Source of the DNA: an uncultured Acidobacteriota bacterium | Lineage (GTDB): Bacteria > Acidobacteriota > Thermoanaerobaculia > Gp7-AA8 | DNA length: 64,000 nucleotides | Assembly: GCA_963822445.1 (NCBI GenBank) | Contig: CAWGHO010000001.1 | Coordinates: 896,001-960,000, forward strand | Reading direction: 5' to 3' | Shown here: positions 1 through 64,000 of the stretch, in pieces | Numbering within the stretch: the stretch's first letter is position 1 | Layout of the letters: every line of letters starts with the position of its first letter | The notes under the pieces: generated by a model | What the model was told of the DNA's origin: nothing | Seen by the model: the letters and a program-made list of their open reading frames with translations, nothing else | Database searches by the model: none | Translations under genes and position numbers: made by a program

Positions 1-20
1 GAGATTGCTCTTTCTCACGT

Positions 21-638
21 TCAGTTACCCCCGCCCGGCTTCGCGCCCTCTGCGGGTGCCGGAGTCTGATCTTTTTCTTCGACGTAGACGAACGTCTTGG
101 CCACGAACGTCGATCCGATCGTGCGCAGCTCCTGATTCGGAGAAGCGTTCACGCGGATGTTCTCGACGTTCATGATGCGCGAGAAGTTGCCCAGCCGGTT
201 GAAGAGAATCGCCAGGTCGTGGTAGCGGCCGTCCAGCGCGACTTCGATCGGCCACTCGACGTACGGATCGCTGGCGTTCGCTGTCTTGAGCTCCGGGAAG
301 CTGAGGCGGCGCAGGCCGAAGTCGCCCTGATCGACGAGGGCCTTGACCTTCTTGATGATCTCTTCGGTGTTGCGCGTGGACGGCAGGATACGGCGCAGTT
401 TCTCGAGCTCGAGCTGCAGGCGCTTCACTTCGTCGCGGAACTGCGGGAGCTTCCGCTCGGCAGCGCGGCCCTGCGAGATCTTCTTGTCCAGCTCTTCGAT
501 CTTCGTATCCGCCTCGGCGATCTCCACTTTGATGTTCTTGACGAGCGTGTACTCCACGGCGGCGAGCGCAAGTCCGGCGATGAGAAGGCCGACCAGCAGC
601 CCCACCCACCACGGTTTGTCGTCCAGAGTCAGCGCCAT
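21..638 (-). CDS. pilO: Type IV pilus assembly protein PilO
   Basis: N-terminal TM, coiled coil, LPxxxxxxxI motif, 'GRYHDLAILFNRLGNFSRIMNV' ferredoxin-like motif; downstream of pilM-pilN. Confidence 0.9.
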   Translation of the reverse strand: MALTLDDKPWWVGLLVGLLIAGLALAAVEYTLVKNIKVEIAEADTKIEELDKKISQGRAAERKLPQFRDEVKRLQLELEKLRRILPSTRNTEEIIKKVKALVDQGDFGLRRLSFPELKTANASDPYVEWPIEVALDGRYHDLAILFNRLGNFSRIMNVENIRVNASPNQELRTIGSTFVAKTFVYVEEKDQTPAPAEGAKPGGGN

Positions 639-647
639 CGAAATCTC

Positions 648-1304
648 CTACTGCGTTGCCGTTGCCGTTGTTGTCGTCGTTGCGGTGGAAGTAGCCGCGG
701 GATCGGCAGGGGCTCCCTTCGCCGTGTACGTGAAGGCGAAGTTCATGTCGAACGAATAGACAGGCGGTGTCTGCGACACCTGCGTCAGCGCGCCGACCGT
801 CGGCTCTTCGAAATAGGGATCGTTCTTCACGTTCTCGATGAAGAGGGCGATCGCATTCGGGTTGAGCCCGCGGCCGGCGATGCTCACCCGGCCGCTGTTG
901 ATGGTCATGTTGTCGAGCCAGACCAGGTCGGGCAGGTCGCGGCTGATCTGGTCCATGATCCGGACCGGACCCTTCTGATTCTGTTTGAGCTGATTGATCA
1001 GGTCGATGCGGTTCTGAAGGCTGTCCTTGCGGCGCTGGTAGTCCTCGACCTCGGCGATGATCGACTCGAGCTTCTTCGCCTCGGCCTCGCGCAGCTCGAT
1101 CGTTTCGAGCCGCTCGTCGCGCTCCCGCTTCTGCCAGAACCAGTACCCCAACGCCGCGAGCAGGCCGATGATGGCCAGCGTCACGATGATGACGTTGTTC
1201 AGGTTGGCACCGCCCGAAACTGCCGGGACACCCGCTGCGGTCGCAGGAGCTGCTCCTGCACCACGGACCGCCCGCCCTTCACGCGCCAGATTGATCTTGA
1301 TCAA
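648..1304 (-). CDS. pilN: Type IV pilus assembly protein PilN
   Basis: N-terminal 'MIKINL' PilM-binding motif, TM, coiled coil, 'LPDLVWL' motif; overlaps the pilM stop. Confidence 0.92.
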   Translation of the reverse strand: MIKINLAREGRAVRGAGAAPATAAGVPAVSGGANLNNVIIVTLAIIGLLAALGYWFWQKRERDERLETIELREAEAKKLESIIAEVEDYQRRKDSLQNRIDLINQLKQNQKGPVRIMDQISRDLPDLVWLDNMTINSGRVSIAGRGLNPNAIALFIENVKNDPYFEEPTVGALTQVSQTPPVYSFDMNFAFTYTAKGAPADPAATSTATTTTTATATQ

Positions 1305-2359
1305 GCGTCCCCCAACTTCCGTATGGCAAGCCCGACGGCGATCGCCATGCTCGGCGCCATCTCAGCCAGTTCCTCGGGGTTGAATTGGCTCTCGTCGACG
1401 GTGATTTTTCGGAAGGGGTCCATGATCGCGACCGGAATGCCGAACTTGTCGCGAAGGATCGCGTCCAGGTTCAGCACGCCCGAGCCACCGCCGGCGAGAA
1501 CGATCTCGTCGACGCGGTCGGCACCAGACGTCGCTGTGAAGAAGTCGAGGGTCTTGCGAAGCTCGCCCGCGAAATCCTCGGAGACTGAGTTGAGGATCGG
1601 GATGACCTGCTGGATGGTGTAGTCGGCCACGGGCTTGCCGCGCTTGAGCTCCTCGGCCTGCTCGAAGGAGAGGCTGAGCTCGCGCTGGATGGCGTCGGTG
1701 TACTGATTGCCGCCGAAGGTGATGTCGCGCCAGAACATCGACGTGCCGCCGGAGAGGACGTTCACGTTCGTGACCGAGGCGCCGATGTTGACCAGGGCCA
1801 GGACCTTGCCGTCCTCGACGTCGTAGTTCACCTCGTACGCGTTCTGGAGGGCGAAGGCATCGACGTCGACCAGCACCGGCATCTTCCCCGTCTGGGTGAT
1901 GACCGAGGTGTAGTCGTTGATCTTTTCCTTCTTCACGGCGACCAGGATCACGTCGATGTTGTCGCCGGTTCCGGCGCCGGTCAGCGGGACGTAGTCCAGG
2001 TTTACGTCGTTGATATCAAAGGGGATGTACTGCTCAGCTTCCCACTGAATCGACTCGGCGAGCTCTTCCGGCGACATGGCCGGGAGAGTGATCTTCTTGA
2101 TGATGACCGAGTGACCGGACAGGGAGGTAGCGTAATTGGAATTCTTGACGGCTTGGTCCGTGTTCAGCCGCTGAATCGTATCGACCACCATGGACGAGTC
2201 CATGATGGATCCGTCGACGATGGCCTCGGGCGAGAGCCTTTCGGCACCCAGCTTTACGAGAGAGTACGCTCCGCCCTTCTTCTCCTTCAGCTCGACGAGT
2301 TTTATGGCTGAAGAGCCGATATCAAGGCCGACGACATTTTTGCTCTTTGAGAAGAACAC
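1301..2359 (-). CDS. pilM: Type IV pilus assembly actin-like ATPase PilM
   Basis: 'VGLDIGSSAIK', 'EAEQYIPF', 'VNIGASVT', 'LAGGGS' and 'AVGLA' motifs. Confidence 0.95.
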   Translation of the reverse strand: MFFSKSKNVVGLDIGSSAIKLVELKEKKGGAYSLVKLGAERLSPEAIVDGSIMDSSMVVDTIQRLNTDQAVKNSNYATSLSGHSVIIKKITLPAMSPEELAESIQWEAEQYIPFDINDVNLDYVPLTGAGTGDNIDVILVAVKKEKINDYTSVITQTGKMPVLVDVDAFALQNAYEVNYDVEDGKVLALVNIGASVTNVNVLSGGTSMFWRDITFGGNQYTDAIQRELSLSFEQAEELKRGKPVADYTIQQVIPILNSVSEDFAGELRKTLDFFTATSGADRVDEIVLAGGGSGVLNLDAILRDKFGIPVAIMDPFRKITVDESQFNPEELAEMAPSMAIAVGLAIRKLGDA

Positions 2360-2578
2360 CGCTCACCCCATCCATCTCACCACTTCTCACAGGCACCAGA
2401 TGTAGAAAGGTGCAGCGAAATTACAACGTTTAATTTCACGTGTCAACTCTACAGGATTTGGATAAGTGGCACGGCTACGCGTATTTGCGCGACGTTACGC
2501 GTCGCGATCGCTTGCGCCGATCACCCCGGATGTTTACAATTCACGCCTTTCGCGTTAGTCAGTTGAGGGAGTCAAACC

Positions 2579-2773
2579 ATGGCCAAGATGTGTGAAGTCT
2601 GCGGCAAGGCGCCTGTGTTCGGTAACCGGGTCAGCCATGCGCACAATGTTTCCAGCCGTCGCTGGATGCCGAACCTGCAGAAGGTTCGCGTCCTGATCGG
2701 CTCGTCCGTGAAACGGATGAACGTCTGCACCCGCTGCATCCGCACGGGCGCGATCAAGAAGGCGGCGCGTTAG
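2579..2773 (+). CDS. rpmB: 50S ribosomal protein L28 (zinc-binding CxxC...CxxC form)
   Basis: 'CEVCGK..FGNRVSHAHN..RRW.PNLQ...CTRC'; GAGGGAG RBS. Confidence 0.97.
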   Translation: MAKMCEVCGKAPVFGNRVSHAHNVSSRRWMPNLQKVRVLIGSSVKRMNVCTRCIRTGAIKKAAR

Positions 2774-2824
2774 TTCGCGCCGTCTTCACCACCCTTCCTA
2801 CCTCCACCGCACACCCCTACTTCC

Positions 2825-3015
2825 AGTTCATCCCGCGCGAAGACGCGGGATCTCTGCGTGCACCGGCAGTGCTCGGGCCGTGGGCGGTCGCTCGTGCACC
2901 GGGACTTAGTTCATCCCGCGCGCAGACACGGGATCTCCCCGTGCACTGGCAGCTCAGGAGCCGCGCTCTGTCGCTCGTGCATCGGGAGATCCCGCGTCTG
3001 CGCGCGGGATAAACT
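2825..3015. repeat. REP/REPIN-like palindromic element with three copies of a 28 bp unit AGTT(C/T)ATCCCGCGCGCAGACGCGGGATC
   Basis: Direct copies at 2825-2852 and 2908-2935, inverted copy at 2988-3015; each unit is itself a hairpin; same unit occurs at 15222-15327. Confidence 0.85.
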
Positions 3016-3880
3016 TCAGGACCTCCCGCGCACACCCCCAGGAAACGGTAAAGCCGGCTCCGCCGTGGCCGTAGTTGTGGACGATCGTCCGCCCCTCGAA
3101 GGCGGCGAGCTCGAGCCGCACGGCGTGCCGCACCGGCCGGATTCCCCGGCGCACCGCGCGGACTTTCCCTGAGATCTCCGGCACGGCCGCGCGGCATCGG
3201 GCGAGGATCGCCGCGACTTCCGATTCTGGTGGCGCGACGGGCCGGTCGTAGCCGCCGAGGATGCAGTCGTCGGTTCGGGGGATGACGTACATCAGCGACT
3301 CCGGATCACGCGCCGCGGCGATGGCCCGGTCGATCGGCGGTCGCGCCGTGACGAGGGAGATGCCGTAGCCGGGATGCAGCTCCTCGTCGCCGAAAAGATC
3401 CCGAGCGCCGAAGCCGGTGCAGTTCACGATCAGGTCGCCGTCGAGGCCGGCGATGTCCTGCTGACCGACTTCGCGGATCTCAACCCTCCCTCCCGCCCGC
3501 TCGAATCGCGACCGAAGGTACGGCAGGTACCGCGAAGTGTCGGCCAGCGGAACGCGGGCGCGAAACCCGCCCTCGATCGGACGGCACTCGCCGGCGATGC
3601 ACCGCGGAGGATCTTCGTCGAAGACGTCGAAGTCGATCAGGGACACGCCGGTGCCGGGTTGCTTCGCGAGGCCGGTGAGCACGTCGCGCGTCTCGAGCGC
3701 CCACGCATCCACGTGCTCGGATGCGACGTGATACGGCAACCAGATCGCCGCCGCGGCATGGGAGGTCGTATCCGTGACTTCGGCGGCCAAGATCGTGACC
3801 TCGTGACCCGCTTCGGCGAGGACGATGCCGCTCGTCAGCCCGGAAACGCCGGCGCCGAGGACGGTGATGCGCTCAGGCAC
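2954..3880 (-). CDS. FAD-dependent D-amino acid oxidase family protein
   Basis: GAGVSG Rossmann motif, 'IVNCTGFGAR', 'GIRP', 'HNYGHGGAGFTVSWGCA' DAO signature. Confidence 0.9.
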   Translation of the reverse strand: MPERITVLGAGVSGLTSGIVLAEAGHEVTILAAEVTDTTSHAAAAIWLPYHVASEHVDAWALETRDVLTGLAKQPGTGVSLIDFDVFDEDPPRCIAGECRPIEGGFRARVPLADTSRYLPYLRSRFERAGGRVEIREVGQQDIAGLDGDLIVNCTGFGARDLFGDEELHPGYGISLVTARPPIDRAIAAARDPESLMYVIPRTDDCILGGYDRPVAPPESEVAAILARCRAAVPEISGKVRAVRRGIRPVRHAVRLELAAFEGRTIVHNYGHGGAGFTVSWGCAREVLKFIPRADAGSPDARATERGS

Positions 3881-4256
3881 GGCGCGGCCGCAGCGACCGC
3901 GCGACCAACCCGATCCCGCCGGTCAGCAGCACGAGCATCAGGATCGTGTTGAACAGGCTCGTCGGGCGGAAGTAGATGTCGAGGTGCATGAGGATCCCGA
4001 CGAAGACGATCACCGCACCGGCAATGGTCAGCACCCAGCCGATGACCGAGCTCCCATCGAAGAAGAGAAAGCCGATGCCGATGATCAGCGGGAGGAGCGT
4101 GAGACCGAAGGCGTTGTAGCCCCAGAGATGCCAGAAGCCGCTGGTGACCGTCACCTGAGTGGTGAGCAGGTACCCGCCGGCGATGGCCATGACGAAACCG
4201 GCCAGGAATGTCCCCACCCCGCCTTCGGTGCCGCCTGCTCCCTGGAAGTTGCTCAT
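3873..4256 (-). CDS. Small four-TM membrane protein of unknown function
   Basis: MSNFQGAGGTEGG start overlaps the rel stop; four hydrophobic segments; C-terminal part of the 3873..5054 ORF. Confidence 0.8.
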   Translation of the reverse strand: MSNFQGAGGTEGGVGTFLAGFVMAIAGGYLLTTQVTVTSGFWHLWGYNAFGLTLLPLIIGIGFLFFDGSSVIGWVLTIAGAVIVFVGILMHLDIYFRPTSLFNTILMLVLLTGGIGLVARSLRPRRA

Positions 4257-6418
4257 GCGGTCGCGTGCCTGATGTTGTACTTCCGGTCGACCTTGATCAC
4301 GCCTTCGAGCCCGGCGAGAGAGCGCGTCACGCGCTCGAGGTGCTTGAGATCGGCGATCTCCAGCACCAGTTCGACGGTGGCCCGGCCGTCGCTGCTGCGG
4401 GTCTCCATCTGCCGGATGTTCGTCTTCATGTTCGAGATCGTGGAGATGACCCGGGCCAGAATGCCCTGGCGGTCTTCCATGAGGATCTCCAGCTCGACGG
4501 AGAACTGCGCCTGCCGCTCCCCGGCCCACTCCACGCCGATCTGCCGGTCGTCGTTGAACATGAGGTTCTTCACGTTCGGACAGTTCGCGCTGTGCACGGC
4601 CACCCCTTTGCCGCGGGTGACGTAACCGACGATCGGCTCGCCCGGCAGCGGCGTGCAGCACTTGGCGAGGTACGTGAGCAGGTCGTCGTAGCCTTTGACT
4701 TTGATCGTCGCCGCGGATGAGGAAAACGGAAAGATCTTCCGAACGGCCTGCTCGATGACTCCCGGCTGCGCCGGCGCGGCCCCCTCGGTGACGAAGCGCT
4801 CCACGATCGACCGCGCGGCGATCTTGCCGTAGCCGACGTCCGCGTAAAGATCGTCGAGACGCGGCAACCCATGCTCGGAGAGCACGCCGTCGAGCGCGTT
4901 CTCGGCGACCAGCTTCCGCCACTGCACCTTGTACTTCTTGGCCTCCCGCTCGATCAGCTTCCGTCCCAGCTCGATCGAACGGTGTTTCTGCTCGATGTTC
5001 AGCCAGTGCCGGATCTTGTGCTTCGCGCGCGAGGTCACGACCATGTTCAGCCACTCGCGGCTGGGCGTCTGGTTCGTGCCGGTCATGATCTCGACGATGT
5101 CGCCGTTCTTGAGCGCCGTGCGCAGCGGCACGAGCTTCCCGTTCACGCGCGCGCCGATGCAGTGATGACCGACGTCGGTGTGGATGCGATACGCGAAGTC
5201 GAGCGGTGACGCGCCGCGAGGAAACGCGAAGACGTCGCCTTTCGGCGTGAAGGTGTAGACCTCATCGGGGTAGAGATCGACCTTCAGCGTGTCCAGGAAG
5301 ACGCGCGGGTCCTTGATCTCGTGCTGCCACTCCACGACCTGCCGCAGCCAGAGGAAGCTCGCGTCATCGGCCTGCGCCCCGACCCGCCCTTCCTTGTACT
5401 TCCAGTGCGCGGCGATGCCCTGCTCGGCGATCAGATCCATCTCCCGCGTCCGGATCTGCACTTCGAACGGCTGGCCTTTCTCGGCGACCACGGTCGTGTG
5501 CAGGGACTGGTAGAAGTTCGGCTTGGGCATGGCGATGTAGTCCTTGATCCGGCCGGGAACCGGTCGCCACATCTGATGAATGATGCCGAGGGCCGCGTAC
5601 GTGTCTTTGATGGTGGGGGTGATGATGCGGAAGGCCAGGTAGTCGTAGAGCTGGCCGATGTCGATGTCCTGGCGGCGCAGCTTCCCCCAGATCGAGTACA
5701 TCGACTTCACCCGGCCGTACACGTCCCCTTCGATGTCGTTCTCTTTCAGCTTCTGGTCGAGCGTTTCCTTGATGCGCTCGACGACCGCGCCGGACACCGC
5801 CATCTTCTCGTTGACCGCTTTCTGCAGTTCCTCGTGCTCGCGCGCGTGAAGAAAGCGGAAGGAGAGATCCTCGAGCTCGGACTTGATCTGCCCCATGCCC
5901 AGGCGGTTGGCGATGGGCGCGTAGATCTCCATCGTCTCTTTCGCCACAGCCAGCCGCTTCTCCTCGGGGAGAAACTGCAAAGTACGCATGTTGTGCAGCC
6001 GGTCCGCGAGCTTGACCAGCACCACCCGCAGGTCGGAGACCATGGCCAGGAGCATCTTGCGGAAGGTCTCGGCCTGCTGCTCTTCCTTCGAGACGTACGC
6101 GTACCGCGAGATCTTCGTGACGCCGTCGACGAGTTCCGCGACCGAGTCGCCGAAGATCTCCTGCAGGGTCTCTTTGGTGGTGAGCGTGTCCTCGAGCACG
6201 TCGTGCAGCAGCCCGACGGCGATGGAGGTTTCGTCGAGCCGCATGTCCGCCAGGATGTAGGCGACGTTGATCGGATGAACGAGGTAGGGCTCCCCCGAGG
6301 ACCGGATCTGCCCACGATGCTCGCGCGCCGAGAAGATGTACGCCTTCTGCAGCAACTCCTCATCGAATCCCGGTTTGTAGGATTCGACTTTGTCGAGGAT
6401 GTCTTCGAAGCGGATCAT
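4253..6418 (-). CDS. rel: Bifunctional (p)ppGpp synthetase/hydrolase, RelA/SpoT homologue
   Basis: Intact HD hydrolase ('GLLHDVLED'), synthetase ('GRVKS', 'YQSLHT', 'EVQIRT'), TGS, CC zinc finger and ACT domains. Confidence 0.97.
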   Translation of the reverse strand: MIRFEDILDKVESYKPGFDEELLQKAYIFSAREHRGQIRSSGEPYLVHPINVAYILADMRLDETSIAVGLLHDVLEDTLTTKETLQEIFGDSVAELVDGVTKISRYAYVSKEEQQAETFRKMLLAMVSDLRVVLVKLADRLHNMRTLQFLPEEKRLAVAKETMEIYAPIANRLGMGQIKSELEDLSFRFLHAREHEELQKAVNEKMAVSGAVVERIKETLDQKLKENDIEGDVYGRVKSMYSIWGKLRRQDIDIGQLYDYLAFRIITPTIKDTYAALGIIHQMWRPVPGRIKDYIAMPKPNFYQSLHTTVVAEKGQPFEVQIRTREMDLIAEQGIAAHWKYKEGRVGAQADDASFLWLRQVVEWQHEIKDPRVFLDTLKVDLYPDEVYTFTPKGDVFAFPRGASPLDFAYRIHTDVGHHCIGARVNGKLVPLRTALKNGDIVEIMTGTNQTPSREWLNMVVTSRAKHKIRHWLNIEQKHRSIELGRKLIEREAKKYKVQWRKLVAENALDGVLSEHGLPRLDDLYADVGYGKIAARSIVERFVTEGAAPAQPGVIEQAVRKIFPFSSSAATIKVKGYDDLLTYLAKCCTPLPGEPIVGYVTRGKGVAVHSANCPNVKNLMFNDDRQIGVEWAGERQAQFSVELEILMEDRQGILARVISTISNMKTNIRQMETRSSDGRATVELVLEIADLKHLERVTRSLAGLEGVIKVDRKYNIRHATA

Positions 6419-6445
6419 CGGAACACGTGAGTATAACTAGACGAT

Positions 6446-6517
6446 GGTTGCCGGGTTGCTGGCGCTGAGTCGCTGGGTCCCCCCGGCAACCCAGCAACCC
6501 AGCAACCCAGCAACCCG
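6446..6517. repeat. Inverted tandem octamer array (CAGCAACC)n
   Basis: GGTTGC.G units followed by about four C(A/G)GCAACC units; same family at 10507 and 18859. Confidence 0.8.
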
Positions 6518-6539
6518 GGTGGTGGAAGGACGAGGGTAT

Positions 6540-8573
6540 CTACTTCATAGCCTCCTGAAGCTGCTCGACGTGGCGGCGATCGATGATGACGCCGCTCGCC
6601 GGAGGGAGCACGCCGGCGTAGGCGAACGTCGGCCGCCCGAGGACAGGAAGCGCCTCGTTCAGGGCGTCGACGATCTCCGTGAAATACGACGCCAGAATGA
6701 CGCCGGTGGCGGCGGGGTAGCTCGAGTCCGGCTCCGTGTTGATGGCAAACTTCCGCCAGGCGTCAGCGGCCTGCTGCAATTCGCCGACGTAGATTCCGGC
6801 GATGTACGGCTGAGTGCCGCTCGCCGGGATCGCCGTAAACGGCCGCGTGACGGCGTAGTCGTACGCGCCCGCGGAGAGCGCCGATCCGTTCTTCGTGACG
6901 ATCTCGTACCGGTAGAGCGTTCCGGCGGCGGGTGCCGCGTGGTCGAAGCTCGTCTCCGTCACCGCGAGGTCGTCCTTGGCAATCGTCCACGAACCATCCT
7001 TCTGGGTCTGGAATCGGATCAGGTACTTCGTGCCCGCCGGCATTGAAGGTGGCGCGATCCAGCTCAGGTGGACCGTGGAGAGACTCGTGCCGGTGGCAAC
7101 AAATCCGGTCGGCGGACCAAGCGGTTGCATCTGATTCATGGCGTGGTCGACCCTGAGGCGCGGCTTCGTCACGTTACCTCCGTCGCGGCTGTCGGTGACC
7201 GGATAGGGAGACGCGATGAGCGCGCTTCGGATGTCCGCGATCGACGCCAACGGCGTCTTCTCGCGCAGAAGTGCGATTGCGCCGGCCACGTGAGGTGCTG
7301 CCATCGAGGTGCCGTAATCGTCGCCATACAAGGCGCAGGTCGGACACCCTCGATTCAACGACGTTTCGATTCCGTTGCCCGATCCGGACGCGCCGCCCGG
7401 CGCGAACAGATCCATGAAATCAGCGACGTTCGCGTAATCGGGCACCGCATACGAGTCGGTCACTGCCGATACGGCGATGACGTCAGCGAAGCAGGCTGGC
7501 GCGGTCATGTGTGTCCGTGACTCGTTGTTCCCTGTTGCAGCGACGACTGGGATGTCTTTGGACACCACATTGGCCACGGCGTTACGGAACATTTGCACGC
7601 CGCTATCGCACCCCGCCCTCGACGGCCACAGGCCGAAGCCGACGCTGAGATTGACCGCGGCGATGCTTCGGCCGTGAGCCGCCCAGAGGCGCGACGCAAC
7701 GTCGTCGAGCGCATTGATCACGCTCGACTTGAGCACCGAGGTGTCACAGATCGTCGGGCCGCACTTCTTGCTCGCGACCTGGATCGGAATGATGTTCGCC
7801 GCCGGAGCGACCCCGGTAACCCCGGTCCTGCTTCCGGCCACGACTCCGGCAACGCGCGTTCCGTGATTGCAGGGGTTTCTCGGATCGGTCATGTCGCCGA
7901 AAGTGCAGGGCGCGCCCGCTCCGGGAGCGACTTCCCGCTGGGTGCCGTTCGGGCAGACCGACGTGTAGGTGCCGGTGAGATCGTTGATTCCTGAGACCTT
8001 GTCTCCCGAGAAGCAGGCCCCCTCGTCGGACAGAACGCGGCTCGGAGAGCCGAAGAAAGGATGGCCGTGATCGACGCCGCCATCGATGACCACCACGATC
8101 TGCCCACTCCCCCTGTAGCCGACCGGTTGGCCGTCATGCACCGCGTTCGCGCCGATGGCCCCGACCGACACCCCGAGCGTGAATTCGCCTTCGACGTCTT
8201 CCTCGACGCTCTCGATCCGCTCGTCGTCGAGGAGCTGCCGGAGCGCGGCCTCATTCACTTCCGCCACGAATCCTGGCAGGGTCACGAACTGCCACCCCGG
8301 CACCGCACGCATCTTCGGATGCGCGCGGATCACAGCATCGACTTTGGCCTTGCCGCGGTTTCGCTGCACGGCCACGTCGTGCGCGCGCAGCTTTCCTTCG
8401 GGCTGCCACGCGTCGTCGCGAACGCCGACGATCACGCGCACCGACTTCTCCTTCTTGGCCACCTCGATCAGGCGGGCCGCAGGAGTTCCCTTCAGCGGCG
8501 TGTCACGCGCGAACAGCGGAAGGGTCAATGCACAAATACATGAAAGGAGGAGGAACGACCGAGCGAGTCGCAT
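6540..8573 (-). CDS. Secreted S8 subtilisin-like serine peptidase with I9-like prodomain and FN3-like domain
   Basis: Signal peptide; catalytic D ('VIDGGV'), H ('HGTRVAG'), N ('ATGN'), S ('GTSMAAPHVAG'); FN3-like 'LSWIAP...YEI'. Confidence 0.93.
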   Translation of the reverse strand: MRLARSFLLLSCICALTLPLFARDTPLKGTPAARLIEVAKKEKSVRVIVGVRDDAWQPEGKLRAHDVAVQRNRGKAKVDAVIRAHPKMRAVPGWQFVTLPGFVAEVNEAALRQLLDDERIESVEEDVEGEFTLGVSVGAIGANAVHDGQPVGYRGSGQIVVVIDGGVDHGHPFFGSPSRVLSDEGACFSGDKVSGINDLTGTYTSVCPNGTQREVAPGAGAPCTFGDMTDPRNPCNHGTRVAGVVAGSRTGVTGVAPAANIIPIQVASKKCGPTICDTSVLKSSVINALDDVASRLWAAHGRSIAAVNLSVGFGLWPSRAGCDSGVQMFRNAVANVVSKDIPVVAATGNNESRTHMTAPACFADVIAVSAVTDSYAVPDYANVADFMDLFAPGGASGSGNGIETSLNRGCPTCALYGDDYGTSMAAPHVAGAIALLREKTPLASIADIRSALIASPYPVTDSRDGGNVTKPRLRVDHAMNQMQPLGPPTGFVATGTSLSTVHLSWIAPPSMPAGTKYLIRFQTQKDGSWTIAKDDLAVTETSFDHAAPAAGTLYRYEIVTKNGSALSAGAYDYAVTRPFTAIPASGTQPYIAGIYVGELQQAADAWRKFAINTEPDSSYPAATGVILASYFTEIVDALNEALPVLGRPTFAYAGVLPPASGVIIDRRHVEQLQEAMK

Positions 8574-8591
8574 GGCGGCTGTCCCTCTTTC

Positions 8592-9839
8592 CTACTGCAG
8601 GCTCAGAAGAACGAGAATCTCGCCGTCACCGCCGGCAAGGTCTTCGAGGGCCTTGCCGATGATCGTGCCGGGACGGTGAATCTCTGCGCCGTCGATGACG
8701 AGCGGCCGCGACTTCATCGCCACGCCGGGCTTGCCGCTGGTGACCAGGAGGTCCCCGATGCGAATCGGCGCCCCCTCGGCCGTGACCTTCACTTTCACCC
8801 GGCCGGTGGTGGCGATCTGCGATTTGCCGGCGCCCTCCACGCCGAGGACGATGCCCGGTTGCGCGGAGACCACTCCGGCCACGGACGAGTCATAGACGCC
8901 GTTCGAAGGCTCGACCACATTCGAGGCATTGCGATTCAGGCGGACCACCGTTCCGGCGGCCATCGGCGTCGTCGCCGGTACCCATTCGGCGATGTCCTGG
9001 AAGGTGGCGTTGATCACCGTCACGCCGGTGATGCTGCCCTTCACGTCCACGTTGCCGTGGACGGTGAGCTTCAATCCCGTCTCGTTGGTGCTGCCGATCG
9101 TCACGGCGCTGGTGGCCCGGGCGATGGTCATGGCGGTCTTGTTCAGCGTCGTGCCGTTGTAGTTGGTGCGCACCCGCAGCATGTCGGTGGGGGCGTCGTA
9201 ATCGAAACCGGCATACGGAACGGAGTTGCTGGGATGGGCAAAGGCGATCGCGCCGCCCTGAATGGTCAGCTTGTCGCTCGGGCTGAGCGTGCCGATGCCG
9301 ACGTTGCCGGTCTCGCGCTTCATGACCAGCCAGACCCGGTTGTGGACCGATGCCCCGACGTTGGCGCGCAGCCGGAGCCCGTCGACGGTGGGGTCGTAGT
9401 CGAATCCGACGTAAGGGTACGGATTCGTGGGGTGGTTGAAGGAGATCCCGCCGCCCTGGATGGTCAGCCGGTCGCTGGCCGACGTCGCGCCGATGCCGAG
9501 GTTGCCGTTCGCGGTGATGCGCATCGCCTCGATGCCGCTCGTGCCGAAGCGCATGTAACCGCTCTCGAAGTTCCAGAGCTCGACATCCGCGCCCGTCGAA
9601 GTGAGTCCCAGGCGGCAGCCGTCGCCGGCGCCCGATCCCGTCGTCGGATGGGTGAGCGTGAGAAACGGCGTGTTGTGGTGCACGTGCAGCCGCGTCGCCG
9701 GCGCGGAGGTGCCGATGCCGACGGCTCGGGACGTCCAGACGACATCTGAAGTGGAATCGTCCCAGGTCTGAGCCTGGAGAGACGACGGAGCAAAGAAAAG
9801 TGAGACGACCAGCGCGGACAGCAAGACAGTCCTGTTCAT
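8592..9839 (-). CDS. Secreted beta-repeat protein with GNVGIGT repeats and a tail-fibre/intramolecular-chaperone-like C-terminus
   Basis: Signal peptide from the ATG at 9839; repeats VGIGT/GNLGIG/GNVGIGT; C-terminal 'DIAEW...AGVVS...GRVKVKV...IGDLLVTS...GTIIGKAL'. Confidence 0.7.
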   Translation of the reverse strand: MNRTVLLSALVVSLFFAPSSLQAQTWDDSTSDVVWTSRAVGIGTSAPATRLHVHHNTPFLTLTHPTTGSGAGDGCRLGLTSTGADVELWNFESGYMRFGTSGIEAMRITANGNLGIGATSASDRLTIQGGGISFNHPTNPYPYVGFDYDPTVDGLRLRANVGASVHNRVWLVMKRETGNVGIGTLSPSDKLTIQGGAIAFAHPSNSVPYAGFDYDAPTDMLRVRTNYNGTTLNKTAMTIARATSAVTIGSTNETGLKLTVHGNVDVKGSITGVTVINATFQDIAEWVPATTPMAAGTVVRLNRNASNVVEPSNGVYDSSVAGVVSAQPGIVLGVEGAGKSQIATTGRVKVKVTAEGAPIRIGDLLVTSGKPGVAMKSRPLVIDGAEIHRPGTIIGKALEDLAGGDGEILVLLSLQ

Positions 9840-9980
9840 AGACAAGTTCCTTTCGAGATACACCTGAATTTTCGGGTTGATTTACGGATGTTGGACGATG
9901 GACGGCGGCCCGGAAGAAACCGATCGACGGCCGCGGCGCCCATCAAGGATACACGCCGCGCGGCACTTGCTTCCCCGGCT

Positions 9981-9996
9981 CGGCACGCTCCATGCT
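9981..9996 (+). promoter_or_regulatory. Candidate sigma-54 promoter (-24 GG / -12 GC)
   Basis: CGGCACGCTCCATGCT has exact GG-N10-GC spacing and lies about 75 bp upstream of the 10070 gene. Confidence 0.45.
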
Positions 9997-10069
9997 GGCT
10001 GTGCTCAACGAAGCCGCCGAACGGCGCGTGGCCGTTCGGGGCACCCGGGTAAATAAAAGGAGGTTGTTC

Positions 10070-10432
10070 GTGTCCAGAAAATACGTCTTCTTCATGGTTG
10101 TGCTTCTCCTTACCTTCGCGGCCATCCCCGCGCTCGCCGGTCCGGTTCCCTCGAAGACCGCGGCGAATCAGAGCATCGACTCCCGTGATGCAGACCTGGC
10201 CGTCGTCCGCGCAGTTGCGGCCAACGAGCAGGTTTCGGCCGTGCTCACCGCGCACGGATTCACGAAGGAGCAGATCGATTCACGGCTCGCGCAGATGTCG
10301 CCGCAGGATCTGCATCAGCTGTCCCAGAACCTCGAGCAGCTCCAGCCTGCCGGTCTGACCCGTCAGGAATGGATCTGGATCGGTATCGGCGCGCTCGCCG
10401 CCCTGATCCTGGTCATCGCTCTGGCCGATTGA
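10070..10432 (+). CDS. PA2779-family-like small exported protein with hydrophobic C-terminal tail
   Basis: GTG start after AAAGGAGG; signal peptide; 'RLAQMSPQDLHQLSQNLEQLQPAG' then a hydrophobic tail; adjacent to a C39-TPR gene. Confidence 0.75.
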   Translation: MSRKYVFFMVVLLLTFAAIPALAGPVPSKTAANQSIDSRDADLAVVRAVAANEQVSAVLTAHGFTKEQIDSRLAQMSPQDLHQLSQNLEQLQPAGLTRQEWIWIGIGALAALILVIALAD

Positions 10433-10468
10433 TGCATACTCCCGGCGTGCCATAAACGGCTTCGGGAA

Positions 10469-10506
10469 AAAGGGCGAGCGCCGTGGAGCGCTCGCCCTTT
10501 CTTTTT
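10469..10506 (+). terminator. Intrinsic terminator
   Basis: AAAGGGCGAGCGC / GCGCTCGCCCTTT stem followed by CTTTTT. Confidence 0.8.
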
Positions 10507-10583
10507 GGTTGCTGAGTTACTGAGTTGCTCGGTTCCTGGGTGGGCGGGACCTAGCAACACAGCAACCTAGCAATCCAGGAACC
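10507..10583. repeat. Inverted tandem octamer array (GGTTGCTG / CAGCAACC family)
   Basis: About four units on each arm, forming a long imperfect hairpin ending just before the ATG at 10585. Confidence 0.8.
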
Positions 10584-10584
10584 T

Positions 10585-11646
10585 ATGAAATCAAGAAACG
10601 TCATCGCGCTCCTCTTCGCGGCCCTGACCACCACGTCCTGCGTCTACTGGACGCCCATCTCCCGCACCCCCGCCACGTCCGCAACGGTCATCCCCAACGT
10701 GCCGATGCAGAAGTGGGACATCAAGTCATGCGGTGCCGGCGCGCTCTCCAGCGTGCTGCAGCACTACGGCGATCCGACGACGATGGACGAATGGCAGGAG
10801 AAGCTGCCGAAGACGAAGGGCGGCGTGATGTCGATCGACCTCGTCCTCGCCGCGCGCGAGAAAGGCTTCGACGCGAACCTCGTCACCGGCGACCGCACCC
10901 TCGTCGAAGCGGAGCTCCGCGACGGCCGCCCGGTCATCCTCATGCTGCAGGTCATCCAGTACCCCGGCAAGAGCCTCGACTTCTTCCACTACGTCGTCCT
11001 CGACGGCTATGACCCGATGAAGAATCTCTTCCGGGTGCAGTTCGGCGATGGCAAAGCGCGCTGGGCCCATCTCGATCGACTCGAGCCGGCCTGGGTGAAG
11101 ACGAAACACGCCACGATCCTCATTCGCCGCACCGATCCGATCACGCCTGCGCTCCGCGCCGCGGTCCGACTCGAGGAAGAAGGCAAATTCGCGCTGGCCG
11201 CGCACGCCTACCGCGAGATCCTGGCAACCAACCCCACCTCCACCCTGGCCTGGACGAACCTCGGCAACACCGAAAACCGCCTCGGCCGCCGCGCCGCGGC
11301 AGAAGAAGCGTTCCGCAAAGCGATCGAGAGCGATCCCGAATCGGCCGACGCGCTGAACAACCTGGCCTGGCTGCTCTACGAAGACAAACGGATGGATGAA
11401 GCGGAGCCGATCGCGCGGAAGGCCGTGCTGATCAAGGCCCCCGACGCCTGGATGCGGATGGACACGCTCGCCCGAATTCTCGCCGCGCGTGGTGAGTGCG
11501 ATGAGGCCCGCAGCACGTTCCGCCAGGCGCTCGAGCAGGTGCCGGAAGGACGAGCCGCGGAGCGCGCGGACATCGAGGCAGCCGCGAGTAACATCGCCGC
11601 GTGTTCTCAAAACGCGCGCAGTGGTCCGCCACCGTCAACCGACTGA
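10585..11646 (+). CDS. Lipoprotein with C39-like cysteine peptidase and TPR domains (PA2778-family-like)
   Basis: Lipobox-like 'TTSC'; 'Q..IKSCGAGAL' catalytic Cys; 'HYVVLDGYD' His; TPRs ('AWTNLGN', 'ALNNLAW', 'DTLA'). Confidence 0.82.
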   Translation: MKSRNVIALLFAALTTTSCVYWTPISRTPATSATVIPNVPMQKWDIKSCGAGALSSVLQHYGDPTTMDEWQEKLPKTKGGVMSIDLVLAAREKGFDANLVTGDRTLVEAELRDGRPVILMLQVIQYPGKSLDFFHYVVLDGYDPMKNLFRVQFGDGKARWAHLDRLEPAWVKTKHATILIRRTDPITPALRAAVRLEEEGKFALAAHAYREILATNPTSTLAWTNLGNTENRLGRRAAAEEAFRKAIESDPESADALNNLAWLLYEDKRMDEAEPIARKAVLIKAPDAWMRMDTLARILAARGECDEARSTFRQALEQVPEGRAAERADIEAAASNIAACSQNARSGPPPSTD

Positions 11647-12677
11647 CGCTCGAACGGCGCAAGCGTTCCGACCTCCTCGATCTCACCGAATCCAACCCCA
11701 CGCGGGCTGGCCTTCCCTATCCGCACGACGAGCTCGCCGAAGCACTGGCTCGCGGGGTACGCGCGTCGTATGACCCCGATCCGCGCGGCCTTCGCTCGGC
11801 TCGCGAGGCACTCGGAAATCCGGACGACCTGATCCTCACCGCCTCGACCAGCGAGGCCTATTCATTTCTCTTCAAGCTGCTGACCGATCCCGGCGACACG
11901 ATCCTCACCCCGACACCTTCCTATCCCCTGCTCGAGCATCTGGCGTCACTCGAACACATTTGCCTGCGGCCCTTTCCGCTCGAGTTTCACCGCCGCTGGG
12001 AAATTCATGACGTCCCGAGCATCGAAGCGAAATCGATCGTCGTCGTGAATCCGAACAATCCCACGGGCTCGTTCGTCACCGCGGACGAGCAGGATCGCCT
12101 GGCGCGGCTCGGCCTCCCCATCATTTCGGACGAAGTCTTCCTCGACTTCCCCCTGGACGGCGCAGGGAAAACGTTCGTGCGCGACGACGTCCTCACTTTC
12201 ACCCTCGGCGGCCTCTCCAAATCGGCGGGCCTGCCGCATTTCAAGCTCGCCTGGATTCGCGTCAGCGGCCCCGGAAAAGAGGAAGCACTCGACGCACTGG
12301 AGCTGATCGCCGACAACTTCCTCTCCGTCGCCACGCCGGTGCAGGTCGCGCTTCCGGAGATCCTGCGCATCGCGCCGCGCATCCGCGACGCCATCCGCCA
12401 ACGCACGCGCGCCAACCTGAACGCGTTGCGCGCCACGTTCGCGACGGTGAGGTCCGCGCAGGTGTTGCCGGTGGAGGGCGGGTGGTCGGCGGTCATCCGC
12501 GTGCCGCGAGTGATGTCCGACGAAGACCTGGCCATCGCCCTGCTCGATCGAGGCGTGGTCGTGCAGCCGGGATACTTTTTCGATTTTCCAGAGGGATACC
12601 TCGTAGTCTCCCTCCTGCCGCCCGAAGACGTGTTCGAGGAAGGAGTCACGAGGATTGCGTCAGCACTGGACACTTGA
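11601..12677 (+). CDS. PLP-dependent aminotransferase class I/II
   Basis: 'NPNNPTG', 'SDEVF', 'GGLSKSAGLP..K'. Confidence 0.9.
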   Translation: MFSKRAQWSATVNRLTLERRKRSDLLDLTESNPTRAGLPYPHDELAEALARGVRASYDPDPRGLRSAREALGNPDDLILTASTSEAYSFLFKLLTDPGDTILTPTPSYPLLEHLASLEHICLRPFPLEFHRRWEIHDVPSIEAKSIVVVNPNNPTGSFVTADEQDRLARLGLPIISDEVFLDFPLDGAGKTFVRDDVLTFTLGGLSKSAGLPHFKLAWIRVSGPGKEEALDALELIADNFLSVATPVQVALPEILRIAPRIRDAIRQRTRANLNALRATFATVRSAQVLPVEGGWSAVIRVPRVMSDEDLAIALLDRGVVVQPGYFFDFPEGYLVVSLLPPEDVFEEGVTRIASALDT

Positions 12678-13815
12678 CCCCGACATCACCTTTCTCAATC
12701 ACGGCTCGTTCGGCGCGACGCCGCGGGTCGTGCTCGAAAAACAGAATGAGCTCCGCGCGCAGATGGAGCGCGAGCCGGTGCGCTTTTTCGTCCGCGAGCT
12801 CGAGCCGCTGCTCGACGACGCGCGCGGACAACTCGCCGGCTTCCTCGGCGCTGACCCGCAGGGTCTGGCTTTCGTCCCGAACGCCACTGCCGGCGTCAAC
12901 GCCGTGCTTCGCTCGCTCGATCTCGATAAACACGACGAATTGCTCGTCACGAACCATGAATACAACGCCTGCCGCAACGCCCTCGATTACGTGTCGACGG
13001 TCAACGGCTCGAAGGTCGTCGTCGCCGAGGTGCCGTTTCCCATTGCTTCGCCGGACATCGTCGTCGAGCGGATCATGGAGAAGGTCACCGACCGCACCCG
13101 CCTGCTGCTCATCGATCACATCACCAGCCAGACCGCGCTGATTCTGCCGGTCGAGCGGATCGTGAAAGAGCTGAGCGCGCGCGGCATCGACACGCTTGTC
13201 GACGGTGCTCACGCTCCCGGAATGATCCCCCTGGACCTTCGCACGATCGGCGCCGCGTACTACGCCGGCAACCTGCACAAATGGGTCTCCGCGCCGAAAG
13301 GGGCCGCGTTCCTGTACGTGCGCGAGAACCGCCGCATGAGTGTGCATCCGATCTCGATCAGTCACGGCGCGAACTCCACCCGCCGCGATCGCAGCCGCTT
13401 CCTCCTCGAATTCGACTGGACCGGTACCTTCGATCCGACCCCGTGGCTCTGCGTTCCCGAATCCTTGCGCGTGATGGCGTCGCTGGTGGAAGGAGGATGG
13501 CCGGAGATCATGCGCCGCAATCGCGAGCTCGCTCTTCGCGCCCGGGACATTCTCACGAGCGACAAACCCGCGCCCGACGAGATGCTCGGGGCGATGGCGG
13601 CCATTCCCATCGACGCTGACGATCAGCTACAGGATCGTCTGTTGTTCGAGCACAAGATCGAAGTGCCGATCATGCCCTGGCCGCAGCCGCTGCTGCGCGT
13701 TTCCGCGCAGCTTTACAACACCATCGAGGAGTACGAGCGGCTAAAAGCTGCTTTAGGAGTGCCAGATTCGGCGCGCACGATACCTGCACATTCCGCAGTG
13801 GAAGGAGACACCTAG
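12655..13815 (+). CDS. Class V PLP enzyme (isopenicillin N epimerase / EgtE-like)
   Basis: 'FLNHGSFGA', 'NATAG', 'DHITS', 'DGAHAPG', 'GNLHKW'. Confidence 0.88.
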   Translation: MRQHWTLDPDITFLNHGSFGATPRVVLEKQNELRAQMEREPVRFFVRELEPLLDDARGQLAGFLGADPQGLAFVPNATAGVNAVLRSLDLDKHDELLVTNHEYNACRNALDYVSTVNGSKVVVAEVPFPIASPDIVVERIMEKVTDRTRLLLIDHITSQTALILPVERIVKELSARGIDTLVDGAHAPGMIPLDLRTIGAAYYAGNLHKWVSAPKGAAFLYVRENRRMSVHPISISHGANSTRRDRSRFLLEFDWTGTFDPTPWLCVPESLRVMASLVEGGWPEIMRRNRELALRARDILTSDKPAPDEMLGAMAAIPIDADDQLQDRLLFEHKIEVPIMPWPQPLLRVSAQLYNTIEEYERLKAALGVPDSARTIPAHSAVEGDT

Positions 13816-13817
13816 CC

Positions 13818-14417
13818 ATGACCTCACGAATCACCGCCGCGGCCGCCGCGCTGCTGCTGGTCTTGTTCATCGCCTGCAAGTCCGAGACGACCGATGGGCT
13901 GCCGAACACAGAAACGACCGGCACTTCGCAGTCCCCCTCGACCGCGACCAGCGATCCCACCACGACCGGCGCAACGGGCGGCACGTCGAGCACCGTCACA
14001 CCGGTCGACAAGGAGTGGGTAACCACCGCCGGCATGGCTGGACTGGCCGAAGTGCAGATGGGCAATCTCGCGCTGCAGAACGCGCAGAACGCTGATGTGA
14101 AGGCCTTCGCGCAGCGCATGATCACCGATCACACGAAGTCGAACGAAGAGCTCCAACAGCTCGTCAGCGCGAAGGGGCTCACCCTGCCCGCGCAACTCGA
14201 CGGCGAGCACAAAGCTGCCGTCGATCACCTCACCGGTCTGACCGGCGCGGAGTTCGACAAGGCCTACATGCAGCACATGGTCGCCGACCACAACACGGCC
14301 GTCGCGCACTTCTCGAAGAACGTGGAAGACGCCGACATCAAGGGTTACGCGACGAAGTCCCTACCGGTGTTGCAGGAGCACGCGGCTCTCGCTAAGACGG
14401 TCGCGGGAAAAGTTTAG
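13818..14417 (+). CDS. DUF4142 ferritin-like lipoprotein
   Basis: Lipobox 'FIAC'; Thr-rich linker; 'AEVQMG.LA', 'MITDH', 'FDKAYMQHMVADH', 'LPVLQEH'. Confidence 0.88.
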   Translation: MTSRITAAAAALLLVLFIACKSETTDGLPNTETTGTSQSPSTATSDPTTTGATGGTSSTVTPVDKEWVTTAGMAGLAEVQMGNLALQNAQNADVKAFAQRMITDHTKSNEELQQLVSAKGLTLPAQLDGEHKAAVDHLTGLTGAEFDKAYMQHMVADHNTAVAHFSKNVEDADIKGYATKSLPVLQEHAALAKTVAGKV

Positions 14418-14444
14418 GAGTGCGGTGGCGCAAGCCACCGCTTT
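14417..14444. terminator. Hairpin between convergent genes (terminator or REP-like)
   Basis: GGAGTGCGGTGGC-GCAA-GCCACCGCTTT with a GNRA loop. Confidence 0.6.
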
Positions 14445-14445
14445 C

Positions 14446-15207
14446 CTATTCCGCGGTAGCCGGCGTCCGCGTCGAAAGCTTCGCCTTCAGATAGTCCCCA
14501 TTCATCCGTGAGATGAAGTTCACCGAGATCTCCTTCGGGCACACCGCTTCGCATTCGCGGAACAGCGTGCAGCTGCCGAAGTGCTCCTCCATGACTTCCA
14601 CCATCTTCAGCACGCGCTCGTGGCGTTCGGGCTGGCCCTGGGGGAGCAGTCCGAGGTGGGAGACTTTTGCGGCGGTGAAAAGCTGCGCGGCGCCGTTCGG
14701 ACATTGCGCGACGCACGCGCCGCACTGAATGCACTCCGCGGCGTCCATTGACTGTTCCTGAATCGCCTTCGGAATCGGAAGCGTGTTCGCTTCGACGGCG
14801 CTGCCCGTGTTCACGGAGATGAAGCCGCCGGCCTGGATGATCTTGTCGAGCGGGCTCCGGTCGACGATGAGGTCTTTGATCACCGGGAACGAGCGCGCGC
14901 GCCACGGCTCGATCGTCACTTCCTGTCCATCCGTGAAGTGCCGCATGTGCAACTGGCAGGTCGCGGTGCCGCCGAGCGGGCCGTGCGCGTTGCCGTTGAT
15001 CATCATTCCGCACGAGCCGCAGATCCCCTCGCGGCAATCGTGCTCGAAGTGAATCGGGTCCTCACCTTTCTCGATGAGGCCTTCGTTCACGACGTCGAGC
15101 ATCTCCAGGAAGGAGGCGTCCGGGCTGATGCCCGTGGCCTTGTACTCGACGAACCTGCCTTCGGTGTCGCGCGACTTCTGCCGCCAGACGTGGAGTGTGA
15201 GATCCAT
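14446..15207 (-). CDS. sdhB: Succinate dehydrogenase/fumarate reductase iron-sulfur subunit
   Basis: '[10 protein letters not shown]', '[11 protein letters not shown]', '[13 protein letters not shown]'. Confidence 0.95.
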
Positions 15208-15221
15208 TTATCGTTTCCCCC

Positions 15222-15327
15222 AGTTCATCCCGCGCGCAGACGCGGGATCACTGGAGCACCCGCGGCGCACGGGCCACAGGCAACGCGAGTGGCTCCGCTG
15301 ATCCCGCGTCTGCGCGCGGGATAAACT
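15222..15327. repeat. REP doublet, inverted pair of the 28 bp unit seen at 2825-3015
   Basis: AGTTCATCCCGCGCGCAGACGCGGGATC at 15222-15249 and its near-exact reverse complement at 15300-15327. Confidence 0.85.
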
Positions 15328-15335
15328 CAAAGACA

Positions 15336-17250
15336 TCACTTGTAGCTCCTCGTCGCCAACTTCACTTCTTCGTAATCCAGCGGCTCTTTGTGGAGACGGG
15401 CTCGTTGCCTTCGCCCTTGTGCTCCCAGGCCGCGACGTAGGTGAACTTGTCGTCGTTCCGCTTCGCCTCGCCCTCTTCGGTCTGGTACTCGCTGCGGAAG
15501 TGACCGCCGGCCGATTCCTCGCGATGGAGCGCGTCGATGCACATCAGCTCGGCGAGCTCGAAGAAGTCGGCGACGCGGCCCGCCTTCTCCAGCGACTGAT
15601 TGGGCTCTTCGCCAGTGCCCAGGACTTTCACGTCGCGCCAGTACTTCTCGCCAAGCTCGCGGATCTGGCTCAGCGCTTCCTTCAGCCCCTCCGCGTTGCG
15701 GGCCATGCCGCACTTGTCCCACATGATTCCGCCGAGCTCGCGGTGATACGAGTCGACGCTGCGCGTGCCGTTTGCCGACAGCAGACGCGAGATGCGGCCC
15801 TGCGTCGACGCGAGCCGCTTCTGCGAACTCCGGCCGGTCGCTGCCGACTTTCTTCCCGAACTGCGTCGGCCAGGTAATCGCCGATGGTGATTGGCAGAAC
15901 GAAGTAGCCGTCCGCGAGGCCCTGCATCAGCGCGCTCGCGCCGAGGCGGTTCGCGCCGTGATCGGAGAAATTCGCCTCGCCGATCACGTACAGGCCGGGC
16001 ACGTTCGACATCAGGTTGTAATCGACCCACAGCCCGCCCATCGAATAGTGCGGCGCCGGATAGATCCGCATCGGAACCTCATAAGGATCCTCGGCGGTAA
16101 TGTCGTGGTACATCTCGAACAGATTGCCGTAGCGCTCTTCGATGACCTTGCGGCCGAGGCGCTTGATGGCATCTGCGAAATCGAGGTAGACGCCGCGGCC
16201 GCTCTTGCCGATGCCCCGTCCGTCGTCGCAGGCTTCCTTCGCGGCGCGGGAGGCGATGTCGCGCGGCGCGAGGTTGCCGTAGCTCGGATACTTCCTCTCC
16301 AGGTAGTAGTCGCGCTCCGACTCGGGGATCTCGCGCGGTCCGCGCTTGTCGCCCTGATTCTTCGGCACCCAGATCCGGCCGTCGTTGCGGAGCGACTCGG
16401 ACATCAGCGTCAACTTCGACTGATATTCGCCGCTCTGGGGGATGCACGTCGGATGGATCTGCGTGTAGCAGGCGTTCGCGAACGCGGCGCCGCGCTTGTG
16501 CGCGCGCCAGATGGCGGTCGCGTTCGAGGCCTTCGCATTCGTCGACAGGTAGAAAACGTTGACATAGCCGCCGGTTCCGAGGACGACCGCGTCGGCGGCG
16601 TGGACTTCGATCTTTCCGTTGATCATGTTCCGCGTGACGATGCCCTTGGCGTGACCGTCGACCACGACCAGGTCGAGCATCTCGTAGCGGTTGTACTGCT
16701 TGACCGTGCCCAGCGCGATCTGCCGCTCCAGCGCCTGGAATGCGCCGAGGAGCAACTGCTGGCCTGTCTGGCCGCGGGCGTAGAAGGTCCGCGAGACCTG
16801 CACGCCGCCGAACGAACGATTCTCGAGCGCGCCGCCGTATTCACGAGCGAAAGGCACGCCCTGCGCGACGGCCTGATCGATGATGTTCACCGACAGCTCG
16901 GCCAGGCGATAGACGTTGCCTTCGCGGGCGCGGTAATCGCCGCCTTTGATCGTGTCGTAGAAGAGGCGGAAAACGCTGTCGCCGTCGTTGCGGTAGTTCT
17001 TGGCGGCGTTGATGCCACCCTGCGCGGCGATCGAGTGGGCGCGCCGCGGTGAGTCGTGGTAGACGAAGCACTTCACGTTGTATCCGAGCTCGCCGAGCGT
17101 CGCCGCGGCGGACGCTCCGGCCAGCCCCGCGCCGACGACGATGATGTCGTACTTGCGCTTGTTGGCCGGGTTCACCAGCTTGTAGTGCGACTTGGCGTGA
17201 GACCACTTCTCTGCGAGCGGTCCGGGAGGAATCTTCGAGTCGAGCTGCAT
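15336..17250 (-). CDS. sdhA: Succinate dehydrogenase flavoprotein subunit, split over three frames (probably sequence error)
   Basis: 'GAGLAG', '[11 protein letters not shown]', 'QIHPT', '[11 protein letters not shown]'; continues in ORFs 15362..16030 and 15336..15722 to '...LATRSYK'. Confidence 0.93.
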
Positions 17251-17257
17251 TGCGCGT

Positions 17258-17935
17258 TTACCTCACGAATCCGGTGAGCACGGCCAGCGGGAAGGAGATG
17301 TTCGCGGCGGTGATCAGAACGGCGAACACGGTCGCGAACGTACGGCGCCAGTTGTCGAACCGCGCGTGCGTCACGCCGACCGAACTGAACATGCTCCACA
17401 CGCCGTGGTAGAGGTGAAGGCCGAGAGCGAGGTTGGCGATGATGTAGATCGCCGCCACCCACCAGATCTGAAATCCGGAAACGACGTTGTGGTAGACGTC
17501 GTCCTTGATGAAGTCGCGGTGTGCATCGCCCGTCGTCAGATGGAGCAGGTGATAAATGATGAAGAGCAGGATGATCACCCCGCCCCAGCGCATGGTGCGC
17601 GCGGCGTAGGTGCCTTTGATGTACTGCCGCTCGCGATAACCGACCGGCCGGGCCTCGCGGTTCATCACCGTCAGCGCCCAGGCCGAGTGGATGTGGAAGA
17701 CCACACACACGAGCAGGATGATCCGCGTCACCCAGAGCGCCATCGTCTCGGGCATGGCCGGCGTGCCGAGCGCCCGCAGCCAGTGGGCGTATTCGTTCAG
17801 ATGCACGGGACCCATGTACAGCTTCAGGTTCCCGACCATGTGCAGGAAGATCCATCCGAAGAGGATCAGACCGGTCACCGCCATGACCGCCTTCTTGCCG
17901 ATGGCGGAGCGGTAGAAGTTCCCGAACCACGTCAT
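17258..17935 (-). CDS. sdhC: Succinate dehydrogenase cytochrome b subunit
   Basis: '[12 protein letters not shown]', 'HMVGNL', five TMs with heme-ligand His; first gene of sdhCAB. Confidence 0.93.
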
Positions 17936-17982
17936 GAGAAGCTCACCCTTTCCAAAGCCGCGACATCATAACGGCCCGAGGC

Positions 17983-18072
17983 CGAATGCAGAATGCAGAA
18001 TGCAAAATGCAGAAAAGGTCGTCGCACGTGACCGTCGTCTTTCTGCATTCTGCATTCTGCATTCTGCATTCG
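17983..18072. repeat. Inverted tandem heptamer array (GAATGCA)4 ... (TGCATTC)4
   Basis: Directly visible near-perfect arms between the divergent sdhC and ABC genes. Confidence 0.9.
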
Positions 18073-18083
18073 CCGTCAGGCCG

Positions 18084-18113
18084 CTCCTGACATTCGTCAC
18101 CCGGCACTCCTGA
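18084..18113 (+). promoter_or_regulatory. Candidate operator for the DesR-like regulator
   Basis: TGAC-N4-GTCA palindrome at 18088-18099 and a CTCCTGA direct repeat (18084, 18107) upstream of the ABC/two-component operon. Confidence 0.45.
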
Positions 18114-18159
18114 TGTTCTGCAATGTCGTGAATCGTCCGGCGAGCGCATCGTGTGACAC

Positions 18160-18867
18160 ATGACAGTCACACCCGCAGTTCTCCAAGGAATCACCAAGAA
18201 ATACGGCGATGTCGAGGCCCTTCGCGGCATCGATCTCCAGATCCGCCCCGGTGAGCTCCTCGCCGTGCTCGGCGCAAACGGCGCCGGAAAAACAACCGCC
18301 GTGCGCATCCTCCTCGGCCTCACCGTCCCGACTTCCGGCACGGCTCGCGTCTTCGGCGGCAATCCCCGCGATCGCATCACTCGCGCACGCCTCGGCGCGG
18401 TTCTGCAGATCGCGCGCGTCCCCGAGACCCTCCGCGTGCGCGAGCACATCGACATGTTTTCCAGTTATTACCCGAACCCGATGCCGATGGCCGAGGTGAT
18501 CGAGGCCGCGGGGCTGAACGGGCTGGAGCGGCGCAAGTTCGGCGAGCTCTCCGGCGGCCAGCAGAAGCGCGTCCTCTTCGCCCTCGGCATCTGCGGCAAT
18601 CCCGATCTCCTCGTACTCGACGAGCCAACTGTCGGCCTCGACGTCGAGGCGCGCCGCGCGCTCTGGAAACAGATCCGCGCCTTCGTCGATCGCGGGCGAT
18701 CCGTCCTGCTGACCACGCACTACCTCGCCGAAGCGGAGGCTCTGGCGGATCGGGTGGTGGTGATCGACAAGGGAGTGGTGGTGCGCGAAGGAACGCCGCA
18801 CGACATCAAAGGCGACGCGGCGACACTCGAAGATGCGTTTCTGGAGATGGTGGCTATGGGTTGCTAG
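18160..18867 (+). CDS. ABC-2 exporter ATP-binding protein (YvfR-like)
   Basis: Walker A GANGAGKT, LSGGQ, LDEPT, H-loop. Confidence 0.93.
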   Translation: MTVTPAVLQGITKKYGDVEALRGIDLQIRPGELLAVLGANGAGKTTAVRILLGLTVPTSGTARVFGGNPRDRITRARLGAVLQIARVPETLRVREHIDMFSSYYPNPMPMAEVIEAAGLNGLERRKFGELSGGQQKRVLFALGICGNPDLLVLDEPTVGLDVEARRALWKQIRAFVDRGRSVLLTTHYLAEAEALADRVVVIDKGVVVREGTPHDIKGDAATLEDAFLEMVAMGC

Positions 18868-18966
18868 GTTCCTGAGTTGCTGGGTTGCTGAGTGCTCCGC
18901 TAACCATCGAGATCGCGGCTCTCGGCGCAGCACCCAGCAACTCAGCAACCTAGCAACCCAGCAACC
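18859..18966. repeat. Inverted tandem octamer array (GGTTGCTG / CAGCAACC family)
   Basis: About 4.5 units per arm; supplies the stop codon of the upstream ATPase. Confidence 0.85.
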
Positions 18967-18981
18967 AAGGAGCGAAGCGCC

Positions 18982-19740
18982 ATGCTTAAGATCCACTTAC
19001 TCGAAATCAAATACGAATTCCTCAAGGCCTGGCGCATGCCCCAGTACTCGCTGCCCACGCTGCTCTTCCCTGTCTTCTTCTACATGTTCTTCGGCGTGGC
19101 GTTCGGGGGGCGGGCGGTCACCGGCTCGGTGAAGATGAGCGAGTACCTCATCGCGACGTACGGCACGTTCGGCGTGATCGGTGCGGCGCTGTTCGGGTTC
19201 GGCGTTTCCGTGGCGGTCGAGCGCGGGCAGGGATGGCTGGAGGCGAAGCGCACGACGCCGATGCCCATCAGCGCGTACTTCGTCGCGAAGATGGCACTGG
19301 CGGCGATTTTCAGCACGATCATCGTGCTCATGCTCTTCGCCATCGGCAGAATCATGGGCGGCGTGCAGATGCCCGTCGGAACCATGCTGGCGATGCTCGG
19401 CGTGCTCGTCGCCGGCTCGGTCACGTTCTGCGCGCTCGGTCTCGCGCTCGGGTTTCTCTGCGGACCGAACTCCGCGGCGCCGGTCGTCAACCTCATTTAT
19501 CTGCCGATGGGATTTCTGTCCGGCCTCTGGATCCCGATCGCCTTCCTCCCGCAAGCGATTCAGGAAGCGGCACTCTGGCTTCCGCCGTACCACTTCGCGC
19601 AACTCGCGCTGAAGGTCATCGGCGCGTCGCGCGGCGAATCGACGCTGCTGCATCTCGGCGCGATGACCGTGGCCACGGTGCTCTTCGCGACGATCGCTTA
19701 CGTTGGCTATCGGCGGGACGAAGGGAAGACGTACGGCTAA
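18982..19740 (+). CDS. ABC-2 exporter permease (YvfS-like)
   Basis: Six TMs; 'ERGQGW', 'FLSGLWIP', 'LPPYH'. Confidence 0.9.
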   Translation: MLKIHLLEIKYEFLKAWRMPQYSLPTLLFPVFFYMFFGVAFGGRAVTGSVKMSEYLIATYGTFGVIGAALFGFGVSVAVERGQGWLEAKRTTPMPISAYFVAKMALAAIFSTIIVLMLFAIGRIMGGVQMPVGTMLAMLGVLVAGSVTFCALGLALGFLCGPNSAAPVVNLIYLPMGFLSGLWIPIAFLPQAIQEAALWLPPYHFAQLALKVIGASRGESTLLHLGAMTVATVLFATIAYVGYRRDEGKTYG

Positions 19741-19752
19741 ACTGAGACATCC

Positions 19753-20850
19753 ATGAGACTCCTTCCGCGCGATGACAACCAGGGCTGGACGCCCTATGCC
19801 TGGCTGGTCTACATCCTCCCGTTTCTGCTGACGCCGACGTACTCCTCGCGCTACAACAATCCCGCGGGCTGGGCGATGTTCAGCGCGTTCACACTCGTGC
19901 TGTGCGCGCTGTACTTCCGCAGCTACTGGGTGACCGGCCGCGAGTTGATCCTCGTGGCCGCGGCGACCACCGCGCTCGGCATTGCAATCTGGCCGATCTC
20001 CTACGGCGGCGGTGCGATGTTCATTTATGCCGCGGGCATGATCGGGAACGACGACAAACCGCGCCGCGCCTGGATCTGCGTCGCGCTGATCGCCGTCATC
20101 GCCTTCATCGAAGCCTGGTACCTGAAGCGCGACTGGTTCAGCTCGAGCTGGCCGGTGGTCTTCACGATCCTGATCGGCGCAATCAACATCCACTACGCGC
20201 AGGTCGGCCGCGCGAACGCCCGTCTGCGCATGGCTCATGACGAAATCGAGCACCTGGCGAAAGTCGCCGAGCGCGAGCGCATCGCCCGAGACCTCCATGA
20301 CCTCCTCGGCCACACGCTTTCGCTGGTGATCATGAAATCCGAGCTGGCCGCGAAGCTGTCTGAGCGCGATCCGGCCCGGGCCCGCGAAGAGATTCGCGAC
20401 GTCGAGCGGATCTCGCGTGAAGCGCTCGCGGAAGTCCGCGCGGCAGTCGCGGGCTATCGCTCCGGCGGACTCGATGCGGAAGCGCAGCGCGCGCGCAATG
20501 CGCTCTCGTCTGCGGGCGTGGCTGTCGAATGCGATCTGGGCGTCGCGCACCTTCCGCCGGCGCAGGAAGCGGTGCTGGCCTTAGCCATGCGGGAAGCAGT
20601 CACGAACATCGTTCGTCACGCCCGCGCGAGCAAGTGCCGCATCACCATCGAAGCAACCGGCGACGTGTGCACGCTCACCGTGAGTGATGACGGTCGCGGC
20701 GGCAATTCGCCGTTCGGAAGCGGCCTGACCGGCATGCGCGAGCGCGTGGAAGTCCTCGGCGGCACGATGACCCGCGACGGTCGCCGCGGCACGACGCTGA
20801 CCGTGACCCTGCCGCTGAATACCGAGTCCCGCGCGGAGCGCTCGGCGTGA
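19753..20850 (+). CDS. DesK-like membrane sensor histidine kinase (HisKA_3)
   Basis: Five TMs; 'ERERIARDLHDLLGH', 'EAVTNIVRHA', 'DDGRG', 'GLTGMRER'. Confidence 0.93.
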   Translation: MRLLPRDDNQGWTPYAWLVYILPFLLTPTYSSRYNNPAGWAMFSAFTLVLCALYFRSYWVTGRELILVAAATTALGIAIWPISYGGGAMFIYAAGMIGNDDKPRRAWICVALIAVIAFIEAWYLKRDWFSSSWPVVFTILIGAINIHYAQVGRANARLRMAHDEIEHLAKVAERERIARDLHDLLGHTLSLVIMKSELAAKLSERDPARAREEIRDVERISREALAEVRAAVAGYRSGGLDAEAQRARNALSSAGVAVECDLGVAHLPPAQEAVLALAMREAVTNIVRHARASKCRITIEATGDVCTLTVSDDGRGGNSPFGSGLTGMRERVEVLGGTMTRDGRRGTTLTVTLPLNTESRAERSA

Positions 20851-21449
20851 TCCGCGTCGTCATCGCCGAAGATCAGGCCATGGTCCTCGGCGCACTCGCG
20901 GCTCTGCTGGAGACCGCGGGAGACATCGAAGTCGTCGGACGCGCACATGACGGCGAGGATGCGCTGGTGCTCTGTCGCGACAAACGTCCCGACGTGCTGC
21001 TCACCGACATCGAAATGCCGCGCATGACCGGACTCGAGCTCGCCGCCGCCGTGAAACGCGAAGCCCTGCCGACGCGCGTGATCATCCTGACCACGTTCGC
21101 GCGCGGCGGGTATCTGCGGCGTGCGCTGGAAACCGGCGCGTCCGGATATCTGCTCAAAGACTCGCCGGCGGATCAGCTGGCGAATGCGGTTCGCCGAGTG
21201 AAAGCGGGCGGCCGCGTCGTCGATCCGGAGCTCGCCGCGGAAGCGTGGAGCGAGCCCGATCCGCTCACCGATCGCGAACGCCAGGTTCTGCGCATGGCCG
21301 GCGAGGGGCAGACCAGCGCGGACATCGCGTCAACGCTTCATCTCTCGGAAGGAACCGTGCGGAATTACCTGTCCGAGGCGATCAGCAAGCTGGGGGCGGG
21401 AAACAGGGTCGAGGCCGCGCGGATCGCTAGGGAGAAAGGCTGGCTCTGA
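20847..21449 (+). CDS. DesR-like NarL/LuxR response regulator
   Basis: Receiver domain ('AEDQ', 'DIEMP'); LuxR HTH 'LSEGTVRNYLS'. Confidence 0.94.
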   Translation: MIRVVIAEDQAMVLGALAALLETAGDIEVVGRAHDGEDALVLCRDKRPDVLLTDIEMPRMTGLELAAAVKREALPTRVIILTTFARGGYLRRALETGASGYLLKDSPADQLANAVRRVKAGGRVVDPELAAEAWSEPDPLTDRERQVLRMAGEGQTSADIASTLHLSEGTVRNYLSEAISKLGAGNRVEAARIAREKGWL

Positions 21450-22704
21450 GCTCCGCGCGCACGCGCTTGCCCGTGCGCGTTTTCTCGCAGGTGAACGCGT
21501 CCTTGTGCGCGACGAACGCGACGTAGTCCGTCGTGGCCACGCGATACGTGCGGGATGGATCGACAGGACCGCTGACGTACATCTCGTCGTCGATTGCTCG
21601 CTGCAGCAGCGCACCACTCATCTCGCAGACCACGATCTCGTTGTCGTATGGCATTGAGGCGCGGAGCGACTCGAGACTGATCGTGCCGGCCGGTAACGGC
21701 CCGCGAAAGCTGCTGTGCGTGGAGAGCGCGATGTCGGCGTTCGTGGCCGCCCGCATCACTTCGAGCGTGCGCATCGCCAAAGCACGAACGCTGATCGGCT
21801 CTTTTAGTTGGGCGATCGGTGCAAAGAGGTCGGCGTACACGGGATCCTGCTCGAGCTCGCGCTGCATTCCCTTCACTCGACTGGCAATCCTGCGATCCTC
21901 GCGCAACCGCGAATCGACCGGCACGAGCGTGCCTGCTACCTTCGCGACCCGTCCGTCATCGAGGGTCAGGACAACCCGGCTGATGTACGCCAGGTACTGC
22001 GAAGGGGAAATGAACGAGGTCGTCGTTCCGGGAATCAGGGTGAGCTCGCGCTTCAGATGGCTGTGCGAGCCGAAGATCACGTCGATGCCGGGAACAGCAC
22101 GGGCGAGCGCGTAATCGGCTTCCGTCTCCTCATGGCCGATCATCACCACCGCGTCGACGCGCTCTTTGTCGCGCAACGCTGCAACCACCTCGCGTGCGGC
22201 CGCAATCGAATCGCTGAACTTCAATTCGGGCAGTTTGACCAGTTGCGGGAAATCAGGGCCGGACAGGGCGAAGACGCCGATGCGCGCGCCTTTCGCCTTC
22301 AGAACGACGTAACGCGGGAAGGCGGTGGTGTTCGCGCTGAGAATCGGATAGCGAACCGACCGGCGGCATCGCTCGAACTGCTCCCAGCCGTAATCGGCGT
22401 CGTGATTGCCGAAGGCCATGGCGTCGACGATGCCGTTCCACCACGCCCATTCCGCGCAACCGTACTTGTCCGACCAGGCCGGCGCGCCTTTGTTGATCGT
22501 GTCGCCGCCGCTGAAGACCAGCGCGCCGCGGCGCTTCTCCGCGCGAAGATACCCGACGGCCCGCGCGATGCCGCCCAACTCCCCTTCCTCGGTGTAGAAC
22601 GGCAGTGCGTGGGAGTGGTAGTCGGAGAAATGCAGCAGCGTGACGTTCGTCTCCGCGGCCGCGGGAAAAGCGAAACAGAAAACGAAAAGGAGAAGCCTGC
22701 ACAT
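21427..22704 (-). CDS. Secreted 5'-nucleotidase / UDP-sugar hydrolase family metallophosphoesterase
   Basis: Signal peptide from the ATG at 22704; 'HFSDYHS', 'SGGD', 'GNHD', 'GSHSH', C-terminal 'MPYDN'. Confidence 0.88.
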   Translation of the reverse strand: MCRLLLFVFCFAFPAAAETNVTLLHFSDYHSHALPFYTEEGELGGIARAVGYLRAEKRRGALVFSGGDTINKGAPAWSDKYGCAEWAWWNGIVDAMAFGNHDADYGWEQFERCRRSVRYPILSANTTAFPRYVVLKAKGARIGVFALSGPDFPQLVKLPELKFSDSIAAAREVVAALRDKERVDAVVMIGHEETEADYALARAVPGIDVIFGSHSHLKRELTLIPGTTTSFISPSQYLAYISRVVLTLDDGRVAKVAGTLVPVDSRLREDRRIASRVKGMQRELEQDPVYADLFAPIAQLKEPISVRALAMRTLEVMRAATNADIALSTHSSFRGPLPAGTISLESLRASMPYDNEIVVCEMSGALLQRAIDDEMYVSGPVDPSRTYRVATTDYVAFVAHKDAFTCEKTRTGKRVRAELRASLSP

Positions 22705-22728
22705 CGCGCGCGAGTGTATCGTTTGGAA

Positions 22729-23139
22729 ATGAAACAGCCGAAGGCGAAAAGCTCCCCGCCCGTTGACGCTTCCAAACTCATCGACGAGCGGATCCGCGAC
22801 CTGGGCGGATGGCGCGGCGAGACCCTGGCTCGGATGCGCAAGCTGATTCTCGAAGCCGACCCGGAGATGACCGAAGAGTGGAAGTGGAGCAATCCGGTCT
22901 GGTCGCATCACGGCATTGTCTGCACCGGCGAGGCGTACACGAAGGTCGTGAAGCTCACCTTCGCCCGTGGGGCGGACGTCCCGGATCCATCAGGCCTTTT
23001 CAATTCCAGCCTGGAAGGCAACACGCGAAGGGCGATCGACATCGGCGAAGGCGAAAAAGTCGACGCGCGTGCCTTCAAGGCGCTGATCAAGGCCGCGGTG
23101 GCCAACAATGCCGCGCCGTCGAAACCCAAAGCACGATGA
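22729..23139 (+). CDS. DUF1801 (YdhG-like) protein
   Basis: 'WRGETLARMR..I..ADP...EEWKW..PVW', 'FNSSLEGNTRRAID'. Confidence 0.85.
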   Translation: MKQPKAKSSPPVDASKLIDERIRDLGGWRGETLARMRKLILEADPEMTEEWKWSNPVWSHHGIVCTGEAYTKVVKLTFARGADVPDPSGLFNSSLEGNTRRAIDIGEGEKVDARAFKALIKAAVANNAAPSKPKAR

Positions 23140-23561
23140 AACCCCGAAAAAGTGCAAAGCGCCCCGTTCTCCTGTCGGGCGGCAACCCGCAGATCGCCAA
23201 GGCGGAGGGCGATGCACCGGTGAAGGCGTACATCGCCGCGATGCCGGACTGGAAGCGCGCCATGGGCAAACGCCTCGACGCGCTCATCGTTCGGAACGTG
23301 CCCAACGTGACCAAGGCCGTGAAATGGAACTCGCCGATGTACGGCATCGAAGGCCAGGGGTATTTCGTGTCGTTCCACACCTTCACGAACTACGTAAAAG
23401 TCACCTTCTTCCGCGGTACGTCCCTGAACCCCGTTCCGCCCGGAGGTAAGACCGAAGCGCGCTGGATCAACGTTCACGAGGACGATCTCGACGAAAAGCA
23501 GATGGCCGCATGGATAAAGCAGGCCGCCGCGATACCCGGTTGGATTCCCGGGCAGCCCTGA
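23136..23561 (+). CDS. DUF1801 (YdhG-like) protein
   Basis: 'LLSGGNPQIAK..GDAPV.AYIAAMPDWK', 'KAVKWNSP'; ATGA-coupled to the preceding gene. Confidence 0.85.
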   Translation: MKPRKSAKRPVLLSGGNPQIAKAEGDAPVKAYIAAMPDWKRAMGKRLDALIVRNVPNVTKAVKWNSPMYGIEGQGYFVSFHTFTNYVKVTFFRGTSLNPVPPGGKTEARWINVHEDDLDEKQMAAWIKQAAAIPGWIPGQP

Positions 23562-23564
23562 GAA

Positions 23565-24332
23565 CTACGGCTGCAACGCCAGGTTCTCGCTGCCGGCAGC
23601 GGTAATCACTACGCGTTTCACTGAGGGCAACTGCGTCAGCGTTTCCGTCACAGCCGCACGAATCATCTGCACGGCGCACGAGCCTCCGACATTCTGCAGA
23701 CGCTCGTTGAAATCGACAGTCAGCACGCCGTCGCGCAGATTGACCGATCGCACCGCCGAGCCTTTGGGGAAAACGGGATGCTCCATCACCGCTTCCACGA
23801 GCAAGCGGGCCATGGCGATGCTTTTCGGGACGCGCCGCTTTGCGGTCACCAGACCCGTGCAATCGGCGTTCGGCAGGCGGAGCGAAATCTCGACGAGCTC
23901 CACATTGAATGCCTTCTCCACGCGGACCAGCGAGCGCTCCGAACCGTCTTTGGCCGAATACTCGAGCGCTTCGACCGTCATGCGCCGGCCGGGATCGTTG
24001 GTAAGCCAGATTTCTGCGCGATAAGGATTGTGCTGGCCCATCTCCCCGTCCGAAGTGGTGAACGTCTCTTTCATCAGCTTGCCGCTCGCATCGCGCACGC
24101 GCAGGATGACGTTGTTCTCGAACGTGCGAGCGCGTCCGGCAATCACGACCGGATTCGCGGCGTCGACGCTCTCAATGGTGATCTCGGGACGCACCGCAGG
24201 CTCGGACGGCTGAACCGGCTTGCCCGGCGATTCCGCGGTTTCGACCGGGGCCGCTGGAGCGGTCGTTTCGGAAACCGGCGGCGCGGGTTTACAGGATATC
24301 AGCATGATGAGAGCGACGACGTAAAACCGCAC
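23565..24332 (-). CDS. Lipoprotein with Gmad2 Ig-like and GerMN domains
   Basis: GTG start after GAGGGAGG; lipobox 'LISC'; 'G.ARTFE', 'SAKDG', 'VDF....GGSC.....R......TL.Q.P.V'. Confidence 0.8.
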   Translation of the reverse strand: MRFYVVALIMLISCKPAPPVSETTAPAAPVETAESPGKPVQPSEPAVRPEITIESVDAANPVVIAGRARTFENNVILRVRDASGKLMKETFTTSDGEMGQHNPYRAEIWLTNDPGRRMTVEALEYSAKDGSERSLVRVEKAFNVELVEISLRLPNADCTGLVTAKRRVPKSIAMARLLVEAVMEHPVFPKGSAVRSVNLRDGVLTVDFNERLQNVGGSCAVQMIRAAVTETLTQLPSVKRVVITAAGSENLALQP

Positions 24333-24357
24333 CTTGTTATCCTCCCTCACGGTCGTC

Positions 24358-24807
24358 ATGGAAAGTATCACTGTCGAGACCCTCATCGACGCGCCGATCG
24401 AGCGCTGTTTCGATTTCGCGCGCGACCTCGATCTGCACACGAAGTCACTGGCGTACACGAATGAGGTCGCGATCGCGGGCAGGACTACTGGCTTGATCGA
24501 GCTTGATGAGGAAGTCACCTGGCGAGGCCGCCACCTCGGAGTGACACAGGAATTCACGTCGCGCATCACCGCCTTCGATCGCCCTCGTCATTTCCAGGAC
24601 TCAATGCAACGTGGAGCATTCCGTTCATTCGTGCATGATCATTTCTTCACGCATGAAGGCGCTCGCACGAAGATGGTGGATGTCCTGGTGTTCTCCGCGC
24701 CGCTTGGCCTGCTGGGCGTGATCGCGGAGAAGCTCGTACTACGCCGGTATCTGCGACGTCTCCTGCAGGCGCGAGCACGGACCATCCGCGACGCCGCGGA
24801 AGCCTGA
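24358..24807 (+). CDS. SRPBCC family protein
   Basis: 'T.IDAPIERCFD..RD.DLH', 'VTWRGRHLG', 'GAFRSF.HDH.F'. Confidence 0.85.
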   Translation: MESITVETLIDAPIERCFDFARDLDLHTKSLAYTNEVAIAGRTTGLIELDEEVTWRGRHLGVTQEFTSRITAFDRPRHFQDSMQRGAFRSFVHDHFFTHEGARTKMVDVLVFSAPLGLLGVIAEKLVLRRYLRRLLQARARTIRDAAEA

Positions 24808-24812
24808 AAAAC

Positions 24813-24842
24813 AAAAAGGCGCACCGGAGTGCGCCCTTTTTC
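24813..24842. terminator. Bidirectional intrinsic terminator
   Basis: AAAAAGGCGCAC-CGGA-GTGCGCC-CTTTTT between convergent genes. Confidence 0.8.
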
Positions 24843-24861
24843 GTGAAGCTCGATTGACGCG

Positions 24862-25434
24862 TTACTTCTTGAGCGAATCCTGCATTTCCTTGATCGCGGC
24901 CTCGCGTCCCTTTTCCTTCGCGATCTTCGCGAACGCGGGACGGCGGCCGGCGGCGAACTGGCGAACGAGCGCCAGGTAACGGCCCTGAAGCTGGCGCGAC
25001 GCCAACTGCTCCGGCGTAATGTTGCTGCGGCGACGGCGCTTTGCACCACCCTTTGCCGGGGCAGCGGCAGTGGACGCGCTGGCACTGGCCGGCGGACGGC
25101 CAGGTCCACGCTTTCCGGGCGGACGGCCCGGACCACGCTTCGCACCCGTTCCCGGCGGACGGCCCGGGCCACGGCGGCGGCGACGGCGCGCGACCGCGGC
25201 ACCTGCAATACCCGCGGCAATACCGGCCACCGCGGCGGCAGCCGGACCAGCCGCTTCGCGCAGACGCGCAAGCCGCTGCTCGAGCTGACTGATCTCCAGG
25301 CTCATTTCGCTCACATACCGATTGATCTCACCCGCGGAAATCCGGCGCTCCTTCACCAGGCGATCCAACACATAGGCCGCCTGGCCTGAGCTGAGCGAGG
25401 AACCTTCACCCGCATTCTTTCTTGGTCTGGCCAT
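24862..25434 (-). CDS. Basic AT-hook-containing protein, putative nucleoid-associated or DNA-binding
   Basis: GGAGGA RBS; coiled coil; three (K/R)RGPGRPP motifs; Arg/Lys/Ala-rich. Confidence 0.65.
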   Translation of the reverse strand: MARPRKNAGEGSSLSSGQAAYVLDRLVKERRISAGEINRYVSEMSLEISQLEQRLARLREAAGPAAAAVAGIAAGIAGAAVARRRRRRGPGRPPGTGAKRGPGRPPGKRGPGRPPASASASTAAAPAKGGAKRRRRSNITPEQLASRQLQGRYLALVRQFAAGRRPAFAKIAKEKGREAAIKEMQDSLKK

Positions 25435-25466
25435 AAACACTCCTCCTTACGAGACACTCATGCACA

Positions 25467-25496
25467 AAGTCTTGAGCAATATATGCGCAATGTCAA
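25467..25496 (-). promoter_or_regulatory. Sigma-70-like promoter with a palindrome in the spacer
   Basis: Perfect TTGACA (25496-25491), then a TTGCGCA-TATAT-TGCTCAA inverted repeat; weak -10 (AAGACT). Confidence 0.5.
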
Positions 25497-25507
25497 CTCT
25501 ATGAACG

Positions 25508-25537
25508 AAAAAAGGCGGGCCTTGTGGCCCGCCTTTC
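25508..25537 (-). terminator. Intrinsic terminator of ahcY
   Basis: AAAGGCGGGCC / GGCCCGCCTTT stem followed by a T-tract on the minus strand. Confidence 0.8.
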
Positions 25538-25559
25538 GCGAAAAACACAGTAATTGATC

Positions 25560-27064
<1,505 letters not shown>

Positions 27065-27213
27065 TGATCCTTACTCCTTGGTTAGTCGCTTGTCCCGGCG
27101 CCTGGCGGGAGTTTCCGAGCACGGCGCCCGGGGGAAGGAGAGGGGCATTTTAGCCGAAAGGCCAGTCGCCACCGTGTAGAATCGCGGCACCCGGTCCAAA
27201 GGAAGAGGCCCAA

Positions 27214-28271
27214 ATGTTCGAAAGTACGCGCCAGGGGACACCGCGCTTCAAGGCGCGGTTTCCCGTTCAAGGTTCCGTCCTTCTCATTCCGCGGAGGCGG
27301 CATCGCTCTGCCTCGCTGTTCAAGATCCTGCTCGTCCTGTCGCCCTTCTTTTCCTGCGCGCGTGCGTGATCACGTACGTCGCCCCCGATCAGATCGGCAT
27401 GCGGCAGGTCTCGTTCGGACCCGAACAAGGGCCTGCAGAAGAACCTCGTTCGCGCCGGATACCGCCGGCAGCTGCCGGTTACGAGACGTCCGCACGTTCC
27501 CGCGCGACATCCAGGTCGTCGAGTTCACGAGCAATGCGGCCGAGGGCGGCGGCGATCACCGCACGGTCGGCGCGATCAATGTGCCGACCGTCGACGGATA
27601 TCCGGTCGCCGTCGACGTGACGGTGCATGTACCGCATCGCCGATCCCTTCCTGGTCGTCTCGCAATTCGGCTTCGGCCGCGCCTATCGAGGACAACGTCG
27701 TCATCCGCTTCACCGATCCCACCGTCAAGCAGCACCTCGGCGAGCTTCGCGCCGAGGAGTTCTACGGCGACCGGCGCCTGCTCAAGGCGCGCGAGACTGA
27801 AGCGCGAGCTCTCCACGCGGTTCAAGGAAAACGGAATCCAGCTCGCCGACGTCCTGATCCGCCAGTACGACTATCCCGACGACCTTTCAGTCAGCTCACC
27901 GAGCAGAAGAAGATTCAGGACCAGTCGGTGCTCACCAATCGCGCACTGGCCAAACAGGCCGAGGTCGAAACGCGTCTCCGTCAGGCCGCGGCGCAGGGCG
28001 AGAATCTGATCAACAGTCAAAACCGCCGAGTTCCAGGCGCAGATCACCGACCTGAACGCCCAACGCGACCTGTACGAGCGGACGCAGACACGCCGAGGCC
28101 GACCTGCTGGTGCGCAAAGCCGAATCGCAGGGCACGGAGATGACCAATCGGGCGATGGAAGGCGCGGGCTCCGACAAGTTGCTCCGCCTTCGCAAAGGTC
28201 TGGCGCTGCTGAACGGAATCAAGGGCCCGATTTACATCAGCGAAGATCCGACCGACATCGGCCGGCAATAG
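27214..28271 (+). CDS. SPFH/band-7 domain membrane protein, heavily frameshifted
   Basis: Pieces 'TYVAPDQIGMRQV', 'INVPTVDGYPVAVDVTV', 'GIQLADVLIRQYDYP' and a coiled-coil C-terminus; start approximate. Confidence 0.65.
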
Positions 28272-28279
28272 GCGACGCC

Positions 28280-29309
28280 ATGAGAAAAACCATCGATTGC
28301 TCTCGCCGATCGCCGCGCTGCTCTGAGCCTCAGCGCGTGCACTCCGCACACGACCGAGGCCACCGAGGTGGGCGTCAAGTTCAACAAGATCACCCGGTCG
28401 ACGGAAGTGGCGCTCGCCGGGCGCAACGTACTTCTTCATGCCCATCGTCAACGACTGGGCGAAGTTCGACGTCTCGACGCAGAACCTGATGATGTCGGCG
28501 AAGGTCTCCAAAGGCGAGCGTCGCGAAAAAGACGACCTGCGCTTCAAGACGCGGGACGGAAACGACATCGAGACCGACGTGAACGTGCGCTGGCGGATCG
28601 ATCCCTCGAAGAGCGCGCAGATCTGGCAGACCGTGGCTCCGACGACGTGACGCGATCAAAGAGCGCCTGGTGCGGCCGCAGGCCCGCGCGTATGTGCGCG
28701 ACGTCCTCAATCGGCTCGATTCCGAGGAGTTCTACAACCCCGACCTGCGTTTCCGCGCGGCAACCGACGCCACGAATCTGGTCGCCGCGCATCTCAAGCC
28801 GTATGGCATCATCGTCGAGCAGGTCATCCTCGGCGATTTCGCGTTCAAGCCCGATTACCAGAACCTCATCAACAAGCGGAAAGAGGCCGAGAAACAGGCC
28901 GAAAAACTGGAAGCGCGAGATCATGGCCACCCAGGAAGCGAATCAGGCCAACCTGCAGCAGAAGGTCTCCGAGCTCACCGAACAGCTCACGCGCGCGGAA
29001 GGCGAACTGGAAACGGCCAAGCGGACCGCCGACGCTTACGTCGTGCAGAAGGAACAGGAAGCGCAGGCATTGATCGCGGAGTACAGCGCGTACGCGGAAG
29101 GCATGCGCAAAGAGCGCGCGGCGCTCGTCGGCAGCGCTGGCGACGCGTATGTGAGTCTGCAGCTCATCGAGGCTCTGCAGAAGAAAGAGATCCGCCAGAT
29201 TCCGAAGCTGCCCACCGGCGGCAACATGATCATCGACGGCAACAAGCTTCTGCAGCAGTTGGGCGTCTTCAACTACGCAACCCAGGCCGCGAAACCGCCC
29301 GAACAATGA
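28280..29309 (+). CDS. Second SPFH/band-7 domain protein (possible lipoprotein), frameshifted
   Basis: 'TEVGVKFNK', 'LRFKTRDGNDIETDVNVRWRID', 'YGIIVEQVILGDF', coiled coil. Confidence 0.75.
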
Positions 29310-29929
29310 GCGTTCTGAACATCGCCGGTCCGGAGTACGACTTCGGAAGCGTCGTCTTCGTCATCCTGGGCGAATGCGAGCATCGCCGCCGCGGATTCGA
29401 GGATGACGAGCTCGAATTCCGGTTGATGGAGGCGGCCAAGGCGAAGTTGAAGAAGATCAAAGCCGCGTACGACGAGTTCGGCGGCTCGGCCGCCTACTGG
29501 ACGGCGCTGCAGAAGGAAGTGCTGGAAACGGCCATGCCCCAGTACATCAACGCGGCGAAGAAGATGAACGCGCTCGAGCGCAATTCATTCGGGGTCTGGC
29601 GCGACGGCGATCCCGCTGCGCGCACAGCATTCGGCCTCGGCGGCCTGGTCGTCGGTGGCGTTCTGAAGGTGCTTCCCCTCATCGCCACGATCGAGAACAT
29701 GTTCGCGCTGGCGCTGGCCGTGGCCGGATTTCTCTATCCCGACCTCAAGCGCTACACGCACGAACGGCGGCATGTGAAAACGCTCAATCGCCTGGTCAAT
29801 GAGGCGGCGGCGTACCAGCAGAATGCGCGGCTGCATTACATGACCACGACGGACATCCGCGAGTCGTTTCACATCGGCGAACCGTCCAGCGAGACCGTGG
29901 CGGAGGAACGAACGGAGGTCGCGGAGTAA
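29306..29929 (+). CDS. Hypothetical membrane protein (helical N-terminus, two TMs)
   Basis: ATGA-coupled to the SPFH gene; typical codon usage; TM hairpin near the C-terminus. Confidence 0.7.
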   Translation: MSVLNIAGPEYDFGSVVFVILGECEHRRRGFEDDELEFRLMEAAKAKLKKIKAAYDEFGGSAAYWTALQKEVLETAMPQYINAAKKMNALERNSFGVWRDGDPAARTAFGLGGLVVGGVLKVLPLIATIENMFALALAVAGFLYPDLKRYTHERRHVKTLNRLVNEAAAYQQNARLHYMTTTDIRESFHIGEPSSETVAEERTEVAE

Positions 29930-30270
29930 TGCCTCCTGTCATCACCTGGTTCAAGGTCTACGCGGCGGCGATGGCGGTGCTCTACCTCTTCGTCATCGCC
30001 CTCGGCGGGCTGTTCCTCATCAATCCTGAATGGCTGGAAGAGGAGTCGTTCGAAGCGCGGATGATGGGCGTCATCTGCGTGGGGATGGGCATTCCTCTGG
30101 CGGTGATTTTCGCGGCGGCGCTCTTCCTCCCGCGACGCCCGTGGGTCTGGATCTACGACCTCGTGCTGATCGCGATCGGCTTCATGAGCTGTTGCATCCT
30201 GCCGTTTTCGGTGGCGCTGCTGATTTTCTGGCTGAAGCCCGAGGTGAAGGCCCACTTCAACCGGGTTTGA
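29929..30270 (+). CDS. Small multi-TM membrane protein
   Basis: TAATG coupling; 3-4 hydrophobic segments; C-terminal 'W.KPEVKAHF'. Confidence 0.75.
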   Translation: MPPVITWFKVYAAAMAVLYLFVIALGGLFLINPEWLEEESFEARMMGVICVGMGIPLAVIFAAALFLPRRPWVWIYDLVLIAIGFMSCCILPFSVALLIFWLKPEVKAHFNRV

Positions 30271-30856
30271 TGAGCGGCGCCGCCTCGGCGCACATCGGAC
30301 AATCCTCCGGCGGCCAGACCTGAAACTCCCGACGGGCCACGGCTTCGACAGGCACACCGAGTTGCGCGAACAGATCCGCGCCGCGATTGCCGAGAACCAT
30401 CAGCGCGCCGGTGACCAGGGTCGACGCGCCGTGACGCTGCAATTCGCGGTGAGTGCCCATGGCCGCCGAGCCTGCGCTCATCACGTCATCGACGATGGCG
30501 ACTTTGCGCGAGCGGACCCGCTCGATGAAGGCCTTCGGCAACGGGTACTGAACGGAATACAAACCGTTAGCATCGGCGGGCACCTGCCGTTCGGTATACG
30601 CGAATTCGCGGTTCAGTGTCGCGGCCACAGCGTGCGCGAGAAACGCGCCACCCACGAGCGGACCGCAAATCACATCGACGTCGTACGGCCAGATCGCGTC
30701 CGCCAGCCGCTCGATCAACGGCTGCACGCGCGAGGGCTCTGCGAAGAGCGTGTCCAGGTCGAGCCACAGCGCGCTGTGATGCCCCGATTCGAGCTGAAAG
30801 TGGCCATTGCGGGCCGATACGAGCTCGAAGAACGTCGCGGCGAGGTCATCGGCCAT
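30257..30856 (-). CDS. Orotate phosphoribosyltransferase-like type I PRTase
   Basis: 'GHFQLESGHHS', PRPP loop 'VAIVDDVMSAGSA', C-terminal 'CPMC.....KPG'; divergent from canonical PyrE. Confidence 0.75.
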   Translation of the reverse strand: MADDLAATFFELVSARNGHFQLESGHHSALWLDLDTLFAEPSRVQPLIERLADAIWPYDVDVICGPLVGGAFLAHAVAATLNREFAYTERQVPADANGLYSVQYPLPKAFIERVRSRKVAIVDDVMSAGSAAMGTHRELQRHGASTLVTGALMVLGNRGADLFAQLGVPVEAVARREFQVWPPEDCPMCAEAAPLIKPG

Positions 30857-30885
30857 GGCGAGGCGGAAGCTTACAATTGCCGGTC

Positions 30886-31500
30886 ATGAAACGACTCGCT
30901 GCCGTCCTCCTCGCCGCTTCGCTCCTCGCACTCTCGCTTTCGGCCGCGGACAAGTCGCGCAAGGTGCTACTGAACGGCAAGGTCTTCACCGAGATCCACT
31001 ACGTCGACGGCATTCTGGTCGTGCCGATGAACCAGCTCTCCAAAGCGGCCGGCGGCACGTTCCGCATGCACCACGGCGAGATCCTGGCGACCCTCACGCC
31101 ACCGGCGGACGCCGTCATCGGCGAAAAAATCATCGGCGAAAAAGGCAGCAAGCCGGCTCAGGGAACGGAAGAGATCATCGGTGAAGAAGGAAGTCAGGCC
31201 GGATCCGCGGCGCGGAAAGCGCTCAAGCCCGCGCCGAAAGGCGCCGGCACCGTCGAACAGGTCCGCGTGATCTCCGCACAACACATCGAGCTCATCACCC
31301 CGGTCGTGAAAATCCGCCGCGAAGGCGCGCTGTCGTCGAAAATGATGATGCGCGACGACACGATTTACGTGCCCCTCACCGACGTCATGAAGGCGCTCGG
31401 CGCGACGTACGAAGTCCCGCCGTCGAAGCTCGCCCCGACCGCCGACGTGCGCATCATCGTGAAAGCCCCCTGCGAGAAGTGCATTCTCGGCATCCGGTGA
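30886..31500 (+). CDS. Secreted protein with two stalk / copper-amine-oxidase N-terminal-like motifs
   Basis: Signal peptide; 'DGILVVPMNQLSKAAG' and 'DDTIYVPLTDVMKALGA'; internal (V/I)IGE(K/E) repeats. Confidence 0.6.
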   Translation: MKRLAAVLLAASLLALSLSAADKSRKVLLNGKVFTEIHYVDGILVVPMNQLSKAAGGTFRMHHGEILATLTPPADAVIGEKIIGEKGSKPAQGTEEIIGEEGSQAGSAARKALKPAPKGAGTVEQVRVISAQHIELITPVVKIRREGALSSKMMMRDDTIYVPLTDVMKALGATYEVPPSKLAPTADVRIIVKAPCEKCILGIR

Positions 31501-31519
31501 TGTCGTACCATCCCCGGCC

Positions 31520-32857
31520 ATGGCTGAGTCCGGACGGCGCATCGCTCTTCACACGAAAATCCTGATCGGTCTCATCCTCGGCGCGCTCGCCGGTGGAACG
31601 CTCAACAGCATTTTCGGCGCCGCGTCGCCGCAGCTCATCTTCGTCACCGACAACATCACCAACCCCGTCGGCCAGCTCTTCCTGCGGCTGCTCCTGCTGC
31701 TCGTCGTGCCGCTGGTCTTCTCCAGCCTCGTGATCGGCGTGGCCGGACTCGGCGATCTTCGCCGCATCGGCCGCATCGGTGTGAAGTCGCTCGTCTACAC
31801 GATCATCATCTCCGCGATCAGCGTCGTCATCGGACTGGTGCTGGCGAACACGATCAAGCCCGGCAAGCGCGTCGATCCCGCGGTCAGCGCAAGCCTCGCC
31901 GCGCAGTACAGCCAGGACGCGACGAAGCGGGTGGAGAGTGCCGTCGGCGGTGCGCAGTCGGACGACGCGCCGCTGCTCAAAGTCGTGAAGACGATCGTGC
32001 CGACGAACGTCTTCTACTCGGTCGGCCGCGAGACCCCGGACATGCTCGGGCTGATGTTCTTCGCGCTCTTTTTCGGCATCTGCCTGACCATGGTTCCGCG
32101 CGAGACCGGGGCGCCGCTGATCTCCGTGCTCGAAGCGGTGTTCGCCGCGGTCGAAGCCGCGATCCAGATCGTGATGCGGCTCGGTCCCTACGCGGTCTTC
32201 TGCCTGCTCTTCACGATGACCGCGCGATTCGGCTTCGGCCTGCTGGCGAGCCTGGGCTGGTTCGTTTTGACAGTTCTTCTCGGCCTGGCCATCCACATGT
32301 TCGGCGTCTACTCGGCGTCGGTCTGGTTCCTCTCGCGCATCAATCCGCTGGTCTTTTTCAAGCGCATCAAGACGGCGATGATCACCGCCTTCTCGACTTC
32401 GTCCTCGAACGCAACTCTGCCGACAGCCCTGCGGGTGTCCGAGGAAAACCTGGGCGTGCCTCGGGACATCAATTCGTTCGTGCTCACGGTCGGCGCGACC
32501 GCAAATCAGAACGGCACCGCGCTTTATGAAGGGGTGACCGTGCTGTTCCTCGCGCAGCTTGCCGGCGTCGATCTGTCGATGGGCCAGCAGCTGATGGTCG
32601 TCTACCTGGCCATCCTCGGCGGCGTCGGCACGGCCGGCGTTCCGTCGGGCTCGATCCCCTTCATCATCGTCGTCCTCGCGCAGATCGGTGTGAATCCCGC
32701 GCTGATCGCGATCATCCTCGGCGTGGATCGCATCCTCGACATGTGCCGCACGACGCTGAACGTGGTCGGTGACCTGACCATCGCCACGTACGTCGCGCGC
32801 TCGGAGGGATACGAATTGCTGAAGGAAACGCCCGAGCCGGCGGCCGTCGATCTGTGA
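31520..32857 (+). CDS. Dicarboxylate/amino acid:cation symporter (DAACS, GltP-like)
   Basis: 'AFSTSSSNATLP', 'GATANQNGTALYE', 'GTAGVP', 'DRILDMCRT..NVVGD'. Confidence 0.95.
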   Translation: MAESGRRIALHTKILIGLILGALAGGTLNSIFGAASPQLIFVTDNITNPVGQLFLRLLLLLVVPLVFSSLVIGVAGLGDLRRIGRIGVKSLVYTIIISAISVVIGLVLANTIKPGKRVDPAVSASLAAQYSQDATKRVESAVGGAQSDDAPLLKVVKTIVPTNVFYSVGRETPDMLGLMFFALFFGICLTMVPRETGAPLISVLEAVFAAVEAAIQIVMRLGPYAVFCLLFTMTARFGFGLLASLGWFVLTVLLGLAIHMFGVYSASVWFLSRINPLVFFKRIKTAMITAFSTSSSNATLPTALRVSEENLGVPRDINSFVLTVGATANQNGTALYEGVTVLFLAQLAGVDLSMGQQLMVVYLAILGGVGTAGVPSGSIPFIIVVLAQIGVNPALIAIILGVDRILDMCRTTLNVVGDLTIATYVARSEGYELLKETPEPAAVDL

Positions 32858-33537
32858 AACGGCCGCCGCGGGCAGTGGCGGCAGGTCTCGCCGGCCAGCT
32901 CTTCCGCGCCGTTCCCTACCGCTACCGTTTCGCGACGGCGCTCGCCGTCAGCCGCTTCCTGCCGTTCGTGCGGCGGTTTCGCACGCCGTTCGAAAAGGAA
33001 GCCGACACGCGGGCGCGCGTGGTCATGCGCACGCTGACGTACGCGAACGTCCGGTTCCCGAACCCGATCGAAGTGCGCGGCCTCGAACAGCTGCAGGGAC
33101 CGGCGGTGATCATCAGCGTGCATCTCTTTTTGAACGCTCTGTTTCTTCGAGCGGTCGTCGAGGCCGGCCACAGACTGGCGATCGTTCGCGCGGTGCCCGC
33201 CGACCCGCCCTACCTCGCCGGTTCGGCGATTCCGCTCGATAACGATCTTCTGATCTCGCCGACGATCCTCGTCCGCCTTCGCGGCAGCCTCGCGAACGGA
33301 GAGGTCGTCTTCATCAACGTGGACGACGAGAAGCCGACGCGCTGGCAAATGCACGGGCTCAGCCTTTCCTCTGCCGCGGCGAGCTTCGCGCGCCGCCTCG
33401 GAGTGCCATTGTTCTTCGCCGCCACGCGCATGGCGAACGGGCACGTCGTCGCCGAGCTGCGACGCGCGAACGGAAAGACGGTCGATGAGGTGATGGAAGA
33501 ATTGAAGGACTTCCTGACGGTTGCCGATCGGACCTGA
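32854..33537 (+). CDS. Putative LPLAT / lipid acyltransferase-like protein
   Basis: 'EVRGLEQL..PAVIISVH', 'L..GEVVFINVD', 'FARRLGVPLFF' pattern of LpxL-like acyltransferases; degenerate. Confidence 0.5.
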   Translation: MKRPPRAVAAGLAGQLFRAVPYRYRFATALAVSRFLPFVRRFRTPFEKEADTRARVVMRTLTYANVRFPNPIEVRGLEQLQGPAVIISVHLFLNALFLRAVVEAGHRLAIVRAVPADPPYLAGSAIPLDNDLLISPTILVRLRGSLANGEVVFINVDDEKPTRWQMHGLSLSSAAASFARRLGVPLFFAATRMANGHVVAELRRANGKTVDEVMEELKDFLTVADRT

Positions 33538-33560
33538 CGGCCTGACAATGCAGCCATCCC

Positions 33561-34418
33561 ATGTCAGTTTCAGCCATGCCTTTCTCTTCAATCGGCGTAG
33601 CCCGCTCGTTCGCACCCGAGAACTCGCCATACGACTGCGTGATGGTCGATGTGACCCACCGGTGCAACATGACCTGCGCGAACTGCTATCTCCCCAACCG
33701 GGTCATTCCGGACATGGACGCGCAGTGGCTCTCCTCGATCCTGGCTCGTCTGCCGCGCGGCACCTTCATCCGCTTGACCGGCGGTGAGGCCACGCTGCGT
33801 CACGACCTGCCCGACATCATTCGCGAGGTTCGCAACCACGGCCACCATCCGGTGCTGCTGACCAACGGCCTGAAGCTCGCCGATCGCGCCTACGTGCGCG
33901 AGCTGAAGCGCGCCGGGATCCAGGTCACGTATCTTTCGTTCAGCGGCGGATTCGACGACGACCTGTACGAGAGCATCGATGAGATGCGCTGCGCGGACCG
34001 CAAGATCCGCGCGTTCGAGAACCTTCGCGTGGAGCACATGTTCACCTCGCTGGGCATGATCCTGATCCGTGACGTGAACGAGCATGAAGTGAAGAACGTG
34101 TGGAAGGCCGTGCGGCGCGCGCGGAACGTCCGCGAGCTGCACCTGCGCTCAGTCGGCGCGATGGGCCGGCACATGAACACGGTGCCGTTGACCGCCGAGG
34201 AGATGTTCGACGTGTTCTGTCGCGCCGCGGAGATTTCGCCCGACTCGATCGAGTTGCGCGAGCGCTCCGCATCGGCCGATGAGTTCTTCTTCGGCCGCGT
34301 GCACGTGCAGATGACCGAGTGGCCGGCGCTGGGCAGCAGCGTTCGCGGCCGGCTCACGCCCGAGGGGTTGATCGCGCCGTTCATGGAGCACGTGATCGCG
34401 AACGACGGCGGCTACTGA
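33561..34418 (+). CDS. Radical SAM enzyme without a SPASM/Twitch domain
   Basis: 'CNMTCANCY' CxxxCxxC, 'LTGGEAT', 'TNGLKL'. Confidence 0.9.
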   Translation: MSVSAMPFSSIGVARSFAPENSPYDCVMVDVTHRCNMTCANCYLPNRVIPDMDAQWLSSILARLPRGTFIRLTGGEATLRHDLPDIIREVRNHGHHPVLLTNGLKLADRAYVRELKRAGIQVTYLSFSGGFDDDLYESIDEMRCADRKIRAFENLRVEHMFTSLGMILIRDVNEHEVKNVWKAVRRARNVRELHLRSVGAMGRHMNTVPLTAEEMFDVFCRAAEISPDSIELRERSASADEFFFGRVHVQMTEWPALGSSVRGRLTPEGLIAPFMEHVIANDGGY

Positions 34419-35122
34419 TGACGTTTGCGGAGCAGCTCTTCGCGGCCGCGCAGCCGCTTCCGATCGAGACGAATCCCTTCGTCGTTCAGGTGATGCGTGG
34501 CGAGGCGTCGCGCGAAGCGATCCGCTCCTTCGCACTGCACCTCGCCTCGGCGACCGAGTCATTCACGCGCGCTCTGTACGCGGTGCTCAGTGTCTGTACC
34601 GATCTGCGGGCGCGGCAATCCTTCATCGGCAACGTTCTGGAGGAGGAAGGCGCGACCGGATTCGCGCCCGGCGTTGGAGCCACGTTCGACGAACGGCGCC
34701 GCCATCCGGCCATGGCCCGGCGTTTCACTCGCGCGGCGGGCGCGGACGACCACGAGATCGACGCGTTCCGGGTCGCGCCGCCGAACTGGTTCGACCGGCA
34801 GATTCGCGCGGGCAACTGGATCGGACCCTTCGCCTACATCGCCGTCGGCACCGAAGCGAATGTGCCGCCGACGTACCGCCTCCTGATCCCGGCGCTCGAG
34901 AAGCACTACGGCTTCAGCGAGAGCGACCTCGAATTTCTCATCGAGCACCTCGGCGCCGACGATCGCCACGCCCTCGAGGGCGCCATGCTCATCGAATCAA
35001 TCGCCGATACCGACGCCGCCCGGAACCAGGCACTCGAAGGCGCCCGCCGCGGCGGACGAGGCTGGTGGAAGATCCTGGAGCGCCATCAATCGAGCCTGAA
35101 ACCGACCTTCATCTTCACCTGA
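34418..35122 (+). CDS. Heme-oxygenase-like diiron oxidase (CADD/PqqC/TenA fold)
   Basis: TGATG coupling to the rSAM gene; 'NVLEEEG...RHP', 'GTEAN', 'EHLGADDRH' diiron ligand pattern. Confidence 0.78.
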   Translation: MTFAEQLFAAAQPLPIETNPFVVQVMRGEASREAIRSFALHLASATESFTRALYAVLSVCTDLRARQSFIGNVLEEEGATGFAPGVGATFDERRRHPAMARRFTRAAGADDHEIDAFRVAPPNWFDRQIRAGNWIGPFAYIAVGTEANVPPTYRLLIPALEKHYGFSESDLEFLIEHLGADDRHALEGAMLIESIADTDAARNQALEGARRGGRGWWKILERHQSSLKPTFIFT

Positions 35123-35295
35123 TACTGGGAAACCTTCCCGTCGGTGACCTTTCCGCGCATCTCCGTGACCTCGAACCAATCCACGTGCCGGAGCGTCTCC
35201 GACGCCCGCTCCACGCCCGCGGAAACGGCCTTCGCGAATGATTCCGCCGAGGTCCCGACGATCTCCACCATCTTGTAGATCTTGTTGTCAGACAT
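35086..35295 (-). CDS. Dodecin flavin-binding protein
   Basis: 'YKMVEIVGTS', 'A..TLR..DWFEV...RG', 'YQVKMKVGFRL'. Confidence 0.93.
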   Translation of the reverse strand: MSDNKIYKMVEIVGTSAESFAKAVSAGVERASETLRHVDWFEVTEMRGKVTDGKVSQYQVKMKVGFRLD

Positions 35296-35367
35296 GAACT
35301 TCCATCCTCCCGAAGCGCGAATCTTAGTGCGGTCAAGCTAGAATTGGCCGTTACGGGTGAGACGGGA

Positions 35368-36393
35368 ATGAAGGCGGCAACCATCGAACGAGTCAAACGC
35401 CGCGTGCTGCAACAGGCGGTGGCGGAGAACGTCGACGTGATTCGCGGCCTGCCCCCGCGCGCCCTCCGTCCAGCAAACCGGCTGTTCCGGGTCTGGGTAA
35501 AACGCGCGCCGTTCGTACTCGTTCCCCTGTTGCTGGCGGGCTCGACCTACCTCGCACGCCAGGATGTGACACAGCCCGCGCACGTAGAGCAGACACTCCT
35601 GTCTGCTGCTTCTGCTGTTCCAAAGGCCGAGCAGACAGGAGTGTCTGCTCTACGGAATGCGCCGCTCGAGCGCGTCACCGCGGCGGCGTTCCCCCTCGCC
35701 GTGCGGCGGGTCGTCCTCGACGCCGGTCACGGCGGATCCGACCCCGGCGCGATCGCCGACAAGGTCATCGAGAAAGACGTCACCCTCGACATCGGCCGCC
35801 GCCTTCGCACGCTTCTCGAAAAAGAAGGCTTCGAAGTCGTCTTCACGCGCTCGGATGATCGGACGATTGCTCTTCGCGATCGCGCCGTCGCCGCGAACGC
35901 CTCGAAGAGCGACATCTTCGTTTCCATCCACGTCAACACGATCCTCAAACACACCGCCAGCCGCGGCGTGGAGACGTACTACCTCGGCCCGACGAACGAC
36001 GAGCGGCTGACAAAGATCGCCGCGGCGGAGAATCGCGTGTCGGGTTACTCGATCGCCGACATGCGCAAGCTCCTCGACGGCGTGTACGCCGACGCGCGGC
36101 GCGATGAGTCGCAGGAGTTGGCCAATGCGGTTCAGCGCCAGCTTTTCGCGACGTTGAAGGCGAACGACCCGGGTATCGAGAACTGGGGCGTGAAGCGCGC
36201 GCCGTTCATCGTGCTCGTGGCCACCGACATGCCGGCCATCCTCGCGGAGGTCGGCTGTATTTCGAACGACAAAGAAGCAGCGATGCTTGGGCGTCCGGAG
36301 CACCGTCAGAAGATCGCCACCGCGCTCTTCGAAGGCATTCGCGCGTATGCGACCGCCAACGACGCACCGCCCAGGCAGGAGAAAGGAACTTGA
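35368..36393 (+). CDS. Membrane-anchored N-acetylmuramoyl-L-alanine amidase (Amidase_3)
   Basis: 'LDAGHGG.DPGA', 'EKDVTL', 'FVSIHVN', 'PAILAEVG'; basic N-terminus followed by one hydrophobic segment. Confidence 0.92.
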   Translation: MKAATIERVKRRVLQQAVAENVDVIRGLPPRALRPANRLFRVWVKRAPFVLVPLLLAGSTYLARQDVTQPAHVEQTLLSAASAVPKAEQTGVSALRNAPLERVTAAAFPLAVRRVVLDAGHGGSDPGAIADKVIEKDVTLDIGRRLRTLLEKEGFEVVFTRSDDRTIALRDRAVAANASKSDIFVSIHVNTILKHTASRGVETYYLGPTNDERLTKIAAAENRVSGYSIADMRKLLDGVYADARRDESQELANAVQRQLFATLKANDPGIENWGVKRAPFIVLVATDMPAILAEVGCISNDKEAAMLGRPEHRQKIATALFEGIRAYATANDAPPRQEKGT

Positions 36394-36396
36394 TGC

Positions 36397-37416
36397 ATGG
36401 CTGAGCTTCTCCTCGTGGGAATCGACCTCGGCACATCGCGGAGCGCAATCTCCGCATCCAACGGCGAGCGGTTCGTCGTCGACAGTTTCGTCGGCTGGCC
36501 GCTGGACATGGTCGCGAAGAAAGTCCTCAAGCGCGACGTCCTCATCGGCCATGAGGCGGTTGCCAACCGCACCATGCTCGACCTCCACCGTCCTCTCGAG
36601 CGCGGCCTGCTCAAGGAAGGCTCGGAGAAAGACGTCGAGGCGGTGCGCGAGCTGCTCAAGTACCTGCTCAAGCTCGTCGGCGTGAACGGCAAGATCAAAG
36701 CTTCGAGCGTACGGGCGGTGGTTGGCGTTCCGGCCGCGGCGCTGCGCACGAACAAGCAGTACCTGCGCAATTCGATGAAGGGCATCGTCGACAGCCTGCT
36801 CATCGTCTCCGAGCCGTTCGCTGTTGCGTATGGGCTCGACGCGCTGCTGCACACGATGATCATCGACATCGGCGCGGGCACGACGGACTTCTGCGTGATG
36901 AAGGGCCGGTATCCGACCGAAGAGGATCAACGGACGTTGACCGTTGCCGGCGATTCCATCGACACGCAGCTTCTGAAGCTGATCGAAGAGCGCTACCCGC
37001 AGGCCAACGTGACCGTGTTCATGGTCCGCGAGTGGAAGGAAAAGTACAGCTTCGTCGGCGACCGCGAGGAGCGGTGCATCGTCACCGCGCCGGTGAAAGG
37101 CGTCCCGACGGAGCTCGACATCACCGCGGAAATGCGCACGGCGTGCGAAACGCTGCTGGCGCCGGTGACCGAGACGATGCTCGACCTGCTCGCGCGCGTC
37201 GAGCCGGAGTTCCAGGAGCGCGTTCGCCAGAACATCATCCTGTCCGGAGGCGGCGGCCTGATTCGCGGCCTGCCCCAGGCACTCGAGGCCGCGCTGAAGT
37301 CCGTCGGCGGAGGCAGCGTCCGCTACATGGACGATCCGGTGTTCGTCGGATCGGACGGCGGACTGGCGCTGGCCACTGATGCTCCGGAAGGGGACTGGGA
37401 AAAATTGACAGCGTGA
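36397..37416 (+). CDS. Bacterial actin, MamK-like
   Basis: 'GIDLGTS', 'VVGVPA', 'VSEPFAVAYGLD', 'IDIGAGTTD.C..KG..P..EDQ.TL..AG', 'KEKYSFVG', 'SGGGGLIRGL'. Confidence 0.85.
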   Translation: MAELLLVGIDLGTSRSAISASNGERFVVDSFVGWPLDMVAKKVLKRDVLIGHEAVANRTMLDLHRPLERGLLKEGSEKDVEAVRELLKYLLKLVGVNGKIKASSVRAVVGVPAAALRTNKQYLRNSMKGIVDSLLIVSEPFAVAYGLDALLHTMIIDIGAGTTDFCVMKGRYPTEEDQRTLTVAGDSIDTQLLKLIEERYPQANVTVFMVREWKEKYSFVGDREERCIVTAPVKGVPTELDITAEMRTACETLLAPVTETMLDLLARVEPEFQERVRQNIILSGGGGLIRGLPQALEAALKSVGGGSVRYMDDPVFVGSDGGLALATDAPEGDWEKLTA

Positions 37417-37420
37417 GTAC

Positions 37421-38286
<866 letters not shown>

Positions 38287-38305
38287 CAATCAAGGAGGCT
38301 CTGCG

Positions 38306-39742
38306 ATGAAGTCCTGGCTGTCCCTTCCCGTTGCCGCGCTCATTCTCCTCGCGGCATGTACGACCACCTCTCCCCCGCCGGCTGACCCGGTGACCGCCGC
38401 GCCGGTTACCGACGCGGCGCCGGCTCCCGCACCAGCGCCCGCTCCGGCACCTGCACCGATCGCGTATCAGGTCCCCGTCGAGTATCACAAGCTCGACAAC
38501 GGCCTGAAGGTCGTGTTGTCGCAGGATCGCACCGCACCGACGGTCGCCGTCGGCGTCTACTACAACATCGGTTTTCGCGTGGAGCCTCGCGACCGCACCG
38601 GCTTCGCCCACCTGTTCGAGCATCTGATGTTCCAAGGCTCGGACAACCTCGGCAAGATGGAGTTCATCAAGCTCATTCAGTCGAACGGCGGCGTCCTGAA
38701 CGGCTCCACGCGCTTCGACTTCACGAATTACTTCGAGATCGTCCCCGCGCACACGCTGCAGACCATCCTCTGGGCGGAAGCGGATCGCATGCGCAGCCTG
38801 GCGATCAACCAGGACAACCTGAAGAACCAGCAGGAAGTCGTGAAGAACGAGGTCCGCGTCAACGTCCTCAATCAGCCGTACGGCGGATTCCCCTGGCTGG
38901 ACATGCCTCAGTACGCGAACGCGAACTGGTACAACGCCCACAATTTCTACGGCGATCTGACCGACCTCGATGCGGCGACGCTCGAAGACGCGAGCAGCTT
39001 CTTCAAGACCTACTACGCGCCGAACAACGCCTCGATTGCGATCACCGGCGACTTCGATCCGGCGCAGGCACTCGCCTGGGTGAAGCAGTATTTCGGACCG
39101 ATTGCAGCGCAGCCGCAGCCCGCGAAGGTGGACATCAGCGAGCCCCGTCAGACCGCCGAGAAGCGCGCCACGAAGACAGACGACAAGGCCACACGTCCCG
39201 CGCTGGGCCTGGCCTGGCATGCGCCGGAACAGAACACTCCCGAGTACTACGCGATGGGTCTCATCGACCAGATCCTCGCCTCGGGCAAGGACAGCTGGCT
39301 GTATCAGGACGTGGTGCAGAAGCGCGGTCTCACCGGTGAGATCGGCTCGTCGATCAACCTCCTCGGCAACATGTTCAACATCGACGGCCCGACGCTCTAC
39401 ATGGCCTGGCTGTTCCACGACAAAGACAAGCCGGCCGACGACATCATCAAGGCCTTCGACGAGAACATCGTCCGCCTGCAGACGACCCAGGTCGACGCGG
39501 AGACGCTGAATCGCGCTCGCGTGAAGATGCGCTCCGCGCTGTACGGCGACATCGAAGGATTTTTTGGGTTCGGCCGCGCGGACCTGCTGGCCTCCTTCGC
39601 ACTGTTCGACGACGATCCGCACAAGATCAATCGCATCGAGTCGGAGTTCGCGAAGGTCACTCCCGAACTGATTCAGAAGACCGCGCAAGAGTACCTGCGC
39701 CCGACGAACCGCACGGTCCTCACGATCGTGCCGAAGGGATAA
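38306..39742 (+). CDS. M16B zinc peptidase, catalytic subunit (lipoprotein)
   Basis: Lipobox 'LAAC'; (PA)n linker; 'GFAHLFEHLMF' HxxEH; 'VVKNE'. Confidence 0.93.
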   Translation: MKSWLSLPVAALILLAACTTTSPPPADPVTAAPVTDAAPAPAPAPAPAPAPIAYQVPVEYHKLDNGLKVVLSQDRTAPTVAVGVYYNIGFRVEPRDRTGFAHLFEHLMFQGSDNLGKMEFIKLIQSNGGVLNGSTRFDFTNYFEIVPAHTLQTILWAEADRMRSLAINQDNLKNQQEVVKNEVRVNVLNQPYGGFPWLDMPQYANANWYNAHNFYGDLTDLDAATLEDASSFFKTYYAPNNASIAITGDFDPAQALAWVKQYFGPIAAQPQPAKVDISEPRQTAEKRATKTDDKATRPALGLAWHAPEQNTPEYYAMGLIDQILASGKDSWLYQDVVQKRGLTGEIGSSINLLGNMFNIDGPTLYMAWLFHDKDKPADDIIKAFDENIVRLQTTQVDAETLNRARVKMRSALYGDIEGFFGFGRADLLASFALFDDDPHKINRIESEFAKVTPELIQKTAQEYLRPTNRTVLTIVPKG

Positions 39743-39745
39743 ATC

Positions 39746-41122
39746 ATGAAGAGAACGATTCTCACACTGGCTATCGCGCTCTTCGCGATCTCTGCGTTCG
39801 CGCAGAAACAAACACCGCCTGCCGCCGGAACGCCGAAGAACTTCGCGGTTCCACAGATCCGCAAAATTGATCTTCCGAACGGCCTGAAGGTGCGCTTCGT
39901 GCCGTACGGCGACATGCCCAAAGCGACCGTCCGCCTGGTGATTCAGACCGGCAACATGGATGAAGCAGAGAACGAGGTCTGGCTCGCTGATCTGACCGCC
40001 GATCTCCTCGAACAGGGCACGACGACGCGCAGCGCCGAACAGCTCGCGCGCGAGGCCGCGCTGATGGGCGGCGCGCTCGAAGTGAGCGTCAGCGCGAACC
40101 AGACGTCGATCGGCGCGGACGTGTTCTCCGAATCCGCACCCGCGGCGGTGAATCTCATCGCCGATGTCGCGAGAAATCCACGTTTCCCGGAATCGGAGCT
40201 CGCTCGCTTGAAGGCGGATCGTGTCCGCACGCTCTCCATCTCGCGCAGCACGCCGCAATCCGCCGCGCAGGAGAAGTTCTACAGCGTGATTTATCCGAAT
40301 CACCCTTATGGCCGCGTCTATCCGACCGAGGCCATGTTGCAGGGGTACACGCTCGATCAGGTGAAGGCGTTCCACGATCGCAGTTTCGGCGCGGCACGCT
40401 CGTTCGTGTACGTCGTCGGACGGTTCGATCAAAACGCCGTGGAGCGCGCGATTCGCGACGCGTTCGGCAACTGGAAGGCGGGCAGCACCGCGACGCGCGC
40501 CACCATCACGCCGGTCAGCAAGCGCGGTGTGTATTTCGTCGAGCGTCCCGGCGCCGTGCAGTCGACGCTGTACATCGGCCTCCCGGTCATCGATCCATCC
40601 AATCCCGAATTCCTGCCGCTTACAGTCATGAACTCGCTCCTCGGCGGATCGTTCGGCTCGCGCATCACCAGCAACATCCGCGAGCAGAAGGGCTACACCT
40701 ACTCGCCGCAAGGCGTACTTCAGGGGCGGCTCGGGACGGGCACCTGGATCGAGATCGCGGACGTGACGACGAACGTGACCGGCCCGTCGATCAAGGAGAT
40801 CGTCGGCGAGATCGACCGCCTCCGTAACGAAGCACCGACGGCCGCGGAACTGACCGGCATCCAGAATTACCTGGCCGGCACGTTCGTGCTCCGCAATTCC
40901 TCACGCAGCGGCATCGCCAACCAGCTCTCATTCCTCGATCTGTACGGAATGACCGAGGACTACTTGCGGACGTACGTGCAGAAGGTTTACGCGCTGACCC
41001 CGGCGGACATTCAGCGCCTGGCGCGAACGTACATCGACCCGGGCAAACTGGCGATCGTGGTGGTCGGCGACCCGGCCACGGTGCCGGATCAGATCAAGAC
41101 GTACGGGGAAATTGTGCGGTAG
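39746..41122 (+). CDS. M16B peptidase non-catalytic subunit
   Basis: Signal peptide; no HxxEH; 'LGGSFGSRI..NIREQKGYTY' R/Y motif. Confidence 0.9.
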   Translation: MKRTILTLAIALFAISAFAQKQTPPAAGTPKNFAVPQIRKIDLPNGLKVRFVPYGDMPKATVRLVIQTGNMDEAENEVWLADLTADLLEQGTTTRSAEQLAREAALMGGALEVSVSANQTSIGADVFSESAPAAVNLIADVARNPRFPESELARLKADRVRTLSISRSTPQSAAQEKFYSVIYPNHPYGRVYPTEAMLQGYTLDQVKAFHDRSFGAARSFVYVVGRFDQNAVERAIRDAFGNWKAGSTATRATITPVSKRGVYFVERPGAVQSTLYIGLPVIDPSNPEFLPLTVMNSLLGGSFGSRITSNIREQKGYTYSPQGVLQGRLGTGTWIEIADVTTNVTGPSIKEIVGEIDRLRNEAPTAAELTGIQNYLAGTFVLRNSSRSGIANQLSFLDLYGMTEDYLRTYVQKVYALTPADIQRLARTYIDPGKLAIVVVGDPATVPDQIKTYGEIVR

Positions 41123-41170
41123 CAGTTTTCATCGACGGCCTCCTGGTGTCGAAAGAACCAGGAGGCCGTC

Positions 41171-41578
41171 ATGCGCGCGAGTCCTGCGAATTCGTTCAAT
41201 TCCGACATCAACGTCACACCACTGGTCGATGTCTGCCTCGTTCTTCTCATCATCTTCATGGTCGTACTGCCGGCGCTGGTGAACGGCGTTCCTGTAAACC
41301 TTCCCGAAACGTCGAGCAAGACCGCTCCGGACGATCGCCTGATCCAGGTGACAGTGAAAGAAGACCTGACCGTCTATATCGACACGCTCGCCATCCGCCG
41401 CGAGGAGGTCCCGGGAGCTCTGGAACGGCTGCGCCTCTCTGCCGCGAACCGTCCGATCGGCGTCCGCGCCGACAAACGGGTCCCGTATGGCGAGGTTCTG
41501 GGTGTACTCGATGCCTGCAGGAAGGCGGGGTGGGCGGACGTGACGCTGATCGCGCAACAGCGCTCCGGTAGCAGCTAA
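41171..41578 (+). CDS. ExbD/TolR family protein
   Basis: 'DINVTPLVDVCLVLLIIFMV', 'VNLP', 'RADKRVPYGEV'. Confidence 0.92.
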   Translation: MRASPANSFNSDINVTPLVDVCLVLLIIFMVVLPALVNGVPVNLPETSSKTAPDDRLIQVTVKEDLTVYIDTLAIRREEVPGALERLRLSAANRPIGVRADKRVPYGEVLGVLDACRKAGWADVTLIAQQRSGSS

Positions 41579-41590
41579 ACTGCTCCGGTT

Positions 41591-43393
41591 ATGCAACCTG
41601 GCGACTCTCTCGACGGCCGGTACACGATCATCGGCCAGCTCGGCGCGGGCGGGATGGGCGAGGTCTACAAGGCCACGCACAACTTCCTCGGCGCCACGCG
41701 CGTCATCAAGATCATCCATCCCCACATCTCCGGACGGCAGGACGCGCACGAGCGCTTCCTCCGCGAGGCGCGCATCGCGACCAAAGTCCAGCATCCCAAC
41801 GTGGCCACGCTGCACGACTTCGCGTCGCTTTCCGACGGCTCGCATTACATGGTCTGGGAGTTCATCGACGGGGAGAACCTCGCCCAGCGCCTCCGCACGC
41901 GCGGGACGCTGCCGCCGCGGCAGGCCGTGCGCATCGCCATCCAGTCCTTGCGCGGACTCGAAGCCATTCACGCCGCGGGAATCATTCATCGCGACATCAG
42001 CCCCGAAAATCTGATGATCACCGCCGACGACTCGGTCAAGATCATCGACCTCGGCGTAGCCAAGATGGACGATCCCGATGCCGTGTCGCAGACGCGCACG
42101 GGCATCTTCGTCGGCAAGCTCCGTTACGCCGCCCCCGAGCAGCTCGGTTTCCTTCCCGAGGACGAGAAAATCGACGGCCGCACCGATCTGTACGCGATGG
42201 CCATGGTCCTCGTGGAATTGCTGACGGGACGGCCGCCGTACGAGGCCAAGTCGCCGCACGAGTACTTCCTCCATCACGCTCGCGAAGTGCAGCGGACGAC
42301 GGTCTCACTGCCGCCGACGCTGCCCGGCAGCAGCGCGCTGGTCGCCGTTCTCGAAAAAGCGCTGGAGCGCGATCGCAAGGACCGTTTCGCCACCGCACGC
42401 GACTTCGCCGCGGCGCTCGAGGAAATCGAGAGGACGCTGCCCGTTGCCGTCGACACGCCGACGGTGATGACGCCGCTGGATACGCCGACGCTCGTCACGC
42501 CGCTCGACGGCGATGAAACGTTCAAGCAGCGTGCGACGAGACCGGGAACGACGTCGCAGAAGCCGATTCCTGTTGCTGCGCCGGCCACGGCGGCCGGCCT
42601 GACGCTCGCGTCGGGCGTTCCCACGATTCAGACGCCTCTGCCGGAGGCGTCCATACCGGTCGCCAGGCAGCGGTCGGGGATCAATCCGGCGTACGTCATC
42701 GGCTTCGTGGTGCTCCTGCTGATCCTCGCCGGCGGCGCGCTGGCGTACAAGATCACCTCGGCGAGGCCGACGATCGAGCCCGAACGGAAACCGGCGGCGA
42801 CTGTCGCGCAATCAAGACCGTCGCAATCGAGCATCACCGCGACACCGGATCCGATCATCACCGCGACCACCGCCACGACCGCGCCGGCGAATCAGATCGT
42901 GCCGCCTTCGCCGACACTCACCGCGACGATCGCGCCTCCCATCGTGGCGCCTCGCATCGTCAAGAACGAGCCGCGCGCGGAGGACCTGCGAAAACCCGAG
43001 CCTGAGCCGGAGCCTGCCCGCGTTCGCAGCGTGAGTGTGTACGTCGACGGCCCCGGCAGCGTCGGCGCCAACGAACGCGCGCTCGCGCGGCTGGGCCAGG
43101 AGCTCCGTGGCGTGACGAAGGTCGCGCTTCACGCAGGCGCGTTGCAGGTGCAGGTGTACCGCGCGATTCATCGCTATCTGCCGGACCTCGAGTTCGACGA
43201 AGAAAGCGACGTGGTGATCACGTTCGACAGCACGCCGCAACGGCTGAGCCTCGACAAGAACGAGATCTCCGCGCGCGTCACGATCGAAAAAGCCGGCCGG
43301 GTGATCTTCCGCTACGAGCTGCCGCGGCACTACGACCGCAGCGCGGCACCGGACGCGTTCGCACGGACGCTGGCCGAGGCTTTCGGTAACTAG
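41591..43393 (+). CDS. Hanks-type membrane Ser/Thr protein kinase
   Basis: 'LGAGGMGEVY', 'VIK', 'HRDISPENL', 'DLG', 'YAAPEQ'; TM near aa 370; Pro/Thr-rich linkers; unknown extracellular domain. Confidence 0.93.
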   Translation: MQPGDSLDGRYTIIGQLGAGGMGEVYKATHNFLGATRVIKIIHPHISGRQDAHERFLREARIATKVQHPNVATLHDFASLSDGSHYMVWEFIDGENLAQRLRTRGTLPPRQAVRIAIQSLRGLEAIHAAGIIHRDISPENLMITADDSVKIIDLGVAKMDDPDAVSQTRTGIFVGKLRYAAPEQLGFLPEDEKIDGRTDLYAMAMVLVELLTGRPPYEAKSPHEYFLHHAREVQRTTVSLPPTLPGSSALVAVLEKALERDRKDRFATARDFAAALEEIERTLPVAVDTPTVMTPLDTPTLVTPLDGDETFKQRATRPGTTSQKPIPVAAPATAAGLTLASGVPTIQTPLPEASIPVARQRSGINPAYVIGFVVLLLILAGGALAYKITSARPTIEPERKPAATVAQSRPSQSSITATPDPIITATTATTAPANQIVPPSPTLTATIAPPIVAPRIVKNEPRAEDLRKPEPEPEPARVRSVSVYVDGPGSVGANERALARLGQELRGVTKVALHAGALQVQVYRAIHRYLPDLEFDEESDVVITFDSTPQRLSLDKNEISARVTIEKAGRVIFRYELPRHYDRSAAPDAFARTLAEAFGN

Positions 43394-43452
43394 CGGCAAA
43401 CTTGTCGTGACGCACCTTCCCGCCGCGCGTCTCGTGGCGCACCTTGGTCCTC

Positions 43453-43935
43453 ATGAAGACGTTCGCCATCGCCCTGCTGCTGGCCACCAACCCGAACATC
43501 GACATGGAGCGCTACCTGAAGCTCTCGACCGAAGCCGCGGCGCATCGCCAGCGGCGCCGCGTCAGCGAGGCGGACTTCCTGCGCATGAGTGCGGAGCCGG
43601 GGACGGTGGTTCTCGATGCGCGAAGCCGCGCAAAATTCGAAGAGCTTCACGTCGACGGAGCGGCCAATCTCAGCTTCCCGGACTTCAACGCGACGAGCCT
43701 CGCGGCGCTCCTTCCCTCGAAGAAAACGCGCGTGCTGATCTACTGCAACAACAACTTCAGCGGAAATGAGAGCGCGTTCGCGACGAAAGCACCGCCCGCT
43801 TCCCTGAACCTCTCCACGTACATTGCGCTCTACACCTACGGATACAGAAACGTGTACGAGCTCGCGCCGCTCCTCGACGTGAAGACGACCAGGCTGAGGC
43901 TCGTCTCGCGGCAGGCGAATAACGCCGCTCCGTGA
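43453..43935 (+). CDS. Rhodanese-like domain protein
   Basis: 'VVLDARS...F...HVDGA.NL', 'VLIYCNNNF', 'YGYRNVYEL'. Confidence 0.85.
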   Translation: MKTFAIALLLATNPNIDMERYLKLSTEAAAHRQRRRVSEADFLRMSAEPGTVVLDARSRAKFEELHVDGAANLSFPDFNATSLAALLPSKKTRVLIYCNNNFSGNESAFATKAPPASLNLSTYIALYTYGYRNVYELAPLLDVKTTRLRLVSRQANNAAP

Positions 43936-43951
43936 GGCGTTTCAACGCGCG

Positions 43952-44338
43952 ATGGTTCTTCAGGCTCTCAAGTACGGCTGGCGTAAACGTTGCCCTCGCT
44001 GCGGCGAAGGTCCGCTCTACAGCCGCGGCCTGAAGCTGCACGATCGCTGTTCGGCCTGCCAGATGCGCCTGCAGCGGAACCACGGCGATACGTGGATGTT
44101 CATGATCATCACCGATCGCATCCCCATGCTCGGCGGCATCGCCGCGGTCTACTTCGGGTTCCAGCCCGACAACTGGCTGCTCGTGGTCGGGTTCTTCCTG
44201 GCCATGGCCGCGCCGCTGCTGGCGACGCTGCGCGAGCGCAAAGGCCTCGCGCTCGCGCTCGACTACCTGGTGCGGGTGTACATGCCGGACCCGTCCGACG
44301 AGCTGCACGGCGGGCGCGAGTACGTTCGTCAGGCTTAG
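43952..44338 (+). CDS. DUF983 family membrane protein
   Basis: 'CPRCGEGPLY......C..C' followed by two TMs and 'KG'. Confidence 0.85.
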   Translation: MVLQALKYGWRKRCPRCGEGPLYSRGLKLHDRCSACQMRLQRNHGDTWMFMIITDRIPMLGGIAAVYFGFQPDNWLLVVGFFLAMAAPLLATLRERKGLALALDYLVRVYMPDPSDELHGGREYVRQA

Positions 44339-44380
44339 ACACACCGGGAGGCCTCCGGACATCTGAGCCTTCCTGTCAAG

Positions 44381-45045
44381 TCAGGGAGCAGCTGTGGCGA
44401 GGGTTGAGCCTCGGGTGGCGAGCTGCCGCAGATAGAGAGCTTCGTCGTAGACGGTGCGATTGTTCCAGCAGGCGTAAAGGACGCGGATCCAGCGGTAAGC
44501 GAGCGTGCGGATAGCCTCGTGGTGGCTGTGTCCGCGCGCGCGTTGCTGCTTGTAGAAGGCTCGAGCCCATTCGGACTGACCGATCGACACGCGGGCGTAC
44601 TCATGGAACGTCTGACGCAGGAACTTCGGACAGGCCCAGCGCATGTGCACGACCGCCGTTTTGCCGCTCCGGCGGAGAACCGGGGCGATGCCGCTTCGGG
44701 TGGCGACGTTGACGGCGCTGCCGAAGCGCTTGCGATCGGTCCCGAAGGCGGCGGCGAGCCGCGGCGCGAGCTGTTGGCCGGCGCCAGGGAAGCTCGCGAA
44801 GATCGACGCGTCCTGGTGGGCGGCGAACGCCGCCGAGATCTTCTGGTCGTACGTGGCGATGCTCGTGTTGAGGGCCCGGATCTGCGCAACCTCGCTTCCG
44901 ATCAGCAGCACGGCAGCGTCAGTGGTGACCTGGTCGTCGTGGAACGCGACCTCTGAACGGATCTCGGCGAGCCTCTGGTCGATCCACGCGGCCGCGTGAT
45001 GATGACCCGCATAGAACCTCCGTATCGCGGACGGCCGAGCCCTTT
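44381..45045 (-). pseudogene. IS110 transposase C-terminal fragment lacking the DEDD/RuvC domain
   Basis: 'SFPGAG..LAPRL', 'SGIAPV.RRSGK', 'CPKFLRQTF', 'AIRTLAYRW.R.L..CW'; 5' boundary approximate. Confidence 0.85.
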
Positions 45046-45050
45046 GGATG

Positions 45051-45407
45051 GATCGCAAGCGCTTCGGCAGCGCCGTCAACGTCGCCACCCGAAGCGGCAT
45101 CGCCCCGGTTCTCCGCCGGAGCGGCAAAACGGCGGTCGTGCACATGCGCTGGGCCTGTCCGAAGTTCCTGCGTCAGACGTTCCATGAGTACGCGCGAGTC
45201 TCGATCGGTCAGTCGGTATGGGCTCAAGCGTTTTACAAGCAGCAACGCCTGCGCGGACATAGCCACCACCAAGCCATCCGCACGCTCGCCTACCGCTGGA
45301 TCCGCGTCCTTTACGCCTGCTGGAACAACCGCACCGTCTACGACGAAGCTCTCTATCTGCGGCAGCTCGCCACGCGAGGCCCAACCCTCGCCACAGCTGC
45401 TCCCTGA
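45051..45407 (+). pseudogene. Second, shorter IS110 transposase C-terminal fragment
   Basis: Same peptide as the last ~118 aa of the left fragment, with five substitutions. Confidence 0.85.
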
Positions 45408-45450
45408 CTTGACAGGAAGGCTCAGATGTCCGGAGGCCTCCCGGTGTGCT

Positions 45451-48400
45451 CTAGCTTTCGACCAGCCCGCGCAATTGCCGCAGCGTCACGGCCAACATCG
45501 CCAGATCCACGCTCGTCGCGGCGCGGAACTCGTTCATCGTCTGATCCACGCGCTCGACCAGACGCTGCCGGCTCGTCAGCCACAACTCCACAGGGTCCGC
45601 ACCTTTCGCGCCGTTCGTCTCGGTGATCACCCGTGACGCCAGCGAGCTCTGATAGGCAAACAGATCGTCGATCAGCGTCGTCAGTGCGGTCTTCTGCCAA
45701 GGCGTTTCCGCGGCGATGTTCGCGGTCGCGCTGCGCAGACGGTCCAGACTGAAACGCGCACCGACGCCGAAGTAGACCCGCGCCACTTCATCGACGCCGT
45801 GGCTCGCATCCGCGCGGGCGATGCGGATGATGTCCATCGCCGAGCTCATGATGTCCAGGCTGGCCACCCGACGCGCAAGCTCCTCGGGGATCCCATCCTC
45901 CATCAACTCCGCCTGGCGCACGCGAACGTTCGCGAGCAGGGAAGCCGGGAGAATCTGGACGAGATGATCCTGAATCGCGGCGATGCGGGGACGGAATTCG
46001 TTCACGTGCGCCGCGATGTCCAGCTTCTCGTACGGGCTGTGCAGCAGCCAGAGAATGGCCCGCTCCAGGAGGCGGGCGATGGCGATCATCATGTCGAGCT
46101 GCGCGGCCGCGGGCAGCTTCGTATCCAGCGCCTCGATCTCCGACCAGACCGTCCGCAGGTCGAACGAGTCGCGCATGATGATGAACGCGCGGGCGATGTC
46201 CGCCGGCGGCTTCGACGTCTCTTCGCACATCTGCCAGGCGAAGGTGGGGCGGACGCGGTTGATCATCGCGTTCGTCACCACCGTGGCGATGATCTCGCGG
46301 CGCAGGCGATGCCGTTCGATCGCCGCGCGGAACCGCCCCTGCAGATCGTCCGGGAAGTAGAGAACTAGATCGCTGACGAGCTGCGGATCGTCGGGAAGAT
46401 CGGATTTGAGGAGGTCCTCGAACAGGACCATCTTCGCGTACGCGAGCAGGACGGCGATCTCGGGGCGGGTCAGGCCGAGGCCCTGTGTGTGGCGGTCGGC
46501 GATGGTCTCGTCGTCCGGCAGGCCTTCGATGGCTCGATCGAGCTTCCCCTGCTTCTCGAGGCCGCGCATGAAGCGGGCGTGTGCGTCGAGCTGAGTCTCG
46601 CTGAGGGTCTGGGTGATGGAGATGGCCTGGGTCTGCTCGTAGTTGTCGCGGAGGACGAGCCGGGCGACGTCGTCGGTCATCTCGGCGAGGATGCGGTTGC
46701 GCTCTTCGATGCCCGACAGCTCCGCGCGGGCGATCGCGTCGTTGAGGGCGATCTTGATGTTGACCTCATGATCGGATGTATCGACGCCGGCCGAGTTGTC
46801 GATCGCGTCGGTGTTGATCTTGCCGCCGGTGAGCGCGAACTCGATGCGGCCACGTTGGGTGAAGCCGAGATTCGCCCCCTCGCCCACCACTTTCACGCGC
46901 AGCTCGTCACCGTTGACGCGCAACGCGTCGTTGGAGCGGTCGCGAGCGGCGGCGTGATCTTCCCAGCTCGCCTTCACGTACGTTCCGATTCCGCCGAGCC
47001 AGAGCAGATCCGCGCGGGCAATCAGAATCGCGCGCATCAACTGCAGCGGCGTGACGTTCTTCTTCGGCAGATCGAACATCTTCTGCACTTCGTCGGAGAT
47101 GGTGATCGACTTCGCACTCCGCTCGTAGATCGCGCCTCCCGGTGAAAGCAGGGCGTTGTCGTAGCCGTTCCAGTTCAGGCGGTTATCGAACATCCGCCGG
47201 CGCTCGGCGAAGCTCGTCGCCGGGTCCGGATTCGGGTCGACGAAGATGTGCGAGTAGTTGAAGGCCGCGATGAGCTTGATGTGCGGCGAGAGCAGCATCG
47301 CGTTGCCGAACACGTCCCCGGCCATGTCGCCCACGCCCACGACCGTGAAATCCTCGGACTGCGTGTCCACGCCCAGCTCGCGGAAATGTCGCTTGACCGC
47401 TTCCCATCCGCCGCGCGCGGTGATGCCCATGCCCTTGTGGTCGTAACCGGCTGATCCGCCCGATGCGAATGCGTCACCGAGCCAGAAGCCGTACTCGGCG
47501 GAGATCGAGTTCGCGAGATCGGAGAACGTCGCCGTGCCCTTGTCGGCGGCAACGACGAGATAGGGATCGTCGGGATCGCGACGGACGACGTCGCGCGGCG
47601 GCACGAGCTCATCGCCGCGCAGGTTGTCGGTGATGTCGAGCATCCCGCGGAGCAGCGTCTTGTACGACTCGATGCCTTCCTGCTGGTACGCCGCGCGGTC
47701 GGTCGATGGATTCTTGACCACGAACCCGCCCTTCGAGCCGACCGGAACGATGACCACGTTCTTGACCTGCTGGGCCTTGACCAGTCCGAGAATCTCGGTG
47801 CGGAAGTCCTCGCGGCGATCGGACCAGCGGATGCCTCCGCGCGCGACCTTGCCGAAGCGCAGATGAATGCCTTCCATCCACGGCGCGTACACGAAGATCT
47901 CGAACATCGGCCGCGGCAGCGGCAGCTCCGGTACCTGCTGCGAGTCGAGCTTGAACGACACGTACAGCTTCCGCTCGCCGTTCTCGCCGCGCTGGAAGTA
48001 ATTCGTGCGCAGCGTGGCCTCGATGAGGCTGACGTAGAGCCGAAGAATCCGGTCTTCGTCCGGATTGGTCACGTGCTCGAGCGCGTCCTCGATCTGTGAG
48101 CGGATGCCCATCGACGCGCCTTTGCGTCCCAGGCCGGTGTCGCCGATGGCCGGATCGAAGTGGTTGTAGAAGAGCGCGACGAGATTCCGCGTGATCGCCG
48201 GATGCTTGGCGAGCGTCTGCTGGATGTAAGCCTCGCTGAGCGCGACGCCGACCTGGCGGAGGTACTTCGCGTACGCGCGCAGCAGGACCACTTCGTCCCA
48301 GGCCAGTTCCGCGCCGAGGACGAGACGATTGAATCCGTCGTTCTCCGCGTGACGTGTCCAGACCCGGATGAACGCGGCCTGGAACTTTTCCTTGATCGGC

Positions 48401-50283
48401 GTGAGATCGTCCTGCATGCCCTCCGCGTCGAGGCTGAAGTCGCGGATCCGCACCGGGAAAGGAGCGCCGTGCGGCAGAACTTCGTACGGAACCTCGGCCA
48501 GCACCTTGAGGCCCATGTTCTCGAGGCGCGGCATGATCTCGGACAGCGGCACCGGCGCGCCGGCGTGAATGATCTTGCAGTGGAACTGCCGCGTGTCACT
48601 GCGATGACGATAGAGATCGACGACGAGCTCCCCCGTCGCCAGCACATGCTCGATGTGTTTGATGTCGTACAGCGCCGCTTCGGCCGTGAAGCGCTCCGCG
48701 TACGCCATCGGGAACGCTTTCATGTAGCGGTGGTGCAGGTCGATACCGACTTCCTCGCCGTGCGACTGCACGAGGGCTTCGAGCAGGCGGTCGGTCCATG
48801 TGCGCGCGACTTCGCCGAGGATTGCTTCGACGCGGCGGATGTCGACGTCGGGAATCGCGCCGGCGGTCGTGCGGACTACGAACAAGCCTCGCGCGAGCGC
48901 TGAGCCGGTGATGGTGTCGTAAATCTGTGTATCGCGGCCGTTGAATGCTTCTTCGAGCACGACCTTCGCCCGTTCTTTGAACTCGGCGGTGTATCGATCG
49001 CGCGGAACAAAGACGTAGCAGGAGACGAAACGCTCGAAGACGTCCTTGCGCGTAAACAGCGCGACGCGCTGGCGCTCCTGCAACAGGAGGATGCCGCGGG
49101 CGATGTCGAAGAGGTCTTCGTCGGTGATCTGGAAGAACTCGTCGCGGGGAAAGTTCTCGAGGATGTCGATCAGGGCCTTGCCGTTGTGCGAATGCGGCTC
49201 GAGACCGGACCGGTCGAAGACGCGCTTCGCTTTCAACCGCAGCATCGGGATCTCGCGAACGCTGCGGTTGTACGCGGCCGAGGTGAAGATGCCGAGGAAG
49301 CGATCTTCGGCGATGAGGTTGCCGTTCACGTCGTAGCGCTTCACGCCGATGCGATCCATCGGCACCGCGCGATGGACGACACTTCGGCTGTTGGCCTTGG
49401 TGATGATGATCAGATCTTTGGTGCGCGCGTAGTCGCTGAATTCTTTCGACAGCGGCTGCTTGCCGCGCTCGATCGACTCCGGACGCGTCTCGCGGAGGAT
49501 GCCCAGGCCCGTTTCAGGCTGGGCGATCAGATAGTCCTTGCCGTCGCGCGTTTCGAATCCGTAGCGGCGGTGTCCGAGGAAGACGAAATTGCCGTCGTCG
49601 AGCCATTTGAGGAACTCGCGCGCTTCGGTCACTTCCTCCGCGGGCATGGGCAGCACCGCGCCTTCGAGGTTGGCGATCTCCGCGGCGAGTGCGGCGCGCA
49701 TCGGACGCCAGTCGGTGACGGCGAGACGAACCTGCCCGAGGATGCGCTCGATCGACGTGCGGATCGACTCGAGCTCGGCGGGCTCGGTCTCCTGATCGAT
49801 CTCTATGTGCATGTACGACTCGACCACGGCATCCGCGGGAGCGTGGAGCGTGTCGGTGATCTCGACGCGGTTGCCGCTCTCATCGCGACGCGCGCGGATC
49901 AGCGGGTGCAGCAGAAGGTGGATCTTGCGCTCGCGGCGGTTGATCTCCGCGGTCACGGAGTCGACGAGGAAAGGCATGTCGTCGTTGACGATCTCGACGA
50001 CGGTGTGCTCGAGGCCCCAGCCGTTCTTTTCGATGTTCGGATTGAACAGGCGGACCTTGGCGGTGCCGGGAGTGCGCTGCGCGCCGTACTCCCAGAGCGA
50101 GAGCGCCCCGCCGATGAGCGTGTCGAAGGAGGTGTAGATGACGTCGTCGGGAGCGACGTGTGCGAAATAACGGCGGACGAAGTGCTCCGCGCTCTGCCCC
50201 TGCTCGGGGGGAACGCGCTTTCTCGCCTCGGCCGCAAGCCGGTCGACGAGATCGACCTGGCGTTGTTCTGCGGTGATGGTCAT
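45451..50283 (-). CDS. Large NAD-specific glutamate dehydrogenase (GDH2, about 1610 aa)
   Basis: 'EGIHLRFGKVARGGIRWSDR.EDFRTE', 'DPYLVVAADKGTATFSD', 'GYDHK.MGITARG', 'GEGANLG', 'DNSAGV..SDHEVN'. Confidence 0.96.
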   Translation of the reverse strand: MTITAEQRQVDLVDRLAAEARKRVPPEQGQSAEHFVRRYFAHVAPDDVIYTSFDTLIGGALSLWEYGAQRTPGTAKVRLFNPNIEKNGWGLEHTVVEIVNDDMPFLVDSVTAEINRRERKIHLLLHPLIRARRDESGNRVEITDTLHAPADAVVESYMHIEIDQETEPAELESIRTSIERILGQVRLAVTDWRPMRAALAAEIANLEGAVLPMPAEEVTEAREFLKWLDDGNFVFLGHRRYGFETRDGKDYLIAQPETGLGILRETRPESIERGKQPLSKEFSDYARTKDLIIITKANSRSVVHRAVPMDRIGVKRYDVNGNLIAEDRFLGIFTSAAYNRSVREIPMLRLKAKRVFDRSGLEPHSHNGKALIDILENFPRDEFFQITDEDLFDIARGILLLQERQRVALFTRKDVFERFVSCYVFVPRDRYTAEFKERAKVVLEEAFNGRDTQIYDTITGSALARGLFVVRTTAGAIPDVDIRRVEAILGEVARTWTDRLLEALVQSHGEEVGIDLHHRYMKAFPMAYAERFTAEAALYDIKHIEHVLATGELVVDLYRHRSDTRQFHCKIIHAGAPVPLSEIMPRLENMGLKVLAEVPYEVLPHGAPFPVRIRDFSLDAEGMQDDLTPIKEKFQAAFIRVWTRHAENDGFNRLVLGAELAWDEVVLLRAYAKYLRQVGVALSEAYIQQTLAKHPAITRNLVALFYNHFDPAIGDTGLGRKGASMGIRSQIEDALEHVTNPDEDRILRLYVSLIEATLRTNYFQRGENGERKLYVSFKLDSQQVPELPLPRPMFEIFVYAPWMEGIHLRFGKVARGGIRWSDRREDFRTEILGLVKAQQVKNVVIVPVGSKGGFVVKNPSTDRAAYQQEGIESYKTLLRGMLDITDNLRGDELVPPRDVVRRDPDDPYLVVAADKGTATFSDLANSISAEYGFWLGDAFASGGSAGYDHKGMGITARGGWEAVKRHFRELGVDTQSEDFTVVGVGDMAGDVFGNAMLLSPHIKLIAAFNYSHIFVDPNPDPATSFAERRRMFDNRLNWNGYDNALLSPGGAIYERSAKSITISDEVQKMFDLPKKNVTPLQLMRAILIARADLLWLGGIGTYVKASWEDHAAARDRSNDALRVNGDELRVKVVGEGANLGFTQRGRIEFALTGGKINTDAIDNSAGVDTSDHEVNIKIALNDAIARAELSGIEERNRILAEMTDDVARLVLRDNYEQTQAISITQTLSETQLDAHARFMRGLEKQGKLDRAIEGLPDDETIADRHTQGLGLTRPEIAVLLAYAKMVLFEDLLKSDLPDDPQLVSDLVLYFPDDLQGRFRAAIERHRLRREIIATVVTNAMINRVRPTFAWQMCEETSKPPADIARAFIIMRDSFDLRTVWSEIEALDTKLPAAAQLDMMIAIARLLERAILWLLHSPYEKLDIAAHVNEFRPRIAAIQDHLVQILPASLLANVRVRQAELMEDGIPEELARRVASLDIMSSAMDIIRIARADASHGVDEVARVYFGVGARFSLDRLRSATANIAAETPWQKTALTTLIDDLFAYQSSLASRVITETNGAKGADPVELWLTSRQRLVERVDQTMNEFRAATSVDLAMLAVTLRQLRGLVES

Positions 50284-50604
50284 GGCGGGCGATTGAATAT
50301 CACAGTCCGGAGGGTCCGGCACGCGATCGTAACCTCTGCCGGAGGGGCGCGCCGCTAGGCTTTCGGGCCATGCTCCGGCCGGTGCGAACGATCCTCTGCC
50401 TCGTCCTGCTCGCGTTCCCGAATCTGGTTCTCTGCTGATCCCGGGACACGGCGCGCCGATGGCCCGCACGCAGTTCGGCGCCTACCGCCGGGCCTTCGAC
50501 GCGCTACTCGATTGCACCGCGGAATGCACGGACGGTTGGATCCGCGACGTTCGACCGTTGATGCCGGATTTCGACGCGGCCTTCACGCGGACGCTGATGG
50601 CGTA

Positions 50605-51657
50605 TTACGTCGACGTCCTGAAACGATCGAAGCCCTGCGGCGAGTGACGCCGCGCCCAGAATGGGGACTCCGGCCAGCGTTTCTCGATGAGGTAGTAAGC
50701 CTGCCTGCGCGCGAGATAGGCCTGGTAATGCTGGGCGACGTCGTTTGCATACATCCGCGCGTGTTCGACGTTGCCGCCGAGCGTGCTCGCGGCGACGCGC
50801 GCGGCTTGAATGCCCGAAGCGATGGCGTAGCCGATTCCCATCGAGGAGAGCGGATCGAAGCCGACGGCGGCCTCGCCCGCCGCGACCCAGCCGTCGCCGG
50901 CGACCGGATCGAGAATCTGCGAATGCGCCGGCGCGGCAATCGGGCCATGAACGAGCTCCGCGTCGACGATGCGAAGAGGGGTCGGGCGGGTGCCGCCGAG
51001 GCGCTCGAGCCAGGCATCGCGCTCGTGCAGATGATGCGTGCGAACGACATCGGCGTCGGTCATGAACGCGACGACGGTGCGGTTCTCCGGGAGATGCGCG
51101 GAGTACCACCAGCCGTCTTCGACCGCTTCGACCAGCGTCGCCGTCTGCGTGTCATGGCCACCTTCGAACATGGCCACGAGGCCGGTGAGGTGATCGTCGA
51201 CGCTCGGGCGAGCGCCTTGGGCACGTGCGAAGGCGGCGTGGCGGCCGGTGGCGTCGATGGTGAAGCGGGCGGGCGGCGCGTTCGTCGTCGATCGCAGGAC
51301 CGTGCCGCCGCGCGCCTCCACCAACTCCGCGAGCGCGGAGTCGAATCGCGTCCGGTCGAGATGCCACGCGTCGCCGCTGCCCGCAAACAGGAAGTCGCGC
51401 GAGACCACATCCGCGCTGCCCCACGCCGCGGCAGTTGCGTACGCGCGGCGCTGGCCCTGATCAGCGAGAACGCTCTCCGCTCCCAGATAGTTGAGCAGCG
51501 GGAGCACGCCTGGTGAAACGGTTTCGCCGACCCGCCAGCCGTCATACGACGTGCGCTCGACGACGACCGGCCGCAGTTTCGAGTAGCGCAGCAGCGTCAA
51601 CGCGGCGGCGGTGCCTGCCGGCCCGCCGCCGATGATAGCTACATCGAATTCAGTCAC
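50605..51657 (-). CDS. lodB: LodB/GoxB-like FAD-dependent oxidoreductase (CTQ maturation)
   Basis: 'IGGGPAG', 'VGET', 'LDRTRFD', 'DATGR', 'GWWY', 'FDPLSSMGI', 'E.RWP..PFW.RR'; overlaps the lodA stop. Confidence 0.85.
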   Translation of the reverse strand: MTEFDVAIIGGGPAGTAAALTLLRYSKLRPVVVERTSYDGWRVGETVSPGVLPLLNYLGAESVLADQGQRRAYATAAAWGSADVVSRDFLFAGSGDAWHLDRTRFDSALAELVEARGGTVLRSTTNAPPARFTIDATGRHAAFARAQGARPSVDDHLTGLVAMFEGGHDTQTATLVEAVEDGWWYSAHLPENRTVVAFMTDADVVRTHHLHERDAWLERLGGTRPTPLRIVDAELVHGPIAAPAHSQILDPVAGDGWVAAGEAAVGFDPLSSMGIGYAIASGIQAARVAASTLGGNVEHARMYANDVAQHYQAYLARRQAYYLIEKRWPESPFWARRHSPQGFDRFRTST

Positions 51658-53911
51658 GCTTGCAATCTTCCGGAGGGACTCCGTTGCACTCCGCGATTTC
51701 CTGCTCGTCCTTCATGAACCAGGCGACGGTGAAGTAATTCGTCGGCTGGGCGTACATCGCGTTCGCGGACATCTGATTGATGGAGTGCCCGACCGCAACC
51801 GCCGCGGCGACAAACCGGTCGTGATTCCGCTCCTTCTCCACGAAGTACGGATACATCCGCCCCTCGGGCGACTCGTTCTCGTTGACGATGAAGCCCATGT
51901 ACGACCAGGAGATGACCAGATTGCCGATGTTGTTCGCGCCGCGCGTGTAATAGACCTGGAAGCCGGCCGGAACGCCGGCATCGGCCTGTTCCTTCGGCGT
52001 CATCCCGCCGGTGAGCACGTGCATCGGCGCCTGGGGCGGCCACCAGTACGCGTAGTACGTCGGTGGCGTGGGGATGTCGGTCACGGACGTCGCGTTCGGC
52101 GCGGGCGGCAGCGGCGGATCGCTGAAGTTGATGTATTCGATCGAGCACTGATAGAAGTCCGACATCCACGGACCGGACATGCGCTTGGTCAGATCGCCGG
52201 GCTCGCACCCGTCCTGCACCATCAACCACTGGGGCGGCTTTTCCTTCGGTCCGTACTTCGCGTACCAGGTGCCGGTCTCGTCGCCGAGGGTGCTCAGGCC
52301 GTGCTGGCGATACCAAGCCTCGTCCTTGTGAATTTTGATCCGGTACGGCGCCTCCCAGATCACGGGATTGCGCACGGTCCAGGTCACTTCGATGCCCGGT
52401 GACATCGGATGGCCGACGCAGTTGCCGATCGACGCGCGATCGAGCGGATGGACGGCGTTCGGCCACGGCTTCGCCGGACCGGTCGTGAACTTCCCTCTCG
52501 CCCACTGGCTCATGAGGAAGTACTGCGTGCGGGTCAGGCCCATGTACTTGTCCTGATCCTCGTTGGTGACGGAGTTCGATCCGGAATTGAGCGGGACCAT
52601 CGGCACGCGGTTGTGGAAGAGCTGCTGATGCGGCTCGGAGAGCTCGCTCTTCGACGAATCGCGGAAGTAGGAGAAGAAGATCTCGCGATTCCTGCGATTG
52701 GCCTCGGATGCATCGCGCCCGTTGAAGCGAGGATTGGTGAACGCGATCATCGACTGCACGTTGGCCACCCACAGGTAGTCGCCGATGCGCTCGAGGATCG
52801 GCTCCACGTCGCGGTCGTAATTGGCCTGGAAGTTCGGGTTGTAGCCGCCGTAGCGTTCCTGGTCGTACAGATCGGGAACGAGATCGTAGAAACGCGTTCC
52901 GACGTCGAAGGCGATGTCGTCGAGCGTGGAGATGCTGCGCAGCTCCGGCGCGTACTTCGGTGAGCCGACGAGAGCCCATGCCGTGAGCACGATCGGCTCG
53001 GCCTGCCCTTTCAGTTTCAACTTGCACCACACCGGACCGTCGGCGATGTCGTCGAACCAGGTGTCCGCGCCGGTGTAGGTCGCGATCGGAACCTGTCCGC
53101 CAGCGCGCCCAAACCCGCCGCGAACGAGCAGCCGTCCGCTCCTGGCCATCAGGATGTCGCCGAGGGTGTCGATCTCGTAGGGAACGCGCGGGTTCTCGGG
53201 ATCGATCGGAGGAAACGCGCCGTGCGGGTAGTCGGCCGGAATGGTCTTGCGCGAAAAGTCCGCGCGCTCGCCGGCCCTGCGCACGGTGCGCGGTCCCGGG
53301 TCGATGATCAGCTGCTTCTGCCGCTTGCCCTCCCCCTGGATGTACCAGTTGCGAAGGCTGGCATCCTCGGTGGGCGACGGCGGCGTGTCGGGATTCGGGT
53401 AGTAATTCGCGTTGTCGGCGACTGCATTCGGATCGCCGGCGAGATACACGTTCCCGATGAAACCGGCGTTGTTGTACCAGACCGCTTTCTTGTTCGCGAG
53501 ATGCACGGTCCATTCGATGGATTCGACGTCGCCGTCGTTCAGCGTGACTTCGCGGCCGGGATCGTTCGGGTCATTCGAGTCGAATGCGAACACGCGAAAC
53601 TGCGCGGCCTGGCGCTTGATCCGCCCTTCCTCGTCCTTGAACTTCTTCGTGAAGACCGGCCGCCCGCCTTCGATCTTCGGCGTGCCGTCGGCCGTGCATT
53701 CGATGGGCAGTCCGCCGATGGTCTCCGGCTCGAGATAGAACTGATCGGGACTGTTGCCGAGCCGGGCCACCCCGATGGCGGGATGAACGGCGTAACGCGT
53801 CGGACCTTTTTTCTTCGGACGCTTCGCCGGTTGCTGCGCCGCGATCTCCGCGGCCGCCGCTGCTGCGACAGACGTAACGGTGATGAACTTACGCCGGGTC
53901 CACTTGGCCAT
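51650..53911 (-). CDS. lodA: LodA-family cysteine tryptophylquinone (CTQ) amino acid oxidase with Tat signal
   Basis: 'TRRKFI' Tat motif; 'HPAIGVARLGNS', 'KRQAA.FR', 'W.VHLANKKA', 'WFDD..DG', 'PGIE', 'PGDLTKRM..PW..DF..C', 'YWWPPQ.P'. Confidence 0.9.
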   Translation of the reverse strand: MAKWTRRKFITVTSVAAAAAAEIAAQQPAKRPKKKGPTRYAVHPAIGVARLGNSPDQFYLEPETIGGLPIECTADGTPKIEGGRPVFTKKFKDEEGRIKRQAAQFRVFAFDSNDPNDPGREVTLNDGDVESIEWTVHLANKKAVWYNNAGFIGNVYLAGDPNAVADNANYYPNPDTPPSPTEDASLRNWYIQGEGKRQKQLIIDPGPRTVRRAGERADFSRKTIPADYPHGAFPPIDPENPRVPYEIDTLGDILMARSGRLLVRGGFGRAGGQVPIATYTGADTWFDDIADGPVWCKLKLKGQAEPIVLTAWALVGSPKYAPELRSISTLDDIAFDVGTRFYDLVPDLYDQERYGGYNPNFQANYDRDVEPILERIGDYLWVANVQSMIAFTNPRFNGRDASEANRRNREIFFSYFRDSSKSELSEPHQQLFHNRVPMVPLNSGSNSVTNEDQDKYMGLTRTQYFLMSQWARGKFTTGPAKPWPNAVHPLDRASIGNCVGHPMSPGIEVTWTVRNPVIWEAPYRIKIHKDEAWYRQHGLSTLGDETGTWYAKYGPKEKPPQWLMVQDGCEPGDLTKRMSGPWMSDFYQCSIEYINFSDPPLPPAPNATSVTDIPTPPTYYAYWWPPQAPMHVLTGGMTPKEQADAGVPAGFQVYYTRGANNIGNLVISWSYMGFIVNENESPEGRMYPYFVEKERNHDRFVAAAVAVGHSINQMSANAMYAQPTNYFTVAWFMKDEQEIAECNGVPPEDCKRD

Positions 53912-53934
53912 CTTTCACCTCACCCCGCGCCGCG

Positions 53935-54366
53935 TCAGCTGAACCGGCGCAGATAAATGACACCGAGGATGCCGAGTGCCGCCGCCATCAGACACTGACC
54001 GGCGAACGACAGGCTTGGGACAAAGGGAGCGCCGGCGTCCGCGACGACGAACGTGCCGCTTCGATCGAACGAGTCATCGAGGTAGACCTCGTATGTGTAC
54101 GTTCCGGCCGGAAGGAAGCCGGCGTCAAGCGTCGTCCGAACGGTAATCGGCGGAATGAGGATGCACGACGATGGAACATCGATCCGAATCACGTTCCCCG
54201 TTCGGGTCATCGTCACGTTCGCGCAGGGATGAAGAGAATCCACGTGGATGAGCACACGCGACTGGGTGGTGGGCGATGCCGGCTCGATCGTCACCGCGAT
54301 GACCTGCGCTGACAACGAGGCAGTCCAGGCGAGCATCAACGCGAGTGCGAGCGTCCTGATCATCAT
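53935..54366 (-). CDS. Small secreted protein with an IPTL-CTERM-like sorting signal
   Basis: Signal peptide; Ig-like core ('LPAGTYTY'); C-terminal 'VPSLS' + TM + RR. Confidence 0.7.
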   Translation of the reverse strand: MMIRTLALALMLAWTASLSAQVIAVTIEPASPTTQSRVLIHVDSLHPCANVTMTRTGNVIRIDVPSSCILIPPITVRTTLDAGFLPAGTYTYEVYLDDSFDRSGTFVVADAGAPFVPSLSFAGQCLMAAALGILGVIYLRRFS

Positions 54367-55939
54367 TTCTTTCCGAACCTTTCGCCGAAATAATCGCCGG
54401 GCTTCCACTTCGGCCGCTCCGCGCGATTCGCGAGCGCGAAACCGAGACGGAAATCGAATTCTGCGAGGAGCAGCGCCGCCGAATAATCGATTCGCTGTTG
54501 CAGGTCATCGCCGGGCGCGTGATAGCGCGTGCGCAGCCACTCCTTGTGCAGCTTCGGCAGATCGATGTTCGGATCTGCGGCTTTGTAGCCGGGATCGACG
54601 TACAGCGCGGGGATGCCCCGCCTCACGAACGGATACTGGTCGCTCCGAACGAACACCACTTCCTCGGGGAACGGATCGGGCGACAGCTCGACGTTCATCT
54701 CCCGCGCGACTTCGCGGGCCACGTCGCCGATCTCGTTCGTCTCGATGCCGATCGGGATGAGGTCCGTCGTGCGCGCGATCATCACCAGCATGTCGATGTT
54801 GATGTTGCCGATGATCGACTCGAACGGAACGGTGGGGTTGTTCGCGAAGTAGTCGGCGCCTCGCAGACCCTTTTCTTCTCCGGTCGTCGCCAGGAACACG
54901 ATCGACCGCTTCGGTTTCTCGGGCAGTTCCGCGAAGGCGCGAGCGATCTCCAGCAGGACCGCGGTACCGGAGGCATTGTCGAAGGCGCCGTTGTTGATCC
55001 TGTCGCCATTCACCGGCTCGGTGATGCCGATGTGATCGAGGTGCGCGGAGTAAACGAGATATTCGTCGCGCAGCTTCGGATCGGAGCCGCGCACGACGCC
55101 GACGACGTTCGGACTGGTCAGCGGGCGATGCTTGCTGAGGAGATGAATCCGCGCGCGGGTCCGCAAAGACTTCGGCTTCGGCGTCCCTTTCTCCTGCGCC
55201 GCGAAGATCGCATCCGCGTCTTTGCCGAGGAGATTGCGTGTCGCGTCGAGGCTGATCGTGACGTTGCTACTGAGGCGAGGGTCGACGCCCTGCAGCGTTT
55301 CATCGGCACGGCGCCAGTGCATCGATCCCAGTCGCGCGCCGCGCGTTCTGCGCGGCCACGGCGAGCGCAAATCCTCGGTCGGCGTGGTGAGAAAAATCAG
55401 GCCCTTCGCGCCATGTGCGGCCGCGGTCTCGACCTTGTTCAGACTGGAGCTGTAGTGCGCGCGGAGCGCGTTCGGGAACGACGACGGCGCGCCGGAGAGG
55501 ATCGCCACGATCTTCCCTTTCGCATCGATGCTTCCGTAGTCGTCGTGCTTCTTTTCCGGCGCGGTCACGCCGAAACCGGCGAAGACCACTTCCCCTTCGA
55601 TGACCTTGTCCGCGCTGAGCGGATCGCCGGAGGAGGTGAAGCCGTCGAAAATGCGCAGCGTCACCGGTGCTTCGCCGGCGCGGGTGAAGGTGACCGTCGA
55701 GTCGGCGCTGGCGATCGTCTCGCGGAGCGGCACTTCCTGATACCAGTCGCCGTTTACACCGGGCTCCACGCCCGCGATCTCGAACTGCGCCGCGACGTAT
55801 TCCGCGGCGATGCGATAACCGCGAGTCCCTGTCGCGCGGCCCTCGAGGAGATCGCTCGCGAGGAAGGTCATGTGCGCACGAATGGCCTCCGTGCGCGCGA
55901 CCGTTGTCGAAGCGACGAGCGCGAGGACCAGAAACAGAT

Positions 55940-55943
<4 letters not shown>
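54363..55943 (-). CDS. M28 family aminopeptidase with PA domain
   Basis: 'LASDLLEGR.TG', 'SAHLDH', 'GAFDNASG', 'GEEKGL.G', 'NIDM', 'RSDQ', 'YH...DD'. Confidence 0.93.
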
Positions 55944-58052
<2,109 letters not shown>

Positions 58053-58056
<4 letters not shown>

Positions 58057-59923
58057 GCCCGTCGGGCGGAGAGGTCCGCTGCAGCAGAGGTCATGACAGT
58101 TTCCACCGAGTTTTCGTCAGCGTAGAGCTGATCGATGACGCTCTTGTATTTCTTGTCGATGTTCTTCCGTTTGACCTTCAGCGACGGCGTGATCTCGTCG
58201 TCTTCGATGCGTGAAGTCGCGCGGGAGCAGCGCGAAGCGGCGGATCTTCTCCTGCCGGTCGAGGTTCTGATTGAAGCGGTCGATCTCGCCCTGGATGAGT
58301 GCCTTGCGACGCCGTCGTGCTTGACCAGCTCTTCGTTCGATTTCGCGTGGATGCCGAGGGCCTCGGCCGTCGCGCTGCAGCTTCTCGAAGTTCGGAACGA
58401 TCAGCGCGGAGAGGTACTTGCGGCGGTCGCCGATCAGCACCGGCGTGCCGACGTACGGTGAGCTCTTGAGCAACGCTTCGAGCGGCTGCGGCGCGATGTT
58501 CTTGCCGTAGGCGTTGATGATGATGTCTTTCTTGCGGTCGGTGATCTTGAGGAAGCCGTCGCTTGTCGATCTCGCCGATGTCGCCGGTGTGGAACCAGCC
58601 TTCCGGATCGATGGCCTGGGCGGTGGATTCGGGGTTGTTCCAGTAGCCCTGCATGATGTGCGGGCCGCGCGAGAGGATCTCGCCGTCCGCGGCGATCTTC
58701 ACTTCGATGCCCTGGATGATCGGACCGACGCGTGCCGAGGCGCCGCCGCTTCGGGACGGTTGACGGCGATGACCGGCGAGGTCTCGGTGAGTCCGTAGCC
58801 TTCGAGGATCTCCACGCCCGCGCCGATGAAGAACGCGGCGAGTTCTGCGGAGAGCGGCGCGCCGCCGGAGACGACGTACTTCACGTTGCCGCCGAGGCGG
58901 GCGATGATCTTGCGAGAAGACCAGCTTGTCGGCGATGGCGGATTTGACCTTCAGGCCGAGGCTCATCGGCTTTCCTTCGATCCGATGTACGGCAACCGCT
59001 CCTCGGCCACTTTCAGCGCCCAATGGAAGATTTTCTGGCGCGCCGGCGGGCGCGGCGGCGACGTTGTCCATGCACGCGCGAGCGCATCTTCTCGAAGAGG
59101 CGGGGCACGGCCGCGAAGAACTGCGGCTTCACTTCCTGAAGGTTGTCCGCGACCTTGGTGACGTTCTCCGCGTACGCGATACAGCCGCCTTTGTAGAGGT
59201 AGAGGAAATCGACCATCCGCTCGAGGATGTGCGAGAGCGGAAGGATCGACAGAGCGACGTCGCCGGCCTGGAACGGAACGAATTCGCGCACGGCCATCAC
59301 GTTGCTGGTGATGTTGCCGTGCGTGAGCATCGCGCCCTTCGGATTGCCGGTCGTGCCGGATGTGTAGACGAGCGTGGCCAGATCGTCGGGTTTGCGGCGT
59401 CGCGCGCGAGGTCTCGAACCAGGTCGTGCCATGGGACTCCTCGAGCTTGCGCCCGCGATCGACGACTTCCTTGAACGTCAGCACGCCCTCGGGTTGCGGT
59501 GAAGGCGCGTCGCAGACGATGACGTTGTTGAGCGTGGGGACGTGCGAGCGGATCTCCAGGACCTTGTCGAGCTGCTCCTGATTCGAACAGATGACCGCCA
59601 CGGTTCCGGCGTCGTTGAGGATGTATTCGATCTGCCAGCCGAGCAGGGTCGGGTAGACCGGAACGGTGATCGCGCCGAAGCGGAGAGGATGGCGAAGTCG
59701 CCCATCGTCCACTCGGGACGGTTCTCGGAGAGGATGGCCACGCGGTCGCCGCGCTTTACGCCCAGATCGTTGAGCGCCGGTCGAAAGCCAGCGGACGGTG
59801 TCACGGAACTCCGGGAACGGTGACGTCGGCCCACCGCTGCCGCTCTTGTACTTCATGATCGCGGGACGATCGATGGAGCACGTGACGTCGTAGATGTCCG
59901 TTGAGCGTTTTGGGTTCCTGCAT
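58053..59923 (-). CDS. Long-chain fatty acid--CoA ligase, frameshifted
   Basis: 'SENRPEW', '[11 protein letters not shown]', 'LPLSHILER', 'SGGAPL', '[10 protein letters not shown]', 'GWFHTGDIG'; ends inferred across indels. Confidence 0.88.
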
Positions 59924-59986
59924 GCGTCCCCCTGCCCGATTTCGGTTGAAGCGGGGGGATCATACCCGGTCCGTCGGCACCTCGCG

Positions 59987-61337
59987 CTAGGCGACCTTGA
60001 TCCACTTCCAGAGCTCGGGAATCGTCGGCCGCTTGCCGTACGACAGGATGCCCACCCGGAAGATCTTCGCGGTGACCCAGAAGAAAACGAAGATCGTGGC
60101 GATGGAGACGACGATCGTCACGAGCACGTGCCATAAAGGCGGCTCGGTGACGAGCAATGCGGACGAACATGGTCATCGGCCCGAAGACCGGCGATAACGA
60201 GAACGCGACGGCGAACGGTGCATCTGGATTGAGGACGATCGGCATCATGAGGATCCAGGGCATCATCATGACGATCATGATCGGTCCGATGAACTGCTGG
60301 GCCTCGCGCTCGGTGTTGCAAGCCGCGCCGGCGATCGCGTAGACGCAGACGTAGGTCAGGTAGCCGAGGACGTAGAACAGGAGGAAGTAGACGAACACCA
60401 TCGGCCGGACGAACTGCCCGATGTTGATGTCCGCGACGGCGATCACGGCCGCGCCGAATGCGCCGACCAGGCCCATCATCGTCAGCCAGACGAAGACCTG
60501 GGTCAGGCCTGCCAACGCGAGCCCGAGGATTTTTCCGATGAGCAGCTCGCGCGGCGACATCGAGGAAATCAGCACCTCGACCACGCGGTCCGCTTTCTCC
60601 TGGACGATGCCGCGCATGATGTCCTGGCCGTAGATCAGCGTCGGCAGCACCAGCAACGCTCCGAACAGGAAGGCGAGGATGAAATTCAGCTCTCCGCCCT
60701 TTTTCTGTTCGCCGCTGCGCGAGAGCTGGACTCCGTTGACGGGGACGTCCTGCATGAGGTCATCGATGATGTCGGGGTTCATCCCCTTCTGGGTAAGGCG
60801 CAGACGCTGAATGGCTTTGTTGGCCATGCGCTGCAGACGTTCCTGCACGATCAACTCGGTGGCGGAGCGGCTGTAGTACGTGAACCGCGCGGTCTGGTTG
60901 TCGGTGAGGGCCGTCGGCGGAATGGCGAAAACGCCTTCCAGCTTGTCCGATGCGTCTTTGTCGGCGGCGAGACGGGTAAGGTAGGACTTGTTGCCGGTCT
61001 CCAGGTCTTTCCCGGAGAAATCAATGTATTCGAGATGCAGCTGGGTGGGCAGGTCGGGACCGCGACGGCGGCCGCTGAGGGCCTTCTGCGCTTCCTGCTG
61101 CACGTCCGATTTCTCCGGTTTCTCGTCTTCGGACGGCTTGGTGAAGGCATCCCGCAGTTTGCCGGTGCCGTCGAGGATGGCGATGCGCTTCTGGCCCATT
61201 CCCTTGGCCATGATCAGGCCGGGCACGATCATCAGGCCGGCCATGAGGAACGGGAAGATGAGCGTCATGATGATGAAGCTCTTCTTGCGAACGGTCTGCA
61301 GGTACTCGCGCTTGAGCACGGCGAACATCTTGTTCAT
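59987..61337 (-). CDS. ABC-2 permease (NatB/YhaP-like), one frameshift near the C-terminus
   Basis: 'KREY...VRKKSF', 'QEKADRVVEVL.SS', 'GKILG'; six TMs and a large periplasmic loop. Confidence 0.85.
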
Positions 61338-62265
61338 ACGGCCACCTCTTCGCTCGCGAGCGTTTCCGCTCCCGACTTTGTCGATGAAGATTTCCTCGAG
61401 AGAGGGGGCGGCGATCTCGAACTTGCGGATGCGCACGCGGGACATGCAGGCCTCGAGGATCGCCTGCGGATCGCCTCCTTCGACGAGGCTGAGCTCCGCG
61501 CCGTGACCGACGATGGAGGCCTTCTGCACGTTCGGGAGGTCGCTGATGAACGCGCCGTCGCCGTCGAAGTCGATGTGGAGGGTGTTCTTCCCGAAGGACC
61601 CCTTGACCTGATCGAGGCTGCCTTCGAGCACGACCTTGCCGCGATGGATGAGGATGATCTCGTCGGCCATGCGCTCGGCCTCGCCCATCATGTGGGTGGA
61701 GAGGAGGATGGTCTTGCCCTCCTGCCGGAGATCGCGCAGGAGATTGCGGACGAGGACCATGTTGACGGGATCGAGTCCGGACTGGGGCTCGTCGAGGATG
61801 ATCAGGTCGGGGTCGTGGAGCAGGGTGCCGATGAGCTGGATCTTCTGCTGGTTGCCCTTGGACAGCTCTTCGACCTTGGCGTCGCGTTTCTCAGTGAGCT
61901 CGAAGCGCTCCAGCCAGTAGTCGATCTTGGGCCGCACGTCGGCGCCGCGCTTGTCTTTGATGGCCGCGAGGAAGACCAGCAGCTCGACGACTTTCATCTG
62001 CCGGTACAGCCCGCGCTCTTCGGGCAGGTAGCCGATGCGGTCGCGGAACGCGTTCGCCGCTTGCCTCACCAGCCAGCCACTGGATCTGACCCGAGTCCGG
62101 CATGAAGATGCCGGTGATCATGCGGATGGTCGTGGTCTTCCCGGCGCCATTCCGGCCGAGGAGGCCGGTGATGGTGCCTTTCCGGACGGTGAACGAAACC
62201 CCATCCACCGCCCGGACATCCCCAAACGTCTTCCGAACATCCCGAACCGCCAAAATATCGGCCAT
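61334..62265 (-). CDS. ABC ATP-binding protein (NatA/YhaQ-like), frameshifted and apparently fused to the permease
   Basis: Walker A GRNGAGKT in ORF 61891..62271; 'LSKGNQQK', 'LDEP.SGLDPVN', 'PSLEEIFI' in ORF 59853..62069. Confidence 0.85.
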
Positions 62266-62316
62266 ACCCATCCTTTGCGAAGCGACGGGTATTGTACGAG
62301 GGCGGGGGCCGGGGGT

Positions 62317-62520
62317 TTAGGGTCGGGGGGGCTGGGGCAGCGTGTCGTTCGTTGAGATACCGAAGAACTTCTGGAGATGCTTGACGATCTTGACGATCTT
62401 TGCAGGAAGGTCCTGTCCCCGATCATCGCGCGGACCGGCGGCGGCTGTGGGCCCCGCGGTTAGAGAAAGAACGACCGTAAAGACAAAAGCAGCAGCTACT
62501 CGTCGAGAAAATGACTTCAT
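62317..62520 (-). CDS. Small secreted peptide precursor (67 aa)
   Basis: AGGAGGG RBS; Sec signal ending TAAA; amphipathic helix 'LPAKIVKIVKHLQKFFG'; C-terminal 'NDTLPQPPRP'. Confidence 0.7.
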   Translation of the reverse strand: MKSFSRRVAAAFVFTVVLSLTAGPTAAAGPRDDRGQDLPAKIVKIVKHLQKFFGISTNDTLPQPPRP

Positions 62521-62622
62521 ACGCCCTCCTGCGGATGGTTAAGCGGGTCGGAGGGCGCGCCCTTGCTGTAGGTGTGACGCAGCGCGTCAAATCCCTACCT
62601 CAAAGGTTGCGATTTTCCGCGA

Positions 62623-63972
62623 TCAGGCCGGCGGAGGAGGCGCGAAGAGGAGGTTCGGTTGCTGGGGTAAGCGAGTCAGATACTCGCGGACGTGCCGAAC
62701 CAGCTTCGGAGTGGCGGATCGGTTGTGAGCTGCCTCTTTCATCAACGCTAACGCGGTGAGGGCGTGGGCGGTGTACGCCAAACCCTCTGCCTCGAGCAGT
62801 TGGATGGCAGTGCGGCAAATACTCTCTACGCTCTCAAAGTCGGCTTTGTGCGCGAGGAGGAGCTCGGCACGCTCCAGAGCCGCCTCGGTTGCCGAGCCGG
62901 CCATTCCGAAAGAGATGAATTCGGCTGCGATCGATTCGAGGCGCCGAATGGACTCCTCGGCCTGCCCCTCACTTCCCAGCATCGAGGCGATGTTCCATCT
63001 TGCTCGCGTCGCCGCTGGCTGATCTCCGATCAGTTCGAAGAGATCCGACGCAGCTTGTTGATATTGCATCGCCGCTGTCGTCCTACCCAGCCGGAAATTG
63101 CAGTAGCCGAGGTTCCCGAGGATCATCGCGTGAACGCGAGTGTTGCCAGTGCTTCGGACGACGGTCTCCAACGACGTCAACACATCATGGGCGGACGAGA
63201 ACTCGCCGCGGCTGAATTGGAGATTTACTTCCGCGAGTCGCGCTGAGATCTGTCGCGATACGTCACCGAATCTCTCGAAAACGCTGGCGCTCTCCCGCGC
63301 GTGACTCAAGGCGGAGGGGTACTGTTCGAGTTCTCGCTCGACGACGGCGTGGACAATCCCGAGACGGCTCATGTCGTAATCGGCAATGGCGCAAAGAGCG
63401 AAATGGTGGTCGGCGCGGGTGAGAGCTCTTTCGGCCTCCTGATATCGGCCACCGTAAAACAGCGCATACGCCCTCTCCCGCCACGCCGCCCCGCGTAACC
63501 GGGCGACTGTGTCGGAACGATAGCTCGTTGGCTCGAGTTGCTCGGCGATGTTGGTCGCCAGAGCGGTGATCTCCGCGGCGTCGGCCGGCATCGTGTCGAG
63601 AGCGCGATCGGTCGCGGCAATCAACCCCCTCACCACCCCCGCCGTCCGCCACTGCGGGTGCGCGGCCAGGTTCGCCATCCACGTCTCGCGCGGACCAGCG
63701 AGCAGCTCGGCCAGGTATCCCTGGGCGGCGGCGTCTTCGGCGGCCATGGTGTCGGCGAAGGCGCGGAGGGTGGCGATCGTGTTGGGGTTCGGGGCGGTGC
63801 TTACTTCGCGCTGGTTCCAGGTCGCGGCGTCGCGCAGGGCGGTGGTGACCATGCGGAAGTCTTCCAGGCGCTCGGCGCACTCGCCGCAGGCGGCCAGGTG
63901 GGGATCGGAATCCATCACCGGCGCGCCGAGCATCGTCACCAGAGCGTCTTCGTCGTAGTGCCGCTCGACCAT
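62623..63972 (-). CDS. Cytoplasmic protein with a zinc-finger anti-sigma-like N-terminus and TPR repeats
   Basis: 'H...HLAACGEC' (HxxxCxxC); TPR-like helices ('AWRERAYAL', 'ILGNLGYC', 'ARWNIA'); no TM; TGATG coupling to the upstream gene. Confidence 0.75.
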   Translation of the reverse strand: MVERHYDEDALVTMLGAPVMDSDPHLAACGECAERLEDFRMVTTALRDAATWNQREVSTAPNPNTIATLRAFADTMAAEDAAAQGYLAELLAGPRETWMANLAAHPQWRTAGVVRGLIAATDRALDTMPADAAEITALATNIAEQLEPTSYRSDTVARLRGAAWRERAYALFYGGRYQEAERALTRADHHFALCAIADYDMSRLGIVHAVVERELEQYPSALSHARESASVFERFGDVSRQISARLAEVNLQFSRGEFSSAHDVLTSLETVVRSTGNTRVHAMILGNLGYCNFRLGRTTAAMQYQQAASDLFELIGDQPAATRARWNIASMLGSEGQAEESIRRLESIAAEFISFGMAGSATEAALERAELLLAHKADFESVESICRTAIQLLEAEGLAYTAHALTALALMKEAAHNRSATPKLVRHVREYLTRLPQQPNLLFAPPPPA

Positions 63973-64000
63973 CACTTCTTCACCGCCGTGATGTTCATGT
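63972..64000 (-). CDS. 3' end of an upstream gene (...MNITAVKK*), identity not visible; possibly an ECF sigma factor
   Basis: Open frame ending in a TGA that overlaps the ATG at 63972. Confidence 0.35.

Follow-up and report, generated by a model that had tools for sequence, protein, structure and literature searches.

An amidase-linked MamK-like actin in an uncultured Acidobacteriota bacterium: a candidate two-gene module for positioning a peptidoglycan amidase

Introduction

Bacterial actins serve wall synthesis (MreB), division (FtsA), plasmids (ParM) and magnetosomes (MamK), with MamK forming double-stranded, non-staggered filaments. Cell wall hydrolases are thought to be placed indirectly, via periplasmic activators or targeting domains, while MreBH-LytE of Bacillus subtilis exemplifies the notion of a cytoskeleton that determines where hydrolases are active. 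To our knowledge, no function is known so far for BeeR, Bbp and the Saltatorellota protein.

According to the main text of PMC11929497, BeeR is a three-stranded tubular actin of Verrucomicrobiota, with 25–30% identity to MamK and a disordered N-terminal extension of 30–50 residues. Like the actin described here, it is a MamK-related actin (PDB 8r2n) of non-magnetotactic bacteria with an unknown function. Bbp (‘big bacteria protein’) of Ca. Electrothrix gigas and giant sulfur bacteria is likewise described in the main text of PMC10580974 as a MamK-like actin besides MreB, in Desulfobacterota and Gammaproteobacteria without magnetosomes, and is encoded in an operon comprising the actin, a hypothetical protein and a Kelch-domain protein.

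Here, an actin gene of an uncultured Acidobacteriota bacterium (Thermoanaerobaculia) is described which resembles MamK (NF040964; PDB 5ljv, 5ljw, 5jyg) in its fold, its nucleotide-binding motifs, its C-terminal W-x-x-L and the lack of a long N-terminal extension. It differs from MamK in having a peptidoglycan amidase gene as partner. Neither the main text on BeeR (PMC11929497) nor that on Bbp (PMC10580974), in which the word ‘amidase’ occurs 0 times, mentions such a partner, and Bbp further differs in its Kelch-type operon; the trees presented here were built from actins other than Bbp. A literature search of openly accessible main texts retrieved no paper linking a MamK-like actin with an amidase.

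Results

The window, i.e. the whole stretch of 64,000 nucleotides that was analysed, carries an Amidase_3 gene and a MamK-like actin gene on the same strand (Table 1). As the initial annotation stated, the two are separated by a 3-bp spacer: both the ORFs and the raw sequence place the end of the amidase stop TGA at 36393 and the actin ATG at 36397 (junction ...AGGAGAAAGGAACTTGAtgcATGGCT). This gap suggests co-transcription and coupled translation of both genes. The mechanical ORF start of the amidase is an in-frame TTG at 35344; the ATG at 35368 is preferred because the N-termini of orthologues start 5–12 residues ahead of the tail motif. Promoter and terminator scans of positions 34800–38600 returned 0 promoter-like sites and one terminator-like site (minus strand), numbers below those of shuffled sequences, and both are uninformative in this G+C-rich genome. 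The alpha/beta hydrolase gene downstream of the actin was considered as a third member of the module and rejected as a lineage-specific neighbour, kept only in part of the family: of the 30 same-family loci, 11 have a homologue no more than 1.5 kb from the actin, compared with 0 of the 20 loci belonging to other families.

Table 1. Features of the amidase-actin locus, in window coordinates
Feature	Position	Strand	Details and basis
Bitopic N-acetylmuramoyl-L-alanine amidase (Amidase_3 gene)	35368..36393	+	341 aa from ATG; Pfam Amidase_3 4.1e-49
Conserved cytoplasmic tail motif RVKRRVLQQAVAENVDVIRG, predicted actin-docking helix	35389..35448	+	Amidase residues 8-27; regex, alignment, complex prediction
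Basic linker between motif and membrane segment	35449..35505	+	Amidase residues 28-46; K/R versus D/E counts in 47 orthologues
Single hydrophobic membrane segment APFVLVPLLLAGSTYLA	35506..35556	+	Amidase residues 47-63; Kyte-Doolittle scan
Periplasmic Amidase_3 catalytic domain with regulatory-region insert	35710..36342	+	Pfam; residues 123-333 of the 349-aa form
Actin ribosome-binding site AGGAGAAAGGA, within the amidase 3' end	36377..36387	+	Read from the sequence; AGGAG-type, about 10 nt before the ATG
MamK-like actin of the amidase-linked clade	36397..37416	+	339 aa; NCBIfam scores, PDB matches, trees
Alpha/beta hydrolase, starting 4 bp past the actin stop	37421..38227	+	Pfam Hydrolase_4 and Abhydrolase_1

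On the NCBIfam MamK model (NF040964), the actin scores 376.7 bits over model positions 1–331 of 335 (377.1 bits in the genome search), which remains below the family cut-off of 400. BeeR (NF053558) yields 217.5 bits versus a cut-off of 530, and the MreB models yield 66.8–73.3 bits, with TIGR00904 at 66.8 versus 365.75. The PDB matches follow the same order, from MamK 5ljw (1.4e-76) over BeeR 8r2n (8e-37) to MreB (3.5e-13), and the protein is 40% identical to MamK of Magnetospirillum sp. UT-4 in an end-to-end alignment, versus 25% to the MreB of its own genome. Family scores, E-values and identities thus agree that the actin matches MamK far better than MreB, as claimed initially. Nesting within MreB (TIGR00904/PF06723) was checked and is contradicted by the TIGR00904 score, by the low identity and by the position of MreB in the trees, where it forms a very long outgroup branch. 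The true MreB of the genome is encoded on another contig, C2, at C2:164492-165472 (519.9 bits), with MreC at C2:166007-166429; near the amidase-actin pair neither mam nor mreCD genes are present, in line with the initial annotation.

The phosphate-1, connect, phosphate-2 and adenosine motifs (DLGTS, VSEPFAVAYGLD, DIGAGTTD and SGGGG) are all present, align with the MamK chains and occupy invariant positions in 47 amidase-linked actins. The peptide strings named in the initial annotation (VGWPLD, VSEPFAVAYGLD, IDIGAGTTDFCVMKGRYPTEEDQRTLTVAG, KEKYSFVG and, near the end, W-E-K-L) were retrieved in the translation, and the MamK segments that it had quoted for comparison agree with the aligned PDB chains of MamK (vgypkd, vsepfmvgygld, vdigagttdicalkg..pedq.tl..ag, keqfsfvg). 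At the N-terminus of the protein, MAELLLVGIDLG, 4 residues precede the first conserved strand and an extension is lacking, which also distinguishes it from BeeR. The long N-terminal extensions of fused MamK-like proteins, checked as possible amidase fusions, contained no Pfam domain in 10 of 10 cases.

In a broadly sampled tree, the amidase-linked actins form one clade (SH-aLRT 99), and the magnetotactic MamK rows occupy their own side of a branch (99). The initial label of a ‘MamK-clade filament’ therefore holds for the wider MamK-like superfamily and not for the magnetosome MamK clade, outside which the actin falls in a separate amidase-linked clade. A first tree, with a single MreB as root (branch length 10), separated amidase-linked from magnetotactic sequences at a support of 100; in it, the linked actins formed a grade within which MamK was nested. 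A tree in which the linked rows are held together is 8.68 log-likelihood units better (p-AU 0.679), and since the broader sampling also gives a clade, the idea that MamK evolved from amidase-linked actins is not supported. BeeR representatives were sought for rooting, and 0 of the 20 scanned reached the BeeR cut-off.

A magnetosome island that would explain the actin as a displaced mamK was looked for and none was found. A tblastn search of the genome (94.74% complete) with 14 Mam proteins from locus L063, ten of them named by NCBIfam, gave no MamH, J, L, M, N, O, P, R or S, and yielded scattered generic HtrA, TPR, LemA and CDF matches only.

The upstream gene belongs to Pfam Amidase_3 (PF01520), with 167.4 bits versus a cut-off of 27. 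It stays below every NCBIfam amidase cut-off, i.e. AmiC (NF038267, 97.1 versus 700), AmiA (NF007652, 92.7 versus 400), AmiB (NF007751, 89.4 versus 532) and CwlD (122 versus 222), and a Pfam scan retrieved Amidase_3 only, with no AMIN or LysM targeting domain. The positions of GHGG, EKD, SIH and AEVG (H121, E135, H188 and E294 from the ATG), presumably the zinc ligands (His/Glu/His) and the catalytic Glu, are invariant wherever present, which is in 50–52 of 52 linked amidases, the missing positions being due to contig ends. Over the whole catalytic region, insert included, the protein aligns to AmiB (3ne8), AmiA (8c2o) and AmiC (4bin); residues 207–262 align to these three, whereas in CwlV, LytH and similar chains the alignment ends at about residues 206–220. 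In autoinhibited, activator-dependent amidases, such an insert carries a helix by which the active site is blocked. With this Gram-negative, AmiA/B/C-type regulatory insert apparently kept, the amidase may, judging from its sequence, need a periplasmic activator, and none is encoded in the two-gene module. The genome holds two other Amidase_3 genes, one of them of a type of about 530 aa that is present in 151 of 151 genomes of the class, which indicates that the amidase-actin module is accessory and does not supply the core separation amidase.

As proposed initially, the amidase has a basic N-terminus of about 45 residues that is predicted to be cytoplasmic: the first 46 residues from the ATG contain 12 K/R versus 3 D/E, and the hydrophobic segment comes next. 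A regular expression found the tail motif in 47 amidase ORFs, those without it being cut by contig ends, and the asparagine N21 is invariant in 47 of 47 aligned tails from 5 phyla, the amidase of locus L049 carrying a motif variant with D for N. Between the motif and the hydrophobic segment, the 47 orthologues have a median of 7 K/R versus 1 D/E. According to the positive-inside rule, a basic flank stays on the cytoplasmic side, so this linker predicts a cytoplasmic amidase N-terminus. A 19-residue Kyte-Doolittle window of at least 1.6 occurs in 46 of 47 orthologues, at a median of 33 residues past the motif start; in the amidase of the window the best 19-mer reaches 1.47, since it overlaps the basic stretch. 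The order of motif, basic linker, one hydrophobic segment, a linker of about 65 residues and catalytic domain is constant in 46–47 of 47.

The pairing itself, which the initial annotation had left to be checked, is conserved. Directly upstream of the actin, an amidase gene is found in 29 of 30 same-family loci, the exception (L023) having just 73 bp of upstream sequence, in all 20 loci sampled from 13 further families of the class and in 31 of 40 distant non-magnetotactic loci from Nitrospirota, Desulfobulbaceae, Rokubacteriota and Gammaproteobacteria, versus 0 of 40 magnetotactic-type mamK loci, these 80 loci being drawn from at least 529 confirmed ones in the species collection. The amidase-actin pair thus recurs in at least five phyla, in loci that are non-magnetotactic. 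Clustering of the ORFs within 7 kb on either side in 61 loci identified only the actin (61/61) and the amidase (52/61) as common to all groups, with no division, elongation or appendage genes among the conserved neighbours. In 12 Nitrospirota-type loci, the next gene encodes a receiver domain, a membrane segment and a SPOR domain; SPOR domains bind amidase-denuded glycan.

Within the class, the actin is present in 97 of 151 genomes. A cognate amidase (E ≤ 6e-50) accompanies it in 97 of 97 and is found in 0 of the 54 genomes without actin; among the matches listed for the carriers, most reach the N-terminal region and some cover the catalytic part only. In the 54 genomes without actin, the only match is a paralogue (1e-25 to 5e-39), which among the matches listed does not extend beyond the catalytic domain. 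Presence of actin and amidase varies even inside three genera (g14, g38 and g55). Because it is kept across phyla and coupled to perfect co-occurrence in the 151 class genomes, the adjacency is far beyond chance. The locus in the window has all the traits by which we propose to recognise an amidase-linked MamK-like module, namely a same-strand upstream amidase with the Asn motif, one membrane segment and an Amidase_3 domain, and an actin in the linked clade. The module is abundant in soil and sediment lineages, and the candidates scored include 5209 protein clusters at E ≤ 1e-20. A phage origin or a SAR-endolysin was considered and rejected: PHROGs gave only generic endolysin and partition-protein matches, and the pair is single-copy and widely held in the class.

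Complex prediction of tail and actin gave ipSAE values of 0.81, 0.80 and 0.84, versus 0.15 for the best control (0.66 above it), with a partner pLDDT of at least 68 and contacts agreeing by at least 86% between runs. Among solved complexes, 58 of 80 reach the ipSAE mark, as do 2 of 110 mismatched pairs; these counts are only approximate as they depend on our own alignments. The predicted interface comprises tail residues 6–30 and actin residues 120–124, 134–151, 170–172 and 325–338, i.e. the groove between subdomains IA and IIA, with 134–151 being the SEPFAVAYGLD connector and 325–338 the C-terminal helix. Two of these positions set the linked actins apart from magnetotactic MamK: all 58 of 58 linked actins have R/K at position 124, where 95% of magnetotactic MamK have L, and at position 134 the former have L in 98% and the latter A in 75%. 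The interface core (F141, Y145, L150 and G170) is conserved in all MamK-like groups. The ipSAE is the model's own confidence, and part of it may reflect that groove-binding helices are common for actins. Together with the tail motif shared across phyla, the predicted docking adds support to the initial suggestion that the N-terminal tail is the link between both proteins.

Discussion

Taken together, these data point to an undescribed cytoskeleton-guided wall-remodelling system, in which the filament probably tethers or positions a peptidoglycan amidase through its cytoplasmic tail. The first gene would give an inner-membrane amidase of the AmiA/B/C type, with its N-terminus in the cytoplasm, one span and a periplasmic catalytic domain; the second, probably co-transcribed, would give a MamK-like actin polymerising in the cytoplasm. 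The short N-terminal helix of the amidase is predicted to enter the hydrophobic IA/IIA groove of the actin, by which the filament would be tethered to the membrane and the amidase clustered or positioned from the inside. Cleavage of peptide stems from peptidoglycan might then be limited to sites set by the filament, for cell separation, shape or local wall remodelling. Which cellular process the module serves is a guess, as division, elongation and appendage genes are not conserved neighbours. The initial proposal of a filament positioning an amidase for cell-wall work is supported by the three checks that it named (no nesting within MreB, a conserved pairing, no magnetosome island found). The link through the N-terminal tail has gained from the tail motif and the predicted docking; polymerisation, positioning and the wall role are what we infer.

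Such an arrangement resembles ParM-ParR and MreB-RodZ, where a partner, itself the product of an adjacent gene, uses a small cytoplasmic element to couple a filament-forming actin to its client. It differs from them in that the client would be a periplasmic wall hydrolase, its docking helix joined through one membrane span, and Pfam detects no DNA-binding or RodZ-like domain in the pair. With AmiA, AmiB and AmiC, the amidase shares the catalytic domain and apparently the insert; unlike these enzymes, which have LytM activators, and unlike MreBH-LytE, it possesses a predicted cytoplasmic tail and membrane anchor, implying direct coupling to the filament.

A bolder version of the positioning model, which we put forward tentatively and regard as rather doubtful, is a cytomotive wall-cutting machine common to at least five phyla. 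ATP-driven growth or treadmilling of the filament would move or pattern the amidase via a ParR-like, groove-binding helix, so that the cytoplasm dictates the tracks along which, or the sites at which, peptidoglycan is cut. If true, wall work and not magnetosome alignment would be an old and widespread job of the MamK-like superfamily.

Alternatively, the amidase could serve mainly as the membrane and wall anchor for the filament, in the manner of an adaptor, the real cargo being an inclusion, a compartment, DNA or a polar complex, with cleavage being secondary. The predicted contact fits anchoring equally well, no wall-synthesis or division gene is among the conserved neighbours, and MamK-family filaments organise organelles via adaptor proteins, as described in the available text of PMC10653835. 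We nevertheless consider this explanation unlikely: the catalytic positions are invariant in 52 linked amidases, so that enzymatic activity appears to be under selection, no clade-wide third conserved gene could act as a cargo adaptor, and the one recurrent extra gene, with its SPOR domain, points to the amidase product and not to an organelle.

About equally improbable is a ParMRC-like mode without a static scaffold, in which the tail helix binds only the growing filament end or monomers and polymerisation pushes or drags the amidase through the membrane, or in which the tail nucleates or sequesters the actin. The predicted site is the IA/IIA groove, equivalent to the ParM pocket that the ParR helix binds at the filament end, and the 3-bp gene spacing suggests near-equal synthesis of both proteins; if the groove is also taken up by longitudinal contacts within the filament, tail binding could occur only on monomers or at filament ends, which would change the mechanism. 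The dynamics of MamK, however, differ from those of ParM, which argues against this mode.

Still less credible is that amidase and actin merely share an operon and a pathway without contact, the filament acting elsewhere and the tail motif binding another partner, for instance a divisome protein or a lipid. Products of neighbouring genes often pass complex prediction although they do not bind each other (7 of 44 blind neighbours pass), and the conservation of F141, Y145, L150 and G170 extends beyond the linked clade. On the other hand, joint presence and absence is perfect in the 151 genomes, within-genus differences included, the pair persists in five phyla amid otherwise unrelated neighbours, the ipSAE clearly exceeds that of the best control, and interface residues 124 and 134 are clade-specific. 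Finally, despite the high similarity to MamK and the public annotation as a rod-shape protein, it is extremely improbable that the actin is a mamK product displaced or left over from a magnetosome island, or else an additional MreB for rod elongation; both ideas were rejected, given that the tblastn search found no Mam cluster in the 94.74%-complete genome, the position of the actin outside the magnetotactic MamK clade, scores far under the MreB cut-offs and a canonical mreB-mreC elsewhere.

If the positioning model is true, a hydrolase wired to a cytoplasmic actin by its own tail would be a new way of controlling where the wall is cut, and a large group of non-magnetotactic MamK-like actins would obtain its first testable function. 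The module is small and directly testable in vitro: it has two genes, and its docking peptide, in which one Asn is invariant, measures about 25 residues.

Two minor observations concern expression and naming. A 103-nt metatranscriptome contig identical to the window bridges the gene junction, a weak hint; RNA coverage of the stretch comes from one run only (share 0.06), with contigs in 6 of 30 bins. In public annotation, such actins are named ‘rod shape-determining protein’, a label that is misleading for the amidase-linked ones.

Gene pair and family assignment

In the raw sequence, the amidase gene ends in TGA and is followed, after a 3-bp spacer, by the ATG of the actin gene, exactly as the initial annotation had it; the peptide strings quoted there are all present in the translation. 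Across this junction, at 36364-36465, the window matches a 103-nt soil metatranscriptome contig with full identity, a weak hint of co-transcription, with DNA carry-over also possible. Other contigs of the same run matched short conserved parts only, at lower identity.

Features of the amidase-actin locus and of related loci (L099, L102, L117 and L109 are retrieved loci with their own coordinates)
Feature	Position	Strand	Remark
Radical-SAM gene	33561..34418	+	upstream of the pair
Haem_oxygenas_2 'iron-containing redox enzyme' gene	34319..35122	+	overlaps radical-SAM gene
Dodecin gene	35086..35295	-	convergent, just upstream of the pair
Amidase ORF	35344 (TTG) / 35368 (ATG)..36393	+	six-frame ORF list; 349 aa from TTG, 341 aa from ATG
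Ribosome-binding site of actin, AGGAGAAAGGA	inside amidase 3' end	+	read from raw sequence
Actin ORF	36397..37416	+	six-frame ORF list; 339 aa
Receiver-membrane-SPOR genes	L099:11055-12431, L102:10980-12320, L117:3496-4770, L109:10947-12044	+	

Pfam MreB_Mbl matches the actin at 82.5 bits. The NCBIfam models score it at 376.7 bits for MamK (cut-off 400), 217.5 bits for BeeR (cut-off 530) and 53-73 bits for MreB (cut-offs 293-515). Among solved structures, the matches are MamK chains (1.4e-76), BeeR (8r2n, 8e-37) and MreB (3.5e-13), and the MamK segments given in the initial annotation match the PDB MamK chains as aligned. The protein is 40% identical to MamK of Magnetospirillum sp. UT-4 versus 25% to the MreB of its own genome, in keeping with the proposed closeness to MamK. 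Its identification as an MreB is ruled out by the low model scores, this 25% identity and its position in the tree. Public near-identical proteins are labelled Thermoanaerobaculia or Acidobacteria.

The window corresponds to C1:896001-960000 of a host genome of 6.0 Mb in three contigs, 94.74% complete. This genome contains one MamK-like gene and, on contig C2, a canonical mreB (519.9 bits) followed by mreC. As queries for magnetosome genes, 14 proteins were taken from the mamAB-type operon of a Magnetospirillum locus (L063), ten of whose products are named by NCBIfam (MamH, E, L, M, O, P, A, Q, B and S). Using tblastn against the whole 94.74%-complete genome, MamH, J, L, M, N, O, P, R and S gave no match; the hits obtained were to generic HtrA, TPR, LemA and CDF proteins only, scattered over other contigs. 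With these 14 queries no magnetosome cluster was found anywhere in the genome, in agreement with an actin outside any such island.

Phylogeny of the MamK-like actins

A first tree was built from 107 MamK-like actins and the host MreB. All 58 amidase-linked sequences fall on one side of a branch with an SH-aLRT of 100, and all 49 others (magnetotactic MamK, Planctomycetota-type and Thermoplasmata) on the other. With the MreB branch, which is single and very long, as the root, the linked actins are drawn as a grade with MamK nested within. This nesting was not retained: the best tree in which the linked rows were kept as a clade surpasses the free quick tree by 8.68 log-likelihood units (p-AU 0.679). 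In a second tree with 30 more superfamily representatives, the linked actins form a clade at 99, which also takes in P0126 and P0155, representatives whose context is not known, and magnetotactic MamK forms a separate clade at 99. Therefore, the actin of the window is neither an MreB nor a MamK of the magnetosome type, but is placed in a separate, amidase-linked clade within a broad MamK-like superfamily. By protein names, this superfamily also spans Planctomycetota, Verrucomicrobiota, Gemmatimonadota and ANME-2 lineages. Its root could lie at more than one place in these trees, and its ancestral function would depend on that place.

N-terminal extensions of roughly 190-900 residues, giving total lengths of 523-1232 aa, occur in many MamK-like actins at 39-45% identity (proteins P0132, P0133, P0135, P0136, P0138, P0139, P0142, P0147, P0154 and P0158). 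No Pfam domain was detected in any of the ten extensions scanned, and the five such actins included in the broader tree branch near the superfamily base. Archaeal MAGs hold MamK-like actins at 42-45% identity (Thermoplasmata locus L107 and the ANME-2 / Methanosarcinales cluster P0145); no amidase adjoins the actin in L107. Within magnetotactic-type MamK, six loci from Desulfobulbaceae, Desulfurivibrio and related bacteria (L072, L073, L076, L079, L091 and L093) form a subclade (SH-aLRT 99) with no amidase and no mam match in 10-kb flanks when searched with alphaproteobacterial queries. These could hold divergent magnetosome clusters or represent another non-magnetosome use, possibly Bbp-like.

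Conservation of the amidase-actin pair

The amidase lies directly upstream of the actin in 29 of 30 same-family loci, the 30th having only 73 bp of upstream sequence, and in 20/20 loci fetched from 13 other families of the class Thermoanaerobaculia. A species-collection scan confirmed at least 529 relatives; the best 80 were inspected, making the taxonomic spread a lower bound. Among the best 40, all of magnetotactic type, none has an amidase directly upstream and 24 have at least two mam genes in their flanks. The next 40 include 31 with the amidase directly upstream, from Nitrospirota (including Thermodesulfovibrionales and Ca. Sulfobium), Desulfobulbaceae and other Thermodesulfobacteriota, Rokubacteriota and Gammaproteobacteria; the other nine are Planctomycetota-type MAGs, a Thermoplasmata archaeon, a Desulfovibrionales MAG and two unclassified MAGs. 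When ORFs within 7 kb on either side were clustered for 61 loci, no genes recurred across groups except those of the actin (61/61) and the amidase (52/61). The two move together, in surroundings that are otherwise unrelated.

A single-copy actin is present in 97 of the 151 class genomes sampled, counts that take in three unpublished genomes (G104, G135 and G004). Elsewhere in the phylum it is rare (21 of 251 genomes sampled, only five of the 21 being outside the class). The amidase search gave a bimodal result, with a match at E <= 6e-50 in 97/97 actin-positive genomes versus 0/54 actin-negative ones. The latter show a paralogue match only (1e-25 to 5e-39), to an amidase of roughly 530 aa found in every one of the 151 genomes. 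Among the matches listed, those of the paralogue are confined to the catalytic domain, and most of those in actin-positive genomes extend into the N-terminal region, some covering the catalytic part only. Since presence and absence of the pair vary inside three genera (g14, g38 and g55), amidase and actin have been gained and lost together. In one draft genome (L029, G139:C213:3297-3994), the linked amidase matches as two pieces in different frames beside an intact actin, due either to a frameshift or to an assembly error.

Amidase anatomy and predicted contact with the actin

Pfam Amidase_3 matches the first gene at E = 4.1e-49; two more Amidase_3 genes occur in the host genome. Orthologues from all five phyla share an N-terminal motif (RVKRRVLQQAVAENVDVIRG in the window, KVRKAILRGVYEDNLRIIGK as a Nitrospirota example), whose Asn is invariant in 47/47 aligned tails; another full-length orthologue, L049, has Asp instead. 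Those ORFs that lack the motif are truncated at contig ends. In 46-47 of the 47 orthologues the order of parts is constant: motif, basic stretch (median 7 K/R versus 1 D/E), one hydrophobic segment, a linker of about 65 residues and the catalytic domain. Based on the positive-inside rule, the tail would lie in the cytoplasm and the enzyme in the periplasm. Across the 52 linked amidases, none of the His/Glu/His/Glu positions varies where it is present. The AmiB, AmiA and AmiC structures align with the catalytic region over its full length, their insert included, and CwlV- and LytH-type chains only up to about residue 206-220, which suggests that the enzyme may be activator-dependent.

The complex of the 46-residue tail with the actin was predicted from alignments of 47 rows each. 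Three runs gave ipSAE values of 0.81, 0.80 and 0.84, against 0.15 for the best of three controls; in calibration, 58 of 80 solved complexes and 2 of 110 mismatched pairs reached that mark, a rough guide here as custom alignments were used. Partner pLDDT was at least 68 and contact agreement between runs at least 86%. Tail residues 6-30, corresponding to the motif, are placed on actin residues 120-124, 134-151, 170-172 and 325-338. These stretches correspond to the SEPFAVAYGLD connector and to the C-terminal helix, which bears the conserved Trp; together they make up the groove that separates subdomains IA and IIA. For the invariant N21, contacts with residues 134-137 and 337 are predicted. These models support binding of the tail to the actin. 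All MamK-like groups conserve the core of the groove (F141, Y145, L150 and G170). At position 124, 58/58 linked actins have R/K, versus Leu in 95% of magnetotactic MamK, and position 134 is Leu in 98% versus Ala in 75%, differences compatible with a clade-specific partner.

The reading with most support is a module of two genes, whose peptidoglycan amidase, membrane-spanning and catalytically intact, would be coupled to a MamK-like filament through the conserved helix of its cytoplasmic tail. The initial annotation had proposed such a filament for positioning the amidase, and this interpretation stands, with the actin outside MreB, the pairing conserved and no magnetosome island found with the 14 Mam queries. 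We lean towards the coupling being real and serving to place or organise the enzyme. The module might act in separation, shape or local remodelling, with the filament as scaffold or motor.

Comparison with described MamK-like actins

Bacterial actins with a docking partner are a known type of system, of which the amidase-linked form is undescribed as far as our literature searches reach. According to PMC11929497, BeeR is a MamK-related actin of Verrucomicrobiota, of unknown function, 25-30% identical to MamK and with an N-terminal extension; the actin of the window is closer to MamK and lacks that extension. Bbp, a MamK-like actin from giant and filamentous bacteria, shares an operon with a Kelch-domain protein, and an amidase goes unmentioned in the main text of that paper (PMC10580974). 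A Saltatorellota MamK-like protein is described as making filaments in E. coli (10.1101/817700), and a Thiomargarita preprint mentions a mamK homologue adjoining a flotillin-like gene. Full-text searches of openly available papers, main text only, found none connecting a MamK-like actin with an amidase; the sole one combining actin-like, amidase, MamK and peptidoglycan concerns Bacillus nanotubes.

Neighbouring genes

Twelve loci from Nitrospirota and related MAGs have, immediately downstream of the actin, a gene whose product combines a receiver domain with a membrane segment and, at its C-terminus, a SPOR domain. Glycan strands from which amidases have removed the peptides are the ligand of SPOR domains, which fits wall cleavage as the output. 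In the Nitrospirota-type lineage this protein may serve the module as a third component, with a regulatory or product-sensing role. In the window, an alpha/beta hydrolase gene comes next after the actin, a neighbour in part of the family only. Dodecin adjoins the amidase in 7/30 same-family loci.

What the first reader, a model, noticed from the sequence alone, without database searches (positions are those of the whole stretch)
62317..64000. Zinc-finger/TPR receptor plus secreted propeptide: a possible RRNPP-like peptide signalling system controlling an ECF switch
Seen: a 449-aa soluble protein with an N-terminal H-x(20)-HxxxCxxC motif followed by TPR-like helices. It is coupled (TGATG) to an upstream gene cut by the window edge. 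About 100 bp downstream, on the same strand, lies a 67-aa ORF with a strong RBS, a signal peptide, a cationic amphipathic helix and a Pro-rich C-terminus (NDTLPQPPRP). Known: HxxxCxxC is the ZAS motif of anti-sigma factors, which usually sit right after their ECF sigma gene. A TPR receptor followed by a small exported propeptide whose C-terminus is the signal is the Rap-Phr/PlcR-PapR/AimR-AimP (RRNPP) layout, described mainly in Bacillota and their phages. Inference: this is a peptide-gated anti-sigma, a quorum or kin-sensing module in a diderm organism. I do not know of this output architecture being described. The TPR half and the peptide gene look less GC3-biased than the N-terminal half, consistent with a variable specificity region.
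Basis: partly seen in the sequence, partly recalled or inferred. Interest (0 to 1): 0.88.

Follow-up and report, generated by a model that had tools for sequence, protein, structure and literature searches.

The report
Sigma factor switch with partner peptide
An uncultured soil-type bacterium (Acidobacteriota) carries many copies of a three-gene set: a gene-switching sigma factor, a soluble inhibitor with a repeat-helix sensor domain, and a small exported peptide, which looks like a so far undescribed peptide-sensing switch, though binding is not shown.

Summary
All genes are on the minus strand. The gene cut by the window edge is an ECF sigma factor. Its stop overlaps the start of a 449-aa soluble protein with invariant H5/H25/C29/C32 (HxxxCxxC) and a Rap/LGN-like TPR superhelix. 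A 67-aa ORF lies 102 nt downstream. It has a signal peptide, a cationic amphipathic helix and a D-x-P-x-P-P-[RK]-P tail.

Comparative genomics makes it a real module:
- The small ORF is present in 27 of 27 orthologous loci with enough flank.
- 25 of 26 paralogous peptide genes also sit beside a TPR paralogue, in two gene orientations.
- Sister-family loci carry unrelated small ORFs with a signal-peptide-like N-terminus behind the same conserved leader, which sequesters the Shine-Dalgarno site.
- Sigma is 85% conserved, the TPR region 45% and the mature peptide 33%. Peptide and TPR distances co-vary weakly.

Best reading (0.42): the peptide, or its tail, is the cognate ligand of the TPR anti-sigma. 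This is RRNPP-like in logic but not in ancestry. Binding, processing and re-import are untested. A bacteriocin-like output and a pre-export (secretion-coupled) sensor remain live rivals. I found no description in print. Interest 0.74; new variant of a known kind.

The parts
63972..64000 (-). 3' end of the ECF sigma factor gene. The whole gene is G000:C1:959972-960661 (window-equivalent 63972-64661), 229 aa, read from L001:3173-3862(-).
   Evidence: Pfam Sigma70_r2 (residues 73-138) and Sigma70_r4_2 (165-215). TIGR02937 56.9 bits, cut-off 42.9. About 75% identical across 28 related loci. The core, residues 68-225, has 85% mean pairwise identity.
62623..63972 (-). Soluble zinc-motif/TPR protein, putative anti-sigma factor, 449 aa. 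Its ATG overlaps the sigma stop (TGATG).
   Evidence: H5, H25, C29 and C32 are invariant in 64 of 64 homologues and in 29 of 29 orthologue N-termini. AlphaFold2 mean pLDDT 92.7, all-helical. No membrane helix.
63832..63972 (-). N-terminal H-x19-HxxxCxxC segment (residues 1-47), the proposed zinc-binding anti-sigma domain.
   Evidence: Invariant ligand set. No Pfam zf-HC2 match. Weak, tied structural matches of residues 4-58 to RslA (Z 3.6, rmsd 4.7, 54 aligned) and of residues 6-54 to RseA (Z 3.6, rmsd 4.2, 48 aligned).
62713..63522 (-). TPR-like superhelix (residues ~151-420, about eight helical hairpins), the proposed ligand-binding sensor.
   Evidence: Helices. Foldseek top PDB hits are RapH, RapF, phage phi3T Rap, pLS20 Rap and LGN/Pins (E ~1e-5, TMq 0.41-0.58). 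The sequence profile hits LGN/Pins, KLC and RapJ/I/F. It is the most divergent part of the protein (45% mean identity) and has lower GC3.
62509..62600 (-). Conserved upstream element of the peptide gene. It has a promoter-like GGTAGGGA-N-CAC(A/T)CC (62571-62599), a palindrome with an anti-Shine-Dalgarno stretch (62550-62562), and the Shine-Dalgarno AGGAGGGCG just before the ATG.
   Evidence: Alignment of 27 intergenic regions. RNAalifold and RNAfold pair CGCCCUCC with GGAGGGCG. No Rfam match. Model R1 finds the element 5' of small ORFs in 23 further loci. The core motif occurs only twice in G000, both times before peptide genes.
62317..62520 (-). Small exported peptide gene, 67 aa. It has a signal peptide (~residues 1-29), a charged stretch, an amphipathic helix (KIVKIVKHLQKFFG) and the tail TLPQPPRP.
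   Evidence: Family: 38 clusters, all 'hypothetical' or unnamed, with no Pfam domain. 545 representatives at E<=0.001; of the 150 best listed, 137 end in Pro and 148 have P-x-P in the last 12 residues.
61891..62271 (-). Start of an ABC-2 type transporter ATPase, 45 nt after the peptide stop. It is a frequent neighbour, not part of the core module, and is frameshifted in this assembly.
   Evidence: Pfam ABC_tran profile positions 2-53 lie in this ORF and 54-136 in the next frame. An ATPase follows the peptide gene in 20 of 27 orthologous loci. It is absent from the paralogous locus inspected (L045).

Best explanation
This is a three-gene signalling module. An ECF sigma factor is held by a cytoplasmic anti-sigma factor. 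The short N-terminal zinc-motif segment of the anti-sigma binds sigma, and its large TPR superhelix is the sensor. The neighbouring gene encodes the cognate ligand, a ~40-aa Sec-exported peptide.

The peptide, or a fragment carrying its conserved D-x-P-x-P-P-[RK]-P tail with two hypervariable positions, binds inside the TPR superhelix. This changes how tightly sigma is held. The most likely route is export, proteolytic trimming and re-uptake, as in Rap-Phr, PlcR-PapR and AimR-AimP. Translation of the peptide is itself gated by a leader that sequesters the Shine-Dalgarno site.

Shown: gene identities, soluble TPR fold, signal-peptide features, and conserved pairing across orthologues, paralogues and gene orientations.
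Inferred: sigma binding by the zinc-motif segment, peptide-TPR binding, processing, re-import, and the direction of the effect.
For: - Sigma identity.
- Overlapping stop/start, and the invariant H/H/C/C set in 64 of 64 and 29 of 29 sequences.
- The TPR domain is soluble. Its nearest solved folds are Rap receptors and LGN/Pins, which I recall as peptide-binding TPR superhelices; one search gives the same families by sequence profile.
- Pairing in orthologues: the small ORF is present in 27 of 27 loci, or 26 of 26 without L016, which comes from the unpublished genome G002.
- Pairing in paralogues: 25 of 26 peptide genes, fetched only because of a peptide hit, lie beside a TPR paralogue. Five are co-directional and 20 convergent. 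The link therefore does not depend on one operon layout.
- Pairs persist without an adjacent sigma gene: own genome C1:1027743-1029392, and L033, L035, L044.
- Some loci carry two tandem peptide genes (L034, L048, L052), and one search lists three successive peptide hits next to one G036 TPR gene.
- In another family of the order, sigma/TPR loci are followed by small ORFs with a signal-peptide-like N-terminus and no detectable homology (BLASTP E 0.27), but with the same leader element.
- Rates of change: sigma core 85%, TPR 45%, mature peptide 33% identity. Peptide distances track TPR distances (r 0.39, p 0.0005; partial r 0.34 given sigma), while peptide against sigma given TPR is 0.05.
- The tail has invariant prolines flanking two low-information positions (1.0 bit), and 78 distinct last-five tails occur among 150 representatives.
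- The genome has six OppA-type binding proteins, so peptide uptake is at least possible.
Against: - No result here shows binding.
- Acidobacteriota are diderm (established knowledge). A re-imported signal would have to cross the outer membrane twice, and no protease or importer belongs to the module.
- The whole mature peptide is conserved, not only the tail. The amphipathic helix has a median hydrophobic moment of 0.83 and the median net charge is +4 in 55 peptides. That is typical of membrane-active peptides and, as I recall, unlike RRNPP pro-regions.
- The P-P-[RK]-P core is nearly invariant across paralogues, which limits its capacity to encode specificity.
- Co-variation of neighbouring, co-inherited, fast-evolving genes is expected to some degree without any contact (caveat).
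- The N-terminus matches no anti-sigma HMM.
- Only 3 of 6 TPR paralogues in this genome have a detectable peptide.
- The peptide gene has a promoter-like motif of a class seen at 30 sites in the genome, so it need not be part of the sigma operon.
Confidence: 0.42

Rival explanations
1. Output, not input. The small protein is a secreted effector, a cationic amphipathic membrane-active peptide (Sec-dependent bacteriocin-like, or an envelope-acting stress peptide). Its gene travels with the regulator that controls it. The TPR domain senses some other cytoplasmic cue or protein.
For: All 55 peptides examined have a signal peptide. The mature part has a median length of 40 aa, a median net charge of +4 and a strongly amphipathic helix (median moment 0.83). 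The helix is as conserved as the tail. An ABC-2 transporter, the kind I recall serving as immunity pump for some bacteriocins, follows in 20 of 27 orthologous loci. From my own knowledge, ECF sigma loci often carry a target gene next to them. The Pro/Arg-rich tail loosely recalls proline-rich antimicrobial peptides (recalled, not tested).
Against: The one paralogous locus inspected has only housekeeping neighbours (TrmB-like and RsgA-like by my reading of the ORF translations; no family search was run) and no transporter or immunity gene (L045). The pairing follows the TPR gene even where no sigma gene is adjacent. Peptide distances track the TPR region and not sigma. Several diverged copies per genome, each with its own TPR partner, fit receptor-ligand pairs better than a single effector.
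Confidence: 0.25
2. Secretion-coupled switch. The TPR domain binds the peptide precursor in the cytoplasm before export. Sigma activity then reports the balance between synthesis and Sec export of this decoy substrate, and no re-import is needed. I recall similar logic for FlgM/sigma-28, for TPR secretion chaperones such as IpgC, and for monitoring substrates such as SecM.
For: It removes the diderm re-import problem. It explains why the whole ~40-aa mature part, helix plus extended tail, is conserved; I recall that LGN/Pins-type superhelices, among the best fold matches, enclose ligands of about that length. It also fits the tight translational control implied by the Shine-Dalgarno-sequestering leader. 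Intracellular action of a propeptide has a precedent in the ComRS abstract (PMC6211226, seen in the search listing only).
Against: Sec export is constitutive, so the signal sensed is unclear. Several diverged paralogous pairs per genome are hard to justify for one global secretion signal. No direct evidence.
Confidence: 0.15
3. Leader or arrest peptide. The Pro-rich C-terminus stalls the ribosome and controls expression in cis of the ABC transporter 45 nt downstream.
For: The peptide stop lies 45-111 nt before the ATPase start in most of the 20 loci that have one. P-P-x-P followed by a stop codon is a poor context for elongation and termination (established knowledge). From memory, known monitoring substrates are small exported proteins with Pro-containing arrest motifs.
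Against: Seven of 27 orthologous loci have no ATPase within the fetched locus. In the 20 convergent paralogous loci the peptide gene runs into the 3' end of the TPR gene, so there is nothing downstream to regulate.
Confidence: 0.04
4. Chance. The small ORF is a spurious frame in G+C-rich DNA, and the synteny is only inherited gene order.
For: Spurious ORFs abound on every strand here. No RNA run could be listed.
Against: The ORF has a strong Shine-Dalgarno site. Length, signal peptide, helix and tail are conserved at 27-57% identity to the window's peptide. There are 545 family representatives, the 150 best listed all small. Adjacency was recovered independently in 25 of 26 paralogous loci. 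The leader is conserved across families.
Confidence: 0.02

Closest known systems
ZAS-type ECF sigma/anti-sigma pairs with a C-terminal sensor domain (RsrA-SigR, RslA-SigL, and ChrR-SigE with its cupin sensor)
   Same: An ECF sigma gene is followed by, and translationally coupled to, a gene whose product starts with H...HxxxCxxC. The anti-sigma is soluble and cytoplasmic. The N-terminal binding module plus separate C-terminal sensor domain matches my recollection of ChrR.
   Different: The N-terminal segment is short and matches no anti-sigma Pfam model. The sensor is a ~300-aa TPR superhelix. A dedicated small exported peptide gene accompanies it. The ECF reclassification paper mentions TPR only as a C-terminal extension of ECF42 sigmas and as a FecR-like anti-sigma of ECF267 (PMC7826278, passages read; supplements not seen).
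RRNPP(A) quorum-sensing pairs of Bacillota and their phages (Rap-Phr, NprR-NprX, PlcR-PapR, PrgX, AimR-AimP)
   Same: A cytoplasmic TPR receptor lies next to a small gene for a Sec-exported propeptide. There are many diverged paralogous pairs per genome. Gene orientation is variable and some propeptide genes are tandemly duplicated. Rap proteins are the top structural matches.
   Different: Only generic TPR similarity: LGN/Pins and kinesin light chain score higher by sequence. The output is an anti-sigma segment, not an HTH or the Rap N-terminal bundle. The host phylum is diderm. The whole mature peptide is conserved. Processing and re-import are untested. Two RRNPP surveys do not mention sigma factors or non-Bacillota hosts in their main text (PMC10075063, PMC9765709; term searches only).
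LGN/Pins TPR domain with its Insc, NuMA or Frmpd ligands (eukaryotic)
   Same: It gives the best TM-scores (TMq up to 0.58) and the best sequence-profile hits. As I recall, its eight-repeat superhelix encloses a 30-40-aa ligand made of a helix plus an extended stretch, which is the build of the mature peptide here.
   Different: A eukaryotic polarity scaffold, with no relation in function or descent implied.

Membership tests
ECF (group 4) sigma-70 factors | Sigma-2 and sigma-4 domains only, score above the family threshold | tested here: met
   Pfam Sigma70_r2 31.3 bits (cut-off 24) and r4_2 31.3 bits (cut-off 25.7). TIGR02937 56.9 bits (cut-off 42.9). No subgroup model reached its cut-off.
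ZAS (zinc-binding) class I anti-sigma factors | HxxxCxxC motif with a fourth upstream His or Cys ligand | tested here: met
   H5, H25, C29 and C32 are invariant in 64 of 64 sequences and in 29 of 29.
ZAS (zinc-binding) class I anti-sigma factors | Encoded directly after, and coupled to, its ECF sigma gene | tested here: met
   TGATG overlap. A sigma hit lies directly upstream in 29 of 30 related loci; L029 is cut by its contig end.
ZAS (zinc-binding) class I anti-sigma factors | Match to the anti-sigma zinc-finger sequence model (Pfam zf-HC2) | tested here: not met
   No such hit for the whole protein at E<=1 or for residues 1-100 and 1-140 at E<=10.
ZAS (zinc-binding) class I anti-sigma factors | Anti-sigma-domain helical fold | tested here: inconclusive
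   The model of residues 1-135 has pLDDT 87. Foldseek finds nothing at E<=0.001. VIA-align lists RslA (3hug_B, Z 3.6, rmsd 4.7, 54 aligned, 24% identity) and RseA (1or7_F, Z 3.6, rmsd 4.2, 48 aligned) among many tied rows at Z 3.4-4.7.
ZAS (zinc-binding) class I anti-sigma factors | Binds and inhibits its sigma; binds zinc | not testable with these tools
   Needs pull-down or two-hybrid assays and metal analysis.
RRNPP(A) peptide quorum-sensing systems | Cytoplasmic receptor built on a TPR superhelix | tested here: met
   TPR Pfam hits, no membrane helix, Rap proteins among the top fold matches.
RRNPP(A) peptide quorum-sensing systems | Adjacent small gene for an exported propeptide | tested here: met
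   27 of 27 orthologous loci and 25 of 26 paralogous loci. Signal-peptide features in 55 of 55 peptides (a crude rule-based check, not SignalP).
RRNPP(A) peptide quorum-sensing systems | Receptor homologous to Rap/NprR/PlcR/PrgX/AimR beyond generic TPR similarity | tested here: inconclusive
   The profile hits RapJ at E 1.8e-06 and RapI/RapF at about 1e-3, but LGN/Pins hit at 1e-11 to 1e-12 and KLC at about 1e-6 to 1e-7.
RRNPP(A) peptide quorum-sensing systems | Effector part is an HTH DNA-binding domain or the Rap N-terminal bundle | tested here: not met
   The N-terminus is an HxxxCxxC segment coupled to a sigma gene. No HTH family was found.
RRNPP(A) peptide quorum-sensing systems | Mature peptide is released, re-imported (Opp) and binds the TPR groove | not testable with these tools
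   Six OppA-type genes exist in G000, which shows possibility only.

The most novel reading that the evidence does not exclude
A large family of peptide-gated ECF sigma switches in Acidobacteriota. Each cell makes several private Sec-exported peptides. Their D-x-P-x-P-P-[RK]-P tails are read, after processing and uptake, by cognate cytoplasmic TPR anti-sigma factors. This would be the first RRNPP-style (cytoplasmic-receptor) peptide communication in a diderm phylum, and the first whose direct output is release of a sigma factor.
Probability: 0.28. Interest if true: 0.9.

Novelty: new variant of a known kind. Interest (0 to 1): 0.74.

Why it matters
Peptide signalling through cytoplasmic TPR receptors is, as far as I know, described mainly in Bacillota and their phages. 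As I recall, ECF sigma factors are mostly thought to be released by membrane proteolysis, redox change or partner switching.

A soluble anti-sigma whose sensor is a peptide-binding-type TPR superhelix, always partnered with a fast-evolving exported peptide, would join the two paradigms. It would give a directly testable case of peptide sensing in a poorly studied, mostly uncultured diderm phylum.

The parts are small enough to rebuild in E. coli: sigma, anti-sigma, reporter and synthetic peptide. The many natural paralogous pairs offer a ready-made set of possibly orthogonal switches.

Even if the peptide proves to be an effector, the module defines an unnamed, widespread small-protein family (545 clusters) and a conserved translational leader.

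Tried and rejected
Complex prediction of the anti-sigma (alignment A2) with peptide residues 29-67 (alignment A1) gave no verdict (score 0.09, mark 0.32). It is neither support nor evidence against.

RNA evidence: no RNA holder was listed for window 62250-64000. That is not evidence on expression.

Rfam: no match at E<=1 in 62200-62800.

Hairpin between GGGA and TCAC upstream of the peptide gene. I first read it as a covarying RNA stem. I dropped this reading when the same GGTAGGGA-N-CACTCC spacing turned up before unrelated genes. It is better read as a promoter-like element. RNAalifold found no compensatory pairs (0 of 11).

Shared promoter for the sigma operon and the peptide gene. The regions upstream of the sigma genes are conserved but different. 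I could not decide which sigma reads which promoter.

Structure search with residues 1-135 for anti-sigma folds gave only low, tied scores.

Peptide HMM outside the family: no hit in 24 genomes of other families, apart from one weak hit. Small ORFs there were found only by a crude hydrophobic-N-terminus filter plus the leader model. L060 and L062 showed none.

Three of the six TPR paralogues in G000 have no recognisable peptide within 900 nt.

Literature: five full-text searches and term look-ups in three papers gave no description of a TPR anti-sigma with a partner peptide. Supplementary tables of the ECF reclassification (PMC7826278) were not seen and may list this sigma group.
Full report
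WHAT IS THERE.
The finding lies on the minus strand. The window is G000:C1:896001-960000, so the gene cut at 64000 could be read from the genome.
- The cut gene encodes a 229-aa ECF sigma factor: Pfam Sigma70_r2 and r4_2, and TIGR02937 at 56.9 bits against a cut-off of 42.9.
- Its stop TGA shares a base with the ATG of a 449-aa ORF (62623-63972). That ORF has only TPR Pfam hits, no membrane helix, and H5...H25xxxC29xxC32.
- A 67-aa ORF (62317-62520) starts 102 nt downstream, behind AGGAGGG. It has a signal-peptide-like N-terminus, an amphipathic helix and the tail TLPQPPRP.
- An ABC-2 transporter ATPase starts 45 nt further on.

THE PROTEINS.
The TPR protein belongs to a large family. At least 417 clusters were found, and the named ones come from Acidobacteriota or Thermoanaerobaculia metagenome bins.
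- In 64 homologues H5, H25, C29 and C32 are invariant, and the tail LLFAPPP is conserved.
- AlphaFold2 gives an all-helical model with mean pLDDT 92.7 and about eight hairpins from residue 155 to 416.
- The nearest solved folds are Rap receptors (RapH, RapF, phage phi3T Rap, pLS20 Rap) and LGN/Pins, with E about 1e-5 and TMq 0.41-0.58. A sequence profile hits LGN/Pins, kinesin light chain and RapJ/I/F. I recall all of these as TPR superhelices that hold peptides in the inner groove. The likeness is that of a fold class, not proof of descent.
- The N-terminus matches no anti-sigma HMM.
- A separate model of residues 1-135 (pLDDT 87) gives only low, tied structural scores. RslA and RseA anti-sigma domains are among them at Z 3.6.
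- 'Anti-sigma' therefore rests on gene coupling and the invariant zinc-type motif.

THE SMALL ORF IS A REAL, CONSERVED PARTNER.
Thirty related loci came from the genomes of the same GTDB family searched.
- Sigma is about 75% identical to the window's, the TPR protein about 47%.
- Every one of the 27 loci with at least 300 nt of downstream DNA has a 59-79-aa ORF starting 48-118 nt after the TPR stop. Each ORF has the same build.
- Two of the three remaining loci show the start of the ORF at the contig end.
- The family has no Pfam domain and no name beyond 'hypothetical protein'.
- A full HMMER scan found 545 cluster representatives, 141 of them at E<=1e-10. The 150 best listed are 54-101 aa long.
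- Their consensus shows a signal peptide, a charged stretch, a conserved helix (I-V-R-I-I-K-K-I-Q-K-F-F-G) and D-x-P-x-P-P-[RK]-P. In that tail the prolines carry 4.0-4.3 bits and the two x positions 1.0 bit. Of the 150, 137 end in Pro.

PARALOGUES.
- A peptide HMM hits 33 of 34 genomes of the genus, with 1-8 copies per genome. It hits one other genus of the family, and elsewhere only one weak hit (E 0.0014) in one of the 24 genomes of other families.
- I fetched 26 paralogous peptide loci chosen only by peptide hit (E<1e-5, no TPR neighbour visible in the truncated list, unpublished genomes skipped).
- In 25 of them a TPR paralogue lies right beside the peptide gene. The 26th is a 2.7-kb contig.
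- Five are co-directional. Twenty are convergent, with the peptide gene on the opposite strand and the 3' ends abutting.
- Fifteen of the 25 have a sigma hit directly upstream of the TPR gene.
- Others are zinc-motif/TPR plus peptide pairs with no adjacent sigma: L033, L035 and L044, and the pair at C1:1027743-1029392 in this genome.
- Three loci carry two peptide genes in tandem (L034, L048, L052), and one search lists three successive peptide hits beside one G036 TPR gene.
- The one convergent locus I inspected has, by my reading of the ORF translations, a TrmB-like and an RsgA-like neighbour and no transporter.
- In this genome 3 of 6 TPR paralogues have a recognisable peptide.

BEYOND THE FAMILY.
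- In another family of the same order, 4 of 5 sigma/TPR loci are followed by 53-62-aa ORFs with a hydrophobic N-terminus and acidic ends such as ...PxGDD. A locus of a further family (f13) shows none.
- These ORFs are not detectably related to the window's peptide family, and barely to each other (BLASTP E 0.27).
- They are nevertheless preceded by the same upstream element.

THE UPSTREAM ELEMENT.
Twenty-six of 27 orthologous intergenic regions share this order of parts: GGTAGGGAT, a variable spacer, GTCAC(T/A)CC, 7-9 nt, AGGGCGCGCCCTCC, a spacer, then AGGAGGGCGT-ATG.
- RNAalifold and single-sequence folds pair CGCCCUCC with the Shine-Dalgarno GGAGGGCG in nearly every sequence. The palindrome can instead fold on itself.
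- Both partners of that pairing are invariant, so there is no covariation support (0 of 11 pairs).
- A covariance model built from orthologues only gave 27 matches at E<=1 in 33 other loci. Twenty-three of them lie immediately 5' of a small ORF, and the best two are in the other family.
- In G000 the core motif with the palindrome occurs twice, both times before peptide genes.
- The GGTAGGGA-N-CACTCC part alone occurs 30 times, against 7-8 in shuffles, 13-50 nt before diverse genes. It is a promoter-like class, not specific to the module.

CO-EVOLUTION.
Among 26 orthologous triads, mean pairwise identities are:
- sigma core 85%
- zinc-motif segment 50%
- linker helices 60%
- TPR 45%
- mature peptide 33%

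Peptide distances correlate with TPR distances (r 0.39, p 0.0005). The correlation survives control for sigma (r 0.34, p 0.001) and for the N-terminal 150 residues (r 0.25, p 0.007). Peptide against sigma given TPR is 0.05. Neighbouring genes share history, so this is weak support only.

INTERPRETATION.
The conserved unit is the TPR protein plus the peptide, usually with a sigma factor. It holds across orthologues, paralogues, two orientations and non-homologous peptides. A functional partnership is hard to avoid (about 0.8).
- I favour a ligand-receptor pair that gates sigma release (0.42).
- The RRNPP-like route (export, trimming, re-import) is its most likely form.
- A pre-export, secretion-coupled form is a separate rival (0.15).
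- A cationic amphipathic effector peptide co-inherited with its regulator is the main alternative (0.25).
- A cis-acting leader peptide for the ABC transporter is disfavoured by the convergent layouts (0.04).

Nothing here shows binding, processing or uptake.

COMPARISON WITH WHAT IS KNOWN, AND NOVELTY.
- It works like a ZAS anti-sigma with a separate sensor domain (ChrR-like logic, recalled) fused in concept to an RRNPP receptor-propeptide pair.
- It is a member of the ECF sigma family.
- ZAS membership is supported by motif and context but not by HMM or fold.
- RRNPP membership fails on the output domain and is inconclusive on homology.
- Five literature searches and three paper look-ups found no description. 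Supplements were not seen.
- I rate it a new variant of a known kind, interest 0.74.

Noticed in passing
window 59853-62271 (-): The ABC-2 transporter downstream looks broken in this assembly. The ABC_tran profile is split between two frames near 62070-62100 (profile positions 2-53 and 54-136). The permease C-terminus continues in another frame near 60150 (ORF 59987-60157). Orthologues align straight through the first break. With only three contigs, the breaks may be indel errors of the assembly rather than a pseudogene.
   Followed up: partly
G000, 30 sites, e.g. C1:958571-958599(-) = window 62571-62599, C3:273911-273939(+), C2:63363-63391(+): A promoter-like motif, GGTAGGG[AG]-N11-17-nCAC[TA]C[CT], occurs 30 times against 7-8 in shuffled sequence. 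Total length is almost fixed at 29-30 nt. It usually lies 13-50 nt before a start codon of unrelated genes, including one I read as MetK-like from its first residues. Which sigma factor reads it is unknown.
   Followed up: partly
window 62509-62600 (-); L059:2919-3026, L063:2606-2712, L064 and L068:1363-1464: The leader that pairs an anti-Shine-Dalgarno stretch (CGCCCUCC) with the peptide's Shine-Dalgarno site is conserved across two GTDB families, although the peptides behind it are not detectably homologous. It has no Rfam match and may be an undescribed translational control element.
   Followed up: partly
L034, L048, L052; G036:C3:156705-157277: Some paralogous modules carry two tandem peptide genes with slightly different tails (for example ...VIPWP and ...IVPLP). 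One search lists three successive peptide hits beside one G036 TPR gene.
   Followed up: no
G000:C1:1027743-1029392 (+); L033, L035, L044: Zinc-motif/TPR plus peptide pairs occur without an adjacent sigma factor gene ('orphan' pairs).
   Followed up: partly
G000:C2:526908-528589 (+): A more distant TPR paralogue (383 aa, no zinc motif, no peptide found) is directly preceded by an ORF whose N-terminus looks to me like an XRE-type helix-turn-helix (no family search run) and which ends where the TPR ORF starts. It may be a split or fused HTH-TPR regulator.
   Followed up: no
L001:3173-3862 (-) and 20 nt upstream: The sigma factor has a ~65-aa Ala/Pro/Lys-rich N-terminal extension before region 2. 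The stretch GAAACGTGGTAACGTG just before its ATG is conserved in the orthologous loci aligned and shows no obvious Shine-Dalgarno site. A similar CGTGGTAAGGT appears upstream of paralogous sigma genes.
   Followed up: no
window 62623-62670 (-): The anti-sigma's own C-terminus (LLFAPPP...) is conserved (F443 invariant, L441 and L442 in at least 90% of 64 homologues) and Pro-rich like the peptide tail. It could occupy the protein's own TPR groove until displaced. This is pure speculation.
   Followed up: no
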